The notes beneath the pieces are model-generated. The model saw nothing but the letters and a program-made list of their open reading frames with translations. It was not told the origin of the DNA and searched no databases. A DNA stretch of 64,000 nt from a bacterium (lineage in GTDB: Bacteria; Patescibacteriota; Minisyncoccia; Portnoybacterales; JAKAHB01), in contig JAKAHB010000002.1 in NCBI GenBank assembly GCA_021815315.1, positions 6,427 to 70,426 on the forward strand, written 5' to 3'. The position numbers and the translations under genes were made by a program. Positions 1-64,000 of this stretch are shown here, piece after piece (the stretch's first letter is position 1; each line of letters starts with the position of its first letter).

Positions 1-1100
1 CAAATTCCTTGCAACATCGGGTTGTCCCAATCAAAATCCTTGGTAATGTTTATCGTCGGAATGGGAAAAGTGAAAACCCGGCCCTTGGCGTCGCCATTTT
101 GCATTACTTCGGCCAAGGCCTTATTCAGCAGTAAAACTTCTTCTTGAAAATCTCCGTAGGTTTCTTTCTGCGGCAAACCACCGATAATCACCGGCTGCTT
201 GGCAAAACTGCCGGAAACCTTAATATCCAGAGTGATGTTGGTGAAAGGAGTTTGAAAACCAACGCGAGTAGGAATATTGATGTTAAACATGAACTCCTGC
301 AGGGCTTGCTTGACGCCTTTATAGTCAAGACCGTCATAGCGAATAAACGGAGCCAGCAGAGTGTCAAAATTGGAAAAAGCCTGGGCGCCGGCGGCTTCAC
401 CTTGCAGCGTATAGAAAAAATTAACTATTTGCCCCAGGGCCGTTCTAAAGTGTTTGGGCGGAACAGATTCAATTTTCCCAAACACTCCGCCAAAACCGCG
501 AGTCAACAAGTCGTATAAATCCCAACCGCAACAATAAGGCGCCAGAATGTCCAAGTCGTGGATGTGGAGATCGCCGTTTTTTACCGCCTCCCTGATTTCT
601 TGCGGATAAATTCTGTTCAACCAATATTTTTTAGTAACCGAAGAAGCAATATAATTATTGAGTCCCTGCAAAGAATAAGCCATGTTACTGTTTTCGTTCA
701 CCTGCCAATCCATCTCTTTCAGATATTTGTCCACCATGCCCACCGTTTCATCAATCGCTTCGCCCACTTCGCGCATCTTGCGGCGTTGTTCGCGGTAGAG
801 GATATAGGCTTTCGCCGTTTTGGCGAAACCCTCCTCAATTAAAACCTCTTCAACAATATCTTGGATTTCTTCCACTTTCGGCTGCTCGTTTTTTTTGAAG
901 CGCAAGTTTAAAAGCTTGATTACTTTTTTAGCCAGGGCTCGGGATTGCGGCCCATCGCCTTGTTGAGTGGCGGTAATCGCTTTATGAACCGCTTCTTCAA
1001 CTTTGGTAAAATCAAAATCAACCACTCGTCCATCTCGTTTTTGGATATGAGCGATGTGGTTGGGGAAAGACTTGTCCAATTTCTTGTTGGCAGGAACCAT
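1..1100 (-). CDS. nrdD: anaerobic (class III) ribonucleoside-triphosphate reductase, N-terminal part; 3' end runs off window
   Basis: Hand translation of the minus strand from the CAT at 1098-1100 gives an N-terminal ATP-cone-like segment (HIQKRDGRVVDFDFTKVEEAVHKA) followed by class III RNR-like sequence. There is no stop before the window edge, so it is missing from the ORF track. Confidence 0.6.
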   Translation of the reverse strand, partial: MVPANKKLDKSFPNHIAHIQKRDGRVVDFDFTKVEEAVHKAITATQQGDGPQSRALAKKVIKLLNLRFKKNEQPKVEEIQDIVEEVLIEEGFAKTAKAYILYREQRRKMREVGEAIDETVGMVDKYLKEMDWQVNENSNMAYSLQGLNNYIASSVTKKYWLNRIYPQEIREAVKNGDLHIHDLDILAPYCCGWDLYDLLTRGFGGVFGKIESVPPKHFRTALGQIVNFFYTLQGEAAGAQAFSNFDTLLAPFIRYDGLDYKGVKQALQEFMFNINIPTRVGFQTPFTNITLDIKVSGSFAKQPVIIGGLPQKETYGDFQEEVLLLNKALAEVMQNGDAKGRVFTFPIPTINITKDFDWDNPMLQGI

Positions 1101-1445
1101 ATTTTTCTAGTGATGATTAATTATCTTGAGAGAGCCAACCCAAAGGGGCGTTGACCAAACAGCCGCTTAATATTCAAAAATTTGCTCCTTTTTATCCAAT
1201 CAACGCTAAACACGGCGCAAATTTCTGAATATTTTGCAACAGAACAAAACCCATTTGACCTTTTAAACAAATGGGGCAGAAAATTAAAACGTTAAAAAAT
1301 AACCCGACGCTTTCAACAAATACATTATAACTCATTTTAAAAAGCCACGCAATTTATCCCCAAAATGGGGATAACTCAGACGCTCCCAGTTTCCGAAAAG
1401 ACCACGCCTGATGAGCCAGCTGACGATTTTAAGGATTGTTCAACT

Positions 1446-1472
1446 AAAAAACCGCCCCGAGGGCGGTTTTTT
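1446..1472 (-). terminator. intrinsic terminator downstream of ftsZ
   Basis: aaaaaaccgccc-cga-gggcggtttttt GC hairpin flanked by A/T runs, readable on both strands. Confidence 0.7.
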
Positions 1473-1486
1473 AGTTGAACTTGGTT

Positions 1487-2707
1487 TCAACGATTTATTT
1501 TTTTTCTGATAAAAGCCGGAATGTCCCATTCGGAGTCTTTGTCGTCCAGCGCGCTTGCCCTGGCTTCAAAATTTTTCTTGATCGGAGCTTTGGTCGCGGC
1601 TTTCTTTCTTTGTTTTTCTTCTTCAATCCTTGTCTCTTCTCTTTCCAGGCGCTCCGCCCGTTCATCTTTTTTTACCGGCGCCGGACGTTCTTCTTCCTCA
1701 TAACTAGTGCGGCTGTAATTTAAATTGGCCAAAGGCGAATCGTCTTCGTCCTCGCCGGCAAAACCGGTGGCGATAACGGTAATTTTTATCTCGCCTTTCT
1801 TGATTTTGTCGTCGGTCACGGCGCCAAAAATAACTTTGGCATCGGGGTCAATTGATTCGGTAATGATTTTGGCCGCCTCATTGATTTCGGCCATGGTCAG
1901 ATCGCTACCGCCGGAGACATTAAACAAAACTCCTTTGGCACCATCAATGGAAATTTCAAGCAACGGAGAATTAATCGCCATCTTAGCCGCTTCGGTCGCT
2001 CGGTCTTCTCCCGTGGCCCGGCCAATGCCCATCAGGGCCGAGCCTGCTTCTTGCATGATGGCTTTTACATCGGCAAAGTCAACATTGACCATGCCTGGCT
2101 TGACAATCAAATCGGAAATGCCCTGCACGCCTTGGCGCAAAACATCATCAACAATTTTAAAACCTTCCAGCAGTGACGTGTTCTTATCAATGATGTGCAG
2201 CAGTTTGTCGTTGGGAATGGTGATTAGAGCGTCTACTTTGTCTTGGAGATAATGCAGTCCTTCTTCGGCTAATCTCCAACGCTGTCTGCCTTCAAAAGAA
2301 AAGGGTCTGGTAACAACGGCGATAGTCAGCGCGCCGGCGTCTTTGGCCGCTTCGGCCACCACTGGACCGGCGCCGGTTCCAACACCGCCACCCAGCCCAT
2401 AGGTGACAAAAACCAAATCCGCTCCTTTAACAATTTCTTGGATTTCATCTCTGTTTTCTTCCGCGGCCTGGCGACCAATATCCGGATTCATGCCAGCACC
2501 TAACCCCTTGGTCAGGTTCTTTCCGATCAGCAATTTATGTGGAGCCTGACAATGATGCAAGTCTTGAGCGTCCGCGTTAACCGCCACAAACTCCACTCCT
2601 TGAATTTTAGAGGCAACCATTCTAGAAAGCGCGTGATTCCCCCCGCCGCCAACACCAATAACTTTGATTTTAGCGAAAGTTTCAATGTCCGGTTTAACTT
2701 GAGCCAT
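1487..2707 (-). CDS. ftsZ: cell division GTPase FtsZ
   Basis: 406 aa with the tubulin/FtsZ glycine-rich signature (GLGGGVGTGAGPVVAE) and N-terminal VGGGGNHAL. Confidence 0.95.
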   Translation of the reverse strand: MAQVKPDIETFAKIKVIGVGGGGNHALSRMVASKIQGVEFVAVNADAQDLHHCQAPHKLLIGKNLTKGLGAGMNPDIGRQAAEENRDEIQEIVKGADLVFVTYGLGGGVGTGAGPVVAEAAKDAGALTIAVVTRPFSFEGRQRWRLAEEGLHYLQDKVDALITIPNDKLLHIIDKNTSLLEGFKIVDDVLRQGVQGISDLIVKPGMVNVDFADVKAIMQEAGSALMGIGRATGEDRATEAAKMAINSPLLEISIDGAKGVLFNVSGGSDLTMAEINEAAKIITESIDPDAKVIFGAVTDDKIKKGEIKITVIATGFAGEDEDDSPLANLNYSRTSYEEEERPAPVKKDERAERLEREETRIEEEKQRKKAATKAPIKKNFEARASALDDKDSEWDIPAFIRKKINR

Positions 2708-2829
2708 AAAAATGTTGAATTAATACTTGACATTTAATCTTAGTGCAGAGCGCCTTGGTTGTCAAGGACGTGGCCAGCCGGGCTGGCGCCACAAATTACT
2801 CGATGTTTACCACCTGCCACTTGCCGCAA

Positions 2830-4068
2830 TTACGGCATAAATTCCTTTAACCACTTCTTCATTTTTCCCACAGTCCCGCCAAAAGAGGGCAGGAGGGGCA
2901 AATTTAAAAGCTTATTTCTCCCCGGTTCCGTTCCTTCAGCCAGCCAAGTTATTAAACCCGCGGCCGTAGCGAAAGAAGGATCGTCAATTTTTTCCACCAC
3001 GCCGTCAAATTCCGAAGGAAAACCGATTTGTATTGGTAGTTTCAACTTATCTTTCATCAAATCGCATAATCCTGGCAATTTAGCTCCGCCTCCCACTAAG
3101 ATCACACCGGCGGGCAAAAGTCCTTCCCGGTCAATTTTTTTGAGTTCTTCGTTGATAAGTTCCGCCAATTCAGCCACTCTCGCCTCAATAATTTCGGCTA
3201 ATTCTTTCTTGGAATGCTTACCCTCGCCGCCCAATTTTTCCAAGTCAACCATGTCTTTGCGATCAATATCCCCGGGTAAACACGTGCCGAATTCAAGTTT
3301 AACTTTTTCAGCCACATCGACAGAAGTTCGTAGCAAAATAGCGATGTCGTTGGTTATGTGCGAACTGCCCACCGGCAAAATTTTTGTTTGCAAGATGTCC
3401 CCTTCTTCAAAGACAACCAGACCAGTAGTCCCGCCTCCAAAATCAACCACCAACGCTCCCAACTCTTTTTGCCTTTTGGTCAAAACAGCGGTGGCCGCCG
3501 CTAACGGACTGACAACTAGGCTAGAAACATCCAGCCCGGCTTCTTCCAAGGCTTTTTTTAGATTTTTGATATAAGGAGTGGAGCTGTCCACCAATAAAAC
3601 ATCCACTTCCAACCTTACCCCGCTCATACCCACCGGGTCTTTAATGGCTGGCTGTCCATCCACCGTAAAACGTTGCGGAATTACATGCACGATTTCTCTG
3701 TTTTGCGGCAAAGAGATGGCCGCAGCCGCTGAAACAGCCCGCTTGGTATCCTCATGAGAGATTTCCCCGTCAGCCCGAGAAACAGCAATCACGCCCTTGC
3801 TTTGGCGTGATTCAATATCGCTCCCCCCAACATTTACAATGACTTCTTCAATAGTGATCCCGCTGGTCCTTTCGGCGCTTTCCACAGCAGCAACAATATT
3901 CTTAACCGCCTCTTCAACGTCAACCACAACTCCACGGCGCAAACCAAAAGAGGGCGAGTGCCCAATGCCCATAATTTGGGGCTTACTTTTTTCGTCTTTT
4001 ATTTGGGCAACAACGCAACGGATATTGGACGTCCCAATATCAAGCCCGACAATATTTTGCTCGCGCAC
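2830..4068 (-). CDS. ftsA: cell division protein FtsA (actin-like ATPase)
   Basis: 412 aa with N-terminal GLDIGTSNIRCVV actin-fold phosphate-1 motif, lying immediately upstream of ftsZ. Confidence 0.9.
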   Translation of the reverse strand: MREQNIVGLDIGTSNIRCVVAQIKDEKSKPQIMGIGHSPSFGLRRGVVVDVEEAVKNIVAAVESAERTSGITIEEVIVNVGGSDIESRQSKGVIAVSRADGEISHEDTKRAVSAAAAISLPQNREIVHVIPQRFTVDGQPAIKDPVGMSGVRLEVDVLLVDSSTPYIKNLKKALEEAGLDVSSLVVSPLAAATAVLTKRQKELGALVVDFGGGTTGLVVFEEGDILQTKILPVGSSHITNDIAILLRTSVDVAEKVKLEFGTCLPGDIDRKDMVDLEKLGGEGKHSKKELAEIIEARVAELAELINEELKKIDREGLLPAGVILVGGGAKLPGLCDLMKDKLKLPIQIGFPSEFDGVVEKIDDPSFATAAGLITWLAEGTEPGRNKLLNLPLLPSFGGTVGKMKKWLKEFMP

Positions 4069-4077
4069 AGTTTTTCC

Positions 4078-4500
4078 TTACTTTAATTTTTTGAGCAATT
4101 GTTCTTGTTTCTCCAACATCAATTCAGCTTCCACCTTGTTTTGCTCGTGATCATATCCTAACAAGTGTAAAATACCATGAACCAATATTCTGGTCAATTC
4201 AACCTGAAAATCTTCCCGAGTCGCTTTGGCTTGACGAGCAATCTGCCGAGGGCAAATAAAGATTTCTCCGGAAACAACACCTTTTGGTTTCTTCTCCGCC
4301 CAAGAAAAAGACAAAACGTCCGTAACTTGGTCTTGTTTCCGCCATTGGTGGTTTATAGAGCGCATTCTTTGCTCTCCCACCAGCACCAGCGACAAGTCTT
4401 TTCCTTGGGCTCGAGTCAATTTGATAATTTTAGCGGCCAAAACCGCCACCTTTTTTTTCAGGCCGATTTGACGAGTAAAATTGACAATCTCAATCGCCAT
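4078..4500 (-). CDS. ybeY: endoribonuclease YbeY (rRNA maturation)
   Basis: 140 aa with the HGILHLLGYDHE metal-binding H3 motif. Confidence 0.85.
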   Translation of the reverse strand: MAIEIVNFTRQIGLKKKVAVLAAKIIKLTRAQGKDLSLVLVGEQRMRSINHQWRKQDQVTDVLSFSWAEKKPKGVVSGEIFICPRQIARQAKATREDFQVELTRILVHGILHLLGYDHEQNKVEAELMLEKQEQLLKKLK

Positions 4501-4979
4501 TAATTCTCCCCGCCGGCTAAGGCATTTTTGACCACCGTGGAAACCAAGTTGCCATCGGCCTGGCCTTTAAGTTCTTTCATCACCGCCGCCATAACTGTCC
4601 CTATGTCTTTGGCGCAAGAGGCTCCGTTTTTTGCCACCACCGACCGAACAACCTTTTTTATTTCTTCCTCGGACAGCTGCTCCGGTAAATAGGGCCAAAT
4701 GACGTCTATTTCTTCTTGCTCTTTGGCCGCCAGTTCCGGACGTCCTCCCTGTTCATATTGCTTGATTGCTTCTTTTCTTTTTTTTACTTCGCTTTGTAGC
4801 AAGGTTAAAATTTCTTCGTTAGTCAGTTGTTGTTCTTCTTCCGTTTTGCCCGCCGCTCTTTTTTCCAATTCCCTGTTTTTGACAGCGCTAAGCAGCAAAC
4901 GCAAAACGCCCACTTTTTTTTCTTCTTGGTTTTTGAAAGCGACTTTGAGCTCTTCGGCTAATTGATCTCTCAGGGACAT
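4500..4979 (-). CDS. GatB/YqeY domain protein
   Basis: 159 aa, helical and Lys/Glu-rich; its position between ybeY and rpsU is the typical yqeY neighbourhood. Confidence 0.65.
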   Translation of the reverse strand: MSLRDQLAEELKVAFKNQEEKKVGVLRLLLSAVKNRELEKRAAGKTEEEQQLTNEEILTLLQSEVKKRKEAIKQYEQGGRPELAAKEQEEIDVIWPYLPEQLSEEEIKKVVRSVVAKNGASCAKDIGTVMAAVMKELKGQADGNLVSTVVKNALAGGEN

Positions 4980-4987
4980 TTTTTTGT

Positions 4988-5263
4988 TTATAATTCTCCT
5001 CTTTGTTGCAGACGACGAATATGCTCTTTGGGCATCAGCTGTCCTTCTTCCAACAGTCCCAGTTTTGTCAATCTTTGTCTTTCTCCTCTTAACACTTCTC
5101 GGCGTTGAGCGCTGGCTCTTAATTGACGGCGATTCTTTTTCTTGCTGAAAAAACGCTTTTTCCTGGCCTCAATCAAAACACCGCTTTGCTGAACGCGTCG
5201 GGAAAAACGCCGCAATAGCGAAATAGTCGTCTCTCTTTCTTTCTTTTTCATTATTATAGGCAT
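4988..5263 (-). CDS. rpsU: 30S ribosomal protein S21
   Basis: Reads MPIIMKKKE...LLRRFSRRVQQSGVLIEARKKRFF. A strong SD (AAGGAGGTG) lies 9 nt upstream of the ATG at 5261-5263; the ORF-track start at 5272 is an upstream GTG. Confidence 0.85.
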   Translation of the reverse strand: MPIIMKKKERETTISLLRRFSRRVQQSGVLIEARKKRFFSKKKNRRQLRASAQRREVLRGERQRLTKLGLLEEGQLMPKEHIRRLQQRGEL

Positions 5264-5401
5264 ATAAAACACCTCCTTTTCAAATTACGGACTTACGGTT
5301 TGTCACAGTTCTACGGCTCATTCTTGACGATTGCCGTTTTATTCTCATCCGTGTCAATCCGTAAGCCCGGATATCTCGTGAATGAATATCCGTAATTATT
5401 T

Positions 5402-5752
5402 TTATTCTTCAAACTTTTTTCCAGCCAACAAATGCAAGTGTAAATGATCAATCATCTGCCCCCCACCACGACCAACATTGAATATCAGCTTATAACCGTC
5501 GGCGGCAATTCCCTTCTGTTCGGCCATCTTTTTGGCAACCAAAAACATTTTGCCCACCAAAGCGGAGTCTTCTTCCGCCAACTCGTTTACCGATTTAATA
5601 TGTTTACAAGGCACAATCAGCCAGTGCGTCGGGGCCTTGGGATGAAGGTCGGGGAAAACAACCAGGTCCCGGTCTTGATACAAGAAATCGGTTGGGACTT
5701 CCCGGCTGCAAATTTTACAGAAGACACAATCACTGGCGTTCATCTGGCGCAT
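5402..5752 (-). CDS. HIT-family (histidine triad) nucleotide hydrolase
   Basis: 116 aa with the HLHLHLL histidine-triad motif and a CxxC near the N-terminus. Confidence 0.85.
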   Translation of the reverse strand: MRQMNASDCVFCKICSREVPTDFLYQDRDLVVFPDLHPKAPTHWLIVPCKHIKSVNELAEEDSALVGKMFLVAKKMAEQKGIAADGYKLIFNVGRGGGQMIDHLHLHLLAGKKFEE

Positions 5753-5778
5753 TTGAATGACCTTAACTTATTTTGCTT

Positions 5779-7056
5779 TTACAATCTCTTTTTTAATTCT
5801 TTGATAACCTTGCTCAAAGGCACAATTTCTTGAACCCCGGAATCCATCTCGCGGATGATAGTGGTATCGTCCAGCGCTTCTTGTTGCCCGAAGATTAAAG
5901 CGATTTTTGCCTGAAGCTTGTCGGCCAATTTCAACTGAGCCTTGATAGAGTCCCGGGAGAAACTTTCCGCCACCGAAATTTTATTGCGCAGCAGCTCTTC
6001 ATAAAGCTTCAGTCCTTTTCTTTTCGCTAGATTGCCCAGCTGTAACAAAAAAACTTCCGGGGCCGCTCTTCCCGACACTTTTACGCCCCTTTTTTTCATC
6101 TCTCCGATAATTCTTTCAACGCCCAAGGCCAATCCAACCGCCGGTGTCTCTTTGCCTCCCAACAATTTTATCAAGCCGTCATATCTGCCGCCGCCGCCCA
6201 GGGCCAGCGATTTTTTGTCTTCTTGCTGGGGCAAAAAGAATTCAAAAACATTGCGGTTATAATAATCAAGCCCGCGGACCAAGTGGCTGTCAAGATAATA
6301 CGAGATTTCCAATTCGTCCAAATAATCCAGGGTTTCCTTAAAGTGTTCCTTGCAACCATCGCAAAGATAGTCAACCATCACCGGCGCTTGAGAGATAACA
6401 TCTTGACATTTTTCGTTTTTGCAATCAAGCACCCTCAAGGGGTTTTTCTTTAAACGAACCTTGCAATCGGGGCAAATCTTTTTAGTGTTGCGGCGATAAT
6501 AATCAAGCAAAGCTTTGCGATACAAACCGCGGCAGTCTTTGCAACCGATACTGTTAATGTGCAAGACAACTTCTTTCAATCCTATTTTTTTCAAAAACCA
6601 AAACGCGACTTGAATTATTTGGGCGTCCAACACCGCATCGGCGGAACCAAAAACTTCAAAATCAATCTGGTGCGACTGACGGTATCTCCCGGCTTGAGGC
6701 TGCTCGTAACGGAAGATCGGTCCGACGCTCCAAAGCTTTAAGGGTTGGGAGAGAGAGAATAAGCCATGTTCAATAAAGGCCCGCGCGACACCAGCCGTAA
6801 GTTCCGGACGCAAGGCAACCTTGTCTCGGCCCTTGGTGGAGAAGGAATACATTTCTTTCTCCACAATGTCCGTTCCCAGCCCGATGCCTCTGGCAAACAA
6901 TTCCTGCTCCTCAATCAGGGGCGTGTCAATTCTCAAAAAACCAAAATCAGCCGCCGTATCTTGCGCCACTTTTCTTATTTTGTCCCAATACGTTTGGTCT
7001 TGGGGCAAAATATCGTAGGTTCCTTTTGAGGCTTGGATAATTTTTTTCTTGGACAT
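5779..7056 (-). CDS. hisS: histidyl-tRNA synthetase
   Basis: 425 aa class II aaRS with HisRS-like motifs and an internal Cys-rich insertion (CPDC...CKNEKC...CDGC). Confidence 0.85.
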   Translation of the reverse strand: MSKKKIIQASKGTYDILPQDQTYWDKIRKVAQDTAADFGFLRIDTPLIEEQELFARGIGLGTDIVEKEMYSFSTKGRDKVALRPELTAGVARAFIEHGLFSLSQPLKLWSVGPIFRYEQPQAGRYRQSHQIDFEVFGSADAVLDAQIIQVAFWFLKKIGLKEVVLHINSIGCKDCRGLYRKALLDYYRRNTKKICPDCKVRLKKNPLRVLDCKNEKCQDVISQAPVMVDYLCDGCKEHFKETLDYLDELEISYYLDSHLVRGLDYYNRNVFEFFLPQQEDKKSLALGGGGRYDGLIKLLGGKETPAVGLALGVERIIGEMKKRGVKVSGRAAPEVFLLQLGNLAKRKGLKLYEELLRNKISVAESFSRDSIKAQLKLADKLQAKIALIFGQQEALDDTTIIREMDSGVQEIVPLSKVIKELKKRL

Positions 7057-7066
7057 AAGATAGTAA

Positions 7067-7618
7067 CTAGTAGCTGGGCGCCTCCATCACTTTGGCCGTA
7101 CCAAATGGCCAAGCGCGCAACCAAACTTTCCCGATAATTAACTCTTTTTTTACCGGCCCCCATTTCCTGGAGTCATAACTGGCCGAACGATTGTCACCCA
7201 TCACAAAATATTCATCAGCCGACAATTTCTGCCTGCCCTCAAACGGAGTAAAAATATCTTTGTTCAGATATTCGCTCTCGTTCAATGCTTGGCCGTCTGG
7301 GTGCTGTTGGCTATAGATAATAACTTTACCACCAGCCACTTCTACTGTTTCTCCCGGCAAACCGATGATTCTCTTAATGTAATATTGGGAAGGATCCAGC
7401 GGATATTTAAAAACAATAACATCTCCACGCTGGGGCGGAGAAAGTCTGTAACTAATCTCGTTTATCACCAAATATTGCCCATCGTCGTAATTAGGCTCCA
7501 TGGAAGCTCCTTTGACAAAAAAAGGCTTGACCAGAAAGTAGCGCACCGAGCCGAAAATAACCAGGGCAACCAAAAAAATCTTGGCTAAATCCAAAACGAA
7601 CAGAAAAAATGATTTCAT
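7067..7618 (-). CDS. lepB: signal peptidase I
   Basis: N-terminal TM segment, the GASMEP catalytic Ser box, and GDNRSASYDSR. Confidence 0.85.
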   Translation of the reverse strand: MKSFFLFVLDLAKIFLVALVIFGSVRYFLVKPFFVKGASMEPNYDDGQYLVINEISYRLSPPQRGDVIVFKYPLDPSQYYIKRIIGLPGETVEVAGGKVIIYSQQHPDGQALNESEYLNKDIFTPFEGRQKLSADEYFVMGDNRSASYDSRKWGPVKKELIIGKVWLRAWPFGTAKVMEAPSY

Positions 7619-7802
7619 ATCTTTTGCATTATACCTTAATTAAATGGACTTTGCAAGGCCTTTTTTTGCCTCAATTTATTCTTTTCTAGGCCGCCAGGCC
7701 TGTGGTCAGCGAGGAATTTTTGTCTTATAATGAACGTAAATGAACAGACAGTGCCAAAGTCTCAACAAAATACTGCGAGAAGATTTACTTTGGGTTAGCA
7801 AC

Positions 7803-8825
7803 ATGAGCCTCAAGAAAAAAGCTTGGGTTTTTGTCTGCTCAACGGTTCTGCTTCTGTCTATGGCTACGCTGGGCGCGTCTCTTTTCTGGCAAAAAATATC
7901 TGGAGTCCTGGCCAAAAGCCAGGCCAATGTGTTCACGGTAGTTAACCGACAAGAAGCCACGTCAACCCTGGCAGGCACGGCTCAAGCCGCTATCACCGAA
8001 ACCAAGAATATCTTGCTGGCAGGTATCCCGGGTGCCGGCAATAGCGCTCCTTTCCTCACCGACACTTTAATGGTTGCCTCAATTAAACCAGATGGGCGCA
8101 TCTATCTTTTTTCCCTCCCCCGCGATTTGCTTGTTTCCCCTCCAGACACGAGCTACTACACAAAAATTAACAGCATCTTCAGCCAATTTCGCGCCGAAGG
8201 AGACCAAGTGGCCGGGGAAAAATTGGCGACCAAGGCTTCCGCAATCTCCGGCTTGGAAATAAAGAACTTCGTCGTCGTTGATCTTAGCTTGCTCAAACAA
8301 GCAGTTGATTTTGTCGGCGGAATAGACGTAACAGTTAAAGAACGGATTACCGATTCTTGTTTCCCCGGCCCTCGTGATACTTGCCTGTCCTATTCCCTGG
8401 AGCCGGGCGACTATCATCTAAACGGCGAAGAAACTTTGAAGCTTGTCCGTTCGCGTCATTCCGGCCAGGGCGATTTTAGTCGTATTTCCAGGCAGCAACA
8501 AGTTTTGGAAGCTCTAAAAAAGAAAGTGGCCGAACAAAATTTTTTCACCAATTTAAACGCTTTCGCCCAAAACATTGGCGGCTTCTTTGAACAAACAAAA
8601 ACAAACCTGTCTCTGGCCGACCTTTGGAGTTTATGGCAAACCATAAAAAACACGGATTCGGAAAAAATTCATGCCTTTACCATCAGCAATCAGCCAGACA
8701 ACGGATTATTGCGCAGTGGCCACTTCACTTTCGGCAACGGGTCGGTCGGCTATGTTTTAACGCCAAAAGCAGGAGCGGAGAACTACGCAGAAATTCATAA
8801 TTTTATCGCGGAAATAATTAAGTGA
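7803..8825 (+). CDS. LytR-CpsA-Psr (LCP) family cell-envelope protein
   Basis: A TM anchor followed by NILLAGIPG...DTLMVASI...LFSLPRD, which is LCP-like. The probable start is the internal ATG at 7803; the ORF track begins at 7740. Confidence 0.7.
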   Translation: MSLKKKAWVFVCSTVLLLSMATLGASLFWQKISGVLAKSQANVFTVVNRQEATSTLAGTAQAAITETKNILLAGIPGAGNSAPFLTDTLMVASIKPDGRIYLFSLPRDLLVSPPDTSYYTKINSIFSQFRAEGDQVAGEKLATKASAISGLEIKNFVVVDLSLLKQAVDFVGGIDVTVKERITDSCFPGPRDTCLSYSLEPGDYHLNGEETLKLVRSRHSGQGDFSRISRQQQVLEALKKKVAEQNFFTNLNAFAQNIGGFFEQTKTNLSLADLWSLWQTIKNTDSEKIHAFTISNQPDNGLLRSGHFTFGNGSVGYVLTPKAGAENYAEIHNFIAEIIK

Positions 8826-8846
8826 AAAGTTTTAACTTGCGGCTTT

Positions 8847-8874
8847 CCGCCCGAGGCGAGTTCGCCTCGGGCGG
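8847..8874 (+). terminator. stem-loop downstream of the LCP gene
   Basis: Perfect inverted repeat ccgcccgaggcg-agtt-cgcctcgggcgg. There is no clear U-tract after it. Confidence 0.4.
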
Positions 8875-8904
8875 AAATTAGAGATTAAAAGTTACAAAAT
8901 TAAT

Positions 8905-9441
8905 ATGCGCGTTATAATTGGCCTGGGTAATCCCGGCAAAAAATATCAGAACAACCGACACAATCTGGGCTTTGTGATTATTGACGCCCTGACCCAAAAA
9001 CTGGGCGGCAGATTTGAATTAAATAAAAAATTCCAAGCCGAAATCGCTGAGACAACCTGGCACGGGGAAAAAATAATTCTAGCCAAACCGCAAACCTTTA
9101 TGAATAATTCCGGCCGGGCGACTCAAGCAATTTTAGATTTCTACAAAGAAACACCGAACAATCTGCTTGTGATCCACGACGACGTGGATATCCCCCTGGG
9201 AGAGATAAAACTGGTCATGGGCCAGGGTTCTGCCGGACACAACGGAGTAAATTCCATCATCCAGCGCTTAGGGACCAAAAACTTCCGACGCTTGCGAGCG
9301 GGCATTCAATCGGATAAACAAACGTCTTTTTGGGGCAATAAAAAACCGACTGATAAATTTGTCTTGCAAAATTTTTCTTCGGGAGAGAAAAAGAAATTGG
9401 CGGAAATCACAGAAAAAGCGGTTAGCCGACTAAACTCCTAA
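8905..9441 (+). CDS. pth: peptidyl-tRNA hydrolase
   Basis: Starts MRVIIGLGNPGKKYQNNRHNLGF. Confidence 0.9.
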   Translation: MRVIIGLGNPGKKYQNNRHNLGFVIIDALTQKLGGRFELNKKFQAEIAETTWHGEKIILAKPQTFMNNSGRATQAILDFYKETPNNLLVIHDDVDIPLGEIKLVMGQGSAGHNGVNSIIQRLGTKNFRRLRAGIQSDKQTSFWGNKKPTDKFVLQNFSSGEKKKLAEITEKAVSRLNS

Positions 9442-9456
9442 CTTTAATTTCAACCT

Positions 9457-9500
9457 AAAGACCCGTCCTTAACTAAAAGAGCGGGTCTTTAGGTTTTTTT
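9457..9500 (+). terminator. intrinsic terminator after pth
   Basis: aaagacccg...cgggtcttt hairpin followed by a T7 run. Confidence 0.75.
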
Positions 9501-9504
9501 ATTT

Positions 9505-9661
9505 TTTGTTTGGCAAGGCACTACCTGCAAGCCTCAGAAGGCGGTCCGACTAGCGGTTCCTTCCAAAATTAACAGCTACTGGCGAGAGAGTTAGGAGGGT
9601 TTTCTCTGCTTTGGCCACTCGCAGGTAGAGCGCTGCCAACAAAACTTTATCTTGTATTTGA
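9505..9661 (-). ncRNA. candidate small RNA, about 150 nt, with a GC-rich structured core
   Basis: Driven by the consensus promoter at 9668-9695. The core (9512-9625) is closed by an 8-bp helix CUACCUGC/GCAGGUAG and has internal hairpins. I see no convincing ORF and could not assign it to a known family. Confidence 0.3.
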
Positions 9662-9667
9662 TACTGT

Positions 9668-9695
9668 ATTATAGCAGAATAAAACATTTTGTCAA
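9668..9695 (-). promoter_or_regulatory. sigma-70-like promoter TTGACA-16-TATAAT
   Basis: Minus-strand reading gives TTGACAaaatgttttattctgcTATAAT. Confidence 0.5.
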
Positions 9696-9733
9696 GCGTA
9701 AGGCACTTCTTTGTCTTCTCTCCGAAAAACTGG

Positions 9734-9762
9734 TAAAAAAACCGCGGGCGTTGCACCCGCGG
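9734..9762 (-). terminator. intrinsic terminator of the GC-rich ORF at 9776-10195
   Basis: ccgcggg-cgttgca-cccgcgg hairpin with a U-run on the minus strand (plus-strand aaaaaaa at 9734-9741). Confidence 0.7.
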
Positions 9763-9775
9763 CACCAATTCAGGT

Positions 9776-10195
9776 TCAGGCATCAAGGCCTGAACGTTTT
9801 TTTTCCGGCTCGGCCGGTTTTGGCACCGCCGGGCAGATGATAACCCCGGCGTAGTGCCCCTCCTTGAAGAACAACTCCGGCTCCTGGAGGGGCGGGAAGT
9901 TGAACCTTTTTTCCAGCGCCTCCATGAGGAGCTGGGACTCGCTCCTCCCTTCTTTTTCTCCCCCCTCCCCCGAGAACGGGATGGCCCACTTCTTGCCCAT
10001 TTCGCCCATTTCGATTTCGTAGACGTTGTAGGCAAGAATCAACGTCTTCTTGCCGTCATTATCAAGGTGGAGCGTGATCCTCAGCTGCCCTATCGGCTCT
10101 TCACCGACCAGCTCCCCGGGGTCGGCCGAAACGAGCCCACCGCAGATCACCAGCAGGGCCAAGACGATCCCCACGACCACCAGAAACTTTTTCAT
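9776..10195 (-). CDS. hypothetical secreted/lipoprotein-like protein in a GC-rich cassette
   Basis: 139 aa with N-terminal signal peptide MKKFLVVVGIVLALLVICGG. SD GGGAGG 4 nt upstream. The segment is roughly 60% GC and uses GCC/CTG/GAC-type codons, unlike its neighbours. An alternative frame (9550-10035) is judged spurious. Confidence 0.5.
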   Translation of the reverse strand: MKKFLVVVGIVLALLVICGGLVSADPGELVGEEPIGQLRITLHLDNDGKKTLILAYNVYEIEMGEMGKKWAIPFSGEGGEKEGRSESQLLMEALEKRFNFPPLQEPELFFKEGHYAGVIICPAVPKPAEPEKKRSGLDA

Positions 10196-10315
10196 GACTC
10201 CCTCCCTTTACCAGTTCCAGCTGCACCGCAGGTCCCGCTCTTGGCGCCCACGATGCCTCCTCGCGATAGTCGCCCGGTTTTCCAGCCAATGTTTTTTCAG
10301 CAAAAGTTTGCTTCT

Positions 10316-10344
10316 ATTAAAAACTTTATCCTTGATTTTGTCAA
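10316..10344 (-). promoter_or_regulatory. sigma-70-like promoter TTGACA-17-TTTAAT for the 9776-10195 ORF
   Basis: Minus-strand reading gives TTGACAaaatcaaggataaagttTTTAAT, followed by a GC-rich leader of about 110 nt. Confidence 0.45.
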
Positions 10345-10384
10345 CGGCTTTGTGCTAGGATAGCTTAGCGTTGATCTTTTTTAA

Positions 10385-12322
10385 GTGAAAAGCAATCCAA
10401 ATAAAAATCTGCTTGTTGCCGCCATTACCCCCCAATTTTTGGAGCGGGACGTTTTGTGGTTTCAAAAAAACGAAAAGGGCCTGCGTCAAGAAATAGCCGC
10501 GAGCACTTTTCTGGGCCGCGGTTTGATCAGCCTGGAAATAAATCAACAGGTTAATCTCTTTGAGCTTCTAAAAAAACTAACCGACTTTGGCTACGAGCGC
10601 GTCCAGACCTTAAGCGGCCCCGGAGAATTTTTACAACAAGGCGGCAGCCTGCAAATTTTCCCCGTTAACCAGGAACAACCCTGGCAAATAGAATTTAAGG
10701 GTAAAGAAATTGAAACCCTCGCGCCTCTTGGGCTTGAACGCCTCAAAGAAACGAAAACCTTCAAGCTCAAGTCAATCAAAACCGAGGGCCTGGCGCGGAT
10801 CCTCAAAGAAAACGACTACGCCGTGCATCTGGATCATGGCATCGGCATTTATAAGGGAGTGATTGAAAGAAACCGGGAAAAATATTTTTTGCTGGCCTAC
10901 GCCAGAAACGACAAATTACTTGTGCCGCTGAAACTGGAAGAAAAAATCTCGCCCTATGTCGGGCTGGAAAAACCGATTGTGCACCGGCTCGGCGGCAGTC
11001 TGTGGCGCAACACCAAGCGCAAAGCCAAAGAAGACACCGTTAAATTCGCCCAGCAGTTGCTCGAACTCTATGCCGCTCGCGAACAAAGCCAAGGACACGC
11101 TTTTCCTAAAGAAACTTGGATGGAGAAAGAACTGGCCGCCGATTTTCCTTATCAAGAGACGCCCGACCAAGAGAAAGCCATCGCCGAAGTTTTTTGCGAT
11201 ATGGAAAAAGAAGCAGCTATGGATCATTTGGTTTGCGGCGATGTCGGCTTTGGCAAGACCGAAGTCGCTTTACGCGCCGCTTTTAAAGCGGTCCTGGCTG
11301 GGAAACAAGCGGCCATTCTGGCTCCAACCACAATTCTGGCCAAACAACATTGGGAAACTTTTAAAGCTCGGCTGGAAAAATTCAGCGTCCGCGCCGCTTT
11401 GCTCTCTCGCCTTACTCCCCAAAAAGAGCAGCCGCGAATTATTGAAGATTTAAACGCGGGCAAAATTGATATAGTCATTGGCACCCATCGCTTAATCCAA
11501 AAAGATGTCTCCTTTAAAGACTTGGGACTGTTGGTTATAGACGAAGAACAGCGATTTGGAGTCAAACAAAAAGAAAAACTTAAAACCCTGAAAGCCAGTG
11601 TTGATGTTTTGAGTCTCTCGGCCACTCCCATTCCCCGGACCCTGCACTTGGCGCTGGCCGGTTTGCGCCGCATTTCGCAAATTACCACTCCGCCGCTGGG
11701 ACGCCGAGCTATCAAAACTTTCGTTCTGCCCTCCAACCAAAAAATCGTCGCTCAAGCAATTAATTTTGAACTGCAGAGAGGGGGTCAGGTTTATTTTTTG
11801 CACAACCGCGTCGCCACCATTGAGGCGCAAGCGCGGCAACTCAAAAAACTTTTTCCTCAAGCGAAAATCGCCCGTATCCACGGGAGGCTCAACGAGCGGG
11901 AAATGACAAGGATTATTGACGATTTCAAAAATAAGAAAATTGATATTTTGGTGGCCACCACCATTATAGAAAACGGTCTTGATTTTCCCGCTGTTAACAC
12001 CTTGCTTGTCGCCGATGCGAGCCGTTTGGGACTAGCCCAGAGCTATCAGCTCCGCGGCCGCGTCGGCCGCTCTGATCTTCAAGCCTTTGCCTATTTTCTC
12101 TATCCGGCCAAACGTTTGACCCAAAAAGCGACCCAGCGCCTGGACGCCCTGCGGGAAGCCCAAAGTTTGGGTTCGGGTTACAATCTGGCGTTGCGCGATT
12201 TGGAAATTCGCGGCGCTGGCAACATCCTGGGCCGCGAACAATCGGGGGCTCTCAATACCGTGGGGCTAAATTTGTATTATCAAATGTTAAGCGAAACGAT
12301 TGAAGAATTGAGGGGGAAATAG
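10385..12322 (+). CDS. mfd: transcription-repair coupling factor Mfd, short form
   Basis: Helicase motif I (LVCGDVGFGKTEVALRAAF) and the TRG motif (QLRGRVGRS) match Mfd. At 645 aa it appears to lack the UvrB-homology N-terminal domains and the C-terminal D7. Confidence 0.8.
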   Translation: MKSNPNKNLLVAAITPQFLERDVLWFQKNEKGLRQEIAASTFLGRGLISLEINQQVNLFELLKKLTDFGYERVQTLSGPGEFLQQGGSLQIFPVNQEQPWQIEFKGKEIETLAPLGLERLKETKTFKLKSIKTEGLARILKENDYAVHLDHGIGIYKGVIERNREKYFLLAYARNDKLLVPLKLEEKISPYVGLEKPIVHRLGGSLWRNTKRKAKEDTVKFAQQLLELYAAREQSQGHAFPKETWMEKELAADFPYQETPDQEKAIAEVFCDMEKEAAMDHLVCGDVGFGKTEVALRAAFKAVLAGKQAAILAPTTILAKQHWETFKARLEKFSVRAALLSRLTPQKEQPRIIEDLNAGKIDIVIGTHRLIQKDVSFKDLGLLVIDEEQRFGVKQKEKLKTLKASVDVLSLSATPIPRTLHLALAGLRRISQITTPPLGRRAIKTFVLPSNQKIVAQAINFELQRGGQVYFLHNRVATIEAQARQLKKLFPQAKIARIHGRLNEREMTRIIDDFKNKKIDILVATTIIENGLDFPAVNTLLVADASRLGLAQSYQLRGRVGRSDLQAFAYFLYPAKRLTQKATQRLDALREAQSLGSGYNLALRDLEIRGAGNILGREQSGALNTVGLNLYYQMLSETIEELRGK

Positions 12323-12345
12323 CATCTCAGCCAATTTCTCTGACG

Positions 12346-13332
12346 TCAAAAAGCCTCGTTTCTTGAGACAAGTCTTAGTTTTGTTCCTTCTATCCGGCCC
12401 GTGTTTAAAAAGGTGTTTAAATGTTCCCTAGAATTAAGCGTGTTGTTTGGCACCAACCCTAAAATTATTGCGATAATTTGGTCTGTTGTTTGAATAAACA
12501 TTTTCATTTCAGGAGTTTTTACAGCGGTACTCATTTTCCCAAAGTGTACCAACCTATTTCGAGCGTTTACCAACAACCGAACATTATTCCTTTGTTTATT
12601 ATTAAGACTGATGCCTAAATATTTATATAAAACATAGGATATTTTAACTTCCGATTTTGTATCTTTAAGATCTTTATCCGAAAGCCACTCTCTATTTTCA
12701 ATAGAGAATAATGACTCCCAAATTGTCCATGCGGTAAGGAAAGATTTTTCTATAATCTGCCATCGGATCATGTCCCTATATAAAATAAGAAAATATCCGT
12801 CATCGTATATATCCCTCCATTTGTTGGTTGAAACATGCTCTATCACCTTTTCAATTGCTGCATCAAATCCGGAAGAAACCCATTCCATGTCCCAAATAGG
12901 AATTCCGTTGGCAGTTTCCGGGTCAATAATTTCACCAGTGGCCTTGACCTTAAATTTTGAATTTAAATTTATAGACAACCTCAACTGACCGCCAAAAGCC
13001 GTATGCGGACGATAATCTTCTATTATTGGTTCCTCTCCGTTCCAGTCCTTAGCAAAAACATTTCTGCCAGTAAAAATAGAAAGAAAAAATAGAATGTCGT
13101 GAAGCTTTGTAAGAGCGGCATTTTCAAAGATCAAGGTTGCTTTTGCCTCTGTATCTGGGATACTCACTGTTGCGGTTATTTGATGGCTGCCTGTTATTTG
13201 GGTGACACTGTAATTAGGCATTAACCCGTACGCTTCGTCATAATTTGAAACTGCGTCAAAGACGTAATTACAAATATTTAACTGACGTACACCAGTAGGA
13301 AATTCTAAATTGTAAATAGATTTGTTCTCCAT
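12346..13332 (-). CDS. hypothetical two-domain protein with a C-terminal HEPN-like motif (Rx4-6H)
   Basis: 328 aa in an AT-rich segment. The C-terminal helical region contains NARNRLVHFG, which fits 'RNxxxH'. No other recognisable motifs. Confidence 0.45.
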   Translation of the reverse strand: MENKSIYNLEFPTGVRQLNICNYVFDAVSNYDEAYGLMPNYSVTQITGSHQITATVSIPDTEAKATLIFENAALTKLHDILFFLSIFTGRNVFAKDWNGEEPIIEDYRPHTAFGGQLRLSINLNSKFKVKATGEIIDPETANGIPIWDMEWVSSGFDAAIEKVIEHVSTNKWRDIYDDGYFLILYRDMIRWQIIEKSFLTAWTIWESLFSIENREWLSDKDLKDTKSEVKISYVLYKYLGISLNNKQRNNVRLLVNARNRLVHFGKMSTAVKTPEMKMFIQTTDQIIAIILGLVPNNTLNSREHLNTFLNTGRIEGTKLRLVSRNEAF

Positions 13333-13446
13333 AATTAATAAATTTTAATTCCATACCTCTCTATGGTGGGCTATTAATCTAGCCATACTTTATAAAACTT
13401 TTTTATCATTCTGCTAATTTCATCTTATCACTTTTATCCAGCAAAC

Positions 13447-13480
13447 AAAAAGTGCGAAAAGCAGCCCAAGCCTTGGGCTC
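13447..13480 (-). terminator. putative terminator after the anti-sigma-like gene
   Basis: gcccaag-cc-ttgggc hairpin followed by a U-rich tract on the minus strand. Confidence 0.45.
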
Positions 13481-13516
13481 GGACTGTTAAAAACACCCCT
13501 TTTTGAACAACTGCTT

Positions 13517-14275
13517 TTAATTGGGCAGGGTCATCACCTCGTGACACGCGCCCTGCGGGCATTCTTCTTCCATCATCATCCGCTGGCAAGCCCGCTGTAA
13601 AATTCTGACTCTTTGCACTATAAACCTGTCGGCCTGCTTGTTCCCTCGAATTTTTAGGCGCAGTCCCGGCCGCAGAGGCGGCAAATCCAAGGACTGGCTG
13701 GCCCGTTGAACTGGCCAGGAAACATTGTCGGAGTCTCGCAAAACAAAAGAGTCGCTATTTTTCATTTCTATAATTTGTCCCAGCAGAAGACCTTTGTTGG
13801 GTTGTTGCCAAAGATGTCTTTCCGGAAAAGTCAGATCGCAATATTGAGGAATACTGCGAGCCAAAATATCGTCCACCTTTTGCCCCAAGCCGGCGTAGAA
13901 AAACACGGCTCCCAAAGCAAAACTGGCTGCGACACTGCCGCTAAAAATAATCCAAGAACGATAACGGTAGCCGCCTTCGGTGTGCCGGAAATTATATGAA
14001 CTCAACAGCCAAAAAAGTCCCAAACAAACCAGCCAGATATAGGGGAGATTAACCAGCAATAAATTCCAAAAGCTTCTGTCCACGTACAAATAGAGATCCC
14101 AATCGTTATCGGCTAACATAAAAACCACCACCGAAAAAGCCAGACTGCCAATCACCACCAAGACCCCAAAGCCCAACCACAACAAAGAGTCTTTAAGCAA
14201 AAATTGCCAGCGCGGTTTTGGCTCCAGATGCTTCTTTTTTATTTCCTTAAAAATTTTCTCGCTGATGTTGTCCAT
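13517..14275 (-). CDS. membrane protein co-transcribed with the ECF sigma factor (candidate anti-sigma factor)
   Basis: 252 aa with about 4 predicted TM helices. It sits 4 nt downstream of the sigma gene on the same strand. Confidence 0.4.
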   Translation of the reverse strand: MDNISEKIFKEIKKKHLEPKPRWQFLLKDSLLWLGFGVLVVIGSLAFSVVVFMLADNDWDLYLYVDRSFWNLLLVNLPYIWLVCLGLFWLLSSYNFRHTEGGYRYRSWIIFSGSVAASFALGAVFFYAGLGQKVDDILARSIPQYCDLTFPERHLWQQPNKGLLLGQIIEMKNSDSFVLRDSDNVSWPVQRASQSLDLPPLRPGLRLKIRGNKQADRFIVQRVRILQRACQRMMMEEECPQGACHEVMTLPN

Positions 14276-14279
14276 AACT

Positions 14280-14867
14280 TTAAAAATCCAAATTTAGTTT
14301 TTGGGCCTCTTCTTTGAATTTCTTTTTGGCCCGGCTTATCAAGGTAGCGACCGTTCCCATCGGTTTTTTCAAAATGTCGGAAATTTCCGTATAGTTTTTA
14401 TCTTCCAAAAATTTCAGCACCAATACTTCGCGATATTTTCCGTCCAAGCGGGATAAAACTCTTTTAATTTCTCCCGTTTTTTCTTTCCAGTGTATTTCTT
14501 TGTTTAAGTCCAAGTCGGAAGCCAATCTGCTTAGCAGCTCGTCGTTGTCGCTCAAATTATCCGCCTGGGGCCGAGCCTTTTGGCGGCGAAAAGCGCTGAT
14601 AACTTCGTTATGGGTAATACGATAGATCCAGGATGAAAATTTCAACGAAGGGTCAAAATTATTAAGATTCAAATAAGCTTTCAAAAAAACATCCTGCAAA
14701 ATATCTTCGGCGTCCTGCTCGTTGGACTGGGAAATTCGGTGGATGTATCTTTTGAGCTTGGCTTCGTATCTTTGCATCAAGCACAGGTAAAAATCCTCTT
14801 CCCGCAAGGAAAGAGTTGCCAGCTCTTCGTCGGTCTTTTGTCGCAAATAATCATTATTGATTCGCAT
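14280..14867 (-). CDS. ECF-type RNA polymerase sigma-70 family factor
   Basis: About 195 aa from the internal ATG at 14865-14867, with region 2 (DILQDVFLKAYLNLNNF) and a region-4 HTH (YTEISDILKKPMGTVATLISRA). The upstream part of the ORF-track ORF is Arg/Gly-rich read-through of the GC-rich cassette. Confidence 0.85.
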   Translation of the reverse strand: MRINNDYLRQKTDEELATLSLREEDFYLCLMQRYEAKLKRYIHRISQSNEQDAEDILQDVFLKAYLNLNNFDPSLKFSSWIYRITHNEVISAFRRQKARPQADNLSDNDELLSRLASDLDLNKEIHWKEKTGEIKRVLSRLDGKYREVLVLKFLEDKNYTEISDILKKPMGTVATLISRAKKKFKEEAQKLNLDF

Positions 14868-15061
14868 GACTATACCTTGTTTTATACGCGTTTCCCCTTC
14901 TTTTCTTTCTTTATTATATAATGCCGGCCTTGCCCGTTGTAAAGACCCGACCTTATGGCGGTTCGGACGGAAGACAATTTCCGCCTTGGTGAACTTTGGC
15001 CCGGTATTTGTTTCTTGCCGCTTGTCTGTCCGTCCCAGCGAACGGCTTGTGGGGAATAAAT

Positions 15062-15093
15062 AAAAAAAGCGGGGGCCGCGTGTGCGACCCCCT
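15062..15093 (-). terminator. intrinsic terminator of the small Cys-containing ORF
   Basis: gggggtcgcacacgcggccccc hairpin followed by a U7 run on the minus strand. Confidence 0.65.
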
Positions 15094-15148
15094 TGGGTTG
15101 TTCCTCCAGAAGCGCGAGGCCTGTGGCGCTCCACCAGGCCAGGGGGGC

Positions 15149-15376
15149 CTAGGTGGTGGCGATGCTGGCCAGGACGTTGGCCAAAAGCTCCTGCTTGATG
15201 CGCACGGCGCCCTCGCCGTGCCCGATCTTGCCTTCCAACTCCGTGGCGGCGCCCACGATGATGAGGTCGCCGGTGGCCTCGTCCTTGAACACGGCCGGGC
15301 AGCAGGAGCTGCCGCCGCACCTCTGATGCAGCGGGGTTAAGTTGGTCAGGCTGACTTTCTTCTTAACGGCGCTCAT
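15149..15376 (-). CDS. small hypothetical Cys-containing protein (75 aa) in a GC-rich cassette
   Basis: Reads MSAVKKKVSLTNLTPLHQRCGGSSCCPAVFKDEATGDLIIVGAATELEGKIGHGEGAVRIKQ.... A strong SD (GAGGAGG) sits immediately upstream, with a 7-bp hairpin abutting it. The segment is about 65% GC. Confidence 0.45.
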   Translation of the reverse strand: MSAVKKKVSLTNLTPLHQRCGGSSCCPAVFKDEATGDLIIVGAATELEGKIGHGEGAVRIKQELLANVLASIATT

Positions 15377-15428
15377 AGAAACCTCCTCGCGGACCCTGCA
15401 AAGGTCCGCCGTTTTGGGTTGATTTTTT

Positions 15429-15457
15429 CATTATAGGCATTATCCCAAACTTGTCAA
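15429..15457 (-). promoter_or_regulatory. sigma-70-like promoter TTGACA-17-TATAAT for the small Cys ORF
   Basis: Minus-strand reading gives TTGACAagtttgggataatgccTATAAT. Confidence 0.5.
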
Positions 15458-15488
15458 GGGCCCACTCCAAAAAACAGTTCCGCTCTTT

Positions 15489-15527
15489 CATTTGTATCTT
15501 CCACACCTAGGCGTGGAAGATACAAAT
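15489..15527. repeat. near-perfect palindrome, copy 1 of 2
   Basis: catttgtatcttccacacctaggcgtggaagatacaaatg in a divergent promoter region. It is a paralogue of the palindrome at 51666-51702. Confidence 0.6.
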
Positions 15528-15562
15528 GAATAGAAAAATAAATAATGTGTTAAAATATTTTT

Positions 15563-16657
15563 ATGCACCCATCCGCTCAATATTTTCATGCTTTTAATTC
15601 CTTCAATGAAAAAATAGGCCCGGTTAGATTCAAAAAAATAAAAACTTATTTTGGCGACCTGCCCACCGCCTGGAAGGGTTCGGCGGAAGACTTTGTCGCC
15701 GCCGGACTGGAAGAAAGCTTGGCTCAAGAAATCGTCTTGCGCCGCCAGAATTTTGACCCCGAGACGGAACTGCAAAAAGTTTTGGACCAAAACATTGATG
15801 TTTTAACCGTTGAAGACGACGCTTATCCCCTCTTACTAAAAGAAATTCACCAGCCTCCTTTTATCCTCTACAAACAAGGCGGTTTTGAGCTACAAGACGA
15901 ATTTGCTTTGGCCATTGTCGGCTCCAGAAAATTAACAGCCTATGGCCAGCAAGCCGCTACTAAACTGGCCCGAGAATTGGCGCAGGCGGGGCTGACCATT
16001 GTTTCCGGTCTGGCTCAAGGAATTGACACTTTGGCTCATCGCCAAGCGCTTGAGGTTGGCAGCCGGACTCTGGCGGTCATCGGTTCGGGCCTTGACCAGC
16101 CCAGCATTTTCCCGCCCGGTAACCGGCATTTGGCCCAAGAGATAGCGGCCAAAGGCTGTTTGCTTTCCGAATACCCACCTAAAAGTTTGGCCTTGCCGCA
16201 TCATTTTCCGGCGCGCAACCGTATTATAAGCGGACTGGCCCTGGGAACCTTGATCGTTGAAGCCTCAATAAAGTCCGGCGCGCTGATCACCGCCCGCCAC
16301 GCCCTGGAGCAAAACCGCGAAGTCTTTGCCGTCCCCGGGCCCATCACCTCCCCCAATTCCCTTGGCCCCAACAACCTGATTAAACTAGGCGCCAAAGCGG
16401 TTACTTGCGCCCAAGACATTTTGGACGAATTAAACCTGCAATCGCTCAAACAAAACATCCAAGCGCGAGAAATTTTGCCCGACACCAAAGAAGAGGCTCT
16501 AATTCTGGAAGTTCTTATTGACGAACCCGTTCATGTTGACAAAATAATTGAGTTGACTAAACTTGACACAGCCACGATCAACTCCGTTTTGTCAATGATG
16601 GAAATAAAAGGCAAAATTAAAAACTTGGGAGGGATGAATTATATTAAGAATTTTTAA
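15563..16657 (+). CDS. dprA: DNA processing protein DprA (Smf)
   Basis: Rossmann-like DprA core (LAVIGSGLD...PARNRIISGL...ALITAR). Confidence 0.9.
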   Translation: MHPSAQYFHAFNSFNEKIGPVRFKKIKTYFGDLPTAWKGSAEDFVAAGLEESLAQEIVLRRQNFDPETELQKVLDQNIDVLTVEDDAYPLLLKEIHQPPFILYKQGGFELQDEFALAIVGSRKLTAYGQQAATKLARELAQAGLTIVSGLAQGIDTLAHRQALEVGSRTLAVIGSGLDQPSIFPPGNRHLAQEIAAKGCLLSEYPPKSLALPHHFPARNRIISGLALGTLIVEASIKSGALITARHALEQNREVFAVPGPITSPNSLGPNNLIKLGAKAVTCAQDILDELNLQSLKQNIQAREILPDTKEEALILEVLIDEPVHVDKIIELTKLDTATINSVLSMMEIKGKIKNLGGMNYIKNF

Positions 16658-16665
16658 TTAGAGTT

Positions 16666-18834
16666 ATGAAACTTGTTATCGTTGAGTCGCCGACCAAAGC
16701 CAAAACTATCCAAAAATTTCTGTCCAAAGGCTACACCGTTAAGTCCAGTTTTGGTCATGTTCGCGACTTGCCGCAAAAGGTTCTGGGCGTGGATATTGAA
16801 AAAAATTTCCAGCCAAAATACGTAGTCCCGCCCAAAGCCAAAAAGGTTGTCGCCCAGCTAAAAAAAGAAGCCGAAAAAAAAGAAGTCATCCTGGCCACCG
16901 ATGAAGACCGCGAGGGAGAAGCCATCGCTTGGCACCTGGCTGAAGCCTTAAAACTTGATTCCGCCAAAACCCAACGTATTGTTTTTCACGAAATCACCAA
17001 GTCCGCCATAGAAAACGCTCTTTTAAACCCCCGATTTATTGATTTTAACCTGGTGGACGCCCAACAAGCGCGCCGCGTTTTGGACCGGCTTGTTGGTTAT
17101 AAACTGTCCCCGCTGTTGTGGAAAAAAATTAAACGCGGGCTTTCAGCCGGTCGCGTTCAATCGGTCGCTTTGCGCTTGATTGTTGAACGCGAACGAGAAA
17201 TTGAGAAATTCAAGCCGGAAGAATATTGGACCATTGAAGCGGAGCTAAAAAAAGAACAAGCCGAACAAACTTTTTTGGCCAAATTAGTCGCTAAAAACGG
17301 CAAAAAAATTCCCAAACTGGGGCTCAAGCAAGAAAAGGAAGCCAAAAATATCTTGCGCGAACTCAAGGAGCAGCAATACCAAGTAAAAAACATTGAGACA
17401 AAAAAAGTTTTCAGCCAACCTCCCGCTCCGCTCGCCACTAGTTCCCTGCAACAAGAAGCGGCCCGGCGATTTGGCTTTTCCGCCAAACAAACCATGATGC
17501 TGGCCCAACAACTCTACGAGGGCGTGGAAGCCGGTCGAGACAGTTCCGGTTTAATTACTTACATGAGAACCGATTCGCTTAATTTGGCGCCGCAATTTTT
17601 GGATCAAACCCAACACTATCTTAAAGAAAAATTCGGCCCGCGATATTCGTTACCAAAGCCCAGATTTTTCAAAACCAAAAGTAAGGGCGCCCAAGAAGCT
17701 CACGAGGCCATTCGCCCAACCGATATCAGCCGCGACCCCGAAAGCCTGAAAAGTTATCTGGACCCCAGACAATTGAAACTCTACCGCCTCATTTGGCAAA
17801 GAACCCTGGCCTGCCAAATGCCACCAGCCGAATTTGAAAGCCAAAATATCGCCATTGAAGCCGGCCCCTACGGTTTTCAAGCCAGCGGCAGTCGCCTTAC
17901 TTTTGACGGCTTTTTAAAAGTTTACGCGCAAAAACTGGAAGACAAAATTCTGCCGCCCCTAACCGTAAAAGAAATTCTACAACTCGTTGAGCTCTTACCC
18001 AAACAACATTTCACCAAGCCGCCGGCCCGATATTCGGAAGCCATGCTCATCAAAACTTTGGAAGAAAACGGCATTGGCCGACCGTCCACCTATGCCCCCA
18101 CCATCTCCGTTATCCAAGAACGCGACTACGTCGTTAAAAACGAAGACAAAAGATTCCAACCCACGGAAATTGGCCTGCTGGTCAATGATCTCTTGGTGGA
18201 ACATTTTCCCAATATTGTTGATATAAAATTTACCGCCCAAATGGAAGAAAAACTAGACGAAGTTGCCGAGGGCAAAAAAAAGTGGGCGCCGCTAATCAAA
18301 GAGTTTTACGGGCCATTTGAGATAAATTTAAAATTAAAAGACAAGGAGATAAAAAAACACCAAGAGTTAACTGGGCGTTTCTGTCCGGAATGCGGGAAGG
18401 AGCTAGTGATAAAGTTCGGTCGTTTCGGCAAATTTTACGCTTGTTCCGGTTTCCCTGAATGTAAATATACCGAGCAAAACGACGCGGAGAAAAAGTTACA
18501 ACAAGAATTTTCTCACGAAACCTGCGAAGTTTGCGGCGCGCCGATGACGGTCAAAACCAGCCGTTTCGGCTCTTTTCTGGGTTGCTCAAAATATCCAGAA
18601 TGCAAGAACATCAAAAAGATAGAAAAAACTATCGGCGTTGCCTGCCCCCAATGCGACCAGGGGCAACTGGTGCAAAAAACCACCAAACGACGACGAACTT
18701 TCTATGGCTGTAGCCAATACCCCAAGTGCGATTTTGCTCTTTGGGACAAACCGCTGAATGAAAAATGTCCTCACTGCGGCAGCTTGATGGTGGAAAAAAA
18801 CGGCCAAAAAATCTGTTCCAAGAGTTGCCAATAA
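16666..18834 (+). CDS. topA: DNA topoisomerase I with C-terminal zinc ribbons
   Basis: 722 aa with an N-terminal Toprim (MKLVIVESPTKAKTI), the catalytic region, and at least three C4 zinc-ribbon repeats. Confidence 0.95.
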   Translation: MKLVIVESPTKAKTIQKFLSKGYTVKSSFGHVRDLPQKVLGVDIEKNFQPKYVVPPKAKKVVAQLKKEAEKKEVILATDEDREGEAIAWHLAEALKLDSAKTQRIVFHEITKSAIENALLNPRFIDFNLVDAQQARRVLDRLVGYKLSPLLWKKIKRGLSAGRVQSVALRLIVEREREIEKFKPEEYWTIEAELKKEQAEQTFLAKLVAKNGKKIPKLGLKQEKEAKNILRELKEQQYQVKNIETKKVFSQPPAPLATSSLQQEAARRFGFSAKQTMMLAQQLYEGVEAGRDSSGLITYMRTDSLNLAPQFLDQTQHYLKEKFGPRYSLPKPRFFKTKSKGAQEAHEAIRPTDISRDPESLKSYLDPRQLKLYRLIWQRTLACQMPPAEFESQNIAIEAGPYGFQASGSRLTFDGFLKVYAQKLEDKILPPLTVKEILQLVELLPKQHFTKPPARYSEAMLIKTLEENGIGRPSTYAPTISVIQERDYVVKNEDKRFQPTEIGLLVNDLLVEHFPNIVDIKFTAQMEEKLDEVAEGKKKWAPLIKEFYGPFEINLKLKDKEIKKHQELTGRFCPECGKELVIKFGRFGKFYACSGFPECKYTEQNDAEKKLQQEFSHETCEVCGAPMTVKTSRFGSFLGCSKYPECKNIKKIEKTIGVACPQCDQGQLVQKTTKRRRTFYGCSQYPKCDFALWDKPLNEKCPHCGSLMVEKNGQKICSKSCQ

Positions 18835-18849
18835 AAAAATTTAGGTTCT

Positions 18850-20613
18850 ATGTTAAAGGAACTCACCTATTCTCAATTAGAGGATAAAATCAGGCAGGTT
18901 AACCCCAGCGCCAATTTTGAATTACTCAAGAAAGCATACAGCTACGCCGAAGAGGCTCACCGGGGACAAAAAAGAAAATCCGGCGAACCTTACATTCAGC
19001 ATTGTCTTTGGACCGCTTGGTATTTAGCGGAAATGCGACTGGACTCAAGCACTATCGCCACCGGGCTCTTGCATGACGTTATTGACGATACCCCCAGAAC
19101 CAACGAGGACATCAAAAAAGAGTTTGGCAAAGAAATCGCCAAATTGGTTGAAGGCATCACCAAACTGGGAAAAATAAAATACCGGGGCATTGAAAGGCAC
19201 ATTGAAAATTTGCGCAAAATGTTCATGGCCATGGCCGAAGACATCCGAGTAATTTTGGTTAAGCTGGCCGATCGCTTGCATAATATGCAAACCCTGAATA
19301 TTTTGCCTCCGGAAAAAGCCCAACGCATCGCCTTGGAAACCGTTGAAATTTTTACTCCCATCGCCTACCGTCTGGGCATCTGGGAAATGAAGGGACGGCT
19401 GGAAGACCTGGCCTTTCCCTATATCCACCCCAAAGAGTATCAGTGGCTAGTCAGCCAAGTTAAAGATAAATATGAACGCCGGCAAAAATATCTGGAACGA
19501 GTCAAGCCGATTATTTTAAAAGAATTGCGAACCGAAAAAATAGATCCGGTTGAAGTCCTCTATCGCGCCAAGCACTACTACGGCTTATTCAAAAAACTGA
19601 AACGCTATGAAATGAACTTGAACAAAGTTTATGATCTGGTAGCTTTGCGTATTATCGTGAACACGGTTGAAGAATGTTATATGGTGCTGGGGCTTGTTCA
19701 TAAACTTTGGAAGCCTCTGCCCGGGAGAATAAAAGATTATATCGCCCTCCCCAAGCCCAATGGCTATCAATCTTTGCATACTACCGTCTTTTGCGAAGAA
19801 GGAAAAATCACCGAAATCCAGATTCGCACCAAAAAAATGAACGAAGAAGCCGAACGCGGTATCGCCGCTCATTGGTATTATTCTGAACAAAAAGGACTCA
19901 AAGCCTATATCAAAAAAATTGTTACTTTGCCGCCGGAGAAAAAATTTGCCTGGATTCAACAGCTGCGTGACTGGCAGAAAGAACTTGATTCCGCTTCGCC
20001 CAATGAATTTTTGGAATCTCTTAAAATTGATTTTTTCAAGGATCGCATTTTTGTCTTTACCCCCAAGGGTGATGTAATTGATTTGCCGGAAAACGCCACC
20101 CCGATTGATTTTGCTTATCACATTCACACCGACGTTGGCGATCGCACCGTGGCCGCGAAGGTTGATGGCAAAATCATCGCGCTGGACCAAAATTTAAAAA
20201 ACGGCCAAGTGGTGGAAATAATTACCCGCAAAGAAAAAAATGTTAATCGCCGCTGGCTGGACCTGGCTAAAACCAGCCTAGCCAAATCAAAAATCAAGTC
20301 CTCCTTAAGAAGACAGCTTAATCCGGAAGAAGAAAAGAAACCGCCCAGCGCGGGACCGACGCCAGAAAAAACCAAATCTACGATTAGCCCTGGGAAGAAA
20401 AAGGTCAAGATAGTTCTGGGCAAGCCGGAAGTGGTAGGGCAAAAGCAAATCAAACTCAAGCTCGCCAAGTGTTGCCAGCCCAGACTGGGTGATGATATCA
20501 TTGGCCTCGTTACCCGCGCCGAAGGAGTTTCGGTTCACAAAAAAAGTTGCGAAAACTTTCAAAGACTTTCTAAAAAATCGCCGCAAAAAGTAGTGCCGGT
20601 GGAGTGGCGGTAA
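18850..20613 (+). CDS. rel: bifunctional (p)ppGpp synthetase/hydrolase (RelA/SpoT family)
   Basis: HD hydrolase domain (HRGQKRKSGEPYIQH...LLHDVID), a synthetase domain, a TGS domain, and a conserved-Cys C-terminus. At 587 aa it is a short form. Confidence 0.9.
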   Translation: MLKELTYSQLEDKIRQVNPSANFELLKKAYSYAEEAHRGQKRKSGEPYIQHCLWTAWYLAEMRLDSSTIATGLLHDVIDDTPRTNEDIKKEFGKEIAKLVEGITKLGKIKYRGIERHIENLRKMFMAMAEDIRVILVKLADRLHNMQTLNILPPEKAQRIALETVEIFTPIAYRLGIWEMKGRLEDLAFPYIHPKEYQWLVSQVKDKYERRQKYLERVKPIILKELRTEKIDPVEVLYRAKHYYGLFKKLKRYEMNLNKVYDLVALRIIVNTVEECYMVLGLVHKLWKPLPGRIKDYIALPKPNGYQSLHTTVFCEEGKITEIQIRTKKMNEEAERGIAAHWYYSEQKGLKAYIKKIVTLPPEKKFAWIQQLRDWQKELDSASPNEFLESLKIDFFKDRIFVFTPKGDVIDLPENATPIDFAYHIHTDVGDRTVAAKVDGKIIALDQNLKNGQVVEIITRKEKNVNRRWLDLAKTSLAKSKIKSSLRRQLNPEEEKKPPSAGPTPEKTKSTISPGKKKVKIVLGKPEVVGQKQIKLKLAKCCQPRLGDDIIGLVTRAEGVSVHKKSCENFQRLSKKSPQKVVPVEWR

Positions 20614-20626
20614 AATAAAATCATTT

Positions 20627-20661
20627 TAAAACCCGCTCTTGATTAAAAGGGCGGGTTTTTT
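20627..20661. terminator. bidirectional intrinsic terminator between rel and parB
   Basis: aaaacccgctc...gggcgggtttttt. Confidence 0.7.
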
Positions 20662-20681
20662 GCTGGTGGGTCTTTTTGATC

Positions 20682-21674
20682 TTATCTGGTGATTCTTTTG
20701 ATAATCGTGTCTAGCTCTTCTTTGTCTTTAAAAGGAATGACAACATTGCCGCCAATGCCTCTTTTGGAAATCCTTACCGGACGTCCTAAAAATCCGGTCA
20801 GGTTGTCCATGTATTCTTTCACTTCGCTCAAAAAGGCCGATCTCCTGACGTGCTCCTTGACCGTTACCTGCTTGGCGCGTTCTTCCACTTCGCGCACCGT
20901 CATGCTGGAGTTCAGCATCTCTTTAAAGATTCTCATTATTTCCGCCTTGTCTTTGATGCCGGCCAGTCCGCGCGCGTGTCCTTCACTGATCTTGCCTTCA
21001 ATTACGGCTCTTTGCACCTCGCCGGGCAAATTTAACAGACGGATAGTGTTGGTTACCAGCTCGCGACTCTTGCCGATTTTTTTGCCGATAGCTTCGTGAG
21101 TCAGCCCGAACTCTTGATGCAGTTTTGAAAAGGCCCTAGCCTTTTCTATAGCGTTGAGATCGGCGCGTTGAATATTTTCGATCAAGGCCAGCTCCAGTTT
21201 CTGCTGGTCGGTCGTATTGCGCACCACTACCGGCACGTGGGGCAGTCCCGCCATTTTGGCCGCTTCCAACCTGCGATGCCCGGCAATCAAATAATATTCA
21301 ATGTCTTGCCCTCGTTCGTTTTCTTTGATTTTTTTGCTGACCACCAGGGGCTGAATAATGCCGTACTCTTTAATCGAGAGCGCCAATTCCAACAGTTGCC
21401 CTCGGTCTAGTTCAACGCGGGGCTGATAGGGGTTGGGAGAAATTTTATCTACCTCTACTAAAAAAACGCTCGCGTTTCTTGGCAGTTCATCCACGCCAGC
21501 CTCGGCCAAAGCCTTTTTAGATTCGGCTTGTACTTTGATTTTTATCTTCTCGTTAATCGGCCCTGACTGAACAACCGGGACAGATGACTCTTCTTTTGGC
21601 TGTTTAATCGGAATTAACGATTGTAATCCTTTGCCCAAAACTCCCATAGAAATAAACAAAAACTCAAAACTCAA
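20682..21674 (-). CDS. parB: chromosome partitioning protein ParB/Spo0J
   Basis: ParB N-terminal box (GIIQPLVV...YYLIAGHRRLEAAKMAGL) and an HTH. Confidence 0.9.
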   Translation of the reverse strand: MSFEFLFISMGVLGKGLQSLIPIKQPKEESSVPVVQSGPINEKIKIKVQAESKKALAEAGVDELPRNASVFLVEVDKISPNPYQPRVELDRGQLLELALSIKEYGIIQPLVVSKKIKENERGQDIEYYLIAGHRRLEAAKMAGLPHVPVVVRNTTDQQKLELALIENIQRADLNAIEKARAFSKLHQEFGLTHEAIGKKIGKSRELVTNTIRLLNLPGEVQRAVIEGKISEGHARGLAGIKDKAEIMRIFKEMLNSSMTVREVEERAKQVTVKEHVRRSAFLSEVKEYMDNLTGFLGRPVRISKRGIGGNVVIPFKDKEELDTIIKRITR

Positions 21675-21714
21675 AACTGACTAACAAATTCAATCCGGAA
21701 TTTTGAAATTGTTC

Positions 21715-22482
21715 TTATACCAAATCCATTTTAATGATTTCCTCGGCTAAATCTTTGTAGGCTCGGGCCCCTTTTGACCGCGGATGATATTCTGAAATTA
21801 TTTTACCATGACTTGGCGCTTCCGCCAACTTAACGCATCTTGGGATAACCGCTTCAAAAACCGGTGCCGGAAAATGTTGCTGTACTTCCTTGGCTACTTG
21901 ACGCGATAACCGATTGCGTCGGTCATACATTGTCAAAAGCGCCCCTTTTATTTTAAGGTCCGTCGCTAAATTCTCGTTTATTAAAGTGACTGTCTTAAAA
22001 AGCTGACCCAAACCTTCCAGCGCGTAGTATTCCGTTTGCACCGGAATAATCAATTCTTCCGAAGCTAAAAGTCCGTTCAGGGTCAAAATTCCCAAACTGG
22101 GCGGGCAATCAATGAGAATATAATCGTAACTGGTGCGAATGCGGCTCAAGGCTTTTTTTAGCACAAACTCTCTTTCCGGTTCGTTGACCAGCTCCACGGC
22201 CGCTCCGGCAAGATCGGGGGTAGCTGGCAAAAGTTCGTAACCGGAAATTCTCGTTCTTAAAATCGTTTCTTCCGGTTTTTTCAAGCCGGCCATAACCTGA
22301 TAAAGTCCGTGGTTTAATTCATCCTGGTTCACTCCCAGACCGGAAGTGGCATTGCCTTGCGGGTCCAAATCCACCAGCAAAACATGGCGTCCCAGATGCG
22401 CCAAATAACCGGCTAAATTAACCGAAGTGGTGGTTTTGCCGGTGCCTCCTTTTTGATTGACAATGCCTACAATTCTCGCCAT
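21715..22482 (-). CDS. parA: chromosome partitioning ATPase ParA/Soj
   Basis: Deviant Walker A (KGGTGKTTTSVNLA) starting at MARIVGIVNQ. Start taken as the internal ATG at 22480-22482; the ORF-track extension upstream overlaps the tRNA fragment and is considered read-through. Confidence 0.9.
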   Translation of the reverse strand: MARIVGIVNQKGGTGKTTTSVNLAGYLAHLGRHVLLVDLDPQGNATSGLGVNQDELNHGLYQVMAGLKKPEETILRTRISGYELLPATPDLAGAAVELVNEPEREFVLKKALSRIRTSYDYILIDCPPSLGILTLNGLLASEELIIPVQTEYYALEGLGQLFKTVTLINENLATDLKIKGALLTMYDRRNRLSRQVAKEVQQHFPAPVFEAVIPRCVKLAEAPSHGKIISEYHPRSKGARAYKDLAEEIIKMDLV

Positions 22483-22564
22483 ATATCCGTTATTATAGCA
22501 AATTAAACAAATTGACAAAAGGCCCCAATTAAGGCTAAAATGGAGCAATAGTAAGCCGCGGTGG

Positions 22565-22648
22565 CGGCAAAGAATAAAAACGTTATTGCGAAAATGGAGG
22601 GCGAGTGGCGAAACCGGCAGACCTGCCTGCCGGCAGGCAGGCGCGCAC
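22565..22648 (+). pseudogene. partial duplicate of the tRNA-Leu 5' flank plus 5' half, carrying a 20-nt palindromic insertion
   Basis: About 70 nt (ggcaaagaataaaaacgtta...gggcgagtggcgaaaccggcagac) nearly identical to 22912-22969. The palindrome cctgcctgccggcaggcagg (22622-22641) interrupts the D-stem region. Confidence 0.6.
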
Positions 22649-22651
22649 AAA

Positions 22652-22897
22652 ATGAAAATGCATTATTTCACCTATGCGATTAAAAGCCTGGAGAAAAATT
22701 ATATCTATGTTGGGTTAACAAATAATCCTAAAAGAAGATTTTTTCAGCACCAAAACGGCAAAGAAAAAACGACTTCGCCTTATAGACCGTTCCAAATAAT
22801 TTTGTTAGAAAAATTTAGCACCAGGATTGAAGCAAGAAAGAGAGAAAAATATTTAAAATCAGGTTTTGGGAAAGAATTTTTGAAAACCTTGAGTTAA
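22652..22897 (+). CDS. small GIY-YIG nuclease family protein (YhbQ/UPF0213-like)
   Basis: About 81 aa reading MKMHYFTYAIKS...YIYVGLTNNPKRRFFQH...G, i.e. GIY-YIG motifs. Embedded between duplicated tRNA-Leu segments. Confidence 0.75.
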   Translation: MKMHYFTYAIKSLEKNYIYVGLTNNPKRRFFQHQNGKEKTTSPYRPFQIILLEKFSTRIEARKREKYLKSGFGKEFLKTLS

Positions 22898-22944
22898 TTT
22901 GCCACCACCACGGCAAAGAATAAAAACGTTATCGCGAAAATGGT

Positions 22945-23029
22945 GGGCGAGTGGCGAAACCGGCAGACGCGCACGACTCAAAATCGTGTGAGGCAACTCA
23001 TGAGGGTTCAAGTCCCTCCTCGCCCACCA
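22945..23029 (+). tRNA. tRNA-Leu (anticodon CAA), class II with a long variable arm and encoded CCA
   Basis: Hand-folded cloverleaf. Acceptor GGGCGAG/CTCGCCC, D-arm GCG-AAACCGGCAGA-CGC, anticodon stem CACGA/TCGTG with loop CTCAAAA, variable hairpin TGAG-GCAA-CTCA, T-arm GAGGG-TTCAAGT-CCCTC, then A-CCA. The acceptor helix is extended by an additional ~14-bp flanking inverted repeat (ttatcgcgaaaatggt / accattttcgcgata). Confidence 0.85.
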
Positions 23030-23043
23030 TTTTCGCGATAGCA

Positions 23044-23122
23044 CGCGCACGCCTGCCCGCCTTTGGCGGGACTCAAAATCGTGTGAGGCAACTCGTGAGG
23101 GTTCAACTCCCTCCCGCGGCGC
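23044..23122 (+). pseudogene. tRNA-Leu 3' pseudo-fragment with a hairpin insertion
   Basis: actcaaaatcgtgtgaggcaactcgtgagggttcaactccctcc copies the anticodon-loop-to-T-arm segment with 2 mismatches. A 20-nt hairpin (gcctgcccgcctttggcggg) is inserted in the anticodon stem. The acceptor 3' strand is replaced by cgcggcg. Confidence 0.6.
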
Positions 23123-23162
23123 CAAATATAGTCTAGAACCAACGGCCACTCTTGTTTAAACT

Positions 23163-23187
23163 AAAAACCCCGCGAAGCGGGGTTTTT
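23163..23187. terminator. bidirectional intrinsic terminator
   Basis: aaaaaccccgc-gaag-cggggttttt. Confidence 0.75.
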
Positions 23188-23189
23188 AG

Positions 23190-24350
23190 TTAAGTTCCTT
23201 CCGCTACCCGCCTAAATCCTCCCTTCCCATAGGTGGCCTCAAGTAACCGAGCTAGTTCTAAAAGTTTACCCGAAAGAGCGGCCTTGGCAAAGACCCTAAA
23301 GACATCTTCTTTGGTAGAAAACTTGCCAGGAAATCTTTCGTAGACGGACTTGATAATCATTTGCAAAGTTCTCCTGGCCTCTTTATAACTTCTCGGCAAT
23401 TCTTTTTCTACCTCTTCTCCTCGCGAATTTTTCTTCTCAAATATTAAACAAATTTCGTTTATTTTTTCCGGCCATTGACTTGGTTGGTATTTTCCCGCTA
23501 TGTAACGATTTCTTTTTTCCAGTTCCGGTTGCAATTCCGAAACGTCATAAAAACAAAAATCCTCAAATCTTCTGGTTAGCTCTTCGGTAATCGCTTCGTT
23601 TAAGCTGTCTAAAAATCGCTTTCCCCATTTTTTGGAATGAATGCCCAAGCCAACTCTTCTGATTTCCGCCGGCTCATTTCGCCTTGTTTCCACTGCTTGA
23701 AAAGCATGAAAATGAATTAGCTCGTGAGTAGTTATGCCCGCCTGGAACAACAGGTTATCTTTGAGTCTCTCCAGAGGCAAATTTTGTTTCAGTCCCACTC
23801 TTTGCAAAGATGGCCTATAAAAACCTTTGCTGCGAAGGGCCGATAGGGCTGAAAAATCCGACGCCTGTGCCCCTTCTTTGCTTAAATCAACAAGATGAAA
23901 GTGCTCCGGCTTTATCTCCCCCACTGGTTGCCCTCCGTAGGCGCGGATAAATTCTGGCATTTTTTTGATTATTGTTTCCAACACTCTTGTCCGCTCCGGA
24001 GTTTTTTCTATCTCAAAGCTTTCCGGAGTCTGATCAACAAATTTCTGCTGATAATGAAGATCGGCAGCTTTTACTTCGGCGGGATCGGGGCCAATAATCC
24101 TAGAAATGCCGTGCTGTCTGAAGCCCTCGTTATTGATTTGATGACGCGCCATATCCGCCAATAGCGCCTTCTTTCTTTCTTGAATCTCGTTTTGTAATTC
24201 TTGATACCTAGGTCTTTCCAGCGGGGTTATTTCCTCTTGACCTGCTCCAAGACCAAAGATAGAATCAAGAATTTCCTGGGCGCTAATTCCGCCCTTGGGT
24301 TTTTTGTCCTTTTCATTAACTGGGGAGATGTCGCCTGGTTCCTTTTCCAT
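23190..24350 (-). CDS. hypothetical protein with an HExxH zinc-metallopeptidase-like motif
   Basis: 386 aa containing ITTHELIHFHAF with acidic residues downstream. No family assigned. Confidence 0.4.
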   Translation of the reverse strand: MEKEPGDISPVNEKDKKPKGGISAQEILDSIFGLGAGQEEITPLERPRYQELQNEIQERKKALLADMARHQINNEGFRQHGISRIIGPDPAEVKAADLHYQQKFVDQTPESFEIEKTPERTRVLETIIKKMPEFIRAYGGQPVGEIKPEHFHLVDLSKEGAQASDFSALSALRSKGFYRPSLQRVGLKQNLPLERLKDNLLFQAGITTHELIHFHAFQAVETRRNEPAEIRRVGLGIHSKKWGKRFLDSLNEAITEELTRRFEDFCFYDVSELQPELEKRNRYIAGKYQPSQWPEKINEICLIFEKKNSRGEEVEKELPRSYKEARRTLQMIIKSVYERFPGKFSTKEDVFRVFAKAALSGKLLELARLLEATYGKGGFRRVAEGT

Positions 24351-24371
24351 AAAGTCATTCTTAAAAAAAAA

Positions 24372-25178
24372 TTATCTTGAAAAATAAACCACCAAGATTA
24401 CCAGCGCTAACAAAATCCGATACCAAACAAAAATTGAGTAACTTCTTTTTTGCACCAATTTTAATAAAAACCAAATAGCGATAAAGCCAGAAACAGCGGC
24501 GCTTATAACTCCCAAAAGAAGCGGAGCGCTAATTCCCTCTTTCAAAAGATGCGGGACTTTCAAAATGCTGGCACCCAAGATAATCGGCGCGGATAAAAGA
24601 AAAGAAAACTTAGCCGCGCTTTCCTTGCGCAGTCCCAAGAAAAGTCCAGCCGCGATGGTAGAACCGGAACGAGAAACGCCAGGAATAACCGCCAAGGCCT
24701 GGGACAGGCCAATCCAGACTGACTGTTTCAGACTCACGTCTTTGGTGTGAACTTTTTCTTTACCATTGCGATCGGCCCACCAAAGAATCAAGCCAAAAAC
24801 AAACATATTCAAAGCGATTAACAACGGATTGCGAAACGCCGCTTCGGCCGGATTCTCCAAAAAATATCCAAAAATAGCGCCCGGAATTGTGGCCACCACC
24901 AAAAATACCAACAGCTTGGCCTCTTTGTTCTCTTTCCAGGCTTTGGTGCCGCTAAGCATTTTAGCAAAACCGACAAACAGCTCCAACCACTGCCGCCAAA
25001 AAAAGACTAAAACGGCGAGCAGAGTTCCGGTGTGCAAAGCGACATCAAAAGACAAGCCGGGATCGGGCCAATGAAAAAACCAAGGGGCCAAGATTAAATG
25101 GGCCGAGGAGGAAATAGGCAAAAACTCGCCCAGCCCTTGGATAATACCCAGAACTATCGATTGGAAAGCAGTAAGCAT
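24372..25178 (-). CDS. uppP: undecaprenyl-diphosphate phosphatase
   Basis: 8-TM protein with a GLGEFLPISSSAHLIL N-terminus, characteristic of BacA/UppP. Confidence 0.9.
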   Translation of the reverse strand: MLTAFQSIVLGIIQGLGEFLPISSSAHLILAPWFFHWPDPGLSFDVALHTGTLLAVLVFFWRQWLELFVGFAKMLSGTKAWKENKEAKLLVFLVVATIPGAIFGYFLENPAEAAFRNPLLIALNMFVFGLILWWADRNGKEKVHTKDVSLKQSVWIGLSQALAVIPGVSRSGSTIAAGLFLGLRKESAAKFSFLLSAPIILGASILKVPHLLKEGISAPLLLGVISAAVSGFIAIWFLLKLVQKRSYSIFVWYRILLALVILVVYFSR

Positions 25179-25202
25179 AGTAATTTATTTTTAATTTTAA
25201 TT

Positions 25203-25847
25203 TTAAATATTTAATATCTCCATCAACTTTTTTTTATTCACTGGTCCGATCCGAACAATTTTTGGTTCCTGACCGGTCAAATCAAGCACGGTTGAAGGCT
25301 GGGTGCATTTAAGTTCTCCGGCATCTAAAATCAAATCTGGTTTTAGATATTCATTTTCAAATTGCCCAATCACTTCCTCAATTTTTCGCGCCGGTTGTAA
25401 GCCGGTGATATTGGCCGAAGTGGCCGTTATCGGGCGGCCCAGAAGTTCTACCAAATATTGATTCAATTTATAATCGGGAATGCGCACTCCGATTGTCTGC
25501 CGGCCGTCGGTCAAATTGGGAGGCAGACGAAATCTGCTTTTTAAAATCACCGTCAGGGGACCCGGCCAAAGCAAGCCCGCGGCCCGCTCCAACCGCCGAT
25601 CAATCATTGCTATCTTCTTCGCCATTTCCAAGTCGCGCACTATCACCGAAATAGCTTTTTCTTTGGGTCGTTTTTTAAGCTTGAATAAACGATCAACGGT
25701 GATGTCGCGCGTCGCGTCCACCGCTAAACTATAAACCGTATCCGTGGGAATTACCACCGAACCGCCTTGATAGATTGTCTTGGCCGCTTCCAACAAAGCT
25801 GTTTCTGAATCGCGCAAATTTTCCGGATTAATTTTTAAAATCTTCAT
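25203..25847 (-). CDS. tsaC: L-threonylcarbamoyladenylate synthase (YrdC/Sua5 family)
   Basis: YrdC fold motifs (VVIPTDTVYSLAVDA...KKRPKEKAISVIV). Start taken at the internal ATG at 25845-25847. Confidence 0.8.
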   Translation of the reverse strand: MKILKINPENLRDSETALLEAAKTIYQGGSVVIPTDTVYSLAVDATRDITVDRLFKLKKRPKEKAISVIVRDLEMAKKIAMIDRRLERAAGLLWPGPLTVILKSRFRLPPNLTDGRQTIGVRIPDYKLNQYLVELLGRPITATSANITGLQPARKIEEVIGQFENEYLKPDLILDAGELKCTQPSTVLDLTGQEPKIVRIGPVNKKKLMEILNI

Positions 25848-25861
25848 AACTGGTGACAAGA

Positions 25862-28340
25862 CTAAACAAGAATATTCACAGCTCTGCCCTTGATATAGAT
25901 GAATTTTTGGGGTTCTTGGCCGGCCAGCCATTTTTTAACTTTTATTTTGGCCAAAGCAAGTTTTTTTATTTCTTCTTCGGCAATTTCCGGCGCCACTTTC
26001 AGGGTATCGCGCAACTTACCATTAATCATAATCGGTATCTCAAGCTCTTCATCGGCGACCAAGGCTTGGTCATAGCGCGGCCACTCTTCCTCAAAAATGC
26101 TTTCTTGGTGCCCCGGTTTTTCCCAAAGTTCTTCGGCCAAGTGCGGAGCAAAAGGAGCCAAAAGTTTGACCAGGGACTCATATAAATTATTTGAGATTTT
26201 TTCAGCTTGGCCTAACTCGTTAACCAAAATCATCAAAGAGCTCACGGCCGTATTCAGCTTGAAATCAGCAATGTCCTGGCCAACCTTTTTTATCGTTTTT
26301 TGACCCAACGCCAGAAGAGCTCGGCTGTCCCGGTAGTCGCTGGCTACTTTTTCATTTAACCGCCAAAGTTTATCCAGAAATTTTCTGGCTCCAATTAAAC
26401 CATTGGTATTCCAAGCCACCGCCTGTGAAAAAGGCCCCATGAACATTTCGTAAATCCTCAAAGCATCCGCTCCGTACTTATCAATAATTTCGTCGGGATT
26501 GATGACATTACCCCAACGCTTACTCATTTTTCTTCCGTCTTCGGCCAAAATCAAACCCACGTGCTGGAGACGAGTAAACGGTTCTTTGTGATTAACCGCT
26601 CCAAGATCATAAAGAAATTTGTGCCAAAAGCGGGCATAGATCAAGTGCCGAGTCGCATGTTCGGCTCCACCCACGTAAAAATCGACTGGCGACCAATATT
26701 TATCCTTTTCTTCGCCCACTAGAGACTGCTCGTTGTTTGGGTCAATAAAACGCAAATAATACCAACTGGACCCGGCCCATTGGGGCATGGTGTTGGTTTC
26801 CCTTTTGGCCGCCGCGCCGCAAACAGGGCAGGGAACATTAACCCATTCCGCAATGCCAGCCAGCGGCGATTCGCCGGTGCCGGTCGGTTCGTATTTCTCC
26901 ACTTCTGGCAGAAGCACTGGCAAATCTTTTTCGGGCACCGGCACTGTCCCGCATTTTTCACAATGAATAATCGGGATTGGTTCGCCCCAATAGCGCTGGC
27001 GGGAAAAAACCCAATCTTGCAATTTATAATTTATTTTTTTTCCGCCCAATTTTTCTTTATCCAGCCATTCAACTAATTTTTCTTTGGCCTGTTCCGAGGT
27101 TAAATTGTCATATTCTCCGGAGTTAACCAGCCCGCCATAATCCACATAGCAAACCTGTCCGGCTTTTATCTGCTCGTAAATTTTTTTTGCCTGGTCGTCT
27201 TGCTCTCCCAAAAAACCGTCTTTTTGCCAAGGAACGATAACGCATTTTATGGGTAGATTATATTTTTTGGCAAATTCAAAATCGCGTTGATCATGCGCCG
27301 GCACGGCCATCACCGCGCCGGTGCCATAATGCGCCAAGACGTAGTCGGCCACAAAAAGCGGCAGTTCTTCTTGATTAAACGGATTAATAACTTTTACGCC
27401 CTCTAGTTCCACGCCGGTTTTTTCTTTGGCTTCCATCCGGTCCAGGTCGGTTTTTTTCTTTGATTCTTCAACATATCTTTCTACCTCTTCCCGGTTTTTG
27501 CATTCTCTCTCCAAGCTCCAAGAGCAAGGGATGTTCCGGGGCGACAACACAATAAGTACAGCCGTAGATCGTATCAAGCCTAGTGGTGAATACTTCCAAA
27601 TATTTTTGGTCGTTTGGATTTTTTGAATCAGAAATTGGAAATTTTATCGTTGCCCCTTCCGATTTGCCAATCCAGTTTTTTTGCATTTCCTTTATTGATT
27701 CTTCCCAATCTGGCAATTCTTGCAGATCTGCCAACAATCTGTCGGCGTAATCGGTAATCTTCAGTACCCACTGCCGCATCGGCTTGCGTTCAATTTCGCT
27801 ACCACATCTTTCGCACTTGCCGCCCTCCAAATCTTCATTGGCCAAGCCTGTTTTGCAACTCGGACACCAATTTATCGGCTCCTTTGATTGATAAGCCAAA
27901 CCCTGCTTAAAAAGCTGCAGAAAAATCCACTGCGTCCACCGATAAAAACGGGGCTCGGAAGTGTTTATTTCCCGATCCCAGTCATAAGTAAATCCAAACT
28001 TTTCCAGTTGCGACTTGAAAGCGGCTATATTTTGTTCAACCGCAATTCTTGGGTGGATTTTATTTTTGATGGCGTAATTTTCGGCCGGCAAACCAAAAGC
28101 GTCCCAACCCATGGGGTGAAGAACGTTAAAACCCTGCATCATTTTCATCCGGGCAAAAACGTCGGTAGCGATATAACCCTTGGGATGGCCCACGTGCAAA
28201 CCGGCTCCGGAAGGATAAGGAAACATGTCCAAAACATAGTATTTGGGCTTTTCTTGGCTTTCCGTTGCCCGATAGATGTTTGTTTCCGCCCATTTTTTTT
28301 GCCACTTTTTTTCAATTTCTCCGTGATTATATTTTTCCAT
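25862..28340 (-). CDS. leuS: leucyl-tRNA synthetase, reading frame interrupted (apparent +/-1 frameshift near 27500-27515)
   Basis: An N-terminal ORF (27468-28340; HVGHPKGY... ending [15 protein letters not shown]) and a C-terminal ORF (25862-27577; ...[17 protein letters not shown]..., KMSKRWGN) together make a roughly 820-aa LeuRS. The frames switch within a GAGAGAGA run. Confidence 0.85.
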
Positions 28341-28441
28341 AGTGATTTTTGGGCTTTAAAAAGAAAAACCAGCGCTTATCACGTCGACAGACAAGGCAAA
28401 ACGCTATACCTAATCTAGCCTATTTTTGGTTTTTTTTCAAA

Positions 28442-28700
28442 TAAAAAAGGGGCCCCGGGGGGCCCGCCAGTTCAGCGCCTATAGCTCTCGTTGCACCTGT
28501 CCGCCTCTTCGGGCGTCGTTACCCGATAGTGGCCCCGGGGCTGCAAACTGCAGTCCAGATACCACCGACCTCAGGTCATGCCAAAGTGGAGCGTTCCTTT
28601 GCATCCCGCCTCGGGACACGGGTCGCCTTCTTTGGCGGCTTTCCACTGGGGTGAATCCTTGCTCGGCATACACCTTCCTCCGTAAAAGTTAACTTTCCCC
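28442..28700 (-). other. GC-rich structured transcript with a short ORF, immediately upstream of leuS (function unknown)
   Basis: Bounded by a promoter at 28701-28729 and the terminator GGGCCCCCCGGGGCCCC-U6 (28442-28468). It contains SD GGAGGAAGG and then either an ATG 31-aa ORF (MPSKDSPQWKAAKEGDPCPEAGCKGTLHFGMT) or a GTG 64-aa ORF. About 65% GC with many hairpins. I did not find T-box, RNase P or SRP signatures. Confidence 0.3.
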
Positions 28701-28729
28701 AGACTACCATTTTAATTTTGGATGTCAAG
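28701..28729 (-). promoter_or_regulatory. sigma-70-like promoter TTGACA-17-TAGTCT
   Basis: Minus-strand reading gives TTGACAtccaaaattaaaatggtTAGTCT. Confidence 0.45.
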
Positions 28730-28764
28730 CCATTCCTCTTTCATTTTTCCCTGCTTGTGCTAGA

Positions 28765-29602
28765 ATTAGGCTTAATGAAAAAATTGGTTCTTCAATCATT
28801 GTTGGTTTCGGCCGTCGTCTCGGGGCTTTTTTTGTTTCCCGCCAAATTGGTTTTAGCCCAAGCTCAAAAAAATTGTGATACTCCCACCTGCGACAAAATT
28901 ATTGAGTTTCCCGACGCTTGGAAAAATAATTTAACTTTGGTGGGCGTGGCCGGGGGCGCCTTGGTGGACGCCATCAACCCTTGCGCTTTTGCCGTCTTTA
29001 TCCTGCTTTTTGCCAATCTCTTAACGGCCGAGGGGAAAAAGAGGGCTCTTTTTGGCGGCCTGGCTTTCAGTTTAGCGGTTTTTTTGACCTACATCGCCAT
29101 GGGTTTTGGCTTACTGCAAATCTTGGAAAGATTTCATATTTCTCTGGCGGTTCTTCGCTTTGTGGGCATTTTTTCCATTATTTTTGGTTTGCTTAATATT
29201 AAAGATTACATCGGCTATGGCGCTTGGGGCTTTGTGATGGAAGTGCCCCAAAAATGGCGCCCCAAGATGAAGTCGGTCATTCGCGGCGCTACCACCGTTT
29301 GGGGGGCTTTTATCGCCGGGCTGATTGTCAGTTTGTTTTTATTACCCTGCACTTCCGGACCTTACGTGGTTATTTTAAGCTTACTGGCCAAACAAAGCTC
29401 CTACCTAATAAAAACTGGCTATATTCTTTTTTACAATGTCGTTTTTTCTTTACCGTTTGTGCTGATTACTTTCGCTATGTATTTTGGCTTTTCGGCTATC
29501 CGAGCCGAAGATTTGCGTAAAAAGAAAATCCGCCTACTTCATCTTATCGCCGGCATAATTATGGTCCTGCTGGGAATCGCCATCTTGACCGGCTGGCTGT
29601 AA
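28765..29602 (+). CDS. ccdA: cytochrome c-type biogenesis / thiol:disulfide interchange membrane protein (CcdA/DsbD family)
   Basis: Multi-TM protein with the conserved DAINPCAF motif and a second Cys in LLPCTSGP. Start taken at ATG 28765. Confidence 0.75.
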
Positions 29603-29628
29603 TCTCCCCGTTTGACAACAACGAAATG

Positions 29629-29671
29629 AAAATCCCCCGTTCCCGCGTTACGCGGAGACGGGGGATTTTTT
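29629..29671 (+). terminator. intrinsic terminator after ccdA
   Basis: atcccccgt...acgggggat hairpin followed by a T6 run. Confidence 0.75.
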
Positions 29672-29685
29672 ATTGGTTTACTTCT

Positions 29686-30162
29686 TTAAGACTTTTTTAG
29701 CGATTTTTTTAATTTTAACCTCAAGAGCAAACCTAGTCTGTCAATCATCATCTTGCCATCCAGGTGGTCAATCTCGTGTTGAAAAACCCGGGCCGGCAAA
29801 CCGCTAGCCTTAATTTGGCATTTCTTTCCTTGGCGATCTAAAAACTCAATTTCTATTTTATCAGGCCTTTCCAAAAAAATAAAAACGCCGGGCAGACTCA
29901 AACAACCCTCTTCCATTTCCACTTTTTTGCGACTTTTTTTGGTGATTTTGGGATTGAACAGGACGCGCAAGTCGCCGTCAACTTCAGCCACGAAAAATCT
30001 TTTCTTTACGCCAACCTGGGGAGCGGCCAGTCCCGCGCCCTTGTTTGCTCTCATTGTTTTTATCATTTCCTCAACCAACCCATCCAAAGTCAAAAGTTCC
30101 TCTTTGGCAACAGGAACACATTTCTGCTTTAAAATTTTATCACCATATCTCTTGATTATCAT
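29686..30162 (-). CDS. def: peptide deformylase
   Basis: Carries the GLAAPQVG, EGCLSLPG and QHEIDHLDG motifs. Start taken at ATG 30160-30162. Confidence 0.9.
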   Translation of the reverse strand: MIIKRYGDKILKQKCVPVAKEELLTLDGLVEEMIKTMRANKGAGLAAPQVGVKKRFFVAEVDGDLRVLFNPKITKKSRKKVEMEEGCLSLPGVFIFLERPDKIEIEFLDRQGKKCQIKASGLPARVFQHEIDHLDGKMMIDRLGLLLRLKLKKSLKKS

Positions 30163-30239
30163 GCGAAATCTAACTAATGCTAAAAATGCGAAATGCAAAA
30201 AATAAAAATTTTGCGAAATCTAACTAATGCTAAATACAA
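30161..30239. repeat. tandem pair of about 30-bp repeats (left inverted-repeat arm) flanking the GxxExxY gene
   Basis: tgcgaaatctaactaatgctaaa occurs twice (30161-30183 and 30210-30232). It is the inverse complement of the repeats at 30661-30744. Confidence 0.6.
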
Positions 30240-30242
30240 AAC

Positions 30243-30641
30243 CTACTCTTTAGCGGCGGAATTCAAAATTCTCTTTGGCTGTACAAATTTCTGATGAAAA
30301 TTAACAATAATTCCTAACTTTTTGTTAAGACAAACTAAATAACGTTTAATCTGATAATAATCGCTCCTTGCCAAAAATCTTTTTGTTTTTACTTCCAAGA
30401 CAATTTTATCCTCAATTAAAAAATCTACTCTATTTCTATTTTTTTCTCCTTCAAAAGAAGGGGGCAAGATTTTTTCTCTTTCATAGATAACTTTGGCGTT
30501 TTTCAGTTTTTGCTCAATACAATCGCAATATTGCTTTTCGTTCAAATAGTCACCCAGCTCCATTTTAGCCTGAAACAAAATGCCGTTTATTTGATAAGAA
30601 AGTGCTGGATATATAACTTTAGTAAAATTACTACCCTCCAT
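30243..30641 (-). CDS. GxxExxY family protein (PD-(D/E)XK nuclease-like)
   Basis: 132 aa with the NGILFQAKMELGDYLNEKQY...VDFLIEDKIVLEVK...GIIVNF pattern typical of the GxxExxY family. Confidence 0.7.
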   Translation of the reverse strand: MEGSNFTKVIYPALSYQINGILFQAKMELGDYLNEKQYCDCIEQKLKNAKVIYEREKILPPSFEGEKNRNRVDFLIEDKIVLEVKTKRFLARSDYYQIKRYLVCLNKKLGIIVNFHQKFVQPKRILNSAAKE

Positions 30642-30660
30642 AAATTATTCTTTCATTTTA

Positions 30661-30744
30661 TTTTTGCATTTTTAGCATTATCACAAAGGTTTCGCCAAAT
30701 TATTATTTTATTTTCGCATTTTTAGCATTATTACAAAGGTTTCG
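30661..30744. repeat. tandem pair of about 35-bp repeats (right inverted-repeat arm)
   Basis: tttgcatttttagcattatcacaaaggtttcgc and tttcgcatttttagcattattacaaaggtttcgc. Both share aatgctaaaaatgcgaaa with the left arm in inverted orientation. Confidence 0.6.
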
Positions 30745-30746
30745 CT

Positions 30747-31568
30747 TTAGATGTTAAACAATTCTCTCGCGTTCTCAAACGTAGCTTCCGAAATCTTTTC
30801 AACCGGCAAATTTTTTATCTCCGCCAATTTTTCCACCACATATTTTACATACAAAGGCTCGTTTCTTTTACCACGAAATGGTACTGGCGTCAAATAGGGG
30901 CAGTCTGTTTCGGTCAACAGATTACCAAGGTCAACATTGCTTATAACTTTATCATAATCGCGAGCAAAAGTGATAATCCCGTTAAAGCCCAGGTAAAAAC
31001 CCAGCTTCACATACCTCTCGGCTTGAGCCAGCCGACCGGAGAAAGAATGGACCACGCCTCTTAGTCTGTTCCCGTATTCCTTTTGTTTTTCTTCTAAAAT
31101 TTCCAGCACGTCATTATGCGCGTCGCGACAGTGAACAATTATCGGTTTTTGATGTTCCGCCGCGAGGTTTATCTGCTCCAAAAACAATTTTTTCTGTTGT
31201 TCTTTGTTGCTGATGTTGTGATAATAATCCAAGCCAATTTCTCCCACGGCAACCGTTTTGGGATGCGAAATCAACGCCTCATATTTTTCTCGGCTAAATT
31301 CCTCTTCTCTGGTTTCAAATTCAACTTCTTCGTTTTTATCAACGCTCGTTTGGAACTTTTCCGAGCCCAGATGGATCGGGTGCATCCCGATAGCTGCATA
31401 GACTCCCCGTTCGCGTTGTTGGGCGATCTTGACCGCCCGCGCGCTGGTTGAATATTGCGAGCCAACATTAACCAGCCAAACATTATCGGCCAGGGCTCTT
31501 TTTATTACTTCTTCGCCATCATTTTTGAAGGCGTTGAAATTAACATGGGCGTGAGTGTCAATTAGCAT
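30747..31568 (-). CDS. tatD: TatD family metal-dependent DNase/hydrolase
   Basis: Starts MLIDTHAHVNF, with the HPIH and GEIGLDY TatD motifs. Confidence 0.9.
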   Translation of the reverse strand: MLIDTHAHVNFNAFKNDGEEVIKRALADNVWLVNVGSQYSTSARAVKIAQQRERGVYAAIGMHPIHLGSEKFQTSVDKNEEVEFETREEEFSREKYEALISHPKTVAVGEIGLDYYHNISNKEQQKKLFLEQINLAAEHQKPIIVHCRDAHNDVLEILEEKQKEYGNRLRGVVHSFSGRLAQAERYVKLGFYLGFNGIITFARDYDKVISNVDLGNLLTETDCPYLTPVPFRGKRNEPLYVKYVVEKLAEIKNLPVEKISEATFENARELFNI

Positions 31569-31596
31569 GGGCTAAAGTAAAAAGTTGGCGAAAAAT

Positions 31597-33012
31597 CTAT
31601 TTCACTCGCGGAAACAAAATTTCCGCTTTGTTTGTTCTCAAAATTTCGCTGATTTTTTTAGCGGTTTCTGGCATTACCGGCGTCAATAGAGCGGCTGTTT
31701 GGGACAGAAACCAGAGGATTTCTTTTAGAACATCTTTTGCTTTTGTTTTATTTTCTTTGGTCAGTTCCCAAAGCCTTTCTTCTTCAATCTTCTTGTTCGC
31801 CTGCCCTACTTTTTGCCAAATCTCCGCCAAAAAACTATCGGGGCTGTAATTAACCGTCAATTTGTCCAGGCCGCTTTGGCCGGCTTCACTACCCCCGATT
31901 TCCACTTTTAGACTCTCGTTCAGTTTGACAACTCGGCTGACTAAATTCCCCAGCCCGTTGGCCAAGTCGGCATTATATTTTTCAACTAATCTTTCCATCG
32001 TCATATCCACGTCCTCGCCAAAAGTCCCTGCCGACAGCAGCAGATAACGCGTGCCGTCAACTCCGAATTTTTCCAGCAGCTCGTCAACCAAAATAACATT
32101 GCCCAGCGTCTTGCTCATCTTTTTGCCACCGGAAAGAATGTGGCCGTGAACCACCAATTTTTTAGGGAGTTCCATTCCCAAATACATTAGCAATATCGGC
32201 CAAATAGTGGCGTGTACCCGCAAAATGTCTTTGCCAATCAGTTGAACGTCGGCCGGCCACATTTCCAGAACCTGCCCCGAGCCAGTTGAGGCGCCCCAGC
32301 CAAGCGTGGTCAGATAATTCAAGAAGGCGTCCACCCAAACGTAAGTCGTGTGTTTCTCATCAAAAGGCAACGGGATGCCCCAGGCCACATTTTTTCTAGA
32401 GATAGAAACATCTTCCAATTTTTGGCTTCTCAAGAAAGATAGAATTTCTTTTTCGTATCTTTCCGGTAGAATATGGAATTTTCTACTCTCTATTTTTTTA
32501 ATCAATTCCGCCTGCTTATCCGTCATTTTCAACAAATAACTTTCTTCTTCGACAACTTCCGGCTCCAGGCCGTGATCGGGGCACTTGCCCTCAACCAAAT
32601 CTTTTTCGTGCAAAAACTGCTCGCAACCGACGCAATACAGCCCCTTATAGGTTCCTTTGTAAATCGCTCCTTGGTCAAACAAAATTTGTAGCGCGTCTTG
32701 TACCGCCTTAACGTGTCTTGGCGAAGTAGTGCGAACAAACGAATTATATTCTATGCCCAATTTGTCCCAAAGCTCTTTAAATTGGCCGGCTATTTCATCA
32801 GCAAACTCTTGCGGCCCTTTTCCGGCTTCTTGCGCTTTTTGCTGGATTTTTAAACCGTGCTCGTCCGTCCCCACTGACAAAAAAACCTCCTTGCCCCGCA
32901 ACTTATGCGCGCGCGCTAAAACATCCGCCACCACGGTGGTGTAGGCGTGGCCCAAATGCGGACTGCCGTTGACGTAATAGATGGGAGTAGTGATATAAAA
33001 TTTGTTGTCCAT
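31597..33012 (-). CDS. metG: methionyl-tRNA synthetase
   Basis: HIGH-type PHLGHAYTTV, KMSKTLGN, and zinc-knuckle cysteines. Confidence 0.95.
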   Translation of the reverse strand: MDNKFYITTPIYYVNGSPHLGHAYTTVVADVLARAHKLRGKEVFLSVGTDEHGLKIQQKAQEAGKGPQEFADEIAGQFKELWDKLGIEYNSFVRTTSPRHVKAVQDALQILFDQGAIYKGTYKGLYCVGCEQFLHEKDLVEGKCPDHGLEPEVVEEESYLLKMTDKQAELIKKIESRKFHILPERYEKEILSFLRSQKLEDVSISRKNVAWGIPLPFDEKHTTYVWVDAFLNYLTTLGWGASTGSGQVLEMWPADVQLIGKDILRVHATIWPILLMYLGMELPKKLVVHGHILSGGKKMSKTLGNVILVDELLEKFGVDGTRYLLLSAGTFGEDVDMTMERLVEKYNADLANGLGNLVSRVVKLNESLKVEIGGSEAGQSGLDKLTVNYSPDSFLAEIWQKVGQANKKIEEERLWELTKENKTKAKDVLKEILWFLSQTAALLTPVMPETAKKISEILRTNKAEILFPRVK

Positions 33013-33013
33013 A

Positions 33014-33706
33014 TTATTTTTTGATCAAAATCGCAAACTCGCCTTTCAGATTATTGGCGTCTTTTCCCAAAATTTCTTTTACTTCCCCGGAGGTTCCCCG
33101 ATAAATCGTTTCAAACATTTTTGTCAGTTCTCTGCCAACCACCAAGTTCGCTTCGGGCGCCAGTTCCGCTAAAGATTCCAGAGCTTTTAAAATTCGGTGC
33201 GAAGATTCATAAATTATCACCGGATATTTTGTTTGCGTTATTTCCTCAAAAAATTTATTGCGCCGCTTTTTGTGGGGTGGAAAACCCAAGAACAAGAACT
33301 TGCCGCCATATTCCCCCGCCACGCAAAGCAATGTCGCCAAGGCGCTCGGACCAGGAATGGGAGAAATCTTCACACCTTCTTTAACCGCCGCTTCCACCAA
33401 TTGCGAACCCGGGTCGGAAATCCCCGGCGTGCCGGCGTCCGTCACCAAAGCGCAAGTTTCTCCTCGCAAAATCCTGCCAATAATATAGTCTACTTTTTGC
33501 AGTTGACTGTGCTGGTGGAAGCTGACCATTTCCTTGGGAATTTTGAAAGCAAACAATATTTTTTTTGTAACTCGCGTATCTTCGCAAGCGATAAAATCGG
33601 CCTCGCCCAACGCGCTCAAGACTCGAGTTGAAACGTCATCCAAATTGCCGATAGGCGTGGCGACCACCAAAAGATTGCCCGAAATTTTGTTTTCCAGTGA
33701 CTTCAT
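33014..33706 (-). CDS. rsmI: 16S rRNA (cytidine1402-2'-O)-methyltransferase
   Basis: Tetrapyrrole-methylase fold (LLVVATPIGNLDDVSTRVL...FIACEDTRV). Confidence 0.9.
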   Translation of the reverse strand: MKSLENKISGNLLVVATPIGNLDDVSTRVLSALGEADFIACEDTRVTKKILFAFKIPKEMVSFHQHSQLQKVDYIIGRILRGETCALVTDAGTPGISDPGSQLVEAAVKEGVKISPIPGPSALATLLCVAGEYGGKFLFLGFPPHKKRRNKFFEEITQTKYPVIIYESSHRILKALESLAELAPEANLVVGRELTKMFETIYRGTSGEVKEILGKDANNLKGEFAILIKK

Positions 33707-33776
33707 TCTATAATAAGAAAAGCTCTTAATTTAATACTTTCAGCATAATACATTTAACCCAGTCAAGGCAAGAAAG

Positions 33777-34232
33777 ATGATTTTAACTCCTCATTTGCTT
33801 ATCGGCGCCGCTATCGGCTCCAGACTCCCAAGCTACGGAGGCGTTTTTGCTTTAAGCATTATTTTGCACTATCTTCTGGACGCCCTACCGCACCGCGAAT
33901 ATCAAATTGAAAATCTAAAAAACGGGCTGAACAAAAAATTCGTCATTGACGGCTTAAAAGTGGCTGTTGACTTTTTCTTCGGCTTGGGCCTGGTTATTTG
34001 GCTGACCCACAACCGGCCTGATTTTTCTTTTGTGATGACAGGGGCTTTGTCCGCCGCTTTGCCCGATTTTTTGATTTTTCTTTTTTGGCGCTTTGACGGA
34101 AAACTTCTCCGCGCGCTTGATAGATTCCATCATCAGGTCCATCGCCCTAAAAACAAAAAAACTCCCCTGTGGTTGGGAATTTTGACTCAAATAACCGCCG
34201 GGTTAATCGCTCTTTTTATTCTTTATCTCTAA
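33777..34232 (+). CDS. membrane-bound metal-dependent hydrolase-like protein (DUF457-like)
   Basis: 151 aa with 4 TM helices and conserved His/Asp (HYLLDALPH). Confidence 0.45.
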   Translation: MILTPHLLIGAAIGSRLPSYGGVFALSIILHYLLDALPHREYQIENLKNGLNKKFVIDGLKVAVDFFFGLGLVIWLTHNRPDFSFVMTGALSAALPDFLIFLFWRFDGKLLRALDRFHHQVHRPKNKKTPLWLGILTQITAGLIALFILYL

Positions 34233-35217
34233 ACAGGTCGCCAAAAAACACTCCCAGCGTGGCCGCGACCGGAACCGCGACTAGCATTCCTAAAACACCA
34301 TCCAGCTTGGCGCCAATCAGCAAGGCGACGATAACCACAATCGGATTAAGTCCGAGCGCTTTTTTCATTATCTGCGGAACCAAGATATAGTTTTCCAGTT
34401 GGTGAATGGCATAGTAAAGGATTGTCACAAACAAAGCCAACAGCGGCGCTTGCAAGAAAGCCAAGGCAATCGCCGGCACGGCCGAGATAATCGGACCAAT
34501 GAAAGGAACAACCTCCAGCAGCCCCGCCAATAACGCCAAAATCAAAGCGTATTTTACTTTAAGCAGGACCAAGCCGATGAAGGTAAAGGCCGCGATTGAA
34601 AACATTAAAAGCAACTCGCCTCGCAACCAGGCCCCAAGCTTGGTTTCAATTCGGCTGACCAGACTGTCAACATATTCGCGATGAGCGGCCGGAGTCACCG
34701 AAAACAAAAATTTCCTTGTTCCTTTTTCCTGCGCCGCCAAGTAAAGAGAAATGACCAAAACCATGATGGCGGAAAAAAGGCCGCCAAAAAAAGTAAACGT
34801 GGTCTGAAAAATATTTGAAGCCGCTCCGCTTAACTTGCTATTCAGGCCGTCAACAAAATTTGAAAAATAAACGCTATGATACTGCTGCAATGAACCTTGG
34901 CTAAAGCCAAATTTGTTTAAAATCTCGGGTAAACCCAACGCCAGAGTTTTAATCTGGACAGCCAGAGGCGGAATAATCAGATAAACAACCCCGACAAAAA
35001 CCGACAAAATGGCCACGTAAACAAACGCGACCGCCAAGACCCTGTTCACGCCTCTTTTTTGGATCCAGCTGATCGGCCCATTGACTCCGGCCGCGATAAT
35101 GACCGAGAAAAAAAGCAAAATCAAAACATCGCTGACCAGATATAAAAATATCAACCCCAAAACAATAATAACGAAACGAAACAAGGTGGAAGTGGAGATG
35201 TCAATTTTTCGCGTCAT
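34216..35217 (-). CDS. AI-2E family transporter (PerM/UPF0118)
   Basis: 333 aa with about 8 TM helices, of AI-2E-like overall topology. Confidence 0.7.
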   Translation of the reverse strand: MTRKIDISTSTLFRFVIIVLGLIFLYLVSDVLILLFFSVIIAAGVNGPISWIQKRGVNRVLAVAFVYVAILSVFVGVVYLIIPPLAVQIKTLALGLPEILNKFGFSQGSLQQYHSVYFSNFVDGLNSKLSGAASNIFQTTFTFFGGLFSAIMVLVISLYLAAQEKGTRKFLFSVTPAAHREYVDSLVSRIETKLGAWLRGELLLMFSIAAFTFIGLVLLKVKYALILALLAGLLEVVPFIGPIISAVPAIALAFLQAPLLALFVTILYYAIHQLENYILVPQIMKKALGLNPIVVIVALLIGAKLDGVLGMLVAVPVAATLGVFFGDLFRDKE

Positions 35218-35220
35218 AAA

Positions 35221-36501
35221 TTAGATTTTTAAAATTTTTTCAAACGCTTTTTTGTCTTGATGCGGACCAATCAAGGCCAAGTTCAGCCCCCTGTTCACAA
35301 AATACTTTTTGGCTACCCGCTTGATGTCATTGACGCCCACTGCCTTTATTTTGTCAAACATTTGTTCCGGTGTCAAAATTTTATTCTCCAAAAGTTCCTG
35401 TTTACCCAAAAAACTGGCGGTAGCGCTTGAGCCTTCCAACGCGAGCGCCGAGCTTCCGATGAAATTGCTTTTTGCGGTCTCAACCTCTTTTTTTGAAAAT
35501 TTGCCGTCTTTTATTTTTTTAAACTCGTTTAAGATTATCTTCACCACTTCGGGTGTCTTATCGTTCATGATTCCGGCTTGAGCCCCGATTGAGCCGCAGT
35601 CGGTGTCAAAATCAACAAAAGAGTGGATGTAATAAGCCCAACCTCTTTTTTCTCTGATTTCCTGAAAAAAGCGTGAACTCATATACCCGCCCAAAAGTCC
35701 GCCCAGAACAGCCAGGGCGAATCTGTCTTTTTCTTCTTCGGGCCTTAGGCCAACCCCGCGAAAACCGACCAACAAGTGGGTCTGGTCCGTTTCTTTAAAA
35801 CCCAAGAGAAGCTCCGGCTTTTGCTGCCCGTTTTTCACTGGCAATTTATTTTTGGCTTGCCCGCTTCCCAGCTGGCCGAATAATTTTTCCAGCTCCGCCA
35901 TGATGTTTTTTGCTTGCGAAAAGTTTCCCGCCACGACAACCAAACTACTTTTTGCCTTATACTGGGAATTTCTATAGTCCAAAATTTCTTTTCTGGAAAT
36001 ACTTTTTATCACCTTTTTCTCTCCTAAAATAGTTCGGCCGGCCGGCTGATCCCCGTGCACAATTTCATTCCAAAGATTAGTGACTTTTTCCATGGGCAAA
36101 TCTTCATACATGTTTATCTCTTCCAAAATTACGCCTCTTTCTTTTTCAATTTCTTTTTCCGGCAACAAAGAATGAATAGCAATGTCGGAAACAACGTCCA
36201 GGGCCAGCAATAAATTTTGATAGTTGCTTTTGACATAATAGCCGGTGTATTCCTCGCCGGTAAAAGCGTTTATCTGGCCGCCAATGGCATCAATTTCCGC
36301 CGTGATGTCTTTGGGATTGGGCCTTTTCTTTGTTCCCTTAAAGGCCAGGTGCTCCAGAAAATGCGACACCCCATTTATTTTCTTTGTCTCATACTTTGAA
36401 CCAGTGCCAATCAAAAAAAGCACCGTGACCGTCTCGATGTTTTCCACGGGCGCCAAAATGACCCGCAAACCGTTTTTTAAAACGTGTTTTTCAAATTTCA
36501 T
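35221..36501 (-). CDS. M16 family zinc peptidase (insulinase-like)
   Basis: Inverted zinc motif HFLEHLAFKGT (HxxEH). Confidence 0.85.
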   Translation of the reverse strand: MKFEKHVLKNGLRVILAPVENIETVTVLFLIGTGSKYETKKINGVSHFLEHLAFKGTKKRPNPKDITAEIDAIGGQINAFTGEEYTGYYVKSNYQNLLLALDVVSDIAIHSLLPEKEIEKERGVILEEINMYEDLPMEKVTNLWNEIVHGDQPAGRTILGEKKVIKSISRKEILDYRNSQYKAKSSLVVVAGNFSQAKNIMAELEKLFGQLGSGQAKNKLPVKNGQQKPELLLGFKETDQTHLLVGFRGVGLRPEEEKDRFALAVLGGLLGGYMSSRFFQEIREKRGWAYYIHSFVDFDTDCGSIGAQAGIMNDKTPEVVKIILNEFKKIKDGKFSKKEVETAKSNFIGSSALALEGSSATASFLGKQELLENKILTPEQMFDKIKAVGVNDIKRVAKKYFVNRGLNLALIGPHQDKKAFEKILKI

Positions 36502-36561
36502 AAAATGCTAAAATAAATGTAGACACTATGCCAAACGCACAAAAGGCGAAAGAGTTTCGCC

Positions 36562-36768
36562 TTATTTTTCCTCCCAGCGATAAGCGATTTTGGCGTCAAC
36601 ACGAAATTCATTAATCTGACCGTCTTTAACATCAACTGTCTGATTGACAACGTGTGCCCCGCTAACTTTTTTTCCGGCTCTTATTTCTCTCTCAATGATT
36701 TGACGCAAGGCGTCTTCAAAAGAAGTTTCTGACGTTCCAACTACTTCGCGAATTTTTATGATCGCCAT
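36562..36768 (-). CDS. dodecin family flavin-binding protein
   Basis: 68 aa reading IIKIREVVGTSETSFEDAL...VKDGQINEFRVDAKIAYRWE, which is dodecin-like. Confidence 0.65.
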   Translation of the reverse strand: MAIIKIREVVGTSETSFEDALRQIIEREIRAGKKVSGAHVVNQTVDVKDGQINEFRVDAKIAYRWEEK

Positions 36769-36871
36769 AGGGCAAAATTTTTAATTTCCAATTTTTAATT
36801 TCCGAACAACGGCCAAGCAACGCCGTGTTTCAAGCCTTAAAAATTAAGAAATCGTTTGAAAAAATTAAAAA

Positions 36872-38191
36872 TTATCGCAATTTTTCTTCCAAATATTTCT
36901 TTAATTCTCCAACCTTCACTCGCTCTTGTTTCATCGTGTCTCTGTCTCGCACCGTCACGTCGTTGTCCTCCAGACTTTCAAAATCAACCGTCACGCAAAA
37001 CGGCGTGCCGATCTCATCCTGCCGACGATAACGTTTGCCGACGTTGCCATTGTCGTCAAATTCGGTCGCATAGTTTTCCTTCAGCAGGGTAAAAATCTCT
37101 TTGGCCTTGGCTACCAGTTCCGGCTTATTTTTTAGCAAAGGGAACACCGCCACTTTGTAAGGAGCGATGTTCGGCTGAAATTTTAAAACGACTCTCGTCT
37201 CTCCGTTTTCCAGTTTCTCTTCGTTATACGCGGTGGCCAGAATCGCCAAAACAGTTCGGTCCACGCCAAAAGTCGGTTCAATCACGTGGGGAATAAATCG
37301 GCGATTGGCGCTGTCGTCAAAATATTCTAGATTTTCTCCCGACATTTCTTGGTGGCGCGACAAATCGTAATCGGTGCGATAGGCAATAGCCCAAAGCTCA
37401 TCCAGCCCCCAGGGAAATTGATATTCAATGTCAATGGTTCGCTTGGAATAGAAAGCGCGATCTTGGTCATCGATTTCGTGATTATAAAAGTTTTCTTTGG
37501 GCAAACCGATTTTTTCGGCAAAGCCATAAATATAATCCACCCACCCGTTAAATATTTTATTCCAGTCGCTATCCGGGTTGATAAAATATTCAATCTCCAT
37601 TTGTTCAAATTCCAACATCCTGAAAATAAACTGGCCGGCGGTGATTTCATTACGAAAGGCCTTACCCATTTGTCCGATGCCAAAGGGAATTTTTTTATTG
37701 GTTGAATTTAAAACGTTTTTATAGTTTATAAAAATCGCTCCCGCGGTTTCGGGCCGCAAATAAGCTTCCAGCGCGTCTTTTTCCACCGGGCCGATAGCGG
37801 TTTTAAACATTCCCGAAAACATTTTTTGCTCGGTAAACTCACCGCCGCAATCGGGGCACTTGGACGGGTCTTTCAGCTTGTCGGGCCGAAACCTTTGGTG
37901 GCATTCCTTGCACTCCACCAAAGCGTCTTTAAAATTGCTGACATGGCCGGAAGCCTCCCAAACTTTGGGATTTAAGATAATATTGCCGTCAATGCCGGTC
38001 ATATCTTCGCGATCGCGCACAAAATATTTCCACCAAAGTTGTTTGATGTTGTTTTTCAGCTCCGCGCCCAAGGGACCGTAGTCGTAGGAATTGGCCAATC
38101 CGCCATAGATTTCCGAACCCGGAAAAACAAAACCGCGACGCTTGGCCAAAGAAACAATTTTTTCCATTTGATTTTGGTTTTTTTCACTCAT
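36872..38191 (-). CDS. glyQS: glycyl-tRNA synthetase (dimeric class II form)
   Basis: 439 aa GlyRS. A T-box leader lies upstream. Confidence 0.95.
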   Translation of the reverse strand: MSEKNQNQMEKIVSLAKRRGFVFPGSEIYGGLANSYDYGPLGAELKNNIKQLWWKYFVRDREDMTGIDGNIILNPKVWEASGHVSNFKDALVECKECHQRFRPDKLKDPSKCPDCGGEFTEQKMFSGMFKTAIGPVEKDALEAYLRPETAGAIFINYKNVLNSTNKKIPFGIGQMGKAFRNEITAGQFIFRMLEFEQMEIEYFINPDSDWNKIFNGWVDYIYGFAEKIGLPKENFYNHEIDDQDRAFYSKRTIDIEYQFPWGLDELWAIAYRTDYDLSRHQEMSGENLEYFDDSANRRFIPHVIEPTFGVDRTVLAILATAYNEEKLENGETRVVLKFQPNIAPYKVAVFPLLKNKPELVAKAKEIFTLLKENYATEFDDNGNVGKRYRRQDEIGTPFCVTVDFESLEDNDVTVRDRDTMKQERVKVGELKKYLEEKLR

Positions 38192-38194
38192 ATC

Positions 38195-38360
38195 TTCTAA
38201 TTTTTGGGACTAAAAAGCTCGTCCCAAACACACAATCAAAAATTATCTGTTCGGGACGAGCTTTCCAACCCGCGGTTCCACCCGAATTCCCTGCCTTATA
38301 AAAGACAGGGCTCTCTTAAAATTTTTCCCGAAGGAGCCAATCCCTTCAGACATCCACCGC
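38195..38360 (-). ncRNA. T-box riboswitch leader of glyQS
   Basis: Minus-strand sequence AAUUCGGGUGGAACCGCGGG matches the T-box consensus AAUUAGGGUGGUACCGCGG (plus-strand coordinates 38269-38288). It is followed by the terminator hairpin aaagctcgtccc...gggacgagcttttt (38204-38263). The UGGA bulge would pair with a U73 discriminator, as in tRNA-Gly. Confidence 0.8.
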
Positions 38361-38363
38361 CTT

Positions 38364-38393
38364 TATTTTAGGCCAAAAGGAATCTTGAGTCAA
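38364..38393 (-). promoter_or_regulatory. sigma-70 promoter TTGACT-17-TAAAAT for the glyQS T-box leader
   Basis: Minus-strand reading gives TTGACTcaagattccttttggccTAAAAT. Confidence 0.55.
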
Positions 38394-38481
38394 CTTTTGT
38401 TTGATAAAGACTAAAAAAGAACGAGTTCTATAAAGGCCCGTCCTTGGGCTAGTCTTAGTCTTTTTTTTCTCCAGCCTTACT

Positions 38482-39678
38482 TCAGGGCTCCAAAGCCTTC
38501 ATCAAATCCAAATAAAACTTAAGGTTATGGAGTGTTCCCAGGCGCAAAGCCAGGGGTTCTTTAACCGCAAAAAGATGCCGAAGATAAGCCCGGGAATAAT
38601 TCCGACAAAGCGGGCAATCGCACAGCGGATCAACCGGCAAAAAATCTTCCCTATATTTTTCATTATTAATATTTATCGTAGAATAAAAAAGATCTTTGTT
38701 ATTGGAAATTTCAGCCAAAGACTGATCCGCCTGGGGCGGAGTTTGGAAATTTGAAATTAGAAATTCGAAATTGTTCTTCCGCAGGAAAAGCCGCCCGTGC
38801 CTTCCTTCGCGCGTCGGAATGACGCAGTCAAACATATCCACGCCCAGCTTGACCGCTTTGACAATTTCTTCCGGCCGACCCAGCCCCATCAAGTATCGCG
38901 GTTTATCTTCGGGTAAAAGCGGCAACACCCATTTTAGAACTTCCCAAAAATGTTTTCGCGGTTCGCCCACCGCCACTCCACCGATGGCGTAACCATCCAA
39001 ATCAATATTCAAAATCTGCCGAGCCGACTCTTCCCGCAAGTCTTTATAAATTGACCCCTGAATAATGCCGAATAGAAGAGGTCTTTTTTCTTTTGGCAAT
39101 TTTTTTGTTTTTTGGTCAAAGTATTTTTTGCAACGCTCCGCCCACCTGGTCGTCAGTTCCAGTGACTTTTTGGCATAATCATGGCTGCAAGGATAGCCCG
39201 GACATTCGTCCAAACACATGATAATGTCGGACCCCAAATCCAGTTGAACTTGGATTGACTTTTCCGGCGTTAAAAAATGTTTGCTCCCGTCAATCGGATC
39301 GGAGAACTCAACCCCTTCTTCGCTCAATTTAACTTTGCTCCTCTTATTGCCTTCTTTGATATTTTTTCTTTGTCGGTCACCCAGCGAAAAAACCTGGAAA
39401 CCGCCGGAGTCGGTTAGAATCGGTCCGGGCCAATTCATAAATTTGTGCAAACCGCCCGCTTTTTTTATCAAGTCGTTCCCCGGCCGCAACCACAGGTGGT
39501 AGGTGTTGCCCAACACTATTTGCGCTCCCAAATTTCGCAATTCCTCCGGGTTCAAACTTTTTACCGCTCCTTTGGTGGCGATGGGCATAAAAAACGGGGC
39601 TTTAATTTCCCCGTGTGGTGTCTGCAATATTTTAGATTTTTTCTGCTTCTTTTTGCCGGCAGTCATAAAACTATTCAC
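38482..39678 (-). CDS. tgt: queuine tRNA-ribosyltransferase
   Basis: TGT motifs (LDGYAIGGVAVGE) and C-terminal zinc cysteines (CDCPLC). Confidence 0.9.
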   Translation of the reverse strand: MNSFMTAGKKKQKKSKILQTPHGEIKAPFFMPIATKGAVKSLNPEELRNLGAQIVLGNTYHLWLRPGNDLIKKAGGLHKFMNWPGPILTDSGGFQVFSLGDRQRKNIKEGNKRSKVKLSEEGVEFSDPIDGSKHFLTPEKSIQVQLDLGSDIIMCLDECPGYPCSHDYAKKSLELTTRWAERCKKYFDQKTKKLPKEKRPLLFGIIQGSIYKDLREESARQILNIDLDGYAIGGVAVGEPRKHFWEVLKWVLPLLPEDKPRYLMGLGRPEEIVKAVKLGVDMFDCVIPTREGRHGRLFLRKNNFEFLISNFQTPPQADQSLAEISNNKDLFYSTININNEKYREDFLPVDPLCDCPLCRNYSRAYLRHLFAVKEPLALRLGTLHNLKFYLDLMKALEP

Positions 39679-41566
39679 TTATATTATAAGCGCTTCTGTC
39701 CATTTTGGTATCATTAAAAAGCTCCGTCGTCAAGGCATCGTTTTGGCTACTCAAAGAGGCTCCGGTAAAAGTATCTTTGGCAGAGAAGCTTGATTTTTGC
39801 AGCAATTCAGCCGGCCGACCCGCCTGGATGATGGATGGGGTTAAAGCCACCTGAAAAATTGCTTGCCTGGCCGGCGTCAGAAAACCGGTGCCGGCATTAA
39901 GGCCGCCCACCTGCCAAGTGATTTTTCTGGTAGAAGAATCAAAAGATATTTTTTCGCTACCGGGAGAGGTTGCGCTCTGCCAAGCGACATTGCCCGGCAA
40001 AAATGCTTCCACCTTGGTGTCAGACAAATTATTGGAAGCGTTGGTTAGGCTCCAGTAAATCGTGTAGGTGGTCGTCTGCCCGACTTTGGGCGGCAAAGGG
40101 CCGGAGTTGGCGAAAGTCTGATCATAAAAATATCCTCTGGTTTTTAACTCATAAAAAGAATTCAATCTCACTTCTAAAATATTTTCACTGCCCAGTTGCG
40201 TCCCCAATAAAGAAAGAGGGACGTTGGGAGAAGTGATTTTTGCGTCCGTTTTAATCGTCAATTTACTGTCTTTGGAGCTATTTATAACCGGTTTGTTCTT
40301 GACCAACACTCTGAAAGTAACGGTCCCCTCCTGTTCTTTGTCCAAAGAACCCAGGGCGTTTACCCCTTCGTTGGTCCAGGTGACCGTATTGGTATTGCTG
40401 TTAAAAGATCCTTTATCAACGTTAAGCGATTTTAAATCCAAAACCGCGGAATCAAGCTGAACGCTCACGGTTACCCCGTTAATCAACTCCTTGCTGGTAT
40501 TTTTGAAAGTCAGATCATATTTTAGTTGCTCTCCCCAGTTGGCCGTATAGCTTGATGACTCATTAACTTTTTGCGTGATAGAGAGCGGTGCTTGGGCGAT
40601 TTGGCTTGACTTTAAAGTCCTGGTCAATTCCGTGAATTGCCCGTTTCTTTCCACTCCCAAGATTGCTTCAAAAGACTTGACTTCTCCGCCATCGCCGTTT
40701 AAAACACCGGAAATTTTTATCTCCCCGCTTTCTCCGGCTGAAATTTGGTCAAATTTCCAAATAATTTTTTCCTCGCTGGGATCGGGCAGCGCCTCTTGAA
40801 AGGTAAAGCCGTTGGGATATTTAACAATCAATTTCAAGTCTTTGAAAGCGATGGATGAATCGTTTAGATAGTTCAAGCTCAAATTAACTTTTTGGCCGCT
40901 CACAATGTTCTCCGGCAAGTTAAGACTCAAAATCAACGGCACGGCCACAATAGCCGTTTCCGCGCTGGCTTCCGCTTCGTAAAGAGAGTTGATGTTTTGA
41001 GGGCGGAAAGAAAGTCGGGCCTTGATTTCTTTGGTGTCCCCCTTCAAGCCCGTTAACTGAACTTTGAATTCTTCCTGCTTTTCTTCGCCCACTTTGATTG
41101 TTCCGAGGGTTTTTTCCACAAAAAGATTTTTTTGTTCTTGTTCCCCTTCAACGATTGACCCTTGTGGAAAGTAGAAGGTCAATTTCACGTCCTGTAAGTC
41201 AACTTTATTTTTGTTACGATAGCGCACCACGTAATTAACCGTTTCGCCGCTGACAATCTTTTCGGGTCCATACACGTTTAATTCCAGATTTTTTTTGGCA
41301 AAAGAAAAATAGCCATAGAAAAAAACCGCGGCCGCGGCCAAAAGCAAAACTCCCGCCGTCAGCAAACCGTAGAGACGGAATTTTTTATTGCCAAGCAGAG
41401 CGAGCAACTTGTTGCTTTTGGGGGTGGCAATGCTTTCTTCCCGCCATTGCTCGGCACTGATTTTTTCGCTGATCTTGCCGGGCTGGTATTCACCGGGAGC
41501 TTGCGGTCTTTCTTCAAAGGTGGCTCCTTCTTTATAAAGCCGCTTGCGCAGTTCTTCTAGGTCCAT
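39671..41566 (-). CDS. membrane-anchored surface protein with repeated beta-sandwich (DUF11/CARDB-like) domains
   Basis: 631 aa with a cytoplasmic N-terminus, a single TM helix, then repetitive Ig-like segments. It overlaps the tgt start by 8 nt. Confidence 0.45.
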   Translation of the reverse strand: MDLEELRKRLYKEGATFEERPQAPGEYQPGKISEKISAEQWREESIATPKSNKLLALLGNKKFRLYGLLTAGVLLLAAAAVFFYGYFSFAKKNLELNVYGPEKIVSGETVNYVVRYRNKNKVDLQDVKLTFYFPQGSIVEGEQEQKNLFVEKTLGTIKVGEEKQEEFKVQLTGLKGDTKEIKARLSFRPQNINSLYEAEASAETAIVAVPLILSLNLPENIVSGQKVNLSLNYLNDSSIAFKDLKLIVKYPNGFTFQEALPDPSEEKIIWKFDQISAGESGEIKISGVLNGDGGEVKSFEAILGVERNGQFTELTRTLKSSQIAQAPLSITQKVNESSSYTANWGEQLKYDLTFKNTSKELINGVTVSVQLDSAVLDLKSLNVDKGSFNSNTNTVTWTNEGVNALGSLDKEQEGTVTFRVLVKNKPVINSSKDSKLTIKTDAKITSPNVPLSLLGTQLGSENILEVRLNSFYELKTRGYFYDQTFANSGPLPPKVGQTTTYTIYWSLTNASNNLSDTKVEAFLPGNVAWQSATSPGSEKISFDSSTRKITWQVGGLNAGTGFLTPARQAIFQVALTPSIIQAGRPAELLQKSSFSAKDTFTGASLSSQNDALTTELFNDTKMDRSAYNISE

Positions 41567-41770
41567 AAAATATCAAGACTAGTGAGTTATTTCTTATATT
41601 TTATAATACTTTGGCCTAATAGTCCACTTCAAGCCAGGCTTGATCTTTAATTCAGGATTTCAAATGTTTGAAAATTAAAAATTAGAAACAGAGGAATTTC
41701 CGCCGATTATTGCCAAGGGCGCCCTTTTTCCTCTATACTAACTAAAAATACCCTTAATGATCCTTGTCTT

Positions 41771-43012
41771 ATGCGTCAATCCCAACTTTTCACCAAAACT
41801 CAAAAACAGGCTCCCAAAGACGAAGTTTCCCTAAACGCCCAGCTGCTCATTCGGGGCGGTTTTGTGGATAAAGAAATGGCCGGGGTCTATTCTTTTTTGC
41901 CGCTGGGTTGGCGGGTTCTCAATAAAATTATCGCCATCATCCGCCAAGAGATGAACGCTATCGGCGGGCAAGAGCTTTTTTTAACCGCCTTGCAGAATCC
42001 GGAGCTTTGGAAAAAAACCAAGCGCTGGGACGATGAAGTGGTGGACGACTGGTTTAAAACCAAACTTAAAAACGACAACGAGCTGGGGCTTTCTTTCACT
42101 CACGAAGAACCGCTGACCAACCTGGCGGTCAAACACGTTGGCTCATACAAAGACCTGCCCAAATACGTCTATCAATTCCAAACCAAATTCCGCAACGAAT
42201 TGCGCGCCAAATCCGGCATTTTGCGCGGCCGCGAATTCATTATGAAAGACCTCTATTCTTTCAACGCCGACCAAGCGGGATTGGACGCCTTTTACGAACA
42301 AGCCAAAGCGGCCTATAAAAAAATCTTTGACCGTTGCGGCATCGGCGAAAAAACTTTTTTGACCTTCGCTTCGGGCGGGTCATTTTCCAAATACAGCCAC
42401 GAATTTCAAGCCGTCTGCGAGGCCGGAGAAGATTTAATCTACATCAGCCAGAAAAAAAATATCGCCATCAACAAAGAAGTCCACAACGACGAGGTTTTGG
42501 CGGACTTGGGGCTGGAAAAAGAAGCCTTGACCGAAGCCAAAGCCATTGAAGTCGGCAACATCTTCAAACTGGGCACTAAATTTTCCCAAGCCTTGGGACT
42601 CAAGTATAAAGACGAAGAAGGCCAAGAGCAAAACGTGGTAATGGGTAGTTACGGCATCGGCCCGGGTCGCTTAATGGGCACGGTGGTTGAATTAAACAAT
42701 GACGAACGCGGCATTGTTTGGCCCGAAGCGGTCGCCCCTTTCCGAGTCCACCTGCTTCAGCTCGGCGACACGCAAAAAGAAGCCGAGAAAATTTATCATG
42801 ATCTCCAAGCGCAAAACATTGAGGCCCTTTTTGATGACCGCGATACCACCCCCGGCCAAAAATTCGCCGATGCCGATTTGATCGGTATTCCTTATCGCCT
42901 GGTTGTTTCCTCAAAGACCTTAGAAAAAAATTCCGTTGAACTCAAAAAGCGGAGCGAAGAAAAAACAGAGCTGGTTAAAATTCCAGATGTTGTTAAATAT
43001 TTTGAGTGCTAG
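41771..43012 (+). CDS. proS: prolyl-tRNA synthetase (short form without editing domain)
   Basis: Class II motifs with a ProRS-like core; 413 aa. Confidence 0.9.
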   Translation: MRQSQLFTKTQKQAPKDEVSLNAQLLIRGGFVDKEMAGVYSFLPLGWRVLNKIIAIIRQEMNAIGGQELFLTALQNPELWKKTKRWDDEVVDDWFKTKLKNDNELGLSFTHEEPLTNLAVKHVGSYKDLPKYVYQFQTKFRNELRAKSGILRGREFIMKDLYSFNADQAGLDAFYEQAKAAYKKIFDRCGIGEKTFLTFASGGSFSKYSHEFQAVCEAGEDLIYISQKKNIAINKEVHNDEVLADLGLEKEALTEAKAIEVGNIFKLGTKFSQALGLKYKDEEGQEQNVVMGSYGIGPGRLMGTVVELNNDERGIVWPEAVAPFRVHLLQLGDTQKEAEKIYHDLQAQNIEALFDDRDTTPGQKFADADLIGIPYRLVVSSKTLEKNSVELKKRSEEKTELVKIPDVVKYFEC

Positions 43013-43098
43013 AGCTTTTGCCTAATACGCGGGGTTGGGTAAACAATACGAAAGTACTTCGCGTATAAACAAGTTAGGTAGAAATTCAAAAATTCCCC

Positions 43099-43608
43099 AT
43101 GAACATTGAACAAGACTGGGTAAATCCCAAAGTTGGGGTAAAAGACAGCCCAATCAGCGGAAAGGGTATTTTTGCTGATGCCAATATTAAACGAGGTGAA
43201 AAAATCATCGTCTGGGGTGGTGGATACACTAATTCAATTGGCGCAGAAGAAGCAAGAAAAAAAGGCAAACTAGTAATGCAATGGGACGATGATCTTTACA
43301 GCATTGAAGACTCAGGAAACGACAACGGATATTTCGTTAATCATTCCTGCGACCCAAATGTGTGGCTGCTAGACGCATATACTCTAAGCACAAAAAGAGA
43401 TGTTGAGGCGGGCGAAGAGCTTACAGCTGATTATGCAACGTGGGAAGCGAACGAAAATTATTTATCAAAATGGAATTGCAAATGCCACTCGCCCTTATGC
43501 CGGGCCAAAGTCACCGGAAAGGACTGGAGAGACCCAATACTGCAAGAACGCTATAAAGAACATTTTTCACCTCTCTTGAATAAACGTATTCAAAGATCGA
43601 AAAAATAG
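43099..43608 (+). CDS. SET-domain protein (putative protein lysine methyltransferase)
   Basis: 169 aa with GYFVNHSCDPN and ELTADY SET signatures, plus a Cys-rich post-SET (CKCHSPLC). Confidence 0.8.
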   Translation: MNIEQDWVNPKVGVKDSPISGKGIFADANIKRGEKIIVWGGGYTNSIGAEEARKKGKLVMQWDDDLYSIEDSGNDNGYFVNHSCDPNVWLLDAYTLSTKRDVEAGEELTADYATWEANENYLSKWNCKCHSPLCRAKVTGKDWRDPILQERYKEHFSPLLNKRIQRSKK

Positions 43609-43920
43609 TAAATATGCCGCGGTGGGAATTTTTTGAACATCGCACAACACGGCATATCTGGTTCGCAAGCTAAATAAAAAAACGTCGCCTTGCTTTAGAA
43701 GCTTGACGACGACGAGGTCGAAACATCAGGGCCGCTATAGATACGGCCGCCGGGTGGACCCGCAGCGCCACCGGGCATACGGACTTCGTCCGTATAGAAC
43801 TGCATCGACCTTCGTATTACTTATACTAGCGGAGAAAAATAGCATCTGTCAATGCGAATCCCGGGAGTTTCGCGCAAAGCTTGGCCTTTTGTGAAATCAT
43901 GCAACGTTAGTTAAACTATA

Positions 43921-43941
43921 AAACCGCCCAGAGGCGGTTTT
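43921..43941. terminator. bidirectional terminator hairpin
   Basis: aaaccgccc-aga-ggcggtttt. Confidence 0.6.
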
Positions 43942-43977
43942 ATAGTTTAACCCAAAGCTCGCGTCTTTTGTTTAACC

Positions 43978-44865
43978 CTACCAGCCTCCGCTTGAACCTC
44001 CGCCGCCCGAGCCGCCTCCGCCAAAACCGCCAAAGCCCCCGCCCGAGCCGCCTCCAAACCCGCCGCCGCCAATCCACCAGGGATAACTGCGACCGGACGC
44101 TTTGGCCTTTGAATAACTGCGCGAAACGATAAAGTCAAACAAGAACCCAAAAGGAATTAAAATAGCGATGGAAATAAGCCCGAAGAAAACAAAGCCCTTA
44201 ATCAGCCCGATAATCACCCCCGCGATTCCACCGATAACTCCTCCGGCCCACCAAGTTTTGCTCCGCCCTAAAAGACTGCCCAGCCAAACAAAACCGAAAA
44301 CGACCAGCCAAATTACCCACTCAATCGTTTTTAGGCTCGTCTTGCCGGGACTAGTTGTTTTTTCTTCGGGGACATATTCGCCTTTAGTGGCGGCAATAAT
44401 TTTGTCCGCCGCGCCGTTAACGCCGGCATAATAGTCGCCTTGTTGGAAAGCCGGCTTCATTTCGTTGTTAATAATCCAAGAACTTTGGGCATCCGTCAAT
44501 GCACCCTCCAAGCCATAGCCGACTTCAATCCGCATTTTTTTATCCTCCAGCGCCACCAGCACCAAAATGCCGTTATCTTTTCCTTTTTTGCCAATGCCCC
44601 ACTGCTTAAAAAGCTCTACCGCAAAATTATCAATGGTATCGCCGTTGAGGCTCTTAATCGTCACAACGGAAATTTCGTTGCTGGAGTCCTTCTCAAAAGC
44701 AGCCAGCTTTTGTTCTAGTTTATTTTTCTGATCGGCGCTAAAAACTCCGGCGAAATCATTGACAAAACCGCTCGGAGAACCGGGGCTATAATAAGCCAAG
44801 GCTAAAGAAGCGGGCGCTAGCAAGATAAATGCCGCCAGAATTATTTTTTTGAGAAAATTAAACAC
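43978..44865 (-). CDS. TPM-domain protein (YgcG-like) with a Gly-rich C-terminus
   Basis: Signal peptide, TPM phosphatase-like core (ISVVTIKSL...GILVLVALEDKKMRIEVGYGLEG), a TM helix and a GGGFGGGSGGG tail. Confidence 0.75.
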   Translation of the reverse strand: MFNFLKKIILAAFILLAPASLALAYYSPGSPSGFVNDFAGVFSADQKNKLEQKLAAFEKDSSNEISVVTIKSLNGDTIDNFAVELFKQWGIGKKGKDNGILVLVALEDKKMRIEVGYGLEGALTDAQSSWIINNEMKPAFQQGDYYAGVNGAADKIIAATKGEYVPEEKTTSPGKTSLKTIEWVIWLVVFGFVWLGSLLGRSKTWWAGGVIGGIAGVIIGLIKGFVFFGLISIAILIPFGFLFDFIVSRSYSKAKASGRSYPWWIGGGGFGGGSGGGFGGFGGGGSGGGGSSGGW

Positions 44866-44982
44866 AGAGCCCAGTTTTTAATTTTAAATCAATTTTAAAT
44901 GACTTAATTTCCAACAATGCCGTTTCGGACCTGACTAATCGTTTTTCATTTAAAATTTAAAATTGGAAATTTAAAATTTTTG

Positions 44983-45537
44983 TTAGAATTTCACACTCGG
45001 CGCATTCTCCGCTCCTCCAGCCGCTTGAAAATATTTTTTCTCCGAGAAACCGAACATGGAAGCCAACCACTTGGCCGGCACTCTTTTAATCATCACATTA
45101 AAGTCTTTAGCCGTGTCGTTGAACCTTTTTCTCTCAACCGAAATCCTGTTTTCAGTTCCTTCCAGTTGCGCCATCAAAGTTTGCACGTTTTCAGCCGACT
45201 TTAACTGCGGGTAGTTTTCCATCACCACCAAGAGCCGGGAAAGGGCGGTTTCAACTTGCGTGGCCGCTTGCGCTTTGTCGTTCACGGTGGCGGCACCGGC
45301 GTATCTGGTTCTGGCTTCCGCCAAATTGTTAAAAATTGTTTGCTCCTGTTTCATTACCCCCTTAACCGATTCCACCAGATTAGGGATTAGATCCAAGCGC
45401 CTTTGGTATTGCGTTTGCACCTGCGCCCAGGCGTTATCCACGGTTTCGCTTCCCGTCACCATGCGGTTATAGGTCATCCAGGTGTATCCTCCCAGCACCA
45501 CGACGACGATTAAAACGGCTAACAAAATTTTGTTCAT
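44983..45537 (-). CDS. LemA family protein
   Basis: N-terminal TM helix and a LemA-like core (AWAQVQTQYQRRLDLIPNLVESVKG). LemA is commonly paired with a TPM protein. Confidence 0.85.
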   Translation of the reverse strand: MNKILLAVLIVVVVLGGYTWMTYNRMVTGSETVDNAWAQVQTQYQRRLDLIPNLVESVKGVMKQEQTIFNNLAEARTRYAGAATVNDKAQAATQVETALSRLLVVMENYPQLKSAENVQTLMAQLEGTENRISVERKRFNDTAKDFNVMIKRVPAKWLASMFGFSEKKYFQAAGGAENAPSVKF

Positions 45538-45623
45538 ACTTTTGTTTTTTCGCCCGAAGGCGATTTTAATTAATTATTAGTGTTAATTATTAACGATATT
45601 TAATTTTAGCACAAGGCGGTTTG

Positions 45624-46172
45624 TCAAGTAAGCACCTCTTGCAAAAATTTATGGCTTTTGATTTCTTCCCCAGCTAATTCATTGATTTGTCTTAACAAAT
45701 TCTTGCCGGATGAATCATAACCCAAAACTTCCAAAATTCTTTTTTCAAAAGCAACCTTGATTTTCTCCGGCGCGTAATTTTTGTTGTTAAGCGTTTGAAA
45801 AACTTTGACGATAAATTGCCACGCCTCTTCGTCTCTTTCGGGAGCAACGATTGTTTTATCCAGCGTCTCGGCGATAAAAAAGGCCAGAGCCAGCCGGCGC
45901 ACATCCTCAAAAACGGTCGCGAAATACTCAATGGTTTCCGCTCCGGCCAGAACATCGGCCCAGGTTCTGCTCCGCACCAGCAAAAAACTGTTATGCGAAA
46001 AAGGCTCCAAAAACCCTTTCAGCTTTGATTCTTTTTTGCGTACCCCTTTGGCCTTGACATAGATTTTGCCACGGTTGCGCGTATAGACGGTCAAAATGGC
46101 GTCAACGTCGTTTGACTGCTCTTTATTCAAAACAATGCCTTCGGTTTTATAGAGAAGTTCTTTGCTAAACAT
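45624..46172 (-). CDS. recO: DNA repair protein RecO
   Basis: 182 aa with an N-terminal OB fold (TEGIVLNKEQSNDVDAILTVYTRNRGKIYVKAKG). Confidence 0.65.
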   Translation of the reverse strand: MFSKELLYKTEGIVLNKEQSNDVDAILTVYTRNRGKIYVKAKGVRKKESKLKGFLEPFSHNSFLLVRSRTWADVLAGAETIEYFATVFEDVRRLALAFFIAETLDKTIVAPERDEEAWQFIVKVFQTLNNKNYAPEKIKVAFEKRILEVLGYDSSGKNLLRQINELAGEEIKSHKFLQEVLT

Positions 46173-46229
46173 AGACCAACTTAGGCGGAAAAACTGAAAA
46201 ATAAAAGCTAAAAAGTAACAGGAGAAAGA

Positions 46230-49200
46230 CTACTTTTTAATCCCGACTTTAATCACGCCGCTGTTAACCTTAACCTCGCTCACGACATCATATTGGCCTG
46301 TCTCTTCAAACGCACCCGTTTGTTTAGCTCGCCAAACGGAACTTTGTTCATCGGCAAAAATAGATTTGTCGCTCAAGGCCAAAATGCTCACCGTGTCTTC
46401 GGGCTTAAGCCCCAGCTCTTTTCTCATTTGGGCGTAGTGGCGCTCCACTTCTCTTTTTGTCCCCTCCTTTTTTAACTCGTCGGTTATCTCCAAGTCCAAA
46501 TCAAAATTCTCGCCTGTTTTAACTTCTTTGACATTAATCTCGTCAGCAACCAGGGCCAGCAATTTTTCACTTAATTTTACTTCAACGGTCAAACCGGCCA
46601 AGGGCTGACGAATTTTAATGCCAGCTTCGGCGCGTTTGGCCAAGGCCCTAGCCACGACTTCTCGCGCCAGAATCATTTCTTTTTCCAAGTCTTCGTCAAT
46701 TAAGTTTCTATCGGCCACGGGGTAATCAGCCAAATGCACCGACTCTTGGTCTTTTTTCGCTCTCAAATTTTGATATATTTCCTCGGTGATAAACGGAGCA
46801 AACGGCGCCAGCAGTTTGACTAACCCCAGCAAAATAAAATGCAGAGTTTGGGTCGCTTCTTCTTTTTCTTTTGCGTCTTTGGGCCTTTGAAAACGTTCTC
46901 GCGAACGGCGAATATACCAATTGGAAAGCTCGTCAATAAAGTCTTCAATCAAGCGCGCCGCGCTGACAACGTCGTATCTCTCCAGGTGATCCGTTACAGT
47001 CGCCGTCAAAGAATTAAACCTGGAAACAATCCAACGATCAAGCAAATTCTTGGATTTTGTTTCGCTCGATTTGAAGTTTTTATTTTGGTAGGTTCGCAAA
47101 AACATAAAAGAGTTCAGCAGCGTTCCAAAAATTCTCCTGTTTTTGTCCAACACGTCTTTGGTATCAAACCGCTTGGAACCGCCTGCCTGATTAACCGTGT
47201 ATAAATACCAACGCAACGTGTCGGCGCCGAATTTTTCGCACATCTCCCACGGGTCAACCACGTTGCCTTTGGACTTGGACATTTTTTTGCCTTGAGCGTC
47301 CAACACGTGCCCCAAACAAATTACGTTCCGATAAGGCGCGCCGTCTTCCACCACCCCGCAATGTTCCATCAAGGTAGCAACGGCCAGCAGGGTATAAAAC
47401 CAACCGCGGGTTTGGTCTATGGCTTCACAAATATAGTCGGCCGGATAGTGATTTTTAAACTTGACCGCGCTGTCTTCTTTTTGCGGATAACCCCATTGCG
47501 AAAAAGGCATGGAACCCGAATCAAACCAAACATCCAAAACGTCTTTTTCTCTTTGCATCTGCCCGCCGCACTTGCAAGCAAGCTTTAAATCGTCAAGATA
47601 GGGGCGGTGCAAGTCCAGTTCATAATTTTGATTATGCGGCAGGGGCGCAAAGTCAATCTCTTTAAACTCGGCGTTTTCCAAAAAGTTTTCTTCGCCGTTT
47701 TCCAGGTGGACTAAGGCAACAGCCTCTTTGGGGTTAAAGCCTTGCGACCCAGATTCCATCAGCCAAAGAGGAAAGTTGTGGCTGACCACCAGAATATTCC
47801 GGTTTTTATATTTTTGCTCCAGCTCATAGATAAATTCGGTCACCCGATTCTTGACCCGGTTTAACGTCTCTCCGTTTTCCGGCGCCAAATTGAATCTTTC
47901 TTCCAGACTGGTAAAATTTCTGTATTCCTCGTCACTTTGGCCGTCCAATACTCCGGTAAAAATTTCTCTTAGTCTTTCGTCAAAAACAATTTTATTTTTA
48001 TCCATCCCCAACGCTTCAGCCGCCATTTCGGCTGTTTGTTTGGTCCGCAAGAAATCTGAGGCGAAAATTAAATCTATTTTTTCTTTAGTCAGTTTGGCCA
48101 CGGCTTGTTTCACTTGTTCTTGCCCCGTCTCGGTTAAAGCCAGATGATTGGTCTTAATGTTGCCGTTTAGAACATTTTTAATGTTGTTTTCAGCTTGTCC
48201 GTGACGCATCAAAAAATATTTGTTACCCGAAGACACGACTTGTTTTTTCAGTTCTTCCGGAGAACCGATCATTTCCTGCCAGCCACATTGTTCGCATTGC
48301 CAAACCGGCAAAGGAGTTCCCCAATATCGTTCCCGCGACAAGGCCCAGTCCTTGGCTTCTTTGATAAACTCGCCGAAGCGCCCATCTTTGATGTGGGCCG
48401 GTTCCCAATTAATTTTTTGGTTGTTGGCTACTAGCTCCTTTCGTAATTGAGACATCCTGATAAACCAAGATTCTTTGGCGTAATAGAGCAGGGGACTGTC
48501 GCAACGCCAGCAAAAAGGATAGTCGTGCTCATATGGCTCTTCTTCCAAAAGCAAATTTCTTTTTTTCAGATCTTCAATAATGTCCTCATCTGCTTCTTTA
48601 ACAAATTTGCCCTCGCCCGGGATGCCAAAGCCCGACATAATAATGCCTTCCTTATCAACCGTATGAATGACCGATAATCCCTCTTTCACGCCCACCGCCA
48701 TATCGTCTTCGCCGTAAGCAGGAGCCAAATGCACAATGCCGGTGCCATCTTGCGTGGAAACAAAATCCCCGGCCACAACCTCCAGATCGGTTTCTTTTTG
48801 GTCGGGGTTTTTGAAAAGAGGTTCGTATTTTAAATTAAGGAGTCCTTCGCCTTTCAGCTCTTTGATTATTTCGCCTTCAGGGCTTATCGCCTCAAGCCTG
48901 TCTTTGGCTAAAATAAAAAATTCCCCTGACTTCTTATCTTTGACTTGGCAGTAAACTACTTTTGAGTTCACCGCTAACCCCACGTTCGCCGGTAAAGTCC
49001 AGGGCGTGGTCGTCCAAACCAGAAAATAGGTATTTGGTTCCCCCACTACCGGGAATTTCACGTAAATGGAGTTTTCCTTGACTTTCTTATAACCCTGCGC
49101 CACCTCGTGGCTGGAAAGGCTGGTGCCGCAACGCGGACAGTGCGGCACAATTTTAAATCCCTTATAAATTAATTCTTTGTCCCAAACTTTTTTCAGAATT

Positions 49201-49658
49201 TGCCAAATGCTGGTTATAAAATAGTTTTCGTAAGTGACATAGGGATCTTCCAAGTCCACCCAGTAAGCGATTCTTTGCGTCAACTTTTCCCATTCATCCT
49301 TATAACGCCAGACGCTTTCTTTGCACTTTTGATTAAATTTCTCAATGCCGTATTTTTCAATGTCTTTTTTGTTTTTCAGTCCCAACTCTTTTTCCACTTG
49401 CAATTCCACCGGCAAACCGTGAGTGTCCCAACCGGCTTTGCGGTCAACAAAAAAGCCCTGCATTGTTTTAAAACGTGGGATAATGTCCTTGAACGCCCGA
49501 GCTTCCACGTGATGAATCCCCGGCCGACCGTTGGCTGTCGGCGGCCCCTCAAAAAAAACAAAGTTCTTCGCCCCCCTGTTTTTTTCCAGACTCTTTCGGA
49601 AAATATTTTTCTCTTGCCAGAATTTTAAGATTTTTTCTTCAATTTGAGCGAAATTCAT
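46230..49658 (-). CDS. ileS: isoleucyl-tRNA synthetase (type 2) with an inserted histidine-phosphatase domain
   Basis: 1142 aa. HIGH-like PTANGRPGIHH, CWRC and CEQC zinc knuckles, and KMSKSKGN. Residues 476 to 675 (DNA about 47634-49233) form a complete PGAM-like histidine-phosphatase module (LMRHGQAEN...RTKQTAE...VVSHNFP) not normally present in IleRS. Confidence 0.9.
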   Translation of the reverse strand: MNFAQIEEKILKFWQEKNIFRKSLEKNRGAKNFVFFEGPPTANGRPGIHHVEARAFKDIIPRFKTMQGFFVDRKAGWDTHGLPVELQVEKELGLKNKKDIEKYGIEKFNQKCKESVWRYKDEWEKLTQRIAYWVDLEDPYVTYENYFITSIWQILKKVWDKELIYKGFKIVPHCPRCGTSLSSHEVAQGYKKVKENSIYVKFPVVGEPNTYFLVWTTTPWTLPANVGLAVNSKVVYCQVKDKKSGEFFILAKDRLEAISPEGEIIKELKGEGLLNLKYEPLFKNPDQKETDLEVVAGDFVSTQDGTGIVHLAPAYGEDDMAVGVKEGLSVIHTVDKEGIIMSGFGIPGEGKFVKEADEDIIEDLKKRNLLLEEEPYEHDYPFCWRCDSPLLYYAKESWFIRMSQLRKELVANNQKINWEPAHIKDGRFGEFIKEAKDWALSRERYWGTPLPVWQCEQCGWQEMIGSPEELKKQVVSSGNKYFLMRHGQAENNIKNVLNGNIKTNHLALTETGQEQVKQAVAKLTKEKIDLIFASDFLRTKQTAEMAAEALGMDKNKIVFDERLREIFTGVLDGQSDEEYRNFTSLEERFNLAPENGETLNRVKNRVTEFIYELEQKYKNRNILVVSHNFPLWLMESGSQGFNPKEAVALVHLENGEENFLENAEFKEIDFAPLPHNQNYELDLHRPYLDDLKLACKCGGQMQREKDVLDVWFDSGSMPFSQWGYPQKEDSAVKFKNHYPADYICEAIDQTRGWFYTLLAVATLMEHCGVVEDGAPYRNVICLGHVLDAQGKKMSKSKGNVVDPWEMCEKFGADTLRWYLYTVNQAGGSKRFDTKDVLDKNRRIFGTLLNSFMFLRTYQNKNFKSSETKSKNLLDRWIVSRFNSLTATVTDHLERYDVVSAARLIEDFIDELSNWYIRRSRERFQRPKDAKEKEEATQTLHFILLGLVKLLAPFAPFITEEIYQNLRAKKDQESVHLADYPVADRNLIDEDLEKEMILAREVVARALAKRAEAGIKIRQPLAGLTVEVKLSEKLLALVADEINVKEVKTGENFDLDLEITDELKKEGTKREVERHYAQMRKELGLKPEDTVSILALSDKSIFADEQSSVWRAKQTGAFEETGQYDVVSEVKVNSGVIKVGIKK

Positions 49659-49784
49659 TAATTTGCGGTTTGGTTAGATTGCTTATTTCACCCTCAAATA
49701 ATAGCTTAAAACAGGGCCTAAAGTCAAAGAGCGGCTATCGGTTTGGACCGCCAAAAAATAATATCGTCATGGTATAATCATAAT

Positions 49785-50816
49785 ATGAAAGAATCAATTC
49801 TCTATAAAAAATTGCCTCGTCAAAATACGCAGTGCCAAACCTGCGCCCATTATTGTATTTTAAAACCCGGCCAGCGCGGTCTCTGTGGCGCGCGAGAAAA
49901 CATCGGCGGCCGACTCTATTTCCTGCCGTACGAAACGGTCGTGGCCCATGCGGTTGACCCGATGCGCAAAAAGCCATTCTATCATTTCATGCCCGGGACC
50001 GTCACTTATTCTTTCGCCACTGTAGGCTGTAATTTTCACTGCCAAAACTGCCAGAACTTCACAATTTCCCAGGCTCCCAAAAATTCGGGACTGCGCCGCG
50101 AGCAAATAGCGGATTTTGGAGAAAAAATGACGCCCCAAGACATTGTCCGCGAAGCCAAGGCTTTTGGCTGCCCCAGTATTTCCTACACCTATACCGAACC
50201 GGCCGTCTTTTTAGAGTTGGCCCTAGACACCATGAAGCTGGCGCGCCAAGAAGGACTGAAAAATGTTTGGATTTCCAACGGGTTTTTAAGTTCGGAGACA
50301 AGGAAGAAAATAAGAAAATACGTTGATGCGGTTAATATTGACATCAAGTCCTTCAACGACAAGTTCTATAAAGAAAGTTGCGGCGGCCGACTCGCGCCCG
50401 TGCTTGAAACTTGCCGCGAATTTAAAGAATGGAATATCTGGACGGAAATCACCACCTTGATAATCCCCGGGCTTAACGACAGCAAAGACGAGCTGAAACA
50501 AATTGCTCATTTTGTCGCCGATAAACTCGGAGCGGAAACTCCTTGGCACATTTCTCGTTTCTCGCCGGAAATTTCCTGGCAATTAAAAGAGCTCAAAGCA
50601 ACGCCGATTAAAAAATTGAAAGAGGCCTATGAAATCGGCAAGGGCGCCGGTTTAATGTATGTCTATGTCGGCAACGTTCCGGGCACGAAATTTCAAGATA
50701 CTTTTTGTCCCAAATGCAAAACCAAAAACATTGATCGCAGCGGTTTTCGCGCCCATCGTTTGGACAAAAAAGGCCAGTGCCACAACTGCGGTTTTGATTT
50801 GAATATTCATGAATAA
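49785..50816 (+). CDS. AmmeMemoRadiSam system radical SAM enzyme (AmrS-like)
   Basis: CNFHCQNCQN radical-SAM cluster motif preceded by LYKKL...CQTCAHYC...GLCGAREN, which is AmrS-like. Start taken at ATG 49785. Confidence 0.8.
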   Translation: MKESILYKKLPRQNTQCQTCAHYCILKPGQRGLCGARENIGGRLYFLPYETVVAHAVDPMRKKPFYHFMPGTVTYSFATVGCNFHCQNCQNFTISQAPKNSGLRREQIADFGEKMTPQDIVREAKAFGCPSISYTYTEPAVFLELALDTMKLARQEGLKNVWISNGFLSSETRKKIRKYVDAVNIDIKSFNDKFYKESCGGRLAPVLETCREFKEWNIWTEITTLIIPGLNDSKDELKQIAHFVADKLGAETPWHISRFSPEISWQLKELKATPIKKLKEAYEIGKGAGLMYVYVGNVPGTKFQDTFCPKCKTKNIDRSGFRAHRLDKKGQCHNCGFDLNIHE

Positions 50817-51606
50817 TTTTGCCGCTATCACTCCCCATCCGCCAATCGCGGTTTCGGGAATAGGCCGGGGAGAAATTAAAAAAATTCCAAAGACCATCCA
50901 GGCTTTCCGAGCGCTGGGAGAGAAGTTTGCCGTCTCTCAAATTGAAACGACTGTTATTATCTCTCCCCACGGCCAATCAAGCTTTGATGCCTTCAACTTG
51001 GGCGGCTCCTTGGCCATGTCCGGCGATTTTGAAAATTTCGGCCACGGGGAAATTAGTTTCAGCTTTTCCGGCGATCCGAAACTAGCCCGACAAATCGCGG
51101 GAAAAGCCGCCCAAGAAAAAATCCCCTGCCGGCTTATTGATTACCCCTCTTTGGATCACGGCCTGCTGGTGCCACTTTATTTTTTGACCAGCCAACAAGA
51201 AGCGACTACCAAGCTTTTGCCGGTATTTTTTTCCGGGTTATCGTTGCAACAACATTTTTCTTTCGGCCAAGCGTTGGGCCAAGTCATAAAAGCCAGCGAT
51301 CAAAAAATCGCCCTGGTGGCTTCGGGCGATTTGTCGCATTGTTTGTCCCCCAACGCCCCCGGCGGATTTTCATCGCAAGGCAAAATTTTTGACGAGACGT
51401 TGATTAACCTGATTCAAGAAAAAAGATGGGCGGAGATTGTAAATCTGGACTCGGAACTTATTGCGGGGGCAGGTGAGTGCGGTTTACGTTCAATTATCAT
51501 TTTGCTTGGCGCCTTAGCCGAGATTAACAAAAATTTCTCGCTGGACATCCGCTCCTACGAAGCACCTTTTGGCGTGGGCTATTTAACCGCCGAAGCGAAA
51601 TTTTGA
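50809..51606 (+). CDS. LigB/Memo-superfamily protein (probable AmmeMemoRadiSam system protein B)
   Basis: 265 aa. ITPHPP...VIISPHGQS resembles class III extradiol dioxygenase/Memo folds. It overlaps the AmrS stop by 8 nt. Confidence 0.55.
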   Translation: MNNFAAITPHPPIAVSGIGRGEIKKIPKTIQAFRALGEKFAVSQIETTVIISPHGQSSFDAFNLGGSLAMSGDFENFGHGEISFSFSGDPKLARQIAGKAAQEKIPCRLIDYPSLDHGLLVPLYFLTSQQEATTKLLPVFFSGLSLQQHFSFGQALGQVIKASDQKIALVASGDLSHCLSPNAPGGFSSQGKIFDETLINLIQEKRWAEIVNLDSELIAGAGECGLRSIIILLGALAEINKNFSLDIRSYEAPFGVGYLTAEAKF

Positions 51607-51665
51607 GTTAAAGTAAAAAGACGATAAACACTAAAATTATTAGAGGAGGAGAATATTTCGCCCCG

Positions 51666-51702
51666 TTTGTATTTTCCACGCATATGCGTGGAAAATACAA
51701 AT
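51666..51702. repeat. near-perfect palindrome, copy 2 of 2
   Basis: tttgtattttccacgcatatgcgtggaaaatacaaa between two convergent genes. It shares the arms TTTGTATnTTCCAC / GTGGAAnATACAAA with the 15489-15527 site, with a compensatory change. Confidence 0.6.
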
Positions 51703-51775
51703 AAGCTGTTTAACGAAGAAATAAAACCTTTAACCCCCGCCCAGACCCAACCTTACTCGCTTCTTTGGCTTCGCC

Positions 51776-53368
51776 CTACATTTTCTCTGGCGCAGAAATG
51801 CCTAGGATTCCCTCCAGTGAATCTTGCAAAACAATTTTAGTTGCCTTCACCAGTTGCAATCTGGCGTTTTGCAGGTTTTTATCTTCACCCAATACCCGGC
51901 AATTTTCATAAAACTTATGAAACGCCGTCACCAGGCCCAAAACATACTGTGGAACACGCTGAACTTGATAATCCACCGCCGTATCCGCGATAATTTCGGG
52001 GTATTTTACAAGCTGCCGAATCAAGTTTAATTCTTCCTTGGCCTCAAGCAGTTTCAAATTTTCCGTTTCTTCTTTTTTGTTCTCGTCTTTTGTTTTAGTC
52101 AAAATACTTTCTATTCTGGCGTGCCCGTACTGCGCGTAATAAACCGGGTTTTTTTGCGATTGTTCTTTGGCCAGCGCCAAATCAAAATCCATATGCGTGT
52201 TGGCTGAATACATGGCCATAAAAAATCGGAAAGCGTCGCGCCCCACTTCTGCCAGCACTTCATCCACCGTCACATAAACTCCTTTTCTCTTGGACATCCT
52301 GACTTCCCGGCCCTCTTGCACTAAGCGCACAAACTGCATCAATAAAATTTCAAAAGAGGTTTTATCAAGTCCCAAAGAGGCCACAAATCCCTTCACGCGC
52401 GCCACATCGCCGTGATGATCGGCTCCCCAAACATTGATTACCCTATTAAATTTTCTTTCAATAAATTTATTGTAATGATAGGCGCAATCAACGCCAAAGT
52501 AAGTCGGCTCGCCATCGCTTTTTTTAAGCGGCCGGTCTTTTTCATCGCCGAATTTCTCGGCCATAAACCACAAAGCGCCGTCTTTTTCGTAAGCTAAATT
52601 TTGTTTTCTTAAGAGGTTAAAAACGTCTTCAACTTTTCCGGAATCGCGCAGTTCTTTTTGTTCGGAGAACCAAACGTCCAGCTTGATGCCCATGGCCGCC
52701 ACCGTCTTTTTAATCTGTTCTGCAATAATGGCCTGCGCTTTTTGGCCGACGATTTTTGGGTCGGTGCTCTCTATTTGCGAGGCCAGTTCGTCAATATAGC
52801 CCCCTTTGTATTCGGCTTCTTCATCTTTCAAAATTGAATGGCCCAGTTTTTCAATTTGTCCACCCGCATCGTTGACGTAGTATTCTTTGGTAACGTCGTA
52901 GCCCGATTTTTTCAAAATATTTCCCAACACGTCGCCATAAACCCCGCCCCGACCATTGCCCAGCGTTAAGGGGCCAGTGGGGTTGGCAGAAATAAATTCC
53001 ACTTGAGCCTTTTTGTTTTGGCCTGAATTATTTTCCCCGTATTCCTCCCCTTGGGCCAAAATTTTCCCGACTTGATTTTGCAAAAATTCATCGGACAAAT
53101 AAAAATTAACAAAGCCGGGACTGACCGCTTCAATTTTGGAAAAAAATTGTTCTTTGTTTTGGTTCACGATGCTTTCGGCCATCTGCTGGGCAATTTCAAG
53201 CGGCGATTTTTTTGTTGTCTTGGCCAAAACAAAAGCCATGGAGCTAGAAAAGTCTCCTAAAGCGGAATTTTTAGGGCGTTCGGTTAAAATTTCTGATTCT
53301 TCAATTTTTGTCCCAAAAAGATTTCCGATCTCCCGAGCCAATATTTTTTGGATCTCTTCGCGCATCAT
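51776..53368 (-). CDS. argS: arginyl-tRNA synthetase
   Basis: 530 aa with the class I HIGH region (ANPTGPLTLGNGRG) and a DALR anticodon-binding C-terminus. Confidence 0.9.
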   Translation of the reverse strand: MMREEIQKILAREIGNLFGTKIEESEILTERPKNSALGDFSSSMAFVLAKTTKKSPLEIAQQMAESIVNQNKEQFFSKIEAVSPGFVNFYLSDEFLQNQVGKILAQGEEYGENNSGQNKKAQVEFISANPTGPLTLGNGRGGVYGDVLGNILKKSGYDVTKEYYVNDAGGQIEKLGHSILKDEEAEYKGGYIDELASQIESTDPKIVGQKAQAIIAEQIKKTVAAMGIKLDVWFSEQKELRDSGKVEDVFNLLRKQNLAYEKDGALWFMAEKFGDEKDRPLKKSDGEPTYFGVDCAYHYNKFIERKFNRVINVWGADHHGDVARVKGFVASLGLDKTSFEILLMQFVRLVQEGREVRMSKRKGVYVTVDEVLAEVGRDAFRFFMAMYSANTHMDFDLALAKEQSQKNPVYYAQYGHARIESILTKTKDENKKEETENLKLLEAKEELNLIRQLVKYPEIIADTAVDYQVQRVPQYVLGLVTAFHKFYENCRVLGEDKNLQNARLQLVKATKIVLQDSLEGILGISAPEKM

Positions 53369-53414
53369 AATACTTTGATTTTAGCCCAAATAAACAAATT
53401 TTAGCAAGCCGTTT

Positions 53415-53465
53415 TGTAAAGGCCGGGTCTTTACAAGTTATCCAGTAAAGACCCGGCCTTTACAA
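53415..53465. repeat. 20-bp perfect inverted repeat in the argS/smpB divergent region
   Basis: ttgtaaaggccgggtctttacaa ... gtaaagacccggcctttacaa. Each arm is itself hairpin-capable. Confidence 0.55.
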
Positions 53466-53544
53466 AACAAAAAACCGCTCTTGTCAATAGCGAGCTTCTA
53501 TGTTATGCTTTGCTATAAATAAACAGTCGGATCCGCGAGACAGT

Positions 53545-53994
53545 ATGAAAACGATTTCTGAAAATAAAAAAGCCCGTTTTGATTTTGAATTCCTGGAAAA
53601 TTTTGAGGCCGGTTTGGCGTTGTTTGGATTTGAGGTTAAAGCGATAAAAACAGGGCATATAAACCTGACCGGCTCCCACATTATTATTCGCGACGAAGAA
53701 GCGCTTTTGGTGGGCGTTAGCATCCCCCCCTATCAACCTAAAAACACTCCAGCGGGATATGATCTCCAACGCACTCGCAAGCTTTTATTGCGCAAACAAG
53801 AGATAAAAAGACTGGTTGGCCGCACTCAAGAAAAAGGCTTGACTTTGGTGCCAATTCGTGTGTATACTAAACAAAGTAAAATCAAGTTAGAGTTTGCTCT
53901 GGCTCGCGGTCGCGGTAAAGCCGACAAGAGGCAAAAAATCGCCAAACGTGACGCCCGGCGCAAGATTGAACTTGCCTTAAGGGGCAAATTTTGA
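53545..53994 (+). CDS. smpB: SsrA-binding protein
   Basis: Starts MKTISENKKARFDFEFLE...GLALFGFEVKAIK, which is SmpB-like. Start at the internal ATG 53545. tmRNA follows. Confidence 0.9.
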   Translation: MKTISENKKARFDFEFLENFEAGLALFGFEVKAIKTGHINLTGSHIIIRDEEALLVGVSIPPYQPKNTPAGYDLQRTRKLLLRKQEIKRLVGRTQEKGLTLVPIRVYTKQSKIKLEFALARGRGKADKRQKIAKRDARRKIELALRGKF

Positions 53995-54054
53995 TTTTTA
54001 CCGTAGTGTTTCCAGTTCTGCCATGTCGCTGGTTAGCCGCCAAATGCCAGACCC

Positions 54055-54435
54055 GGGGACGCTAGGCTTCGACAGTCTGTCTAGCTTAGTATTCAAGCCG
54101 AGTACGCAGGAATCTCGCAAAACTTCTTGCAGTCTCACAAATGCCAACTTTATGGCTAGAGTGAAGAGCGCTTTCAGCGTCCCTTCATTCGCTACCGCTT
54201 TAGCTTAAAAACCTAGAGCCATCCGACTTACGGATACTCAATAAGTAAGATCCGGGTGTCATTTCATTGAGTTAGGCTAGGTCACGCTGTGGGATTTAGC
54301 CAAAACCAAAACAGCTACGGTTAAAAGATTTTGGTCCGCTTATATCTTCTAACCCGAACAAATTAAGCGGAATAAGCTTGTAAAATTACTAAGTAATGCC
54401 TGACTGGACAGGGGTTCAATTCCCCTCGTCTCCAC
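54055..54435 (+). ncRNA. ssrA: tmRNA (transfer-messenger RNA)
   Basis: 5' GGGGACGCUAGGCUUCGACAG resembles the tmRNA 5' end. 3' GGACAGGGGUUCAAUUCCCCUCGUCUCCACC gives a tRNA-Ala-like T-arm and acceptor with a G3-U70 pair. An internal tag ORF reads ...ARVKSAFSVPSFATALA-stop (about 54150-54208). Sits directly after smpB. Confidence 0.85.
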
Positions 54436-54517
54436 CGCGTTCGGGTTTAATGTTCTGCTTGAACGCGAATTAAAGACCAAGAACCCCCATTAAAGTCCAC
54501 CATTAAATTAACCATTC

Positions 54518-55087
54518 TTGTTCAGAAGACCACACCGACGAAATTTCAGCCGAAATTTCAACAAATTTAATAGTTTCAATAAAGATAGAAAAAGAATCAA
54601 CGAATGGATTCGAGTTCCCGAAGTGCGCGTAATCGGCGCTGACGGTTCACAAGCCGGCATAATGCCCACCGCCCAAGCTTTGGCCATGGCCAAAGAGCAG
54701 GGCCTGGACTTGATTGAAGTTTCCGCCCAAGCTAAACCGCCAGTTTGCCGGATTATGAATTACGGCAAGTTTCAATATCAGCAAGAAAAAAAGTCCAAGG
54801 AAACCAAAGGAAAACTCACCAAGATTGAAGTCAAAGGCATCCGGTTAAAAATGAAAACCGCCCTTAACGATCTGAAAGTTAAGTCCAAACAAGCTGAAAA
54901 ATTTCTAAGCAAGGGGCACAAGGTTAAAGTGGAAATTATACTGCGCGGCCGAGAAAAAGCTTTCTTCGGCCTAGCCAAGCAGAAGATGCTCGATTTTATG
55001 CAAACGCTGGAGACCGAGACCATGATTGAACAACCGATAAAGCAAAGTCCGCGAGGCTTTAATATGATAATCTCTAAAAAGAAATAG
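54518..55087 (+). CDS. infC: translation initiation factor IF-3
   Basis: INEWIRVPEVRVIGADGSQ...EQGLDLIEVSAQAKPPVCRIMNYGKF is IF-3-like. The true start may be a non-ATG codon downstream of 54518. Confidence 0.85.
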   Translation: MFRRPHRRNFSRNFNKFNSFNKDRKRINEWIRVPEVRVIGADGSQAGIMPTAQALAMAKEQGLDLIEVSAQAKPPVCRIMNYGKFQYQQEKKSKETKGKLTKIEVKGIRLKMKTALNDLKVKSKQAEKFLSKGHKVKVEIILRGREKAFFGLAKQKMLDFMQTLETETMIEQPIKQSPRGFNMIISKKK

Positions 55088-55088
55088 T

Positions 55089-55286
55089 ATGCCAAAATTA
55101 AAAACCAGAAAAGCGGTTTTAAAAAGATTAAAAGTAACTGGCACCAAAAAATTACTGCGTCGCAAATGCGGGCAAAACCATTTCAACGCCAAAGAATCAA
55201 GCCAAGTAACCAAGAGCAAAAAGGCGACGGTTGAGCTTGGAAAAAGCCAGCAAAAAATCTTCAGAAAAGAACTGCCGTATATTTAA
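55089..55286 (+). CDS. rpmI: 50S ribosomal protein L35
   Basis: Reads MPKLKTRKAVLKRLKVTGTKKLLRRK. Confidence 0.9.
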   Translation: MPKLKTRKAVLKRLKVTGTKKLLRRKCGQNHFNAKESSQVTKSKKATVELGKSQQKIFRKELPYI

Positions 55287-55362
55287 TTTTACAGATTTAC
55301 TGATAACTACGGATTTACAGATAAATTCGCAAGTCCGCCTAGATTATTAAATTAGTAATTTC

Positions 55363-55818
55363 ATGCCCAGAGTAAAAAGATCTGCCAGCGCCAATAAAAA
55401 AAGAAAAAGCACCCTCAAGCAAACCAAGGGTTTTATGTGGGGTCGCAAAAATAAATATAAAGCGGCTAAAGATGCTTTGCGCCACGCTCTGTCTTACGCC
55501 TATCGCGATCGCAAAAACAAAAAAAGGACTAACCGCGGCCTTTGGCAAATCAAGATTAACGCCGCCACGCGCCAACAAGGCTTAACCTACAGCAAATTTA
55601 TTGCCGGCCTGAAAGCGACGCAAATTGAACTGGACCGGAAAATCTTGGCCGACTTGGCCGAAAACAATCCCACCGTCTTTGCCCAAATTGTAGAGTTGGT
55701 TAAAGCGGGAAATGATGCCCCAAAAGCAAAAGAAAAGACCGCCCCCAAGGCTTCCTCCAAAACAACAAAAAAACCGGCGGCCAAAGCGACTAAAAAAGAA
55801 GCCACCTCAAAAAAATAA
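55363..55818 (+). CDS. rplT: 50S ribosomal protein L20 with a Lys/Ala-rich C-terminal extension
   Basis: Starts MPRVKRSASANKKRKS...; conserved L20 core through residue about 118, then a KAKEKTAPKASSK tail. Confidence 0.9.
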   Translation: MPRVKRSASANKKRKSTLKQTKGFMWGRKNKYKAAKDALRHALSYAYRDRKNKKRTNRGLWQIKINAATRQQGLTYSKFIAGLKATQIELDRKILADLAENNPTVFAQIVELVKAGNDAPKAKEKTAPKASSKTTKKPAAKATKKEATSKK

Positions 55819-55844
55819 CCGAAAAGTTATTCCAAATGTCAAAA

Positions 55845-55880
55845 AGCCCGCTCCTCAAAAAGGGGCGGGCTTTGTTTTTG
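55845..55880. terminator. bidirectional intrinsic terminator
   Basis: aaagcccgctcc...gggcgggcttt followed by a T5 run. Confidence 0.75.
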
Positions 55881-55896
55881 ACGGATTAAGATTGTT

Positions 55897-56268
55897 TTAT
55901 TTGAAAAATCTTACTTTTAACCAATAAACAGCCGCCAAAATCCCCACCAAGTCAATTCCCACGTCTCTTGGGTTCCCATTTCTTTGCCGCACGAAAGTTT
56001 GGTGCCACTCGTCAGAAAGCGCGAAGACAAAGGCTAGAACCAGAGTCCAAACCAAGGCTTGTTTCTTTCCTGCGCTCAAACTCAAGGCCCGGTAGAGCAA
56101 CCAAGCTAAGATAAAATATTCGGTCAGGTGCGCCAGTTTACGCAAGATGAAGTCAACGATCGGCTCAAAAGAAGATTTTAAGCCCGGCTGGTTGGAAAGA
56201 AAAAACATAAAGGCCATCCAGGCCAGGACGAAAAACCAACGCGTAACTTTGTCTTTTGCCGAAACCAT
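55897..56268 (-). CDS. VanZ-like family membrane protein
   Basis: 123 aa with 4 TM helices and a VanZ-like pattern (HLTEYFILAWL...DEWHQ). Confidence 0.65.
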   Translation of the reverse strand: MVSAKDKVTRWFFVLAWMAFMFFLSNQPGLKSSFEPIVDFILRKLAHLTEYFILAWLLYRALSLSAGKKQALVWTLVLAFVFALSDEWHQTFVRQRNGNPRDVGIDLVGILAAVYWLKVRFFK

Positions 56269-56326
56269 AGCTTATTATTTTTGCTTATAGATCAAAACCC
56301 GCCCTCGAACGAGTTTGGCGACCACT

Positions 56327-56779
56327 TTATAAACTTTTTGCGAGAAATTCATCAGCCTTTTTTAAAACCTCTCGATTATTTCCTTTCAATTTCCGCCACG
56401 CCTGCTCAAAGGGCAGCCAAGCGAAGTCTTCGTGTTCAAAAGATAACTTAATCTTCTTGTTTTTTGCCTCGGCTAAAAAATAGGTAACAAATTTTATCAC
56501 CGTTTCCCCTATTTTCAAACCACGCTCCAGCTGATAATCAAATTTCGCCTTCATAAAAAATCTAATTGTTTCCTTAAATCCGCTCAACAAAAAAATATTC
56601 CCCAGTCCCGCTTCTTCTTCGGCTTCCCGCCGAGCCGTTTCTTCCAATTTTTCTCCAACCTCAATCAGGCCTTTGGGAAAAGACCAAAAATCAGCTCTGG
56701 TATGTTTGAGTAACAAATATTCAACTTGTTCGCCAGCGCGATAAAAAACTATCACTCCGGCTGATTTTTCAACGGGCAT
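56327..56779 (-). CDS. NUDIX hydrolase
   Basis: Nudix box GLIEVGEKLEETARREAEEEAGL. Start at the internal ATG 56777-56779, which leaves room for the divergent promoter at 56848-56875. Confidence 0.8.
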   Translation of the reverse strand: MPVEKSAGVIVFYRAGEQVEYLLLKHTRADFWSFPKGLIEVGEKLEETARREAEEEAGLGNIFLLSGFKETIRFFMKAKFDYQLERGLKIGETVIKFVTYFLAEAKNKKIKLSFEHEDFAWLPFEQAWRKLKGNNREVLKKADEFLAKSL

Positions 56780-56847
56780 CTTGGAACAGCGTGTCAAGTA
56801 GCGGATAGCCATTGGTATGGCCAATCGCCAGCCACGGGCTTTGCCTC

Positions 56848-56875
56848 TTGACAAAAACATTCTTTATGATATAAT
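56848..56875 (+). promoter_or_regulatory. consensus sigma-70 promoter TTGACA-16-TATAAT
   Basis: ttgacaaaaacattctttatgatataat; perfect hexamers. Confidence 0.55.
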
Positions 56876-56902
56876 ATAAGCAACTTTAACAGGAGGAAAG
56901 CC

Positions 56903-57094
56903 ATGGCCCCGAGAGCCTGTGTCGTCCTTCTGGAGCGGGGATGGACGCTGGAGGCGCCCTCTCCGGTCGTTCTTGGACCGAACGGCCGGCCCGCTACGCC
57001 CACTACCGGAACCTTGGTCCCGGTGACAACGGCAGAGAAGACTGCCGGAAAGGAGATCAACGTTGTTGTCCTCCCCGTTCTCCCCCACCGCTAA
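56903..57094 (+). CDS. small hypothetical protein (63 aa) in a GC-rich cassette
   Basis: SD AGGAGG 6 nt upstream of ATG. About 63% GC. Followed by the terminator at 57106-57131. Confidence 0.4.
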   Translation: MAPRACVVLLERGWTLEAPSPVVLGPNGRPATPTTGTLVPVTTAEKTAGKEINVVVLPVLPHR

Positions 57095-57105
57095 ACTCCC
57101 TCCCT

Positions 57106-57131
57106 CGGAGCCCCCACGGGCTCCTTTTTGA
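57106..57131 (+). terminator. intrinsic terminator of the 56903-57094 ORF
   Basis: ggagccc-ccac-gggctcc followed by a T5 run. Confidence 0.7.
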
Positions 57132-57176
57132 TTCTCCAGAAAGTTTTATAAACCAAAACAAGCGCGACCAAATTTA

Positions 57177-57872
57177 TTATTTTGAAAAGTTCGCCAATTT
57201 TTTTCCCAGTTTGCTTCCCTTAAAATAAAATCTGAAAAAAACTCCGGTAAACAAATAGAACGCCCAATGAACGATATAGCTGTAAACAACACCGGCATTA
57301 AAATAATAAATCAGGGCGGGAAAAATCAGGCCCGCCAAAATGGAAGCGCCGATAAAATATTCGCCGAAAGCGAAACCAAAGAAAATTAAAATAGGCACAT
57401 GCACAAAGGCAAAAATCAAGGCGAAAGAAGCGATCAAGCGACCATCACCCAGTCCTTGGCGAACCAACCAGGAAACCAGCAACAAGACCATCACCTGCTG
57501 AAAAAATATCTCAACAGACCTTGAAAAAATCTGGCGATAATCCATTTTCAAAAAAGTAAGACTATGGTTGTCGCTCGTTAATTTTTCCACGACCCGGGGC
57601 ATCTGTTTGGACCGGTTAGCTAGCCAGTGAATTATAATGTTAACCACAAAAAATCCTCCCAAAACAACCAGGGAAACGACGTTAATTTGTCGGACAAAGT
57701 CAAAAAAATAATTTTTAAAAACATAGATGACACCCAGCGAAGCCGCCAGAAAATAAATTGAAGTAACCAAGAAATTATTAATATAATCTATTCCTCGCTT
57801 GACAAAAAAGATGTAGAAAATACCCAAGACCAGAAACCAAATAAAAATCCACGTGAATAAGTTTAGGGCCAT
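57177..57872 (-). CDS. hypothetical polytopic membrane protein
   Basis: 231 aa with about 7 TM helices and FxxxH / HxxxN-like motifs, but not in canonical CPBP order. Confidence 0.35.
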   Translation of the reverse strand: MALNLFTWIFIWFLVLGIFYIFFVKRGIDYINNFLVTSIYFLAASLGVIYVFKNYFFDFVRQINVVSLVVLGGFFVVNIIIHWLANRSKQMPRVVEKLTSDNHSLTFLKMDYRQIFSRSVEIFFQQVMVLLLVSWLVRQGLGDGRLIASFALIFAFVHVPILIFFGFAFGEYFIGASILAGLIFPALIYYFNAGVVYSYIVHWAFYLFTGVFFRFYFKGSKLGKKLANFSK

Positions 57873-57876
57873 AGTT

Positions 57877-59619
57877 TTATTTTTTGAAATGTTTTAATAA
57901 GTCTTTCCAACCAAGTGTGTTTAAGACATCGCTTTTTTTGGCCCAGCCGCGACGGGCAACGGCCACGCCCAATTCCAAAAATTCTAAGTGCTGGGCAGAA
58001 TGGGCATCCGTGCCGATGGTCAATTTGACGCCCAAGCTCACCGCCTTTTTGACGTTCTGCCAAGACAAATCCAGCCTTTCCGGATAGGCGTTGATTTCAA
58101 TGGCCGTGCCAGTGGCCACCGCCTTTTTAAAAACCTGGTCCCAATTGACCTCGTAACCCTCGCGGCGCAACAACAATCTTCCGCTCGGATGCGCCCAGAC
58201 GTCCAGGTGCGGGTTTTCCATCGCCCGGCAAACGCGTTCCGTCATCGCCTCTTTGCTCATTTTGAAATTATCATGAATAGAGCCTAGGCAAATATCCAGC
58301 TTGGCCAAGACCTCGTCTTTGATATGCAACTGCCCATCTTTGTCGATGTCCACTTCCGCGCCTTTTAAAATTTTGATGCCCGCCATCTTTCTATCAACCG
58401 CGCCAATTTCCTCCATTTGTTTTAACAATTCTTTTTCTTTCATGCTGCCGGCGATCGCCAGTCTCCCCGCGTGATCGGTTATGGCGATGTATTCATGCCC
58501 CAGCTTTTTGGCGGCTTTGGCCATCTCTTCAATGGAATAGGCGCCATCGCTCCAAGTTGAATGCATCTGCAAGTCGCCCAAAACGTCTTGGCGCTCAACC
58601 AGTTTGGGAAATTTTCCTTTTTTAGCCAGCTCTATCTCTCCGGTATTTTCCCTGGCCTCGGGGGGGATTGCTTGCAGGCCCAAAAATTTATAGATGCCTT
58701 CTTCTTGCTCGCCGGCAACCAAGTTTTTTTCGTTTTTTGTTTTTGGTTTTTGGTTTAATTTAAAGATCCCATATTCATTTAATTTATATCCTTGGTCAGT
58801 CGCTATTTTTCGCAATTCCACGTTGTGCTCTTTATTGCCGGTAAAATATTGCCAGGCTGCGCCAAAACTTTCCCCGGGGATAACCCGCAAGTCCGCGTCA
58901 ATCCCCCAGTCCAGTCGTACTTTAGCCTTGGTATCCCCTTGCCCATAGATTTTAACCACGCTCGGCAAAGAAACAAAAAATTCAATGACTCTTTGGGGGC
59001 TACTAGATACGGCCAGAATATCTATATCGCCGATTGTTTCCTTCAGGCGCCGCAACGAACCGGCAATCTCAATTTTTTCAACTTCCTTCAGTTTGGCCAG
59101 TTTGTTTTTCAACTCTCGCACCGGTGGTAAGATATAACCCAATAAAAAACGGCCTTGGTCTTGTTTGGCAAAATCAATGGCCGATAAAATATTTTCTTCG
59201 GATTTAATCCCGAAATGTTCCAACTGGCTAATTTTGCCGGCCTTGGCCGCCTTTTCCAGGTCGGCCAAGTTTCTTATCTTCAGCTGCTGATAGAAAGTTT
59301 TAATCGTTTTGGGCCCCACGCCTTCTAATCGCGAAAGCCCCTCAAGGTCAACAGGTATTTTTTTCTTTAAGGCTTCCAACTCTTTTATCTTTCCGGCTTT
59401 AATAAACTCTTCAATTTTGTCGGCAATCCCTTCGCCAATGCCGGAAATTTTTTTTAAGCCTTGTCTGCCGCCAAGCCGATAGATCTCCCCCAAGTCTTCT
59501 TCCATCGCCTCAATCTCTTGGGCCACGCGTTCATAGGCCCGGGGCTTAAATTGCACCTCGTCCATTTCCAAGTAAATGGCTAACTGATAAAAGAGATGGG
59601 CCAGTTTTTGGTTAATCAT
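57877..59619 (-). CDS. polX: DNA polymerase X family protein with a C-terminal PHP phosphoesterase domain
   Basis: N-terminal Pol-beta-like HhH/palm, and a C-terminal PHP (LQMHSTWSDGAYSIEEM...ITDHAGRL). Confidence 0.85.
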   Translation of the reverse strand: MINQKLAHLFYQLAIYLEMDEVQFKPRAYERVAQEIEAMEEDLGEIYRLGGRQGLKKISGIGEGIADKIEEFIKAGKIKELEALKKKIPVDLEGLSRLEGVGPKTIKTFYQQLKIRNLADLEKAAKAGKISQLEHFGIKSEENILSAIDFAKQDQGRFLLGYILPPVRELKNKLAKLKEVEKIEIAGSLRRLKETIGDIDILAVSSSPQRVIEFFVSLPSVVKIYGQGDTKAKVRLDWGIDADLRVIPGESFGAAWQYFTGNKEHNVELRKIATDQGYKLNEYGIFKLNQKPKTKNEKNLVAGEQEEGIYKFLGLQAIPPEARENTGEIELAKKGKFPKLVERQDVLGDLQMHSTWSDGAYSIEEMAKAAKKLGHEYIAITDHAGRLAIAGSMKEKELLKQMEEIGAVDRKMAGIKILKGAEVDIDKDGQLHIKDEVLAKLDICLGSIHDNFKMSKEAMTERVCRAMENPHLDVWAHPSGRLLLRREGYEVNWDQVFKKAVATGTAIEINAYPERLDLSWQNVKKAVSLGVKLTIGTDAHSAQHLEFLELGVAVARRGWAKKSDVLNTLGWKDLLKHFKK

Positions 59620-59634
59620 AAATAGAATTAAAAA

Positions 59635-60576
59635 TTAGCCAGAGAGCCATTCAACCTTCACCTCTCTGTCTCGCGCCTTACTATTATATTTTACCAAATA
59701 TTCCTTGATTTGGCTCTCTATCCCCATCCTGTCCGGCTTTTTCCCTCGGTAGCTTCTGACCAAAACAGTCGGCCCGGGCACATTCTTGGCCCGAGCCAAA
59801 AGATCTCCTGCTCGCGCTAATTTTTCCAGAGTCAGATTTTCTTGGTGGTCGCGACCAACAACAAATTTAATGTCGCCTTGCCAAAGCTGCCGTCCCTGCT
59901 TAAGCAACAAAGCATCATCGCTGGTGGCTTGCGGGTATTTGTCCAGAAGCTCTTTCAGTTTTTGAGAAAATTCAGCCACCGTCAAAAGGCAGCCACCCGA
60001 AGGCGTCGGGTAGTTTTTTATCCCATATTTTTTGGCTAGTTCCATTTGCGGCGTTCTTTGCCGCCCAGAAATCGCCAAGAGTCTATTTCTGTCAACTAGG
60101 CCTTCTTGCTCCGAGATGGTCGGCGCCAACAATTTGGCGGAAAGCGGCCGCAATAAATAACCCGCCAATCCTGATTCTTTTTCTATCAATCCCAGAGATT
60201 GTTTGTTCTGGCTCATCGGCCGCTCGCCCAAAACTTCGCCGGTCGCCACTAGGTCAAACTTTTCTTGGCGCATAATTTCTCCGGCTAGCCGGAACATCAA
60301 GGCGTGGCAATCAATGCACGGGTTCATATTTTTGCCATAACCATGCGGCGGGTTTTTGACCAGTTCCAGGTGCTTTTTTGAAAAGTCCTCAATGAGCAAA
60401 TCAACGCCCAGGGTTTTAGCCGCCTCTTGCGCCTGTCGCGCGTCAAAAAAACAGCTGGAAAAAACCAGGCCGGTTACTCCAATCCCCTGCTCTTGCAAAA
60501 CCTTGACCGCCAGCATGGAATCCAGTCCGCCGGAGAGAAGCGCTAGGGCTTTTATTTTTCTCTTTGTGTTTTCCAT
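59635..60576 (-). CDS. PP-loop ATPase, ThiI-like (tRNA sulfurtransferase family) lacking a THUMP domain
   Basis: SGGLDS PP-loop, NPCIDCH and GEVLGERPMSQNK, resembling ThiI GESLGQVASQT. The ORF continues upstream to 60789, but the start is taken at the internal ATG (MENTKRK). Confidence 0.55.
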   Translation of the reverse strand: MENTKRKIKALALLSGGLDSMLAVKVLQEQGIGVTGLVFSSCFFDARQAQEAAKTLGVDLLIEDFSKKHLELVKNPPHGYGKNMNPCIDCHALMFRLAGEIMRQEKFDLVATGEVLGERPMSQNKQSLGLIEKESGLAGYLLRPLSAKLLAPTISEQEGLVDRNRLLAISGRQRTPQMELAKKYGIKNYPTPSGGCLLTVAEFSQKLKELLDKYPQATSDDALLLKQGRQLWQGDIKFVVGRDHQENLTLEKLARAGDLLARAKNVPGPTVLVRSYRGKKPDRMGIESQIKEYLVKYNSKARDREVKVEWLSG

Positions 60577-60993
60577 CTTCAAATTATGGCTGGCCACCGA
60601 AAATAAAAGGGCCCTCGGTTTTTCACCCGAGAGCCGTTTTCCAGTCGGGAGGTCATTTTGCTCCTCGTCTCCGCCGGAGGCCAAGTTTTTCAATTGCCTG
60701 GAGCGCCGCCCCAAGGCGCGGAGAAGGGTTTCAATCATAAGGCTCAAGCCGTCCGCCCAAGCCTTCACAAAGTCCCAAATTCTGTTCATGGCACCTTCCT
60801 CCCTTTTTGTTGCTTTTACTTAACCACGAACAGCTGTTCCGCGCAAGTCTACATCCTTTCTCTTTTTCTCGCCAGGCCATGTCCATTGCCGTGTTTTAGT
60901 TGGTCCAGGCATGATAGCGAGAAATCGTAATCGCTCGCATATCCACCTATGTTATAGATTCCTGTCAAATCATAATCCCAAACAACCCCAAAC

Positions 60994-61018
60994 CAAAAAC
61001 CCCCTCGCGGGGGCCTTT
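60994..61018 (-). terminator. intrinsic terminator after the zinc-ribbon gene
   Basis: ccccctcgcggggg hairpin with a U-run on the minus strand. Confidence 0.65.
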
Positions 61019-61039
61019 GACTTTGGTTGCAAAAATTTA

Positions 61040-61372
61040 TTAGGCAGCTCTTCTTTGTGAATAGCAATCTCTGCAATAAACATCGCTACCGTCTTTTGGC
61101 TCAAACGGAAGCTCGTGGATGCTTGTTCCACAACCGGCGCATTTCCAGTTTCCAGAAACCATCCGACGAGGACCGCCGAAGTTGCCGCGAGGACCGCCGA
61201 AGCGGTTGCTCGGACGAGATTCTCTTTGAGAACGATGACATTCTTTGCAAAGAATGTCTTTGCCTTCTGTCGGCTCAAATGGTAATTCGGTTATTTCCGC
61301 TCCGCACTTAGAGCAAGTCCAATTGCCCTGAAACATTTGACGGGGTTGGAAATTGTCGTTGTTATAGGCCAT
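61040..61372 (-). CDS. tandem zinc-ribbon protein (two CxxC-x17-CxxC repeats)
   Basis: Repeats are NWTCSKCGAEITELPFEPTEGKDILCKEC and NWKCAGCGTSIHELPFEPKDGSDVYCRDC. SD AGAGGTGA upstream. Confidence 0.55.
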   Translation of the reverse strand: MAYNNDNFQPRQMFQGNWTCSKCGAEITELPFEPTEGKDILCKECHRSQRESRPSNRFGGPRGNFGGPRRMVSGNWKCAGCGTSIHELPFEPKDGSDVYCRDCYSQRRAA

Positions 61373-61535
61373 GGTTAATCACCTCTTTTCTGAACTCTAG
61401 TTAACTTATAACCTTGGCCTTTGATTACGACTAACGAATCTCTGACTACGGTTGACAATTAACTAACTAAACAAGTTATGTGCGAATTATAGCTTGTTGG
61501 CTTTTGTCTGTCAAGCAGCGCTTTCAAGCAGAAGT

Positions 61536-62228
61536 CTATATTTTTGTCGCCACGCAATGAAGGTTGTATTCCTTTTCTCCTCTTTTCAAAAATCCGCCTT
61601 TTTCAATCTTAAAGCCGGCTTGCCGAATTTCCTTCTCCAGCTCTTGCTGTTTGAAAAAATGAATAAATCTTGGAATTTGCTCATCCCCCCAAGGCAATAA
61701 AACATCGTTAAAATCCATTCGGGAAAAACCAAAAATCTTTTTCAGATTTTGCCGCCATAAAAAATTTTTGGCGCGCGGATAATTTTTTGCCGACCAAACT
61801 GTCAGGATTAATCGGGCTCCCGGACGCAAAACCCGATAAGCTTGTCTTAAAAAATCTTTTCTTGTTTTTTTGCCGGGGATATGGTGCAATACAGCCAGAC
61901 AAAAAACCTGATCAAACTCGCCGTCTTTGAGGGGAATAGTTTTCCCATCAAAATAAATAAACTTTTTTTTGGGGTTGATTTTTCGCGCAATGTCTAGCAG
62001 GGCTTGGGAATTATCAAGACCCAAATAATCAACTTTCTCCCCCAGCATCCCAGCCAAGCGCCCGTTGCCACAACCCAAGTCCAGCACCCGGTCGCCCGGC
62101 TCAACCTCCTTGACTAGCCCTTCAATTTCCGGCCAGTTATAATTTCTGGTAGCGGAAAAATCGGCGGCAATTTGGTCATAGGTCTGCCGGACTTGGTTTA
62201 ATATTTGATTAGCTGTTTTTTGATTCAT
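61536..62228 (-). CDS. class I SAM-dependent methyltransferase
   Basis: Motif I VLDLGCGNGRL and a post-I acidic residue. Start at the internal ATG 62226-62228. Confidence 0.8.
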   Translation of the reverse strand: MNQKTANQILNQVRQTYDQIAADFSATRNYNWPEIEGLVKEVEPGDRVLDLGCGNGRLAGMLGEKVDYLGLDNSQALLDIARKINPKKKFIYFDGKTIPLKDGEFDQVFCLAVLHHIPGKKTRKDFLRQAYRVLRPGARLILTVWSAKNYPRAKNFLWRQNLKKIFGFSRMDFNDVLLPWGDEQIPRFIHFFKQQELEKEIRQAGFKIEKGGFLKRGEKEYNLHCVATKI

Positions 62229-63873
62229 GAGAATGCTGGAACAAATTATCAAAAATTTAATAAAAGAAAAAAGTCTTTCCGAGAAAAAGCTGTCCAAGCT
62301 TAAACGACAGCTGGCCTCAAAAAACAAAGAGTTGGCCATGGCCAAAACCAGCGCCTTGCTTGAAGAGTATCACAAGCTGGTTGCGCTTGGCAAAATTAAG
62401 CCTTCTTCCAAATTGGAAGCTTTTTTGCGCACTCGCCGGGTACGCACACTGTCGGGTGTGGCCGTGGTTACCGTTTTAACCAAGCCTTTTAAATGCCCGG
62501 GTCGGTGCCTTTATTGTCCCGACGAGAAAGGAATGCCCAAAAGCTATTTAAAAAACGAACCGGCGGCAGCCCGAGCTTTTATGCTAAAATTTGACCCTTA
62601 CAATCAGGTGCAAACTCGCCTGCGCGCGTTGCGCTTTACCGGCCATAAAACCGACAAGATAGAATTGATTGTCTTGGGCGGCACTTGGAGCAGTTACCCG
62701 ATAAAATATAAATACTGGTTTATTAGGGAATGTTTTCGGGGGGTAAACGATTTTTTAAAAAATTTAGAGTTAAAAACTAAAAACGAAAAACCGCAACTAA
62801 AAATTCGTAATTTTGGACAACTACGAGACTCTTTAAAACAAGAACAAAAAAAGAACGAGAGAGCCAAAAATCGAGTTGTCGGTTTAACCCTGGAAACCCG
62901 GCCGGATTTTGTGGATAAGAAAGAAATTTTGCAAATGCGCGATCTGGGTTGCACCAGAATTGAGCTGGGAGTACAGACGCTTGACGATAAAATTTTGAAA
63001 CTCAATCGCCGCGGACACAATGTCAAACAAACAATCAAAGCTACTCTACTTTTAAAAAACACCGGGTTCAAAGTTAACTATCACCTGATGGTAAACTTGC
63101 CGGGTTCAACTCCGGTCAAAGATTTGGCGCAATTTAGGAAGCTTTTTTCCGATCAAAATTTCCAGCCCGACCTTCTTAAAATCTATCCCTGCTCCGTGCT
63201 GGAAACCGCGCCGCTTTATGGGTGGTGGAAACAAAAAAAATATAAGCCCTATTCCCAAAAACAATTGCAGGAATTACTGATAAAGATCAAACAGGTTCTT
63301 CCGCCTTACGTGCGCGCGCAAAGAGTAATCAGGGACATTCCCAAAGAATCAATCGCGGCTGGTTCAAAAATCTCCAACCTGCGCCAATTACTGCAGCAAG
63401 AAATGGCAAAAAGGAGTTTGAGGTGCCAATGCATTCGTTGTCGCGAGATTAAAGATGCCGCGCCGGACGAAAAAATTGAACTGGTTCGCCGGGAATATCG
63501 GGCATCCGACGGAAAAGAGATATTTTTATCATTTGAAGACAAAAGCAGGGAGAGGCTTTACGCCTTACTGCGCTTGCGCCTGCCCGGTCAAAAAGAAACT
63601 CCTGTTTTGCCGATTTTAAAAGATAGCGCCTTTATCCGTGAACTTCACACTTACGGCGCGCTCGTCCCTCTTGCCGGCCATAAGTCGTCGCTGGCAATCC
63701 AACACCGGGGCCTAGGGAAAAAATTGATGAGCGAGGCCGAAAAAATCGTCCGCAGGGAAACTTCTTTTAAAAAAATCGCCGTGATTTCCGGCGTAGGCGT
63801 GCGCGATTATTATCGCCGACTTGGTTATCGCTTGCAAGACGAGTATCTGGTGAAAAAATTAAGGGCCCATTGA
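62227..63873 (+). CDS. elp3: Elp3-family radical SAM + GNAT protein (tRNA wobble-uridine modification)
   Basis: CPGRCLYCP (Cx3Cx2C) radical-SAM motif and a C-terminal GNAT fold (GLGKKLMSEAEKI...GVGVRDYYRRLGYR). Confidence 0.8.
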   Translation: MRMLEQIIKNLIKEKSLSEKKLSKLKRQLASKNKELAMAKTSALLEEYHKLVALGKIKPSSKLEAFLRTRRVRTLSGVAVVTVLTKPFKCPGRCLYCPDEKGMPKSYLKNEPAAARAFMLKFDPYNQVQTRLRALRFTGHKTDKIELIVLGGTWSSYPIKYKYWFIRECFRGVNDFLKNLELKTKNEKPQLKIRNFGQLRDSLKQEQKKNERAKNRVVGLTLETRPDFVDKKEILQMRDLGCTRIELGVQTLDDKILKLNRRGHNVKQTIKATLLLKNTGFKVNYHLMVNLPGSTPVKDLAQFRKLFSDQNFQPDLLKIYPCSVLETAPLYGWWKQKKYKPYSQKQLQELLIKIKQVLPPYVRAQRVIRDIPKESIAAGSKISNLRQLLQQEMAKRSLRCQCIRCREIKDAAPDEKIELVRREYRASDGKEIFLSFEDKSRERLYALLRLRLPGQKETPVLPILKDSAFIRELHTYGALVPLAGHKSSLAIQHRGLGKKLMSEAEKIVRRETSFKKIAVISGVGVRDYYRRLGYRLQDEYLVKKLRAH

Positions 63874-64000
63874 AGCGCAAGATCCGTCTTTGATGTCATT
63901 AAAAGACGGCCCTGCCGAGCCCTTCCTAAGTTAAAAAATCAACCGCCCCGTCCAAGTATTGCTCCGTCATATCCGGCCGTTGCAAATCGTGGTCGCCACC

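What the first reader, a model, noticed from the sequence alone, without database searches (positions are those of the whole stretch)
15489..15527. Conserved covarying palindrome (site 1 of 2) in the divergent promoter region between the small Cys ORF and dprA
catttgtatCttccacAcctaggCgtggaaGatacaaatg is a near-perfect 39-bp palindrome. A second site (51666-51702), tttgtatTttccacGcatatgCgtggaaAatacaaa, shares the arms TTTGTATnTTCCAC/GTGGAAnATACAAA. Where the sites differ (C/G versus T/A at the 'n' positions), both arms change so that dyad symmetry is kept. Such compensatory variation implies selection for the hairpin or dyad itself, as for an operator of a dimeric regulator, a structured RNA motif or a small mobile palindromic element. 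Site 1 overlaps the presumptive dprA promoter.
Basis: seen in the sequence. Interest (0 to 1): 0.55.

Follow-up and report, generated by a model that had tools for sequence, protein, structure and literature searches.

The report
Interspersed perfect palindrome repeat family
The two palindromes are real members of a small family of intergenic, symmetry-preserving DNA repeats in an uncultured Portnoybacteria-like (CPR) bacterium; they behave like REP-type interspersed palindromes, not like a switch that controls the dprA gene.

Summary
Site 1 (core 15491-15526, extended 15487-15530, one A/C mismatch) and site 2 (51666-51701, perfect 36 bp) share the arms TTTGTATnTTCCAC, with 0 matches expected by chance. 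A third copy lies 5.9 kb left of the window. An orthologous copy sits at the same LigB/argS junction in a related species (argS 78% identical): 32/36 bases are conserved and all 4 differences form compensated pairs, while the flanks are at random identity. A fifth, related copy lies upstream of argS in a third species. Across the five copies, 93.8% of cells pair, 10 pairs change on both sides, and 0/500 shuffles reach this.

The dprA-operator reading fails. The closest relative keeps the dprA core promoter but carries an unrelated GC-rich hairpin in place of site 1. Two of the three copies in this genome lie in convergent intergenic regions with no promoter. The palindromes are not intrinsic terminators (no U-tract), and sites 1 and 3 are probably untranscribed.

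The same gene junctions carry palindromes of different families in different species, and a second family (exact 19-mer GTAAAGGCCGGGTCTTTAC, three copies) co-occurs. Best reading: a DNA-level, REP/REPIN-like interspersed palindromic repeat. Its mobilising or binding protein is unknown. Interest is modest.

The parts
15487..15530 (.). T-family palindrome, copy W1 (finding site 1). Arms are TTCATTTGTATCTTCCACACCT / AGGCGTGGAAGATACAAATGAA with one A/C mismatch. It lies between divergent promoters.
   Evidence: As ssDNA it folds at -17.3 kcal/mol (z = -9.7). As RNA it folds at -29.2 (+ strand) and -33.0 (- strand) kcal/mol. The covariance model scores it 61.3 bits.
51666..51701 (.). T-family palindrome, copy W2 (finding site 2). 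It is a perfect 36-bp palindrome, TTTGTATTTTCCACGCAT|ATGCGTGGAAAATACAAA, lying 60 nt after the LigB/Memo stop and 75 nt after the argS stop (convergent genes).
   Evidence: No terminator-like or promoter-like site lies nearby. An orthologous copy exists in species B. Logan k=31 contigs break inside it.
53411..53468 (.). G-family inverted doublet (I1): two inverted copies of the 19-mer GTAAAGGCCGGGTCTTTAC, forming 24-nt arms and a 10-nt loop. It belongs to a second palindromic repeat family that co-occurs with the T family. It is wedged between the argS -35 and the smpB -35.
   Evidence: An orthologous hairpin in species B differs by two compensated pairs. The exact 19-mer recurs 22 nt from copy W3.
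14938..14958 (.). Decayed G-family unit (TTGTAAAGACCCGACCTTATG) at the far side of the GC-rich small-ORF cassette.
   Evidence: Sequence read. In species B the aligned region carries an intact G hairpin. The assignment is weak.
15430..15457 (-). Perfect sigma-70 promoter TTGACA-16-TATAAT of the 75-aa ORF. W1 begins 30 nt upstream of its -35.
   Evidence: 12 of 12 matches. It is conserved in species B.
15546..15556 (+). Extended -10 element (TGTGTTAAAAT) of the dprA promoter. The ATG follows 6 nt later at 15563, so the mRNA is probably leaderless. W1 ends 16 nt upstream of this element.
   Evidence: It is conserved in four species whether or not a palindrome is present.
15149..15376 (-). A 75-aa Cys-rich small ORF in a GC-rich inserted cassette, flanked by W1 on one side and the decayed G unit on the other.
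   Evidence: It has an RBS, a promoter and a terminator. It belongs to a real protein family of 33 cluster representatives. It has no Pfam or NCBIfam match. It is absent from species C.

Best explanation
Sites 1 and 2 are copies of a low-copy family of interspersed, strictly intergenic DNA palindromes, here called the T family. The half-site is about TTATTTGTATyTyyCACrCaT, and each copy is 26-50 bp with its axis at the centre. The host is a Portnoybacteria-like CPR bacterium. The family works at the DNA level, in the way REP/REPIN-type elements do. The unit is a sequence that can pair with itself, as a hairpin on single-stranded DNA or as a cruciform. Its two arms are kept identical because intrastrand pairing is either what the unknown recognising or propagating protein needs, or is what drives arm-to-arm correction by template switching at quasi-palindromes. 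Copies persist for long periods at some junctions (LigB/argS). At other junctions they are gained, lost or replaced by palindromes of other families (small-ORF/dprA, argS/smpB). The family is not a gene-specific operator for dprA.

Shown: the repeat family, its intergenic location, compensated evolution, sequence constraint against random-level flanks, turnover between species, and the absence of terminator features.

Inferred: that pairing happens in DNA and not RNA, that copies spread by copying (mobility), and that a dedicated protein exists.
For: (1) It is a family, not a pair. A third copy in the same genome lies 5.9 kb left of the window (L038 18594-18619). Its central 26 bp match W2 at 24 positions, and the single change, at the outermost pair, is present in both arms; the inner 24 bp are identical to W2. 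This gives 3 copies in 80.7 kb.

(2) All three copies are intergenic in a genome that is about 87% coding.

(3) Compensated evolution: on alignment A2, 93.8% of cells pair, 10 pairs change on both sides, 0/500 shuffles reach this, and slid controls give 33-57%.

(4) Orthologous persistence under constraint. In species B, the LigB-side contigs (L033-L035) and the argS-side contig (L028) all end in the same ...TTTCATATTTGTATTTCTCACGCATATGCG. This reconstructs a 50-bp perfect palindrome. The core is 32/36 identical to W2, whereas the flanks score 27 and 42 identities against shuffled means of 29.1 and 40.0. Two strains of species B differ at 6 of about 38 flank positions and at 0 arm positions.

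(5) Turnover at fixed junctions. The small-ORF/dprA junction has T in the window, a G-family hairpin in species B and nothing in species C. The LigB/argS junction has T, T, and an unrelated 34-bp GC-rich perfect palindrome. The argS/smpB junction has a G doublet, a G hairpin, and a T-like copy X.

(6) A second family co-occurs. The exact 19-mer G unit occurs three times, as a singlet and as an inverted doublet, which is the REP-singlet/REPIN-doublet layout.

(7) W1 lies between divergent promoters. W3 lies between a terminator and an outward-facing promoter. Both are therefore probably untranscribed.

(8) No target-site duplication flanks any copy, as for REP and IS200/IS605-type elements (read).
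Against: No RAYT/IS200-type or other candidate enzyme is encoded in the 80.7 kb examined, and the rest of the genome could not be scanned. The copy number is known only as about 1 per 27 kb and may be low genome-wide. The REP hallmark GT[AG]G is absent. The copies are perfect palindromes with no loop, whereas REPs are imperfect with loops. No clean insertion or empty-site pair was found: where a copy is absent, the whole spacer is unalignable. No exact or near copies were found in viral contigs. The few matches in genome and metagenome collections are unrelated hairpins. Strong sequence conservation (32/36) fits a protein-binding site equally well.
Confidence: 0.45

Rival explanations
1. The palindrome is a double-stranded DNA binding site for a symmetric (dimeric or tetrameric) sequence-specific protein. 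This would be a global regulator, a nucleoid-associated protein, or a DnaA/ParB-like factor. It would act as an upstream activator or UP-like site at promoters, and as a roadblock or organiser elsewhere.
For: Sequence, not just pairing, is conserved: 32/36 bases against random-level flanks. The TTCCA core is nearly invariant. The centre of each copy is itself palindromic (CATATG, CCTAGG, GTATAC); a hairpin loop would not require this. W1, X and the G doublet I1 each end 0-13 nt from a -35 position, and their A-rich outer arms face the promoter. The half-site resembles a DnaA box (TTTTCCACG versus TTWTNCACA) and a Bacillus parS half-site (TGTTCCAC); this resemblance is from memory and was not tested. 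A perfect DnaA box lies 10 nt from W3 and 8 nt from the species C palindrome, although such boxes are rare. No canonical parS is present near parAB.
Against: Protein contacts do not explain why non-conserved positions change on both arms together. Perfect symmetry over 36-50 bp is unusual for operators. W2/R2 and W3 have no nearby promoter. The same junction carries unrelated palindromes in sister species. No HTH regulator lies in the 80.7 kb, and ParB and an ECF sigma are the only DNA-binding candidates. The 8-bp gap between half-sites does not fit parS geometry.
Confidence: 0.25
2. The palindrome acts as an RNA hairpin. It would be a 3'-end stabiliser, a factor-dependent or U-tract-less bidirectional terminator, or an RNase III site in the 3' UTRs of convergent genes.
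For: W2 and its ortholog R2 are the only hairpins at the LigB/argS convergent junction. Four other convergent junctions in the window carry canonical bidirectional terminators. The RNA folds are very stable, -26 to -33 kcal/mol with z about -8 to -10. The W1 mismatch becomes a G-U pair on the minus strand.
Against: There is no U-tract; the polarity is reversed, with the T-tract before and the A-tract after the GC core. W1 lies upstream of both flanking promoters. W3 lies just after a canonical terminator and upstream of an outward promoter. X lies upstream of the argS promoter. An RNA loop would not need the palindromic centres.
Confidence: 0.12
3. The palindrome is a site-specific recombination target with inverted 14-nt arms around an 8-bp core, a loxP/dif-like layout. 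Recombination between copies would invert or excise the intervening DNA.
For: The 14-8-14 architecture fits. W2 and W3 share an identical inner 24 bp and lie 57.6 kb apart. Palindromes bracket argS and the small-ORF cassette.
Against: No recombinase gene lies in the 80.7 kb. The cores are symmetric, so they give no directionality. W1 has a different core from W2 and W3. Gene order and orientation around argS are the same in all three species. All independent assemblies agree on one arrangement.
Confidence: 0.05
4. This is the first reader's main reading: an operator through which a dimeric repressor controls the dprA promoter, and perhaps the small ORF promoter as well.
For: W1 ends at the -35 position of the dprA promoter, and its centre is about 54 bp upstream of the inferred start.
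Against: The dprA core promoter is conserved in four species but the palindrome is present in only one. The other copies are not at promoters of related genes.
Confidence: 0.05

Closest known systems
REP / REPIN (BIME) elements of Enterobacteria and Pseudomonas, mobilised by RAYT (Y1 HUH) transposases
   Same: Both are short (about 20-50 nt), self-complementary, strictly extragenic repeats dispersed around the chromosome. Stems evolve by compensated change. Neither makes target-site duplications. Both occur as singlets and as inverted doublets, as family G does here. The same intergenic slot is occupied by different repeat types in related species, as reported for BIMEs in E. coli versus Salmonella (from memory). 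Both are frequent between convergent genes.
   Different: The 5' GT[AG]G motif is absent. These palindromes are perfect through the centre and have no loop or bulge. Only about 1 copy per 27 kb was seen. No RAYT was found in the 80.7 kb available. Two of the T/G copies sit between divergent promoters, which is unusual for REPs. The host is a reduced CPR genome, and the paper search found no paper linking REPIN or RAYT terms with CPR.
IS200/IS605-derived palindrome-associated transposable elements (PATEs)
   Same: Both depend on hairpins and make no target-site duplication. Two different hairpin types (T and G) flank small cargo-like segments: the small-ORF cassette and, adjacent to each other, the W3 locus.
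   Different: No TnpA or TnpB gene and no conserved tetranucleotide target were seen. One flanked 'cargo' is argS, an essential housekeeping gene in conserved synteny. Each T copy is a full palindrome on its own and is not one subterminal hairpin of a longer element.
Bidirectional intrinsic terminators
   Same: Both are symmetric hairpins between convergent genes with A/T-rich arms around a GC core.
   Different: The polarity is reversed (T-tract, stem, A-tract), so no U-tract follows the stem on either strand, and the terminator scan finds nothing. Canonical terminators exist elsewhere in the same window, one of them directly beside W3.
parS / Noc-binding sites (ParB family) and DnaA boxes
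   Same: All are palindromic and dispersed. The T half-site TnTTCCAC resembles the B. subtilis parS half TGTTCCAC and the DnaA-box variant TTTTCCACA (from memory).
   Different: The half-sites are separated by 6-8 bp and do not abut. The site is 36-50 bp, not 14-16 bp. Variable positions co-vary between arms. DnaA boxes are not clustered.
Quasi-palindrome template-switch hotspots (E. coli and yeast; PMC7202029)
   Same: This is a known mutational process that converts imperfect inverted repeats into perfect ones. It would produce two-sided 'compensated' changes without selection.
   Different: It explains symmetry. It does not explain the multi-copy family, the conservation of sequence against random-level flanks, or the intergenic restriction.

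Membership tests
REP/REPIN (RAYT-associated) | Short self-complementary unit, strictly extragenic and dispersed in several copies | tested here: met
   There are 3 T copies and 3 G units in 80.7 kb, all intergenic in about 87% coding DNA.
REP/REPIN (RAYT-associated) | Conserved GT[AG]G tetranucleotide at the 5' end of the unit | tested here: not met
   The half-site alignment gives TTATTTGTATyTyyCAC, with no GTAG or GTGG at either end. The G unit starts with GTAAAG.
REP/REPIN (RAYT-associated) | A RAYT gene in the genome, typically flanked by the repeats | not testable with these tools
   No RAYT gene lies in the 80.7 kb seen. The genome and metagenome scans and the contig look-ups were exhausted, so the remaining roughly 220 kb of the contig and the rest of the MAG were not seen.
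REP/REPIN (RAYT-associated) | Tens to hundreds of copies per genome | tested here: inconclusive
   The density is 1 per 27 kb in the sampled region. Extrapolating to about 1 Mb gives roughly 35 copies, but this was not measured.
MITE (TIR plus target-site duplication) | Direct duplication of the target flanking the element | tested here: not met
   The flanks are CGCTCT/TAGAAA (W1), CCCCG/TAAGC (W2) and TTATT/AATTC (R2), with no duplication.
Intrinsic (Rho-independent) terminator | GC-rich stem-loop followed by a U-tract | tested here: not met
   The terminator scan finds 0 sites in 51300-52100. The stem is followed by AAAATACAAA on both strands.
Operator of a dprA regulator | Site conserved upstream of orthologous dprA genes | tested here: not met
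   The site is absent in species B (dprA 88% identical), species C (72%) and the L027 relative (70%), although the core promoter is conserved in all of them.
parS (ParB loading site) | 16-bp palindrome tGTTnCACGTGAAACa with abutting half-sites | tested here: not met
   There is no match with up to 3 mismatches in the window. T half-sites are separated by 8 bp.
Tyrosine- or serine-recombinase core site | A cognate recombinase, and rearranged junctions between copies | tested here: not met
   No recombinase domain is found in the 80.7 kb. Synteny is identical in three species and in all assemblies. Rearrangement at the read level was not testable.
Rfam RNA families | Match at or above the gathering score | tested here: not met
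   The only matches are sub-threshold hairpin look-alikes (miRNA precursors at 25-28 bits against gathering scores of 73-135).

The most novel reading that the evidence does not exclude
The T and G palindromes may be the recognition hairpins of an undescribed, hairpin-dependent DNA system in CPR bacteria. One version is a RAYT/IS200-like or other structure-specific enzyme that moves small GC-rich ORF cassettes into fixed intergenic slots. Another version is cruciform-forming boundary elements in which the exact sequence is interchangeable but a perfect palindrome must occupy particular gene junctions. The LigB/argS junction carries a perfect palindrome with no loop in all three species, from two unrelated families.
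Probability: 0.15. Interest if true: 0.65.

Novelty: new member of a known kind. Interest (0 to 1): 0.35.

Why it matters
CPR/Patescibacteria genomes are small and streamlined and are usually described as poor in repeats. The library search found no paper that links REP/RAYT-type elements with them. A conserved, symmetry-maintaining palindrome family that holds the same gene junctions across species would be a rare handle on DNA-level processes in organisms that cannot be cultured. Such processes include hairpin or cruciform formation, template switching, and a structure-specific protein.

There is also a practical point. These perfect palindromes systematically break k=31 assemblies. They therefore fragment CPR MAGs at predictable places and hide their own copy number.

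For dprA and competence regulation the result is negative: the palindrome gives no evidence for a competence operator.

Tried and rejected
1. Exact-pattern scans. The pattern TGTATNTTCCAC-N4-12-GTGGAANATACA was run against GTDB genomes, JGI metagenomes and viral contigs. The genome scan returned the Janibacter locus (L001) and the metagenome scan 6 loci: two more copies of that locus, two strands of a marine contig, a low-GC contig, and an ORF-poor contig that is probably eukaryotic or organellar. Their GC contents are 0.36-0.72 and their flanks differ. I judged them unrelated hairpins. The source genome is not in those two collections with this motif.

2. Viral scans with a relaxed T pattern and with the G unit returned nothing.

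3. Rfam searches at gathering and at E-value thresholds found no family. Only generic hairpin look-alikes appeared.

4. I tested whether the GC-rich stretch 14.9-15.4 kb is an ncRNA such as RNase P. It is not. It is a real small-protein gene, with codon-respecting conservation and indels against species B and homologs in 33 clusters.

5. Canonical parS is absent.

6. The DnaA-box cluster or origin idea fails. Boxes are not clustered and GC skew is monotonic across the window. The adjacency of two perfect boxes to palindromes is kept only as a side note.

7. TIGR-Tas stem-loop arrays, found in the literature search, were rejected. They need tandem units, asymmetric spacers, box C/D motifs and a Tas gene, and none of these is present.

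8. I looked for a regulator or recombinase in the window by Pfam annotation of all sizeable ORFs. None was found.

9. A covariance model of the family was searched over 195 kb of this genome and its relatives. It recovered only the copies already known.

10. An inversion of argS between its flanking palindromes in species C was rejected. The LigB-side and argS-3'-side contigs share the same GC-rich palindrome, so the orientation is conserved.

Full report
OBSERVATION. Both palindromes are in the sequence as described. The shared pattern TTTGTATNTTCCAC-N4-12-GTGGAANATACAAA matches exactly twice, at 15491-15526 and 51666-51701. None is expected in 100 dinucleotide-preserving shuffles. Site 1 (W1) extends to 22-nt arms (15487-15530) with a single A/C mismatch. 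Site 2 (W2) is a perfect 36-bp palindrome through its centre. The two sites differ at the 'n' position (C:G versus T:A) and in the centre (CCTAGG versus CATATG), and both differences are present on both arms. Neither regex with mismatches nor a covariance model with filters off finds another copy in the 64-kb window.

CONTEXT. Names that sources attach to homologs place the window in a Candidatus Portnoybacteria-like member of the Patescibacteria (CPR). The same DNA occurs in MAGs GCA_027347425.1 and GCA_027424105.1 and in a 303-kb ENA contig.

W1 lies between two divergent genes.
- On its left is a 75-aa Cys-rich ORF on the minus strand (15149-15376). This ORF has a 12/12 consensus promoter at 15457-15430, the RBS GAGGAGG and its own terminator.
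- On its right is dprA, starting at 15563.
- The dprA promoter is an extended -10 element, TGTGTTAAAAT, only 6 nt before the ATG, and it is conserved in four species. The mRNA is therefore probably leaderless.
- W1 ends at the position a -35 would occupy, but no -35 hexamer is recognisable there.

W2 lies between two convergent genes, 60 nt after the stop of a LigB/Memo (AmmeMemoRadiSam B) gene and 75 nt after the stop of argS. No promoter-like or terminator-like site is nearby. Four other convergent junctions in the window carry canonical bidirectional terminators of the form A-tract, GC stem, loop, T-tract.

MORE COPIES IN THE SAME GENOME. Look-ups extended the sequence by 8.5 kb on the left and 8.2 kb on the right. 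This revealed a third copy, W3 (L038 18594-18619, window coordinates -5911 to -5886), with the sequence TTTGCTTTTTCCACGCAT|ATGCGTGGAAAAACAAAG. Its central 26 bp match W2 at 24 positions; the one change, at the outermost pair, is on both arms, and the inner 24 bp are identical to W2. Its outer arms pair with one bulge. W3 sits in a convergent intergenic region. It lies 14 nt after a canonical terminator and 58 nt upstream of an outward-facing promoter, so it is probably not transcribed. The tally is three copies in 80.7 kb, all intergenic in DNA that is about 87% coding.

RELATED SPECIES. Homologs of dprA, argS and LigB gave loci from two relatives.
- Species B (dprA 88%, argS 78%, LigB 77% identical). 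Three contigs arriving from LigB (L033-L035) and one arriving from argS (L028) all stop in the same string...TTTCATATTTGTATTTCTCACGCATATGCG. Joined, they give a 50-bp perfect palindrome, R2, at the orthologous junction. The join is inferred from synteny and from the shared terminal 30-mer.
- R2 against W2. The 36-bp core is 32/36 identical, and the four differences are two compensated pairs (TTTTCCAC to TTTCTCAC on both arms). The flanks are at random identity: 27 and 42 identities against shuffled means of 29.1 and 40.0. Two strains of species B differ at 6 of about 38 flank positions and at none in the arm.
- Species C (dprA 72%, argS 68%, LigB 57%). The same junction holds an unrelated GC-rich 34-bp perfect palindrome, CATCGGACGGGCTGATG|CATCAGCCCGTCCGATG. 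A T-like copy, X (...CCAAGTAT|ATACTTGGAAAATAAAAATAAAG), lies immediately upstream of the argS promoter. The window carries a different palindrome at that position (see below).

At the dprA junction the picture differs.
- Species B keeps the small-ORF cassette and the dprA core promoter. The roughly 90-nt spacer between them is unalignable and carries a GC-rich hairpin of another family.
- Species C and the L027 relative (dprA 70%) have short spacers and no palindrome.

On an alignment of W1, W2, W3, R2 and X, 93.8% of cells pair and 10 pairs change on both sides. No shuffle out of 500 reaches these values, and sliding the partner by 1-3 columns drops pairing to 33-57%.

A SECOND FAMILY. The palindrome at 53411-53468 (I1) consists of two inverted copies of the 19-mer GTAAAGGCCGGGTCTTTAC. 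It is wedged between the -35 hexamers of the divergent argS and smpB promoters. The exact 19-mer recurs as a singlet 22 nt from W3, and a decayed copy lies at about 14938-14958. Species B has three related hairpins (AAGGYCGRGCCTTG-loop-CAAGGCCCGRCCTT), one of them orthologous to I1 and differing from it by two compensated pairs. So the same three junctions carry palindromes in several species, but the family occupying each junction changes.

WHAT IT IS NOT.
- It is not a dprA operator. The promoter is conserved without the palindrome, and two of three copies are not at promoters.
- It is not an intrinsic terminator. The GC core is followed by an A-rich tract on both strands, and W3 lies beside a genuine terminator.
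- It is probably not an RNA element. W1 and W3 lie where no transcript is expected, and the centres are themselves palindromic, which a loop would not need.
- It is not a MITE, because there are no target-site duplications.
- It is not parS. No canonical parS occurs with up to 3 mismatches, and the half-sites are 8 bp apart.
- It is not a known RNA family.
- No HTH regulator, recombinase or transposase is encoded in the 80.7 kb.
- Matches to the motif in public genome and metagenome collections are unrelated hairpins, and viral contigs have none.

MOST LIKELY MECHANISM. The evidence points to a DNA-level, self-pairing repeat of the REP/REPIN kind. The features behind this reading are:
- a dispersed, strictly intergenic family;
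- arms kept complementary through compensated change;
- long persistence at some slots and family replacement at others;
- singlet and inverted-doublet forms in the companion family;
- no target-site duplications.

Two processes could keep the arms identical, and they are not exclusive. One is selection by a protein that recognises the folded single strand, as HUH transposases do. The other is arm-to-arm correction by template switching at quasi-palindromes, a documented mutational mechanism (PMC7202029). The strong conservation of sequence against random-level flanks shows that more than pairing is constrained, so a sequence-specific partner probably exists, but it was not identified.

The main rival is a double-stranded DNA binding site for a symmetric protein. 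Several observations favour it:
- the TTCCA core is nearly invariant;
- the centres are palindromic;
- W1, X and I1 abut -35 positions;
- the half-site resembles DnaA-box and parS half-sites;
- a rare perfect DnaA box sits next to W3 and next to the species C palindrome.

This rival does not explain the two-sided changes at unconserved positions, the perfection over 36-50 bp, or the swapping of families at a junction. I put the REP-like reading at about 0.45 and the binding-site reading at about 0.25. The remaining probability is spread over the RNA, recombination-site and dprA-operator readings.

NOVELTY AND INTEREST. Interspersed palindromic repeats are a well-known kind. This would be a new family in a phylum where the paper search found no paper linking REPIN or RAYT terms with CPR. 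It also departs from classical REPs: it has no GTAG motif, it is perfect with no loop, its density appears low, and it sits at promoter-proximal positions. The finding is real and tidy but of modest interest. It would rise if a dedicated enzyme, or a requirement for a palindrome at fixed junctions, were shown. One practical by-product is that these perfect palindromes break k=31 assemblies at predictable places.

LIMITS. Only 80.7 kb of the genome could be examined. R2 and the species C palindrome are reconstructed from contig ends. Only one arm of X is visible. Transcription start sites are inferred from consensus matches. Sampling of relatives was centred on dprA, argS and LigB, so the apparent association of T copies with argS is an ascertainment effect.

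Noticed in passing
window 15071-15460 (minus strand): A GC-rich (about 60%) mini-cassette sits in a 45% GC genome. It has a perfect TTGACA-16-TATAAT promoter, the RBS GAGGAGG, a 75-aa Cys-rich ORF and its own terminator. It is inserted between the ECF sigma gene and dprA, is present in species B and is absent in species C. The protein belongs to a small uncharacterised family (33 cluster representatives) with the motif LTPxxxRC..CPAVF..LIIVG..GRVGxGEAAIRI and has no Pfam or NCBIfam match.
   Followed up: partly
window 53411-53468; L038 18641-18659; window ~14938-14958: This is a second palindromic repeat family. The exact 19-mer GTAAAGGCCGGGTCTTTAC occurs three times in 80.7 kb, as an inverted doublet exactly between the argS and smpB -35 hexamers and as a singlet next to T copy W3. 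Related hairpins in species B differ from it by compensated changes.
   Followed up: partly
window 15546-15565 and 53366-53383; L023, L024, L027, L030: In several species the -10 elements of dprA and argS lie only 6-9 nt before the ATG. This suggests leaderless mRNAs.
   Followed up: no
window 1438-1480, 23157-23193, 43910-43951: Canonical bidirectional terminators share extended flanks (GTTNAACTAnAAAACCGCC...). The similarity is greater than function alone would require, so they may form another repeat family.
   Followed up: no
window 20682-22650 and the whole window: The parA and parB genes are present, but no canonical parS (TGTTTCACGTGAAACA with up to 3 mismatches) occurs anywhere in the 64 kb.
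   Followed up: partly
L038 18624-18632 (window -5929 to -5921); L030 1667-1675: A perfect DnaA box, TGTGGATAA, lies 10 nt from W3 and 8 nt from the unrelated species C palindrome. Such boxes are rare: 3 in 80.7 kb of this genome and 1 in about 30 kb of species C. There is no box cluster and no GC-skew switch in the window.
   Followed up: partly
contig ends of L017-L022, L028, L030-L037: Logan (k=31) contigs, and one NCBI MAG contig, end inside every perfect palindrome examined. This fragments assemblies at these sites and leaves argS as an isolated 1.7-kb contig in species C.
   Followed up: yes
window 46230-49658 (minus strand): The isoleucyl-tRNA synthetase is 1142 aa long and has a histidine-phosphatase (His_Phos_1) domain inserted. 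The insertion is conserved in species B and C.
   Followed up: no
L038 17760-18300 and 18677-18764 (left of the window): A roughly 550-bp ORF-free stretch carries a TTGACA-17-TACAAT promoter read by eye and a sub-threshold 6S RNA hit (22.9 bits against a gathering score of 46.4). A tiny unit of about 60 nt, consisting of a promoter and a terminator, lies next to W3. Both are possible small RNAs.
   Followed up: no
window 53481-53545: The smpB promoter-like site (53481-53509) overlaps the first in-frame ATG at 53500. The true start is probably the ATG at 53545 (MKTISENKK...).
   Followed up: no
window 12346-13332 (minus strand): A 328-aa ORF has only a weak Apea-like HEPN match (E = 0.0023, below the cut-off). 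It lies next to the anti-sigma/ECF sigma pair and is absent from species C at this position.
   Followed up: no
L028 9300-9900 (species B, smpB-argS spacer): The spacer is 735 bp in species B against 131 bp in the window. It holds another GC-rich insert and three hairpins: TTATTTGTTACCTGCC...GGCAGGTAACAAATAA, a GC hairpin, and a G-family hairpin.
   Followed up: no

What the first reader, a model, noticed from the sequence alone, without database searches (positions are those of the whole stretch)
22558..23125. Rearranged tRNA-Leu(CAA) locus: 5' pseudo-copy, GIY-YIG nuclease gene, intact tRNA, then a 3' pseudo-fragment, both fragments carrying palindromic hairpin insertions
Read directly from the sequence. 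About 70 nt, covering the upstream flank plus the 5' half of the tRNA, occur twice in direct orientation (22565-22622 and 22912-22969, about 347 nt apart). The first copy is cut short in the D-stem by a perfect 20-nt palindrome (cctgcctgccggcaggcagg) and is followed at once by an 81-aa GIY-YIG (YhbQ-like) ORF. Then comes an intact tRNA-Leu(CAA) (22945-23029) whose acceptor helix is extended by an extra ~14-bp flanking inverted repeat. About 45 nt downstream lies a third, 3'-half copy (anticodon loop through T-arm, 2 mismatches). It has a different 20-nt hairpin (gcctgcccgcctttggcggg) inserted in its anticodon stem and a non-matching acceptor strand. This looks like the footprint of repeated recombination or integration at a tRNA gene, with a small GIY-YIG nuclease as the only cargo. 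The GIY-YIG gene may be a selfish or homing-like element. The hairpin insertions may be miniature palindromic elements that target the same tRNA positions. The extended acceptor helix on the intact copy is unusual for a bacterial pre-tRNA.
Basis: seen in the sequence. Interest (0 to 1): 0.7.

Follow-up and report, generated by a model that had tools for sequence, protein, structure and literature searches.

The report
Selfish nuclease nested in tRNA gene
A tRNA-Leu gene has been broken up and rebuilt around a tiny GIY-YIG nuclease gene and a 20-base palindrome, and the same three-part arrangement recurs in dozens of unrelated bacteria, which points to a widespread selfish element that I could not find described.

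Summary
I add one: 12 nt at 22555-22566 form the missing 5' end of the "non-matching" 3' fragment. A resident tRNA-Leu(CAA) therefore brackets the whole locus, and the intact tRNA sits inside it.

The arrangement is not unique. In 43 of 47 genomes from several phyla, homologues of this 81-aa GIY-YIG gene lie directly beside a tRNA gene on the same strand. Most have a partial copy of that tRNA on the other side of the gene. That copy carries a clean insertion of the same 20-nt palindrome, CCTGCCTGCCGGCAGGCAGG (PAL). The window's second hairpin is a PAL variant.

PAL also occurs at more than 150 unrelated, mostly intergenic sites in metagenomes and viral contigs. This GIY-YIG family is the only protein family that recurs near it. 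The nuclease gene is under strong purifying selection (dN/dS about 0.08). Its sequences group by tRNA type more than by phylum.

Best reading: a selfish, homing-like nuclease/palindrome element living inside tRNA genes. How it moves is inferred, not shown. Nine literature searches found no description of it. The closest known analogue is phage T4/T6 SegB.

The parts
22512..22541 (+). Promoter-like site (TTGACA, 18-nt spacer, TAAAAT; 11 of 12 matches) just upstream of the outer tRNA 5' end. It probably drives the whole composite unit.
   Evidence: a consensus match only
22555..22566 (+). Outermost remnant of the resident tRNA-Leu(CAA) 'R', positions 1-12 (GCCGCGG TG GCG). Its acceptor strand pairs 7/7 with 23114-23120.
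22565..22622 (+). 5' pseudo-copy: a 58-nt direct repeat of the leader 'F' plus positions 1-23 of the intact tRNA. It is 97% identical to 22911-22968.
22622..22641 (.). PAL, the perfect 20-nt palindrome CCTGCCTGCCGGCAGGCAGG. It is a clean insertion between tRNA positions 23 and 24 of the pseudo-copy.
22642..22648 (+). Resumption of tRNA homology (CGCGCAC, positions 24-30) between PAL and the ORF.
22652..22897 (+). Minimal GIY-YIG nuclease gene: 81 aa, or 79 aa from the second ATG at 22658. It is Slx1/UPF0213-like, with no extra DNA-binding domain.
22911..22944 (+). Leader 'F' of the intact tRNA. Bases 22930-22944 form the left arm of the 15-bp extension of the acceptor helix.
22945..23029 (+). 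Intact tRNA-Leu(CAA) 'T' (acceptor GGGCGAG/CTCGCCC, discriminator A, encoded CCA).
23026..23040 (+). Right arm of the helix extension (ACCATTTTCGCGATA), overlapping the discriminator and CCA.
23044..23051 (+). CGCGCACG, positions 24-31 of the disrupted resident tRNA. It is a direct repeat of 22642-22648.
   Evidence: (D10)
23052..23070 (.). PAL', the 19-nt hairpin CCTGCCCGCCTTTGGCGGG. Its left arm matches PAL at 9 of 10 bases. It is shared with L050, and the same left arm occurs in L137. It is inserted in the anticodon stem of the 3' fragment.
23071..23124 (+). 3' part of the resident tRNA 'R': anticodon loop to CCA, with acceptor strand CCGCGGC and discriminator G. Bases 23070-23114 are 96% identical to the intact copy.
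23159..23191 (.). Perfect 15-bp hairpin with flanking A and T runs. It is a likely bidirectional terminator closing the unit.
   Evidence: I4

Best explanation
The locus is a tRNA-Leu(CAA) gene colonised by one member of a widespread selfish element. The element has two linked parts: a minimal GIY-YIG nuclease gene of about 80 aa (Slx1/UPF0213-like) and a 20-bp palindrome, PAL.

Shown:
- The nuclease gene sits inside the tRNA transcription unit.
- One intact tRNA is always kept beside it.
- The displaced tRNA pieces remain as partial copies that carry PAL.

Inferred history of this window:
1. The resident tRNA (R, acceptor GCCGCGG) was split. Its 5' part received PAL and the nuclease gene.
2. 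A replacement tRNA (T, acceptor GGGCGAG, clamped by a 15-bp leader/trailer helix) took over the function. R's 3' part, carrying a PAL variant, was pushed downstream.
3. Later gene conversion from T overwrote parts of both remnants. This produced the 58-nt and 45-nt repeats.

Inferred mechanism:
- The nuclease makes breaks at or near PAL or the tRNA DNA.
- Repair by homologous recombination uses the highly conserved tRNA sequence as portable homology arms.
- This copies the gene into the same tRNA type in new genomes and generates partial and tandem duplications, as SegB does in phage T6.
- PAL is most likely the nuclease's cognate palindromic site, and it is itself copied to other places.
- Because the only working tRNA copy is linked to the nuclease gene, the host cannot easily lose the element.
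For: Architecture:
- 43 of 47 genome loci with a homologue have a same-strand tRNA directly beside the gene (Leu, Asn, Lys, Thr, Ser, Cys, Pro). Three of the four exceptions are cut by contig ends.
- About 30 loci have a 5' copy of that same tRNA upstream of the ORF.
- Tandem arrays of [fragment+PAL+ORF] units occur in L023, L208 and L004.

PAL:
- PAL (up to 4 mismatches) is present in 37 of 47 loci. It is a clean insertion in the pseudo-copy, 10-60 nt before the ORF.
- Loci that seemed to lack PAL carry truncated or variant forms.
- 17 of 150 family representatives, drawn from 50%-identity clusters of about 15 billion proteins, carry PAL-encoded peptides in mis-called N-termini.
- This GIY-YIG family is the only recurrent protein family within 1.2 kb of PAL in 155 PAL-selected loci.
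- PAL is 20/20 identical between the window and L050, although synonymous sites differ at 49%.

Nuclease gene:
- dN/dS is 0.08-0.11.
- The catalytic Tyr, Tyr, Arg, His and Glu are conserved in 46 sequences.

Horizontal spread with tRNA fidelity:
- Identity to Bacteroidota and Nitrospirota proteins that sit beside tRNA-Leu is 69-72%. This exceeds the 58.6% ParA identity to the syntenic relative from the same phylum (Patescibacteria), L206.
- Patescibacteria Leu-type versus other-phyla Leu-type proteins average 59%. Patescibacteria Leu-type versus Patescibacteria non-Leu types average 50%.

History of this locus:
- The outer tRNA reconstructs perfectly.
- L050 has the same composite with a decayed outer 3' fragment. 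The syntenic L206 has the simple form.

Precedent: the SegB GIY-YIG endonuclease cleaves within tRNA genes, co-localises with tRNAs and drives tandem tRNA+segB amplification that depends on homologous recombination (PMC13096335, read).
Against: - No empty site, circle junction or recent transfer was recovered, so mobility is inferred from distribution only.
- In the syntenic relative L206 the element sits at the same ParA-adjacent tRNA. That is compatible with long vertical inheritance in this lineage.
- More than 90% of PAL sites have no GIY-YIG within 500 nt. PAL could therefore be moved by something else.
- The protein has no DNA-binding domain, so sequence-specific recognition of a 20-bp site is unproven.
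- The tRNA-type clustering comes from a sample seeded with this window's protein, which is a bias.
- A break at PAL repaired from the intact tRNA should erase PAL, yet PAL persists.
- The intact tRNA T shares its anticodon arm, variable arm and T-stem with R. 'Imported replacement' therefore needs later homogenisation.
Confidence: 0.6

Rival explanations
1. PAL is an independent mobile palindrome, moved by some other unknown machinery. It simply accumulates in the neutral DNA of tRNA pseudo-copies. The GIY-YIG gene is a separate tRNA-associated homing endonuclease with no functional link to PAL.
For: Only 9 of 127 PAL sites in metagenome loci, and 1 of 35 viral stretches, have the GIY-YIG gene within 500 nt. 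PAL occurs in hosts of 29-71% GC with no flank consensus. Nested tRNA-plus-PAL loci exist without any GIY-YIG ORF (L120, L164, L137).
Against: Essentially every GIY-YIG locus has PAL or a derivative 10-60 nt upstream of the ORF. I estimate PAL density there at about 300 times its density in the rest of the same loci. No other protein family recurs near PAL. The variant CCTGTCTGCCGACAGGCAGG is confined to one group of loci. PAL is fully conserved at a neutral divergence of 0.49.
Confidence: 0.17
2. The small GIY-YIG protein is a host factor, for example a Slx1-like repair nuclease or a tRNA-locus maintenance or regulatory protein. It is co-transcribed with tRNAs. PAL is its operator or an mRNA-stabilising 5' hairpin. 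The partial tRNA copies are by-products of recombination at a fragile, highly transcribed site.
For: Purifying selection is strong. The gene is always on the same strand as the tRNA and inside its transcription unit, and here a single promoter-like site and a single terminator bracket the unit. The prokaryotic Slx1-like family was proposed to be ancient and vertically inherited (PMC1564403). The element sits at the same locus in the syntenic L206.
Against: A host factor would not be expected beside many different tRNA types with tRNA scars, tandem unit arrays and cross-phylum identity above that of ParA. An operator role does not explain PAL at more than 150 unrelated sites. A housekeeping gene has no need to split an essential tRNA gene.
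Confidence: 0.15
3. The tRNA fragments are attL/attR-type scars of a decayed integrase-driven genomic island or prophage that targeted tRNA-Leu. The GIY-YIG gene is leftover cargo.
For: tRNA genes are classic integration sites, and integration leaves partial tRNA duplicates (general knowledge). There is a duplicated 3' part downstream of the intact tRNA.
Against: There is no integrase. The neighbours are ParA, ParB and a 386-aa ORF with no Pfam match. The whole insert is about 480 nt. The main duplication is of the 5' half. The same minimal ORF-only architecture recurs in about 40 genomes.
Confidence: 0.03
4. Assembly artefact: a chimeric or mis-joined contig, or an adapter-like palindrome introduced during sequencing.
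For: PAL is an identical 20-mer in very different genomes with no target duplication, which at first looks technical.
Against: The same architecture appears in independent assemblies, including cultured isolates of Algoriphagus, Flagellimonas and Salinimicrobium, at syntenic positions and with heritable variants. PAL sites are depleted in ORFs, 31% against 73% for random positions, as expected under selection. A related contig (L050) reproduces the composite.
Confidence: 0.01

Closest known systems
SegB, the free-standing GIY-YIG homing endonuclease in the tRNA gene cluster of phages T4 and T6
   Same: It is a GIY-YIG nuclease gene embedded among tRNA genes. It cleaves within tRNA genes, is widely co-localised with tRNAs and is transferred horizontally. 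It drives tandem tRNA+nuclease amplification through breaks plus homologous recombination, using microhomology between the tRNA 5' end and the gene's 3' end (PMC13096335). Tandem [fragment+ORF] units and ORF ends that overlap the tRNA start are seen here too.
   Different: SegB is a phage protein and is larger. The paper's 28-aa C-terminal truncation variant lost the growth toxicity of the wild type. The protein here is about 80 aa, consists of the catalytic core only, is chromosomal in bacteria, and is closest to the Slx1/UPF0213 branch. No INPHARED phage record encodes a homologue. SegB has no known associated palindrome and does not split a tRNA gene.
REP elements and their REP-associated tyrosine transposases (RAYTs)
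   Same: A short palindrome is dispersed in intergenic DNA, and a single small nuclease gene is itself flanked by copies of that palindrome (general knowledge, from memory). Here PAL flanks the gene upstream and PAL' flanks it downstream. PAL is mostly intergenic.
   Different: The enzyme here is GIY-YIG and not an HUH/Y1 transposase. PAL is one nearly invariant 20-mer across phyla and viral contigs, whereas REPs are species-specific. The gene lives in tRNA genes. Per-genome copy number of PAL is unknown.
Prokaryotic Slx1-like / UPF0213 (YhbQ, EF2693) minimal GIY-YIG proteins
   Same: Both are stand-alone GIY-YIG cores of about 80-100 aa. The nearest solved structure is 1ywl (E=9e-6). The family is described as the minimal GIY-YIG variant of unknown function (PMC1564403).
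   Different: That family was regarded as vertically inherited repair proteins. Neither a tRNA association nor a palindrome association appears in that paper. No NCBIfam model matches the window protein. The C-terminal motif EK-LKSGxGKEFLK is specific to this clade.
Integrase-type genomic islands and prophages at tRNA genes
   Same: The element sits in a tRNA gene, one functional tRNA is preserved, and a partial duplicate is left behind.
   Different: There is no integrase. The duplicated part is mainly the 5' half. The insert is only about 0.3-0.5 kb. The junctions vary, which fits recombination better than a fixed att core.
Mobile GC-rich palindromes of fungal mitochondria (yeast GC clusters, Neurospora PstI palindromes)
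   Same: These are short GC-rich palindromes inserted at many sites, including near tRNA genes, in genomes rich in GIY-YIG homing endonucleases (recalled from memory; the fungal mitochondrial papers listed touch on this).
   Different: They are organellar and lineage-specific in sequence. No defined link to a particular nuclease gene is known.

Membership tests
GIY-YIG nuclease superfamily (Pfam PF01541) | Significant match to the domain model across its full length | tested here: met
   E=1.8e-17, 63.8 bits against a cut-off of 22.6; residues 5-73 match profile positions 2-73 of 78
GIY-YIG nuclease superfamily (Pfam PF01541) | Conserved catalytic residues: the two Tyr of the GIY and YIG motifs, plus Arg, His and Glu | tested here: met
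   The 46-sequence alignment has invariant or near-invariant Y..IY(V)G, R, H and R..AR..EK. dN/dS is 0.08-0.11. Activity itself was not tested.
Slx1-like / UPF0213 minimal GIY-YIG branch | Stand-alone catalytic core with no auxiliary domain, and closest to solved UPF0213 structures | tested here: met
   81 aa with only the GIY-YIG domain. The single PDB sequence match is 1ywl, UPF0213 EF2693, E=9e-6.
Slx1-like / UPF0213 minimal GIY-YIG branch | Structure-specific cleavage of branched or hairpin DNA | not testable with these tools
   Needs a nuclease assay on PAL cruciform or hairpin substrates and on flap substrates
Free-standing homing endonuclease gene (Seg/Mob type) | Gene inserted between or within conserved genes, with patchy, horizontally spread distribution | tested here: met
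   It lies beside tRNAs in several phyla. Cross-phylum identity is 69-72%, above the 58.6% ParA identity within Patescibacteria.
Free-standing homing endonuclease gene (Seg/Mob type) | Nuclease core linked to a separate DNA-binding domain that gives long-site specificity | tested here: not met
   There is no domain beyond the core
Free-standing homing endonuclease gene (Seg/Mob type) | Cleaves the allele that lacks the gene and is copied into it | not testable with these tools
   No empty allele was recovered. Needs cleavage and co-culture or transformation assays.
REP/RAYT-type palindrome-nuclease pair | Nuclease gene flanked by copies of the dispersed palindrome | tested here: met
   PAL is upstream in about 40 loci and is also downstream in the window, L009, L023, L036 and L040
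REP/RAYT-type palindrome-nuclease pair | Many intergenic copies of the palindrome in genomes that carry the gene | tested here: inconclusive
   PAL is mostly intergenic and widespread. Only 3-4 extra copies were seen in about 200 kb around GIY-YIG genes, and none elsewhere in this 64-kb window. A whole-genome test was not possible.
REP/RAYT-type palindrome-nuclease pair | HUH/Y1 transposase fold | tested here: not met
   The protein is GIY-YIG
Integrase-driven island at a tRNA gene | Tyrosine or serine recombinase gene next to the tRNA | tested here: not met
   The neighbours are ParA, ParB and an ORF with no Pfam match
Group I intron in tRNA-Leu | Ribozyme core interrupting the anticodon loop | tested here: not met
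   A permissive Rfam scan of 22300-23400 found only the tRNA above threshold. The insert is almost entirely ORF.
Bacterial tRNA-Leu (the intact copy) | Cloverleaf with long variable arm, CAA anticodon and 7-bp acceptor stem | tested here: met
   ARAGORN, Rfam 56.7 bits, folds as a cloverleaf inside the long helix

The most novel reading that the evidence does not exclude
PAL plus the minimal GIY-YIG nuclease is a two-part mobile system. A Slx1-like nuclease recognises one 20-bp palindrome that is conserved from Patescibacteria to Bacteroidota and viral contigs, and mobilises it. This would be a GIY-YIG counterpart of the REP/RAYT pair. The nuclease gene secures itself by nesting in essential tRNA genes, wrecking the resident copy and keeping the only working tRNA physically linked to itself. 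This would also give a first biological role to part of the long-uncharacterised UPF0213/YhbQ-like family.
Probability: 0.3. Interest if true: 0.9.

Novelty: new variant of a known kind. Interest (0 to 1): 0.8.

Why it matters
Four reasons, if the reading holds.
- It defines a widespread class of selfish element in bacterial chromosomes that I could not find described. The family has 3818 clusters at 50% identity at E<=1e-3. The element uses the universal conservation of tRNA sequence to cross phylum boundaries.
- It links an orphan family of minimal GIY-YIG nucleases to a concrete DNA partner, a single 20-bp palindrome. That link can be tested directly in vitro.
- It explains recurrent annotation errors. 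These include over-long 'GIY-YIG' proteins whose N-termini are translated tRNA and PAL sequence, tRNA pseudo-fragments, and odd tRNA predictions with inserts.
- A very small nuclease with a long, exact palindromic site would be of practical interest as a tool.

Tried and rejected
- PAL targets hairpin loops in general. Rejected: with PAL removed, the junction lies in a predicted hairpin loop at 17.7% of 158 sites and at 18.1% of 1472 random positions.
- PAL is a sequencing or assembly artefact. Rejected: it is depleted in ORFs, has heritable variants, and is present in isolate genomes.
- PAL splits the direct repeats in the middle to block recombinational loss. Not supported: PAL usually lies near the ORF-proximal end of the duplicated segment, and in this window 58 nt of uninterrupted repeat remain.
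- The ORF is translated through PAL as a longer protein. Rejected: the PAL-to-ATG spacing is not constant modulo 3, and stop codons intervene.
- The PAL'-like match at window 2875-2893 lies inside a long open reading frame (read from the sequence) and is a chance similarity.
- Other RNA families. The Rfam permissive scan gave only sub-threshold chance hits, for example DUF1874 RNA at 21.8 bits against a gathering score of 42.
- Databases. NCBIfam gave no family. PHROGs gave only weak 'homing endonuclease' hits. No homologue is encoded in INPHARED phage records. The exact protein is not in the contig index.
- Literature. Nine full-text searches, including the PAL sequence itself, found no description of this architecture.
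- The long leader/trailer helix as a marker of imported tRNA cassettes. Not upheld: in L129 the left arm is also in the 5' pseudo-copy, so it was the native leader.
Full report
**1.

- A 58-nt direct repeat at 22565-22622 and 22911-22968, 97% identical.
- A 45-nt direct repeat at 22975-23019 and 23070-23114, 96% identical.
- A perfect 22-bp inverted repeat at 22930-22951 / 23019-23040, made of the acceptor stem plus a 15-bp extension that includes the CCA.
- The perfect 20-nt palindrome CCTGCCTGCCGGCAGGCAGG at 22622-22641. I call it PAL.

ARAGORN and Rfam find one intact tRNA-Leu(CAA) at 22945-23029. The 81-aa ORF at 22652-22897 is a GIY-YIG domain and nothing else. Its nearest solved relative is the UPF0213 protein EF2693, PDB 1ywl. 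None of the repeats is expected by chance.

**2.

GCCGCGGTGGCG at 22555-22566 lies immediately left of the 58-nt repeat. It is tRNA positions 1-12. Its first seven bases pair perfectly with CCGCGGC at 23114-23120, the 'non-matching' acceptor strand of the 3' fragment. I joined the outer pieces, removed the 19-nt hairpin and borrowed the D-loop from the intact copy. The result is a flawless tRNA-Leu(CAA).

A resident tRNA gene, R, therefore brackets the whole locus. The intact tRNA, T, has a different acceptor stem (GGGCGAG) and lies inside R. A promoter-like site at 22512-22541 and a strong hairpin at 23159-23191 bracket the composite. It could therefore be a single transcription unit.

**3. 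The arrangement is not a one-off**

A scan of one genome per species found 47 loci that encode a homologue of the small protein. The hosts include Patescibacteria, Bacteroidota, Ignavibacteria, Nitrospirota, Omnitrophota and others.
- In 43 of the 47, a tRNA gene lies directly beside the ORF on the same strand. Usually it lies from a few bases of overlap to about 100 nt downstream of the ORF. Three of the four exceptions are cut by contig ends.
- Leu isoacceptors dominate. Asn, Lys, Thr, Ser, Cys and Pro also occur.
- In about 30 loci, the first 15-46 nt of that same tRNA, often with a few bases of its leader, are repeated upstream of the ORF.
- In five loci the order is reversed: intact tRNA, then ORF, then 3' fragments.
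- In several loci the ORF's start codon lies in the remnant of the anticodon arm, or its stop codon lies inside the first ten bases of the intact tRNA.
- Tandem arrays of [fragment+PAL+ORF] or [fragment+PAL] units occur in L023, L208 and L004.

**4. The palindrome is a specific, conserved partner**

- The identical 20-mer, or a form with up to 4 mismatches, is present in 37 of the 47 loci.
- In the loci where its flanks could be aligned, it is a clean insertion inside the tRNA pseudo-copy, with tRNA homology continuing on both sides.
- Its linear position varies: 9/10, 15/16, 20/21, 23/24 (as here), about 30-31, and the T-loop.
- Loci that seemed to lack it carry truncated or variant forms.
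- The window's second hairpin, CCTGCCCGCCTTTGGCGGG, shares 9 of 10 bases with PAL's left arm and is conserved in the close relative L050. The same left arm occurs in a tRNA-Ser pseudo-copy in L137. A perfect PAL sits one base away in the same stem of a tRNA-Leu(CAA) 3' copy in L009.
- Independent check: 17 of the 150 best family representatives, from 50%-identity clusters of about 15 billion proteins, carry PAL-encoded peptides (LPAGRQ, PACRQA or CLPAGR) in mis-called N-terminal extensions. Others begin with translated tRNA sequence.

**5. PAL is also much more widespread than the nuclease gene**

- Host GC content ranges from 29% to 71%. There is no target duplication and no flank consensus.
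- Only about 7% of these sites have the GIY-YIG gene within 500 nt.
- The sites are real. They are depleted in ORFs (31% spanned by an open frame against 73% for random positions). Variants are inherited among related isolates.
- Among all ORFs within 1.2 kb of PAL, the only family that recurs across loci is this GIY-YIG family.
- PAL is not preferentially at hairpin tips.
- It also sits in the variable loop of a tRNA-Met on two viral contigs.
- Nested tRNA-in-tRNA loci that carry PAL but no ORF also exist (L120, L164, L137).

**6. History of this particular locus**

| Locus | Relation to window | State |
|---|---|---|
| L206 (Spechtbacterales MAG) | Same ParB-ParA neighbourhood; nuclease 75% identical, ParA 58.6% | Simple form: 5' copy (positions 1-23), PAL, positions 24-44, ORF, intact tRNA |
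| L050 | Nuclease 85-87% identical | Same composite as the window |

L050 has the following parts, in order:
- A 5' fragment of R (acceptor GCCGAGG), followed by PAL and CGCGCAC.
- The ORF.
- T with its leader/trailer helix.
- CGCGCACG, then PAL', then a 3' fragment of R that is badly decayed.

From these I infer three steps.
1. The composite (R split, with T inside it) predates the split between the window and L050.
2. The fragments are scars and not halves of a working split tRNA.
3. In the window lineage, gene conversion from T overwrote the R 3' fragment. This gave the 45-nt repeat, which still carries the two bases seen in L050's T. It also inserted 43 nt (F plus T positions 1-12) into the R 5' fragment, which gave the 58-nt repeat.

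Both conversion tracts end at PAL or PAL'.

**7. The protein**

- The catalytic Tyr, Tyr, Arg, His and Glu are conserved across 46 homologues, as is a clade-specific C-terminal motif EK-LKSGxGKEFLK.
- dN/dS against L050 and L048 is 0.08-0.09, with 49-61% of synonymous sites changed.
- At that divergence, PAL is still 20/20 identical and the block F'-CGCGCACG-PAL' is 49/51 identical.
- Identity to proteins of Bacteroidota and Nitrospirota that sit beside tRNA-Leu is 69-72%, above the ParA identity to the syntenic Patescibacteria relative L206.
- Leu-type proteins from different phyla resemble each other (59%) more than Leu-type and non-Leu-type proteins within Patescibacteria do (50%).
- The sample was seeded with this protein, so that contrast needs an unbiased repeat.

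**8. How it most likely works**

Shown:
- The recurrent three-part architecture.
- The clean PAL insertions.
- The nested R/T structure.
- The tandem arrays.
- The selection on the ORF and on PAL.

Inferred:
- The nuclease makes breaks at PAL and/or in tRNA DNA. Repair by homologous recombination uses the conserved tRNA sequence as homology arms.
- This would explain four things: fidelity to tRNA type, cross-phylum spread, partial duplications with variable junctions, and tandem units.
- Integration of a unit [tRNA fragment with PAL + ORF] by a single crossover upstream of PAL gives the observed order: PAL-bearing partial copy, then ORF, then intact tRNA. Crossovers downstream of PAL would put PAL into the only full-length tRNA and would be lethal. 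That would explain why PAL is always in the partial copy.
- Keeping the only working tRNA linked to the nuclease gene would make the element hard to lose.
- PAL is most simply the cognate site of a dimeric minimal nuclease, or a cruciform or hairpin substrate for a Slx1-like enzyme. It would be copied elsewhere in trans.

I could not test any of these steps.

**9. The extended acceptor helix**

- Five of 91 tRNAs in the collected loci have a 14-17-bp leader/trailer helix: the window, L050, tRNA-Cys in L028, tRNA-Asn in L129 and tRNA-Ala in L120. All the others have 6 bp or fewer.
- All five lie next to PAL. The sample is biased toward such loci, so I do not claim an association.
- Between the window and L050, one pair changed compensatorily (G-C to A-T).
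- The RNA is predicted to fold as a cloverleaf closed by the long helix (z = -6.3).
- A plausible role is to insulate the real tRNA from mispairing with the pseudo-fragments on the same transcript. This is unproven. In L129 the left arm was already the native leader.

**10. Comparison with known systems and novelty**

- SegB of phages T4 and T6 is the closest functional analogue. It is a free-standing GIY-YIG endonuclease that cleaves within tRNA genes, co-localises with tRNAs across phages, and drives recombination-dependent tandem amplification of tRNA+segB units (PMC13096335).
- The present family differs from SegB in being a catalytic core of about 80 aa on the Slx1/UPF0213 branch. It is chromosomal, it splits the tRNA gene, and it is tied to one palindrome.
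- The palindrome/nuclease pairing resembles REP/RAYT, but the enzyme fold is different and the repeat sequence is shared across phyla.
- The 2006 survey of the GIY-YIG superfamily treated prokaryotic Slx1-like proteins as vertically inherited minimal nucleases and mentions no tRNA or palindrome link (PMC1564403).
- Nine full-text searches found nothing on this architecture. The library lacks most subscription journals, so prior description cannot be excluded.
- I rate it a new variant of known kinds (free-standing homing endonuclease; palindrome-nuclease pair), and the window as one well-preserved, unusually layered member.

Noticed in passing
L052 about 8570-8660; L075 2239-2330: On two viral contigs a tRNA-Met(CAT) carries PAL as a clean insertion in its variable loop, and the tRNA is otherwise intact. 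ARAGORN still calls a 92-nt tRNA-Met in L075. It might still function as a tRNA with an extra arm.
   Followed up: partly
L120 200-380; L164 1-240; L137 7130-7400: Nested tRNA-in-tRNA loci with PAL but no GIY-YIG ORF nearby. An intact tRNA (Ala, Val or Ser) lies beside partial copies of the same isoacceptor; in L120 and L164 the copies flank it on both sides, in L137 only a 3' copy was seen. In L120 the disrupted copy differs from the intact one by a compensatory T-stem pair, so it was once a separate functional allele.
   Followed up: partly
window 22930-23040; L050 509-627; L028 2384-2486; L129 1102-1203; L120 218-318: A 14-17-bp leader/trailer helix extends the acceptor stem of the intact tRNA in five loci (four tRNA types). 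The arm sequences are unrelated between loci. All other tRNAs examined have 6 bp or fewer.
   Followed up: partly
P0001 (138 aa), P0010 (133 aa), P0121, P0127, P0128, P0138, P0139 and others: Many database entries for this family are over-long. Their N-termini are translations of tRNA fragments (AELVD, PRWRN, RFES or GFES) and of PAL (LPAGRQ, PACRQA or CLPAGR). This is a systematic gene-calling error.
   Followed up: yes
L007 2235-2300; L004 2740-2870: Algoriphagus tRNA pseudo-copies carry other small palindromic insertions besides PAL, for example TCCCGATAGTTATCGGGA and CCTGCATCCCGAAGGGATG. Several families of mini-palindromes seem to populate these scars.
   Followed up: no
L048 2830-2936: After the intact tRNA-Leu comes an insert of about 95 nt with two internal hairpins, followed by a duplicate of the tRNA's last 17 nt or so. 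This is a different small insertion, without PAL, at the tRNA 3' end.
   Followed up: no
L050 50-178: A roughly 21-bp inverted repeat (TTGCGTATGTAATTTCTG... / ...CAGAAATTACATACGCAA) encloses about 90 nt just upstream of the 5' tRNA fragment. It is absent from the window.
   Followed up: no
L036 2735-2750; L040 2715-2735; L044 2735-2760; L129 1095-1120: The nuclease ORF's stop codon lies inside the first 10 nt of the downstream tRNA. RNase P cleavage of a co-transcript would therefore remove the stop codon, which could couple nuclease expression to tRNA processing.
   Followed up: no
window 54055-54436; whole window: A tmRNA gene (tag ANFMARVKSAFSVPSFATALA) is present. The tRNA-Leu is the only tRNA gene in the 64 kb.
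   Followed up: no
window 23190-24350 (-): The 386-aa ORF that converges on the locus has no Pfam match.
   Followed up: no
L071, L078, L079 (one 29.5-kb viral contig): Six exact PAL copies lie on one contig, several of them embedded in larger repeated units that occur in both orientations. No GIY-YIG gene is present in the parts held.
   Followed up: partly

What the first reader, a model, noticed from the sequence alone, without database searches (positions are those of the whole stretch)
28442..28729. GC-rich, heavily structured ~255-nt transcript with an embedded SD+ORF immediately upstream of leuS
On the minus strand: TTGACA-17-TAGTCT, then a roughly 255-nt GC-rich RNA ending in GGGCCCCCCGGGGCCCC-U6, about 100 nt upstream of the leuS start. 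The RNA contains GGAGGAAGG and an ATG (31-aa ORF), or alternatively a GTG (64-aa ORF). It has several perfect local hairpins (for example CUGCA-GUU-UGCAG and CGCC-CGAAGA-GGCG). Position and terminator recall an attenuator or riboswitch for leuS. I looked for a T-box, since glyQS in this genome has one, and could not find the antiterminator sequence. I also found no RNase P P4 or SRP domain IV motifs. So it is either an unrecognised cis-regulatory leader or another member of the GC-rich small-ORF cassette family.
Basis: partly seen in the sequence, partly recalled or inferred. Interest (0 to 1): 0.55.

Follow-up and report, generated by a model that had tools for sequence, protein, structure and literature searches.

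The report
Small gene with recoded UGA codon
The "structured RNA upstream of leuS" is an unannotated small protein gene, found so far in three candidate-phyla-radiation (Patescibacteria) bacteria, whose reading frame runs through a conserved UGA stop codon followed by a conserved hairpin; this is the signature of a selenocysteine protein, in a group where I found no report of selenocysteine use.

Summary
It is not a leuS leader. An intrinsic terminator is followed by a separate, conserved leuS promoter, and the element is missing upstream of leuS in more distant relatives.

A relative with 84% identical LeuS (L006) carries the element at the same locus. A MAG labelled Saccharibacteria (L014) carries it next to nusA. 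Comparing the three shows a 62-69-codon ORF with a Shine-Dalgarno site and an ATG. It has an in-frame TGA at the same codon in all three, with protein-level purifying selection on both sides (pN about 0.2-0.3, pS about 0.6-0.86; permutation p = 0.0003 downstream of the TGA).

A 5-bp hairpin lies 22 nt after the UGA. Its loop is GUU or GUC. It is invariant between the two close relatives and shows one compensatory C-G to G-C change in the third. It fits the published bacterial SECIS consensus, and its apical stem is the same as in the E. coli fdhF SECIS.

Best reading: a new, orphan small Cys-rich selenoprotein. I found no Cys homologues and could not check any of the genomes for selA, selB, selC or selD, so Sec-independent readthrough remains a real rival.

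The parts
28701..28728 (-). Promoter of the small gene: -35 TTGACA (28728-28723), 16-nt spacer, TG-extended -10 TAGTCT (28706-28701)
   Evidence: Read directly from the sequence. The -35 hexamer and TGGTAG are conserved in L006 with the same 16-nt spacer. The consensus scan does not call it because the -10 hexamer matches only 3 of 6 positions.
28677..28681 (-). Shine-Dalgarno GGAGG, 7 nt before the ATG
   Evidence: L006 has GGAGG 5 nt before its ATG. L014 has AAGGAGGG 6 nt before its ATG.
28574..28669 (-). First part of the ORF, 32 codons: MPSKDSPQWKAAKEGDPCPEAGCKGTLHFGMT, containing the invariant CPExxCxGTL
   Evidence: Window versus L006: pN 0.26, pS 0.77, and 8 codons changed but synonymous, permutation p = 0.0012. 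The three-way comparison gives the same pattern.
28571..28573 (-). In-frame TGA, the proposed recoded (selenocysteine) codon
   Evidence: Same codon position in the window, L006 and L014. Identical in 5 other assemblies of the window species. TGA otherwise acts as a normal stop in this genome: 8 of 49 long ORFs end in it and none contains it in frame.
28539..28556 (-). SECIS-like hairpin GG-A-CUGCA-GUU-UGCAG-CC. The loop starts 22 nt after the UGA. In the window the helix extends to 28566-28528.
   Evidence: 17 nt are invariant between the window and L006, although synonymous sites elsewhere are near saturation: 0 of 5 codons changed here against 15 of 19 elsewhere. L014 has GUGCA-GUC-UGCAC, a compensatory C-G to G-C change. 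Pair probability is at least 0.92 for four of the five stem pairs (about 0.65 for the loop-closing A-U) in all three once the 9 or more nt that a ribosome would cover are left unpaired. It fits the bSECIS consensus and resembles the fdhF SECIS.
28475..28570 (-). Second part of the ORF, 32 codons in the same frame: GRWYLDCSLQPRGHYRVTTPEEADRCNESYRR
   Evidence: pN 0.21, pS 0.77. Outside the invariant block, 6 of 11 codons changed while keeping the amino acid, including CGG to AGA; permutation p = 0.0003. No other frame on either strand shows this pattern.
28472..28474 (-). Stop codon of the full ORF (TGA), 6 nt before the terminator stem
   Evidence: L006 ends with TAA and L014 with TAA at the equivalent place, each shortly before its terminator.
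28444..28465 (-). Intrinsic terminator GGGCCC-CCCG-GGGCCC plus U-run
   Evidence: L006: GGCTCC-TACG-GGAGCC, a different sequence with the same structure; L014: 11-bp stem plus T-run.
28412..28440 (-). Separate leuS promoter TTGAAA-17-TAGATT. It is not part of the small gene; it shows that leuS is transcribed independently.
   Evidence: Found by the scan in the window and in L006. It lies in a block of about 45 nt that is nearly invariant between the two.

Best explanation
The interval is a self-contained, unannotated small gene with its own promoter, Shine-Dalgarno site, ATG and intrinsic terminator. It encodes a 62-69-residue Cys-rich protein with the conserved core CPExxCxGTL-x5-[UGA]-GxxYL(D/E)CSLxPxxHxR.

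The reading frame contains a conserved in-frame UGA, and the sequence after it is translated in the same frame, so the UGA must be recoded. The most likely mechanism is the standard bacterial selenocysteine route. When the ribosome reaches the UGA, the conserved hairpin (apical stem UGCA/UGCA, loop GUU or GUC, loop starting 22 nt downstream) sits at the mRNA entrance. There it would recruit SelB carrying Sec-tRNA(Sec), which inserts selenocysteine. Ribosomes that fail to do so would release a 27-38-residue peptide.

Shown here:
- The gene architecture.
- Conservation of the UGA in three sequences.
- Protein-level selection on both sides of the UGA.
- Nucleotide-level constraint on the hairpin, with one compensatory pair change.
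- Independence from leuS.

Inferred: I put about 0.9 on 'protein-coding gene with UGA recoding' and about 0.5 on selenocysteine specifically. The protein's function is unknown. The CPxxxC...C...H spacing suggests a small metal-binding or redox domain, which is speculation.
For: - Homologues: L006 at the same locus and L014 in a MAG labelled Saccharibacteria; pairwise identity is 46-56%.
- TGA at the same codon in all three, and identical in 5 other assemblies of the window species.
- Coding signature in frame 0 only: 25 of 41 residues identical, with 14 codons changed but synonymous, against 0-8 in the five other frames.
- pN/pS is 0.26/0.77 before the TGA and 0.21/0.77 after it, and similar for the pairs involving L014. 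Permutation p = 0.0003 for the part after the TGA, excluding the hairpin block.
- Indels inside the ORF are 21 nt and 3 nt, both in frame.
- Hairpin: a 17-nt invariant block, 0 of 5 codons changed against 15 of 19 elsewhere (hypergeometric p about 0.003, my calculation). There is a compensatory C-G to G-C change in L014, made by two nonsynonymous changes (D to E and Q to H). 95% of cells are paired, against 24-52% when the partners are slid.
- All four bSECIS consensus criteria quoted from PMC13188914 are met in the window (-20.7 kcal/mol) and in L014 (-7.5 to -9.4).
- The E. coli fdhF SECIS sequence, confirmed in 5419 of 5426 genomes, has the same UGCA/UGCA apical stem. It differs from the L014 hairpin UGCAGUCUGCACC by one loop G.
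- UGA is an ordinary stop elsewhere in the window.
Against: - No selA, selB or selD among about 50 window proteins scanned or in about 8.5 kb beyond the left end of the window. No tRNA-Sec in the window or the loci. The rest of the genomes could not be examined.
- I found no paper reporting selenocysteine use in Patescibacteria, Saccharibacteria or Parcubacteria.
- No Cys-containing homologue turned up anywhere, whereas nearly all known selenoproteins have them.
- No Rfam SECIS family matched.
- In L006 the minimal hairpin is only -4.9 to -5.7 kcal/mol, and in naked RNA an alternative fold competes with it.
- The loose bSECIS criteria are satisfied by about 30 open TGA contexts in this window alone, so the consensus match carries little weight by itself.
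- Only three sequences and one covariation event are available.
- U-x6-C is not a typical selenoprotein redox motif.
Confidence: 0.5

Rival explanations
1. Same small gene, but the UGA is passed without selenocysteine. Readthrough would be programmed and low-level, using a near-cognate tRNA (Trp or Cys) or a dedicated suppressor tRNA, with the conserved downstream hairpin slowing termination. The gene would then give a short product (27-38 aa) and a long one (62-69 aa).
For: All the evidence that both halves are translated applies equally here. No Sec machinery was seen in what could be examined. I found no report of Sec use in this phylum. No Cys homologues were found. Patescibacteria have small genomes, so keeping four Sec genes for one small protein would be costly (inference).
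Against: Conserved programmed UGA readthrough is rare in bacteria (general knowledge). Under this model nothing explains why the loop keeps G-U in its first two positions, why the spacing stays at exactly 22 nt, or why the apical stem matches the SelB-binding fdhF hairpin. UGA terminates normally in other genes of the window.
Confidence: 0.27
2. Only the 32-aa ORF is translated. The sequence after the UGA would be a 3' UTR or small RNA domain conserved for RNA-level reasons, or the relic of a longer gene.
For: Under the standard code the ORF ends at the UGA. The conserved hairpin could be an RNA element in its own right.
Against: Substitutions downstream of the UGA follow the codon pattern of frame 0: six codons changed while keeping the amino acid, including CGG to AGA, p = 0.0003. 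Indels are multiples of three. All three sequences reach a second stop just before the terminator. Apart from the 5-7-bp hairpin, no helix is conserved; for example, CGCC-CGAAGA-GGCG is absent from L006. A relic would not show pN well below pS across three lineages.
Confidence: 0.08
3. One reading: a cis-acting leader (attenuator, riboswitch or T-box-like) that controls leuS through the terminator.
For: It lies upstream of leuS on the same strand and ends in a terminator, in both the window and L006.
Against: No Rfam match and a folding z-score of -0.38. A conserved promoter sits between the terminator and leuS. The peptide has a single Leu, so it is not a Leu-codon leader peptide. The element is absent upstream of leuS in relatives with about 65% identical LeuS. 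The L014 homologue is next to nusA. The conservation pattern is that of a protein.
Confidence: 0.03

Closest known systems
Bacterial selenoprotein genes with an intragenic SECIS; prototype E. coli fdhF (UGA codon 140, SelB-binding hairpin)
   Same: An in-frame UGA is followed by a hairpin inside the coding sequence. The loop starts with G-U. The apical stem UGCA/UGCA is identical, there is a bulged base on the 5' side, and GG/CC pairs lie below. L014 UGCAGUCUGCACC against fdhF UGCAGGUCUGCACC. The spacing and loop size fall within the bSECIS consensus.
   Different: The loop is 3 nt (GUU or GUC) rather than GGUC. The loop starts 22 nt after the UGA rather than 18. The bulged base is A, not U, and there is one more base pair between bulge and loop. 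The host phylum has no reported Sec trait, Sec machinery was not found in the DNA available, and the protein is unrelated to formate dehydrogenase.
NCBIfam NF041197, 'dual CXXC motif small (seleno)protein'
   Same: A small, Cys-rich protein of roughly 50-70 residues that can contain Sec. The L006 and L014 proteins, with U written as C, give weak hits in the same register.
   Different: The scores are 18.1 and 14.3 bits against a cut-off of 40. The window protein gives no hit. The hits vanish when U is written as W or G. Our proteins have no CXXC motif; they have C-x4-C and U-x6-C. They are not members.
Orphan selenoprotein candidates defined only by conserved TGA plus a SECIS-like hairpin (for example the OS_HP families from the Olavius symbiont metagenome, PMC1976440)
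   Same: [quoted passage not shown] There is no known domain.
   Different: Those studies also required Cys-containing homologues, or placed the sequences in organisms known to use Sec. Neither condition holds here.
Zinc-knuckle CPxxGC motifs (MYT1-type CCHHC fingers and C2H2 fingers, for example PDB 2mf8 and 6jnl)
   Same: The local pattern C-P-x-x-G-C-x-G.
   Different: E-values of 0.6-1.6, which are not significant. This is a pattern resemblance only, and no structure could be predicted here.

Membership tests
Bacterial selenoprotein gene (UGA-Sec with intragenic SECIS) | In-frame UGA conserved at the same position among homologues | tested here: met
   The window, L006 and L014 all have TGA at core codon 16. 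It is identical in 5 other assemblies of the window species.
Bacterial selenoprotein gene (UGA-Sec with intragenic SECIS) | Protein-coding conservation continues in the same frame after the UGA | tested here: met
   pN 0.21-0.29 against pS 0.59-0.77 after the UGA. Permutation p = 0.0003. No other frame shows the pattern.
Bacterial selenoprotein gene (UGA-Sec with intragenic SECIS) | Hairpin fitting the bSECIS consensus: loop of 3-9 nt with G in its first two positions, stem of 4-16 bp, 16-37 nt from the UGA, MFE <= -7.5 kcal/mol (PMC13188914) | tested here: met
   Loop GUU or GUC, 5-bp stem (7 bp with a bulge), 22-nt spacing in all three. MFE is -20.7 in the window and -7.5 to -9.4 in L014. 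The L006 minimal hairpin reaches only -4.9 to -5.7, close to the -4.2 that the same energy model gives the fdhF minimal hairpin. Caveat: these criteria are loose; about 30 contexts in the window pass them.
Bacterial selenoprotein gene (UGA-Sec with intragenic SECIS) | Cys-containing homologues with Cys aligned to the UGA | tested here: not met
   None found in the 5.8-billion-protein word search, phmmer of the C-terminal half against 1.84 billion representatives, DNA patterns allowing TGA, TGC or TGT in genome, metagenome and viral contigs, or phage and plasmid tblastn.
Bacterial selenoprotein gene (UGA-Sec with intragenic SECIS) | selA, selB, selC (tRNA-Sec) and selD present in the same genome | not testable with these tools
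   Only 64 kb plus about 8.5 kb of the genome could be read. None of these genes is there.
Bacterial selenoprotein gene (UGA-Sec with intragenic SECIS) | Match to a curated RNA model of a SECIS | tested here: not met
   cmscan at E <= 10 on the window element and on the L014 element lists no SECIS family.
cis-regulatory leader of leuS (T-box, riboswitch or attenuator) | Match to a known leader family, or structure beyond the chance level | tested here: not met
   No Rfam hit; z = -0.38 against shuffles.
cis-regulatory leader of leuS (T-box, riboswitch or attenuator) | Terminator lies within the leuS transcript, with no promoter between it and the gene | tested here: not met
   A conserved TTGAAA-17-TAGATT promoter lies downstream of the terminator in the window and in L006. 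This is a sequence prediction, not transcript mapping.
cis-regulatory leader of leuS (T-box, riboswitch or attenuator) | Association with leuS kept in relatives | tested here: not met
   Absent from the leuS neighbourhoods of three lineages with about 65% identical LeuS. The L014 copy lies between a 141-aa ORF and nusA.
NCBIfam NF041197, dual CXXC motif small (seleno)protein | Score at or above the curated cut-off (40 bits), and two CXXC motifs | tested here: not met
   18.1 bits (L006), 14.3 bits (L014) and no hit (window); no CXXC motif is present.
   No blastn self-match beyond chance and no blastp similarity to the 75-aa and 63-aa ORFs. Only the layout is shared: promoter, SD, GC-rich ORF, terminator.

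The most novel reading that the evidence does not exclude
These Patescibacteria have no selenocysteine machinery, and the conserved UGA is decoded by a SelB-independent mechanism that depends on the SECIS-like hairpin. That would be a new kind of programmed stop-codon recoding in bacteria, possibly a remnant or a mimic of the Sec system. The less radical novel reading, at roughly 0.5, is the first evidence for selenocysteine use in the candidate phyla radiation, through an orphan selenoprotein with no Cys homologues.
Probability: 0.2. Interest if true: 0.85.

Novelty: new member of a known kind. Interest (0 to 1): 0.66.

Why it matters
If the UGA encodes selenocysteine, this extends selenium use to the candidate phyla radiation. 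That is a very large group of reduced-genome bacteria, and I found no report of Sec use in it. It would also add a selenoprotein family that homology-based pipelines cannot see, because it has no Cys homologues and is not called as a gene in any of the assemblies I could look at.

If these genomes lack Sec machinery, the same data point to conserved, hairpin-associated UGA recoding without SelB, which would be mechanistically new for bacteria.

Either way there is a practical lesson. Short GC-rich 'intergenic RNAs' with a strong ribosome-binding site may be recoded small genes, and a single moderately diverged relative is enough to tell coding from structural constraint.

Tried and rejected
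- **Rfam.** Gathering thresholds on the whole window, and E <= 10 on the element and on its L014 homologue, gave nothing relevant.
- **Folding energy against shuffles.** Not significant for the whole transcript or for 60-nt pieces.
- **Pfam and NCBIfam on the small proteins.** Only sub-threshold NF041197 hits, which depend on writing U as C.
- **PDB sequence search.** Only insignificant zinc-finger pattern matches.
- **Protein word searches.** The 65-aa product and the two-sequence alignment found nothing.
- **phmmer of the C-terminal half against 1.84 billion representatives.** It returned two repeat proteins (WD-like and Cys-rich repeats), rejected as spurious.
- **First relative search in metagenome contigs.** It chose a pattern requiring Cys at the UGA position and found nothing.
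- **Pattern built on YLDCSLQP.** Nothing in genome, metagenome or viral contigs.
- **Looser Cys/Gly skeleton pattern.** It found L014 plus eight out-of-frame chance matches (Terriglobia, Urinicoccus, Pseudomonas, Muribaculaceae), which were rejected.
- **Alternative genetic code (UGA as a sense codon).** Rejected: 8 of 49 long ORFs end in TGA and none contains it in frame.
- **Antisense 88-aa ORF and the GTG 64-aa frame.** Rejected on substitution pattern and, for the antisense frames, on stops in L006.
- **Functional link to the divergent DsbD-like gene.** Not supported, because L014 lacks that neighbour.
- **Walking beyond the window for sel genes.** One side gave NrdD, NrdG, ComEC and others; the other side had no record.
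- **A second copy of the hairpin motif in the window.** None found.

Full report
**1. What is at the coordinates**

- A perfect -35 hexamer, TTGACA, at 28728-28723.
- TAGTCT at 28706-28701. It sits after a 16-nt spacer, not 17, and is preceded by TG, which makes it an extended -10.
- GGAGG at 28681-28677.
- ATG at 28669.
- A GC-rich body: the ORF is 61% GC against 45% for the window.
- An intrinsic terminator, GGGCCC-CCCG-GGGCCC plus T6, at 28465-28444, 104 nt before the leuS ATG at 28340.

The ORF from the ATG to the first stop is 32 codons, not 31. The GTG ORF of 64 codons exists.

"Heavily structured" does not hold up. The 259-nt RNA folds to -99.2 kcal/mol, while dinucleotide shuffles average -97.1 +/- 5.4 (z = -0.38). 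Rfam finds nothing here, at gathering thresholds or at E <= 10. In the whole window it finds only a tmRNA and a tRNA, so there is no T-box anywhere in it.

**2. Context**

The element lies in a 434-nt divergent intergenic region. On one side is a DsbD/CcdA-like membrane protein gene (plus strand, ATG 28775). On the other is leuS.

The gene content is typical Patescibacteria (CPR) housekeeping. The best named LeuS relatives are Patescibacteria. The same region is 100% identical in five other assemblies, including GCA_027347425.1, so the sequence is not an assembly accident.

TGA is a normal stop in this organism. Eight of 49 long ORFs end in TGA and none contains it in frame.

**3. The decisive comparison**

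The closest LeuS relative (84% identity, contig L006, same gene order) has a homologous intergenic region. Read as protein, both sequences have a Shine-Dalgarno site and an ATG, and the ORF continues through an in-frame TGA at the same codon:
- Window: MPSKDSPQWKAAKEGDPCPEAGCKGTLHFGMT-TGA-GRWYLDCSLQPRGHYRVTTPEEADRCNESYRR-stop
- L006: MGCCSSQKSEIREAWQAAEEGQSCPEPDCQGTLRLVSS-TGA-GQVYLDCSLQPRTHWRRATEAEKERFYSER-stop

The evidence that this frame is translated on both sides of the TGA:
- Over the 41 ungapped core codons, synonymous sites are nearly saturated and nonsynonymous sites are not. pS/pN is 0.77/0.26 before the TGA and 0.77/0.21 after it.
- Fourteen codons differ yet keep the amino acid, including CGG to AGA. 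The other five frames show 0-8 such codons.
- I placed the observed number of differences at random positions. This matched the observed count of changed-but-synonymous codons with p = 0.0012 for the first half. For the part after the TGA, with the invariant hairpin block excluded, p = 0.0003.
- Indels inside the ORF are 21 nt and 3 nt, both in frame.

So the sequence after the TGA is translated in the same frame. No conserved start codon follows the TGA, and no frameshift is needed.

**4. A third member**

A DNA pattern that encodes only the Cys/Gly skeleton (C-P-x3-C-x-G-T-L-x5-[TGA/TGC/TGT]-G-x5-C) found nine places in the 185,579-species genome collection. Eight are out-of-frame chance matches.

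The ninth is L014, contig CAYRIM010000046.1, titled "uncultured Candidatus Saccharibacteria bacterium". It is a clear homologue with TGA at the same codon:
- L014: MSGWNDVGPGDNCPEEGCEGTLRLRGY-TGA-GAVYLECSLHPESHDRRATEEEKIEYREEIRGCS-stop

Its identity to the other two is 46-54%, and pN is again well below pS on both sides of the TGA.

L014 has its own Shine-Dalgarno site and terminator, and a perfect TTGACA-16-TATAAT promoter for the next gene follows the terminator. Its neighbours are a WecG/TagA glycosyltransferase, a 141-aa ORF and nusA. Neither leuS nor a DsbD-like gene is nearby.

In all three genomes the gene is 12-16 GC points richer than its surroundings.

**5. The hairpin**

Between the window and L006, 17 nt (GACTGCAGTTTGCAGCC, window 28555-28539) are invariant. 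Among degenerate codons whose amino acid is conserved, 15 of 19 elsewhere carry a synonymous change, against 0 of 5 inside this block. That gives a hypergeometric p of about 0.003, which is my own calculation.

These bases form CUGCA-GUU-UGCAG. L014 has GUGCA-GUC-UGCAC. The outer pair has switched from C-G to G-C through two nonsynonymous changes, GAC to GAG and CAG to CAC, and the third loop base changed synonymously.

On the three-sequence alignment, 95% of cells pair. That falls to 24-52% when the partners are slid by one to three columns. With three sequences the shuffle control has no power, so this counts as one covariation event and no more.

The loop starts 22 nt after the UGA in all three. 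I then left unpaired the 9 or more nucleotides that a ribosome with the UGA in its A site would cover. With that done, four of the five stem pairs have probability 0.92 or higher in every sequence, and the loop-closing A-U pair has about 0.65.

The published bacterial SECIS consensus is quoted in PMC13188914. [quoted passage not shown] The window meets all four (-20.7 kcal/mol), as does L014 (-7.5 to -9.4). The L006 minimal hairpin reaches only -4.9 to -5.7. For comparison, the same energy model gives -4.2 to the minimal E. coli fdhF hairpin.

I recalled the fdhF SECIS sequence from memory and checked it. The 46-mer is 100% identical inside fdhF in 5419 of 5426 complete E. coli genomes.
- fdhF apical part: GG-U-UGCA-GGUC-UGCA-CC
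- L014: GG-A-G-UGCA-GUC-UGCA-C-CC

The UGCA/UGCA stem is the same, G-U is in the loop, there is a 5' bulge, and GG/CC pairs lie below.

A caution applies. The consensus criteria alone are weak, since about 30 open TGA contexts in this window pass them. The weight comes from conservation, the compensatory change and the fixed spacing.

**6. Why it is not a leuS regulator**

- Downstream of the terminator, both the window and L006 have TTGAAA-17-TAGATT inside a nearly invariant block of about 45 nt. leuS therefore has its own predicted promoter.
- In three lineages with about 65% identical LeuS, the region upstream of leuS holds other genes. These include a divergent DsbA-like gene, and in two of the lineages an unrelated Lys-rich 45-47-aa ORF. 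tblastn finds no copy of the small gene there.
- The L014 copy precedes nusA.
- The peptide has a single Leu.

**7. Mechanism and its uncertainty**

I treat three things as shown:
- This is an independent small gene.
- Translation occurs on both sides of a conserved UGA.
- The hairpin is under nucleotide-level constraint.

The best explanation is the standard bacterial selenocysteine pathway, in which SelB carrying Sec-tRNA(Sec) is recruited by the hairpin. I give it about 0.5, for these reasons:
- I could not examine the genomes for selA, selB, selC and selD. None is present in the 64 kb of the window, in about 8.5 kb beyond it, or in the fetched loci.
- I found no publication reporting Sec use in this phylum.
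- No Cys-containing homologue turned up in any search. Nearly all known selenoproteins have such homologues.

The main rival, at about 0.27, is Sec-independent readthrough assisted by the hairpin. Less likely are a 32-aa peptide followed by a conserved non-coding tail (about 0.08) and the leader model (about 0.03).

The protein matches no Pfam or NCBIfam family. It gives only sub-threshold hits to NF041197, a small dual-CXXC (seleno)protein, and those hits depend on writing U as C. The invariant residues are C, P, E, C, G, T, L, U, G, Y, L, C, S, L, P, H and R. They suggest a small metal-binding or redox module, but that is conjecture, because the structure predictor would not accept the edited sequence.

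**8. Novelty**

The 32-aa product is not on record as a called gene. No gene is called in this interval in the L001-L006 contigs. No family model covers it.

I class it as a new member of a known kind, a UGA-recoded gene that is probably a selenoprotein. The host group is unexpected, and there is a non-negligible chance of an unfamiliar recoding mechanism.

Noticed in passing
window 27501 (leuS, minus strand; ORFs 27468-28340 and 25862-27577): leuS is split by a single extra G (GAGAATGCAAAAACC against GAGAATCAAAAACC) relative to the otherwise near-identical GCA_027347425.1 contig, where LeuS is an intact 825 aa. This is either a sequencing or assembly error or a strain-specific frameshift.
   Followed up: partly
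window 15149-15376 (-), promoter at about 15420-15450, terminator at about 15070-15100: A second GC-rich unit with TTGACA...TATAAT, an SD, a 75-aa ORF (MSAVKKKVSLTNLTPLHQRCGGSSCCPAVF...) and a GC-rich terminator. It has no Pfam or NCBIfam hit and no similarity to the finding.
   Followed up: partly
window 56903-57094 (+), promoter at about 56860-56890, terminator at about 57105-57130: A third GC-rich unit with TTGACA-17-TATAAT, AGGAGG, a 63-aa ORF (MAPRACVVLLERGW...) and a terminator. It has no family hit and no similarity to the other two.
   Followed up: partly
window about 43690-43852 (-): A GC-rich stretch of about 150 nt with no ORF lies between the SET-domain and TPM-domain genes. It starts after a TTGACA promoter-like site and ends in a T-run. 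It has no Rfam match even at E <= 1, and may be an unclassified small RNA.
   Followed up: partly
window 28444-28435; L006 2649-2662; L014 2843-2854: In all three loci the terminator U-run of the small gene runs straight into the -35 of the next gene's promoter: TTTTTTATTTGAAA before leuS and TTTTTATTTGACA before nusA. The small gene, terminator and promoter may travel together as a unit, or this may simply reflect compact CPR intergenic design.
   Followed up: no
   Followed up: partly
L007 8684-8821; L010 1548-1691: In two lineages with about 65% identical LeuS (L007, L010), a conserved Lys-rich 45-47-aa ORF (MDKQNFDNLDVELEKLL...RKRMKVSGAAVKNLQKII) follows a divergent DsbA/Thioredoxin_4 gene upstream of leuS. 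It is unrelated to the finding and its function is unknown.
   Followed up: no
L021 (ERZ27237541 k141_726274, 303 kb) and L006 (ERZ27237541 k141_234622): The window species and its 84%-LeuS relative, both carrying the UGA gene, occur in the same metagenome assembly. The 303-kb contig would be a good starting point for a search for Sec machinery.
   Followed up: no
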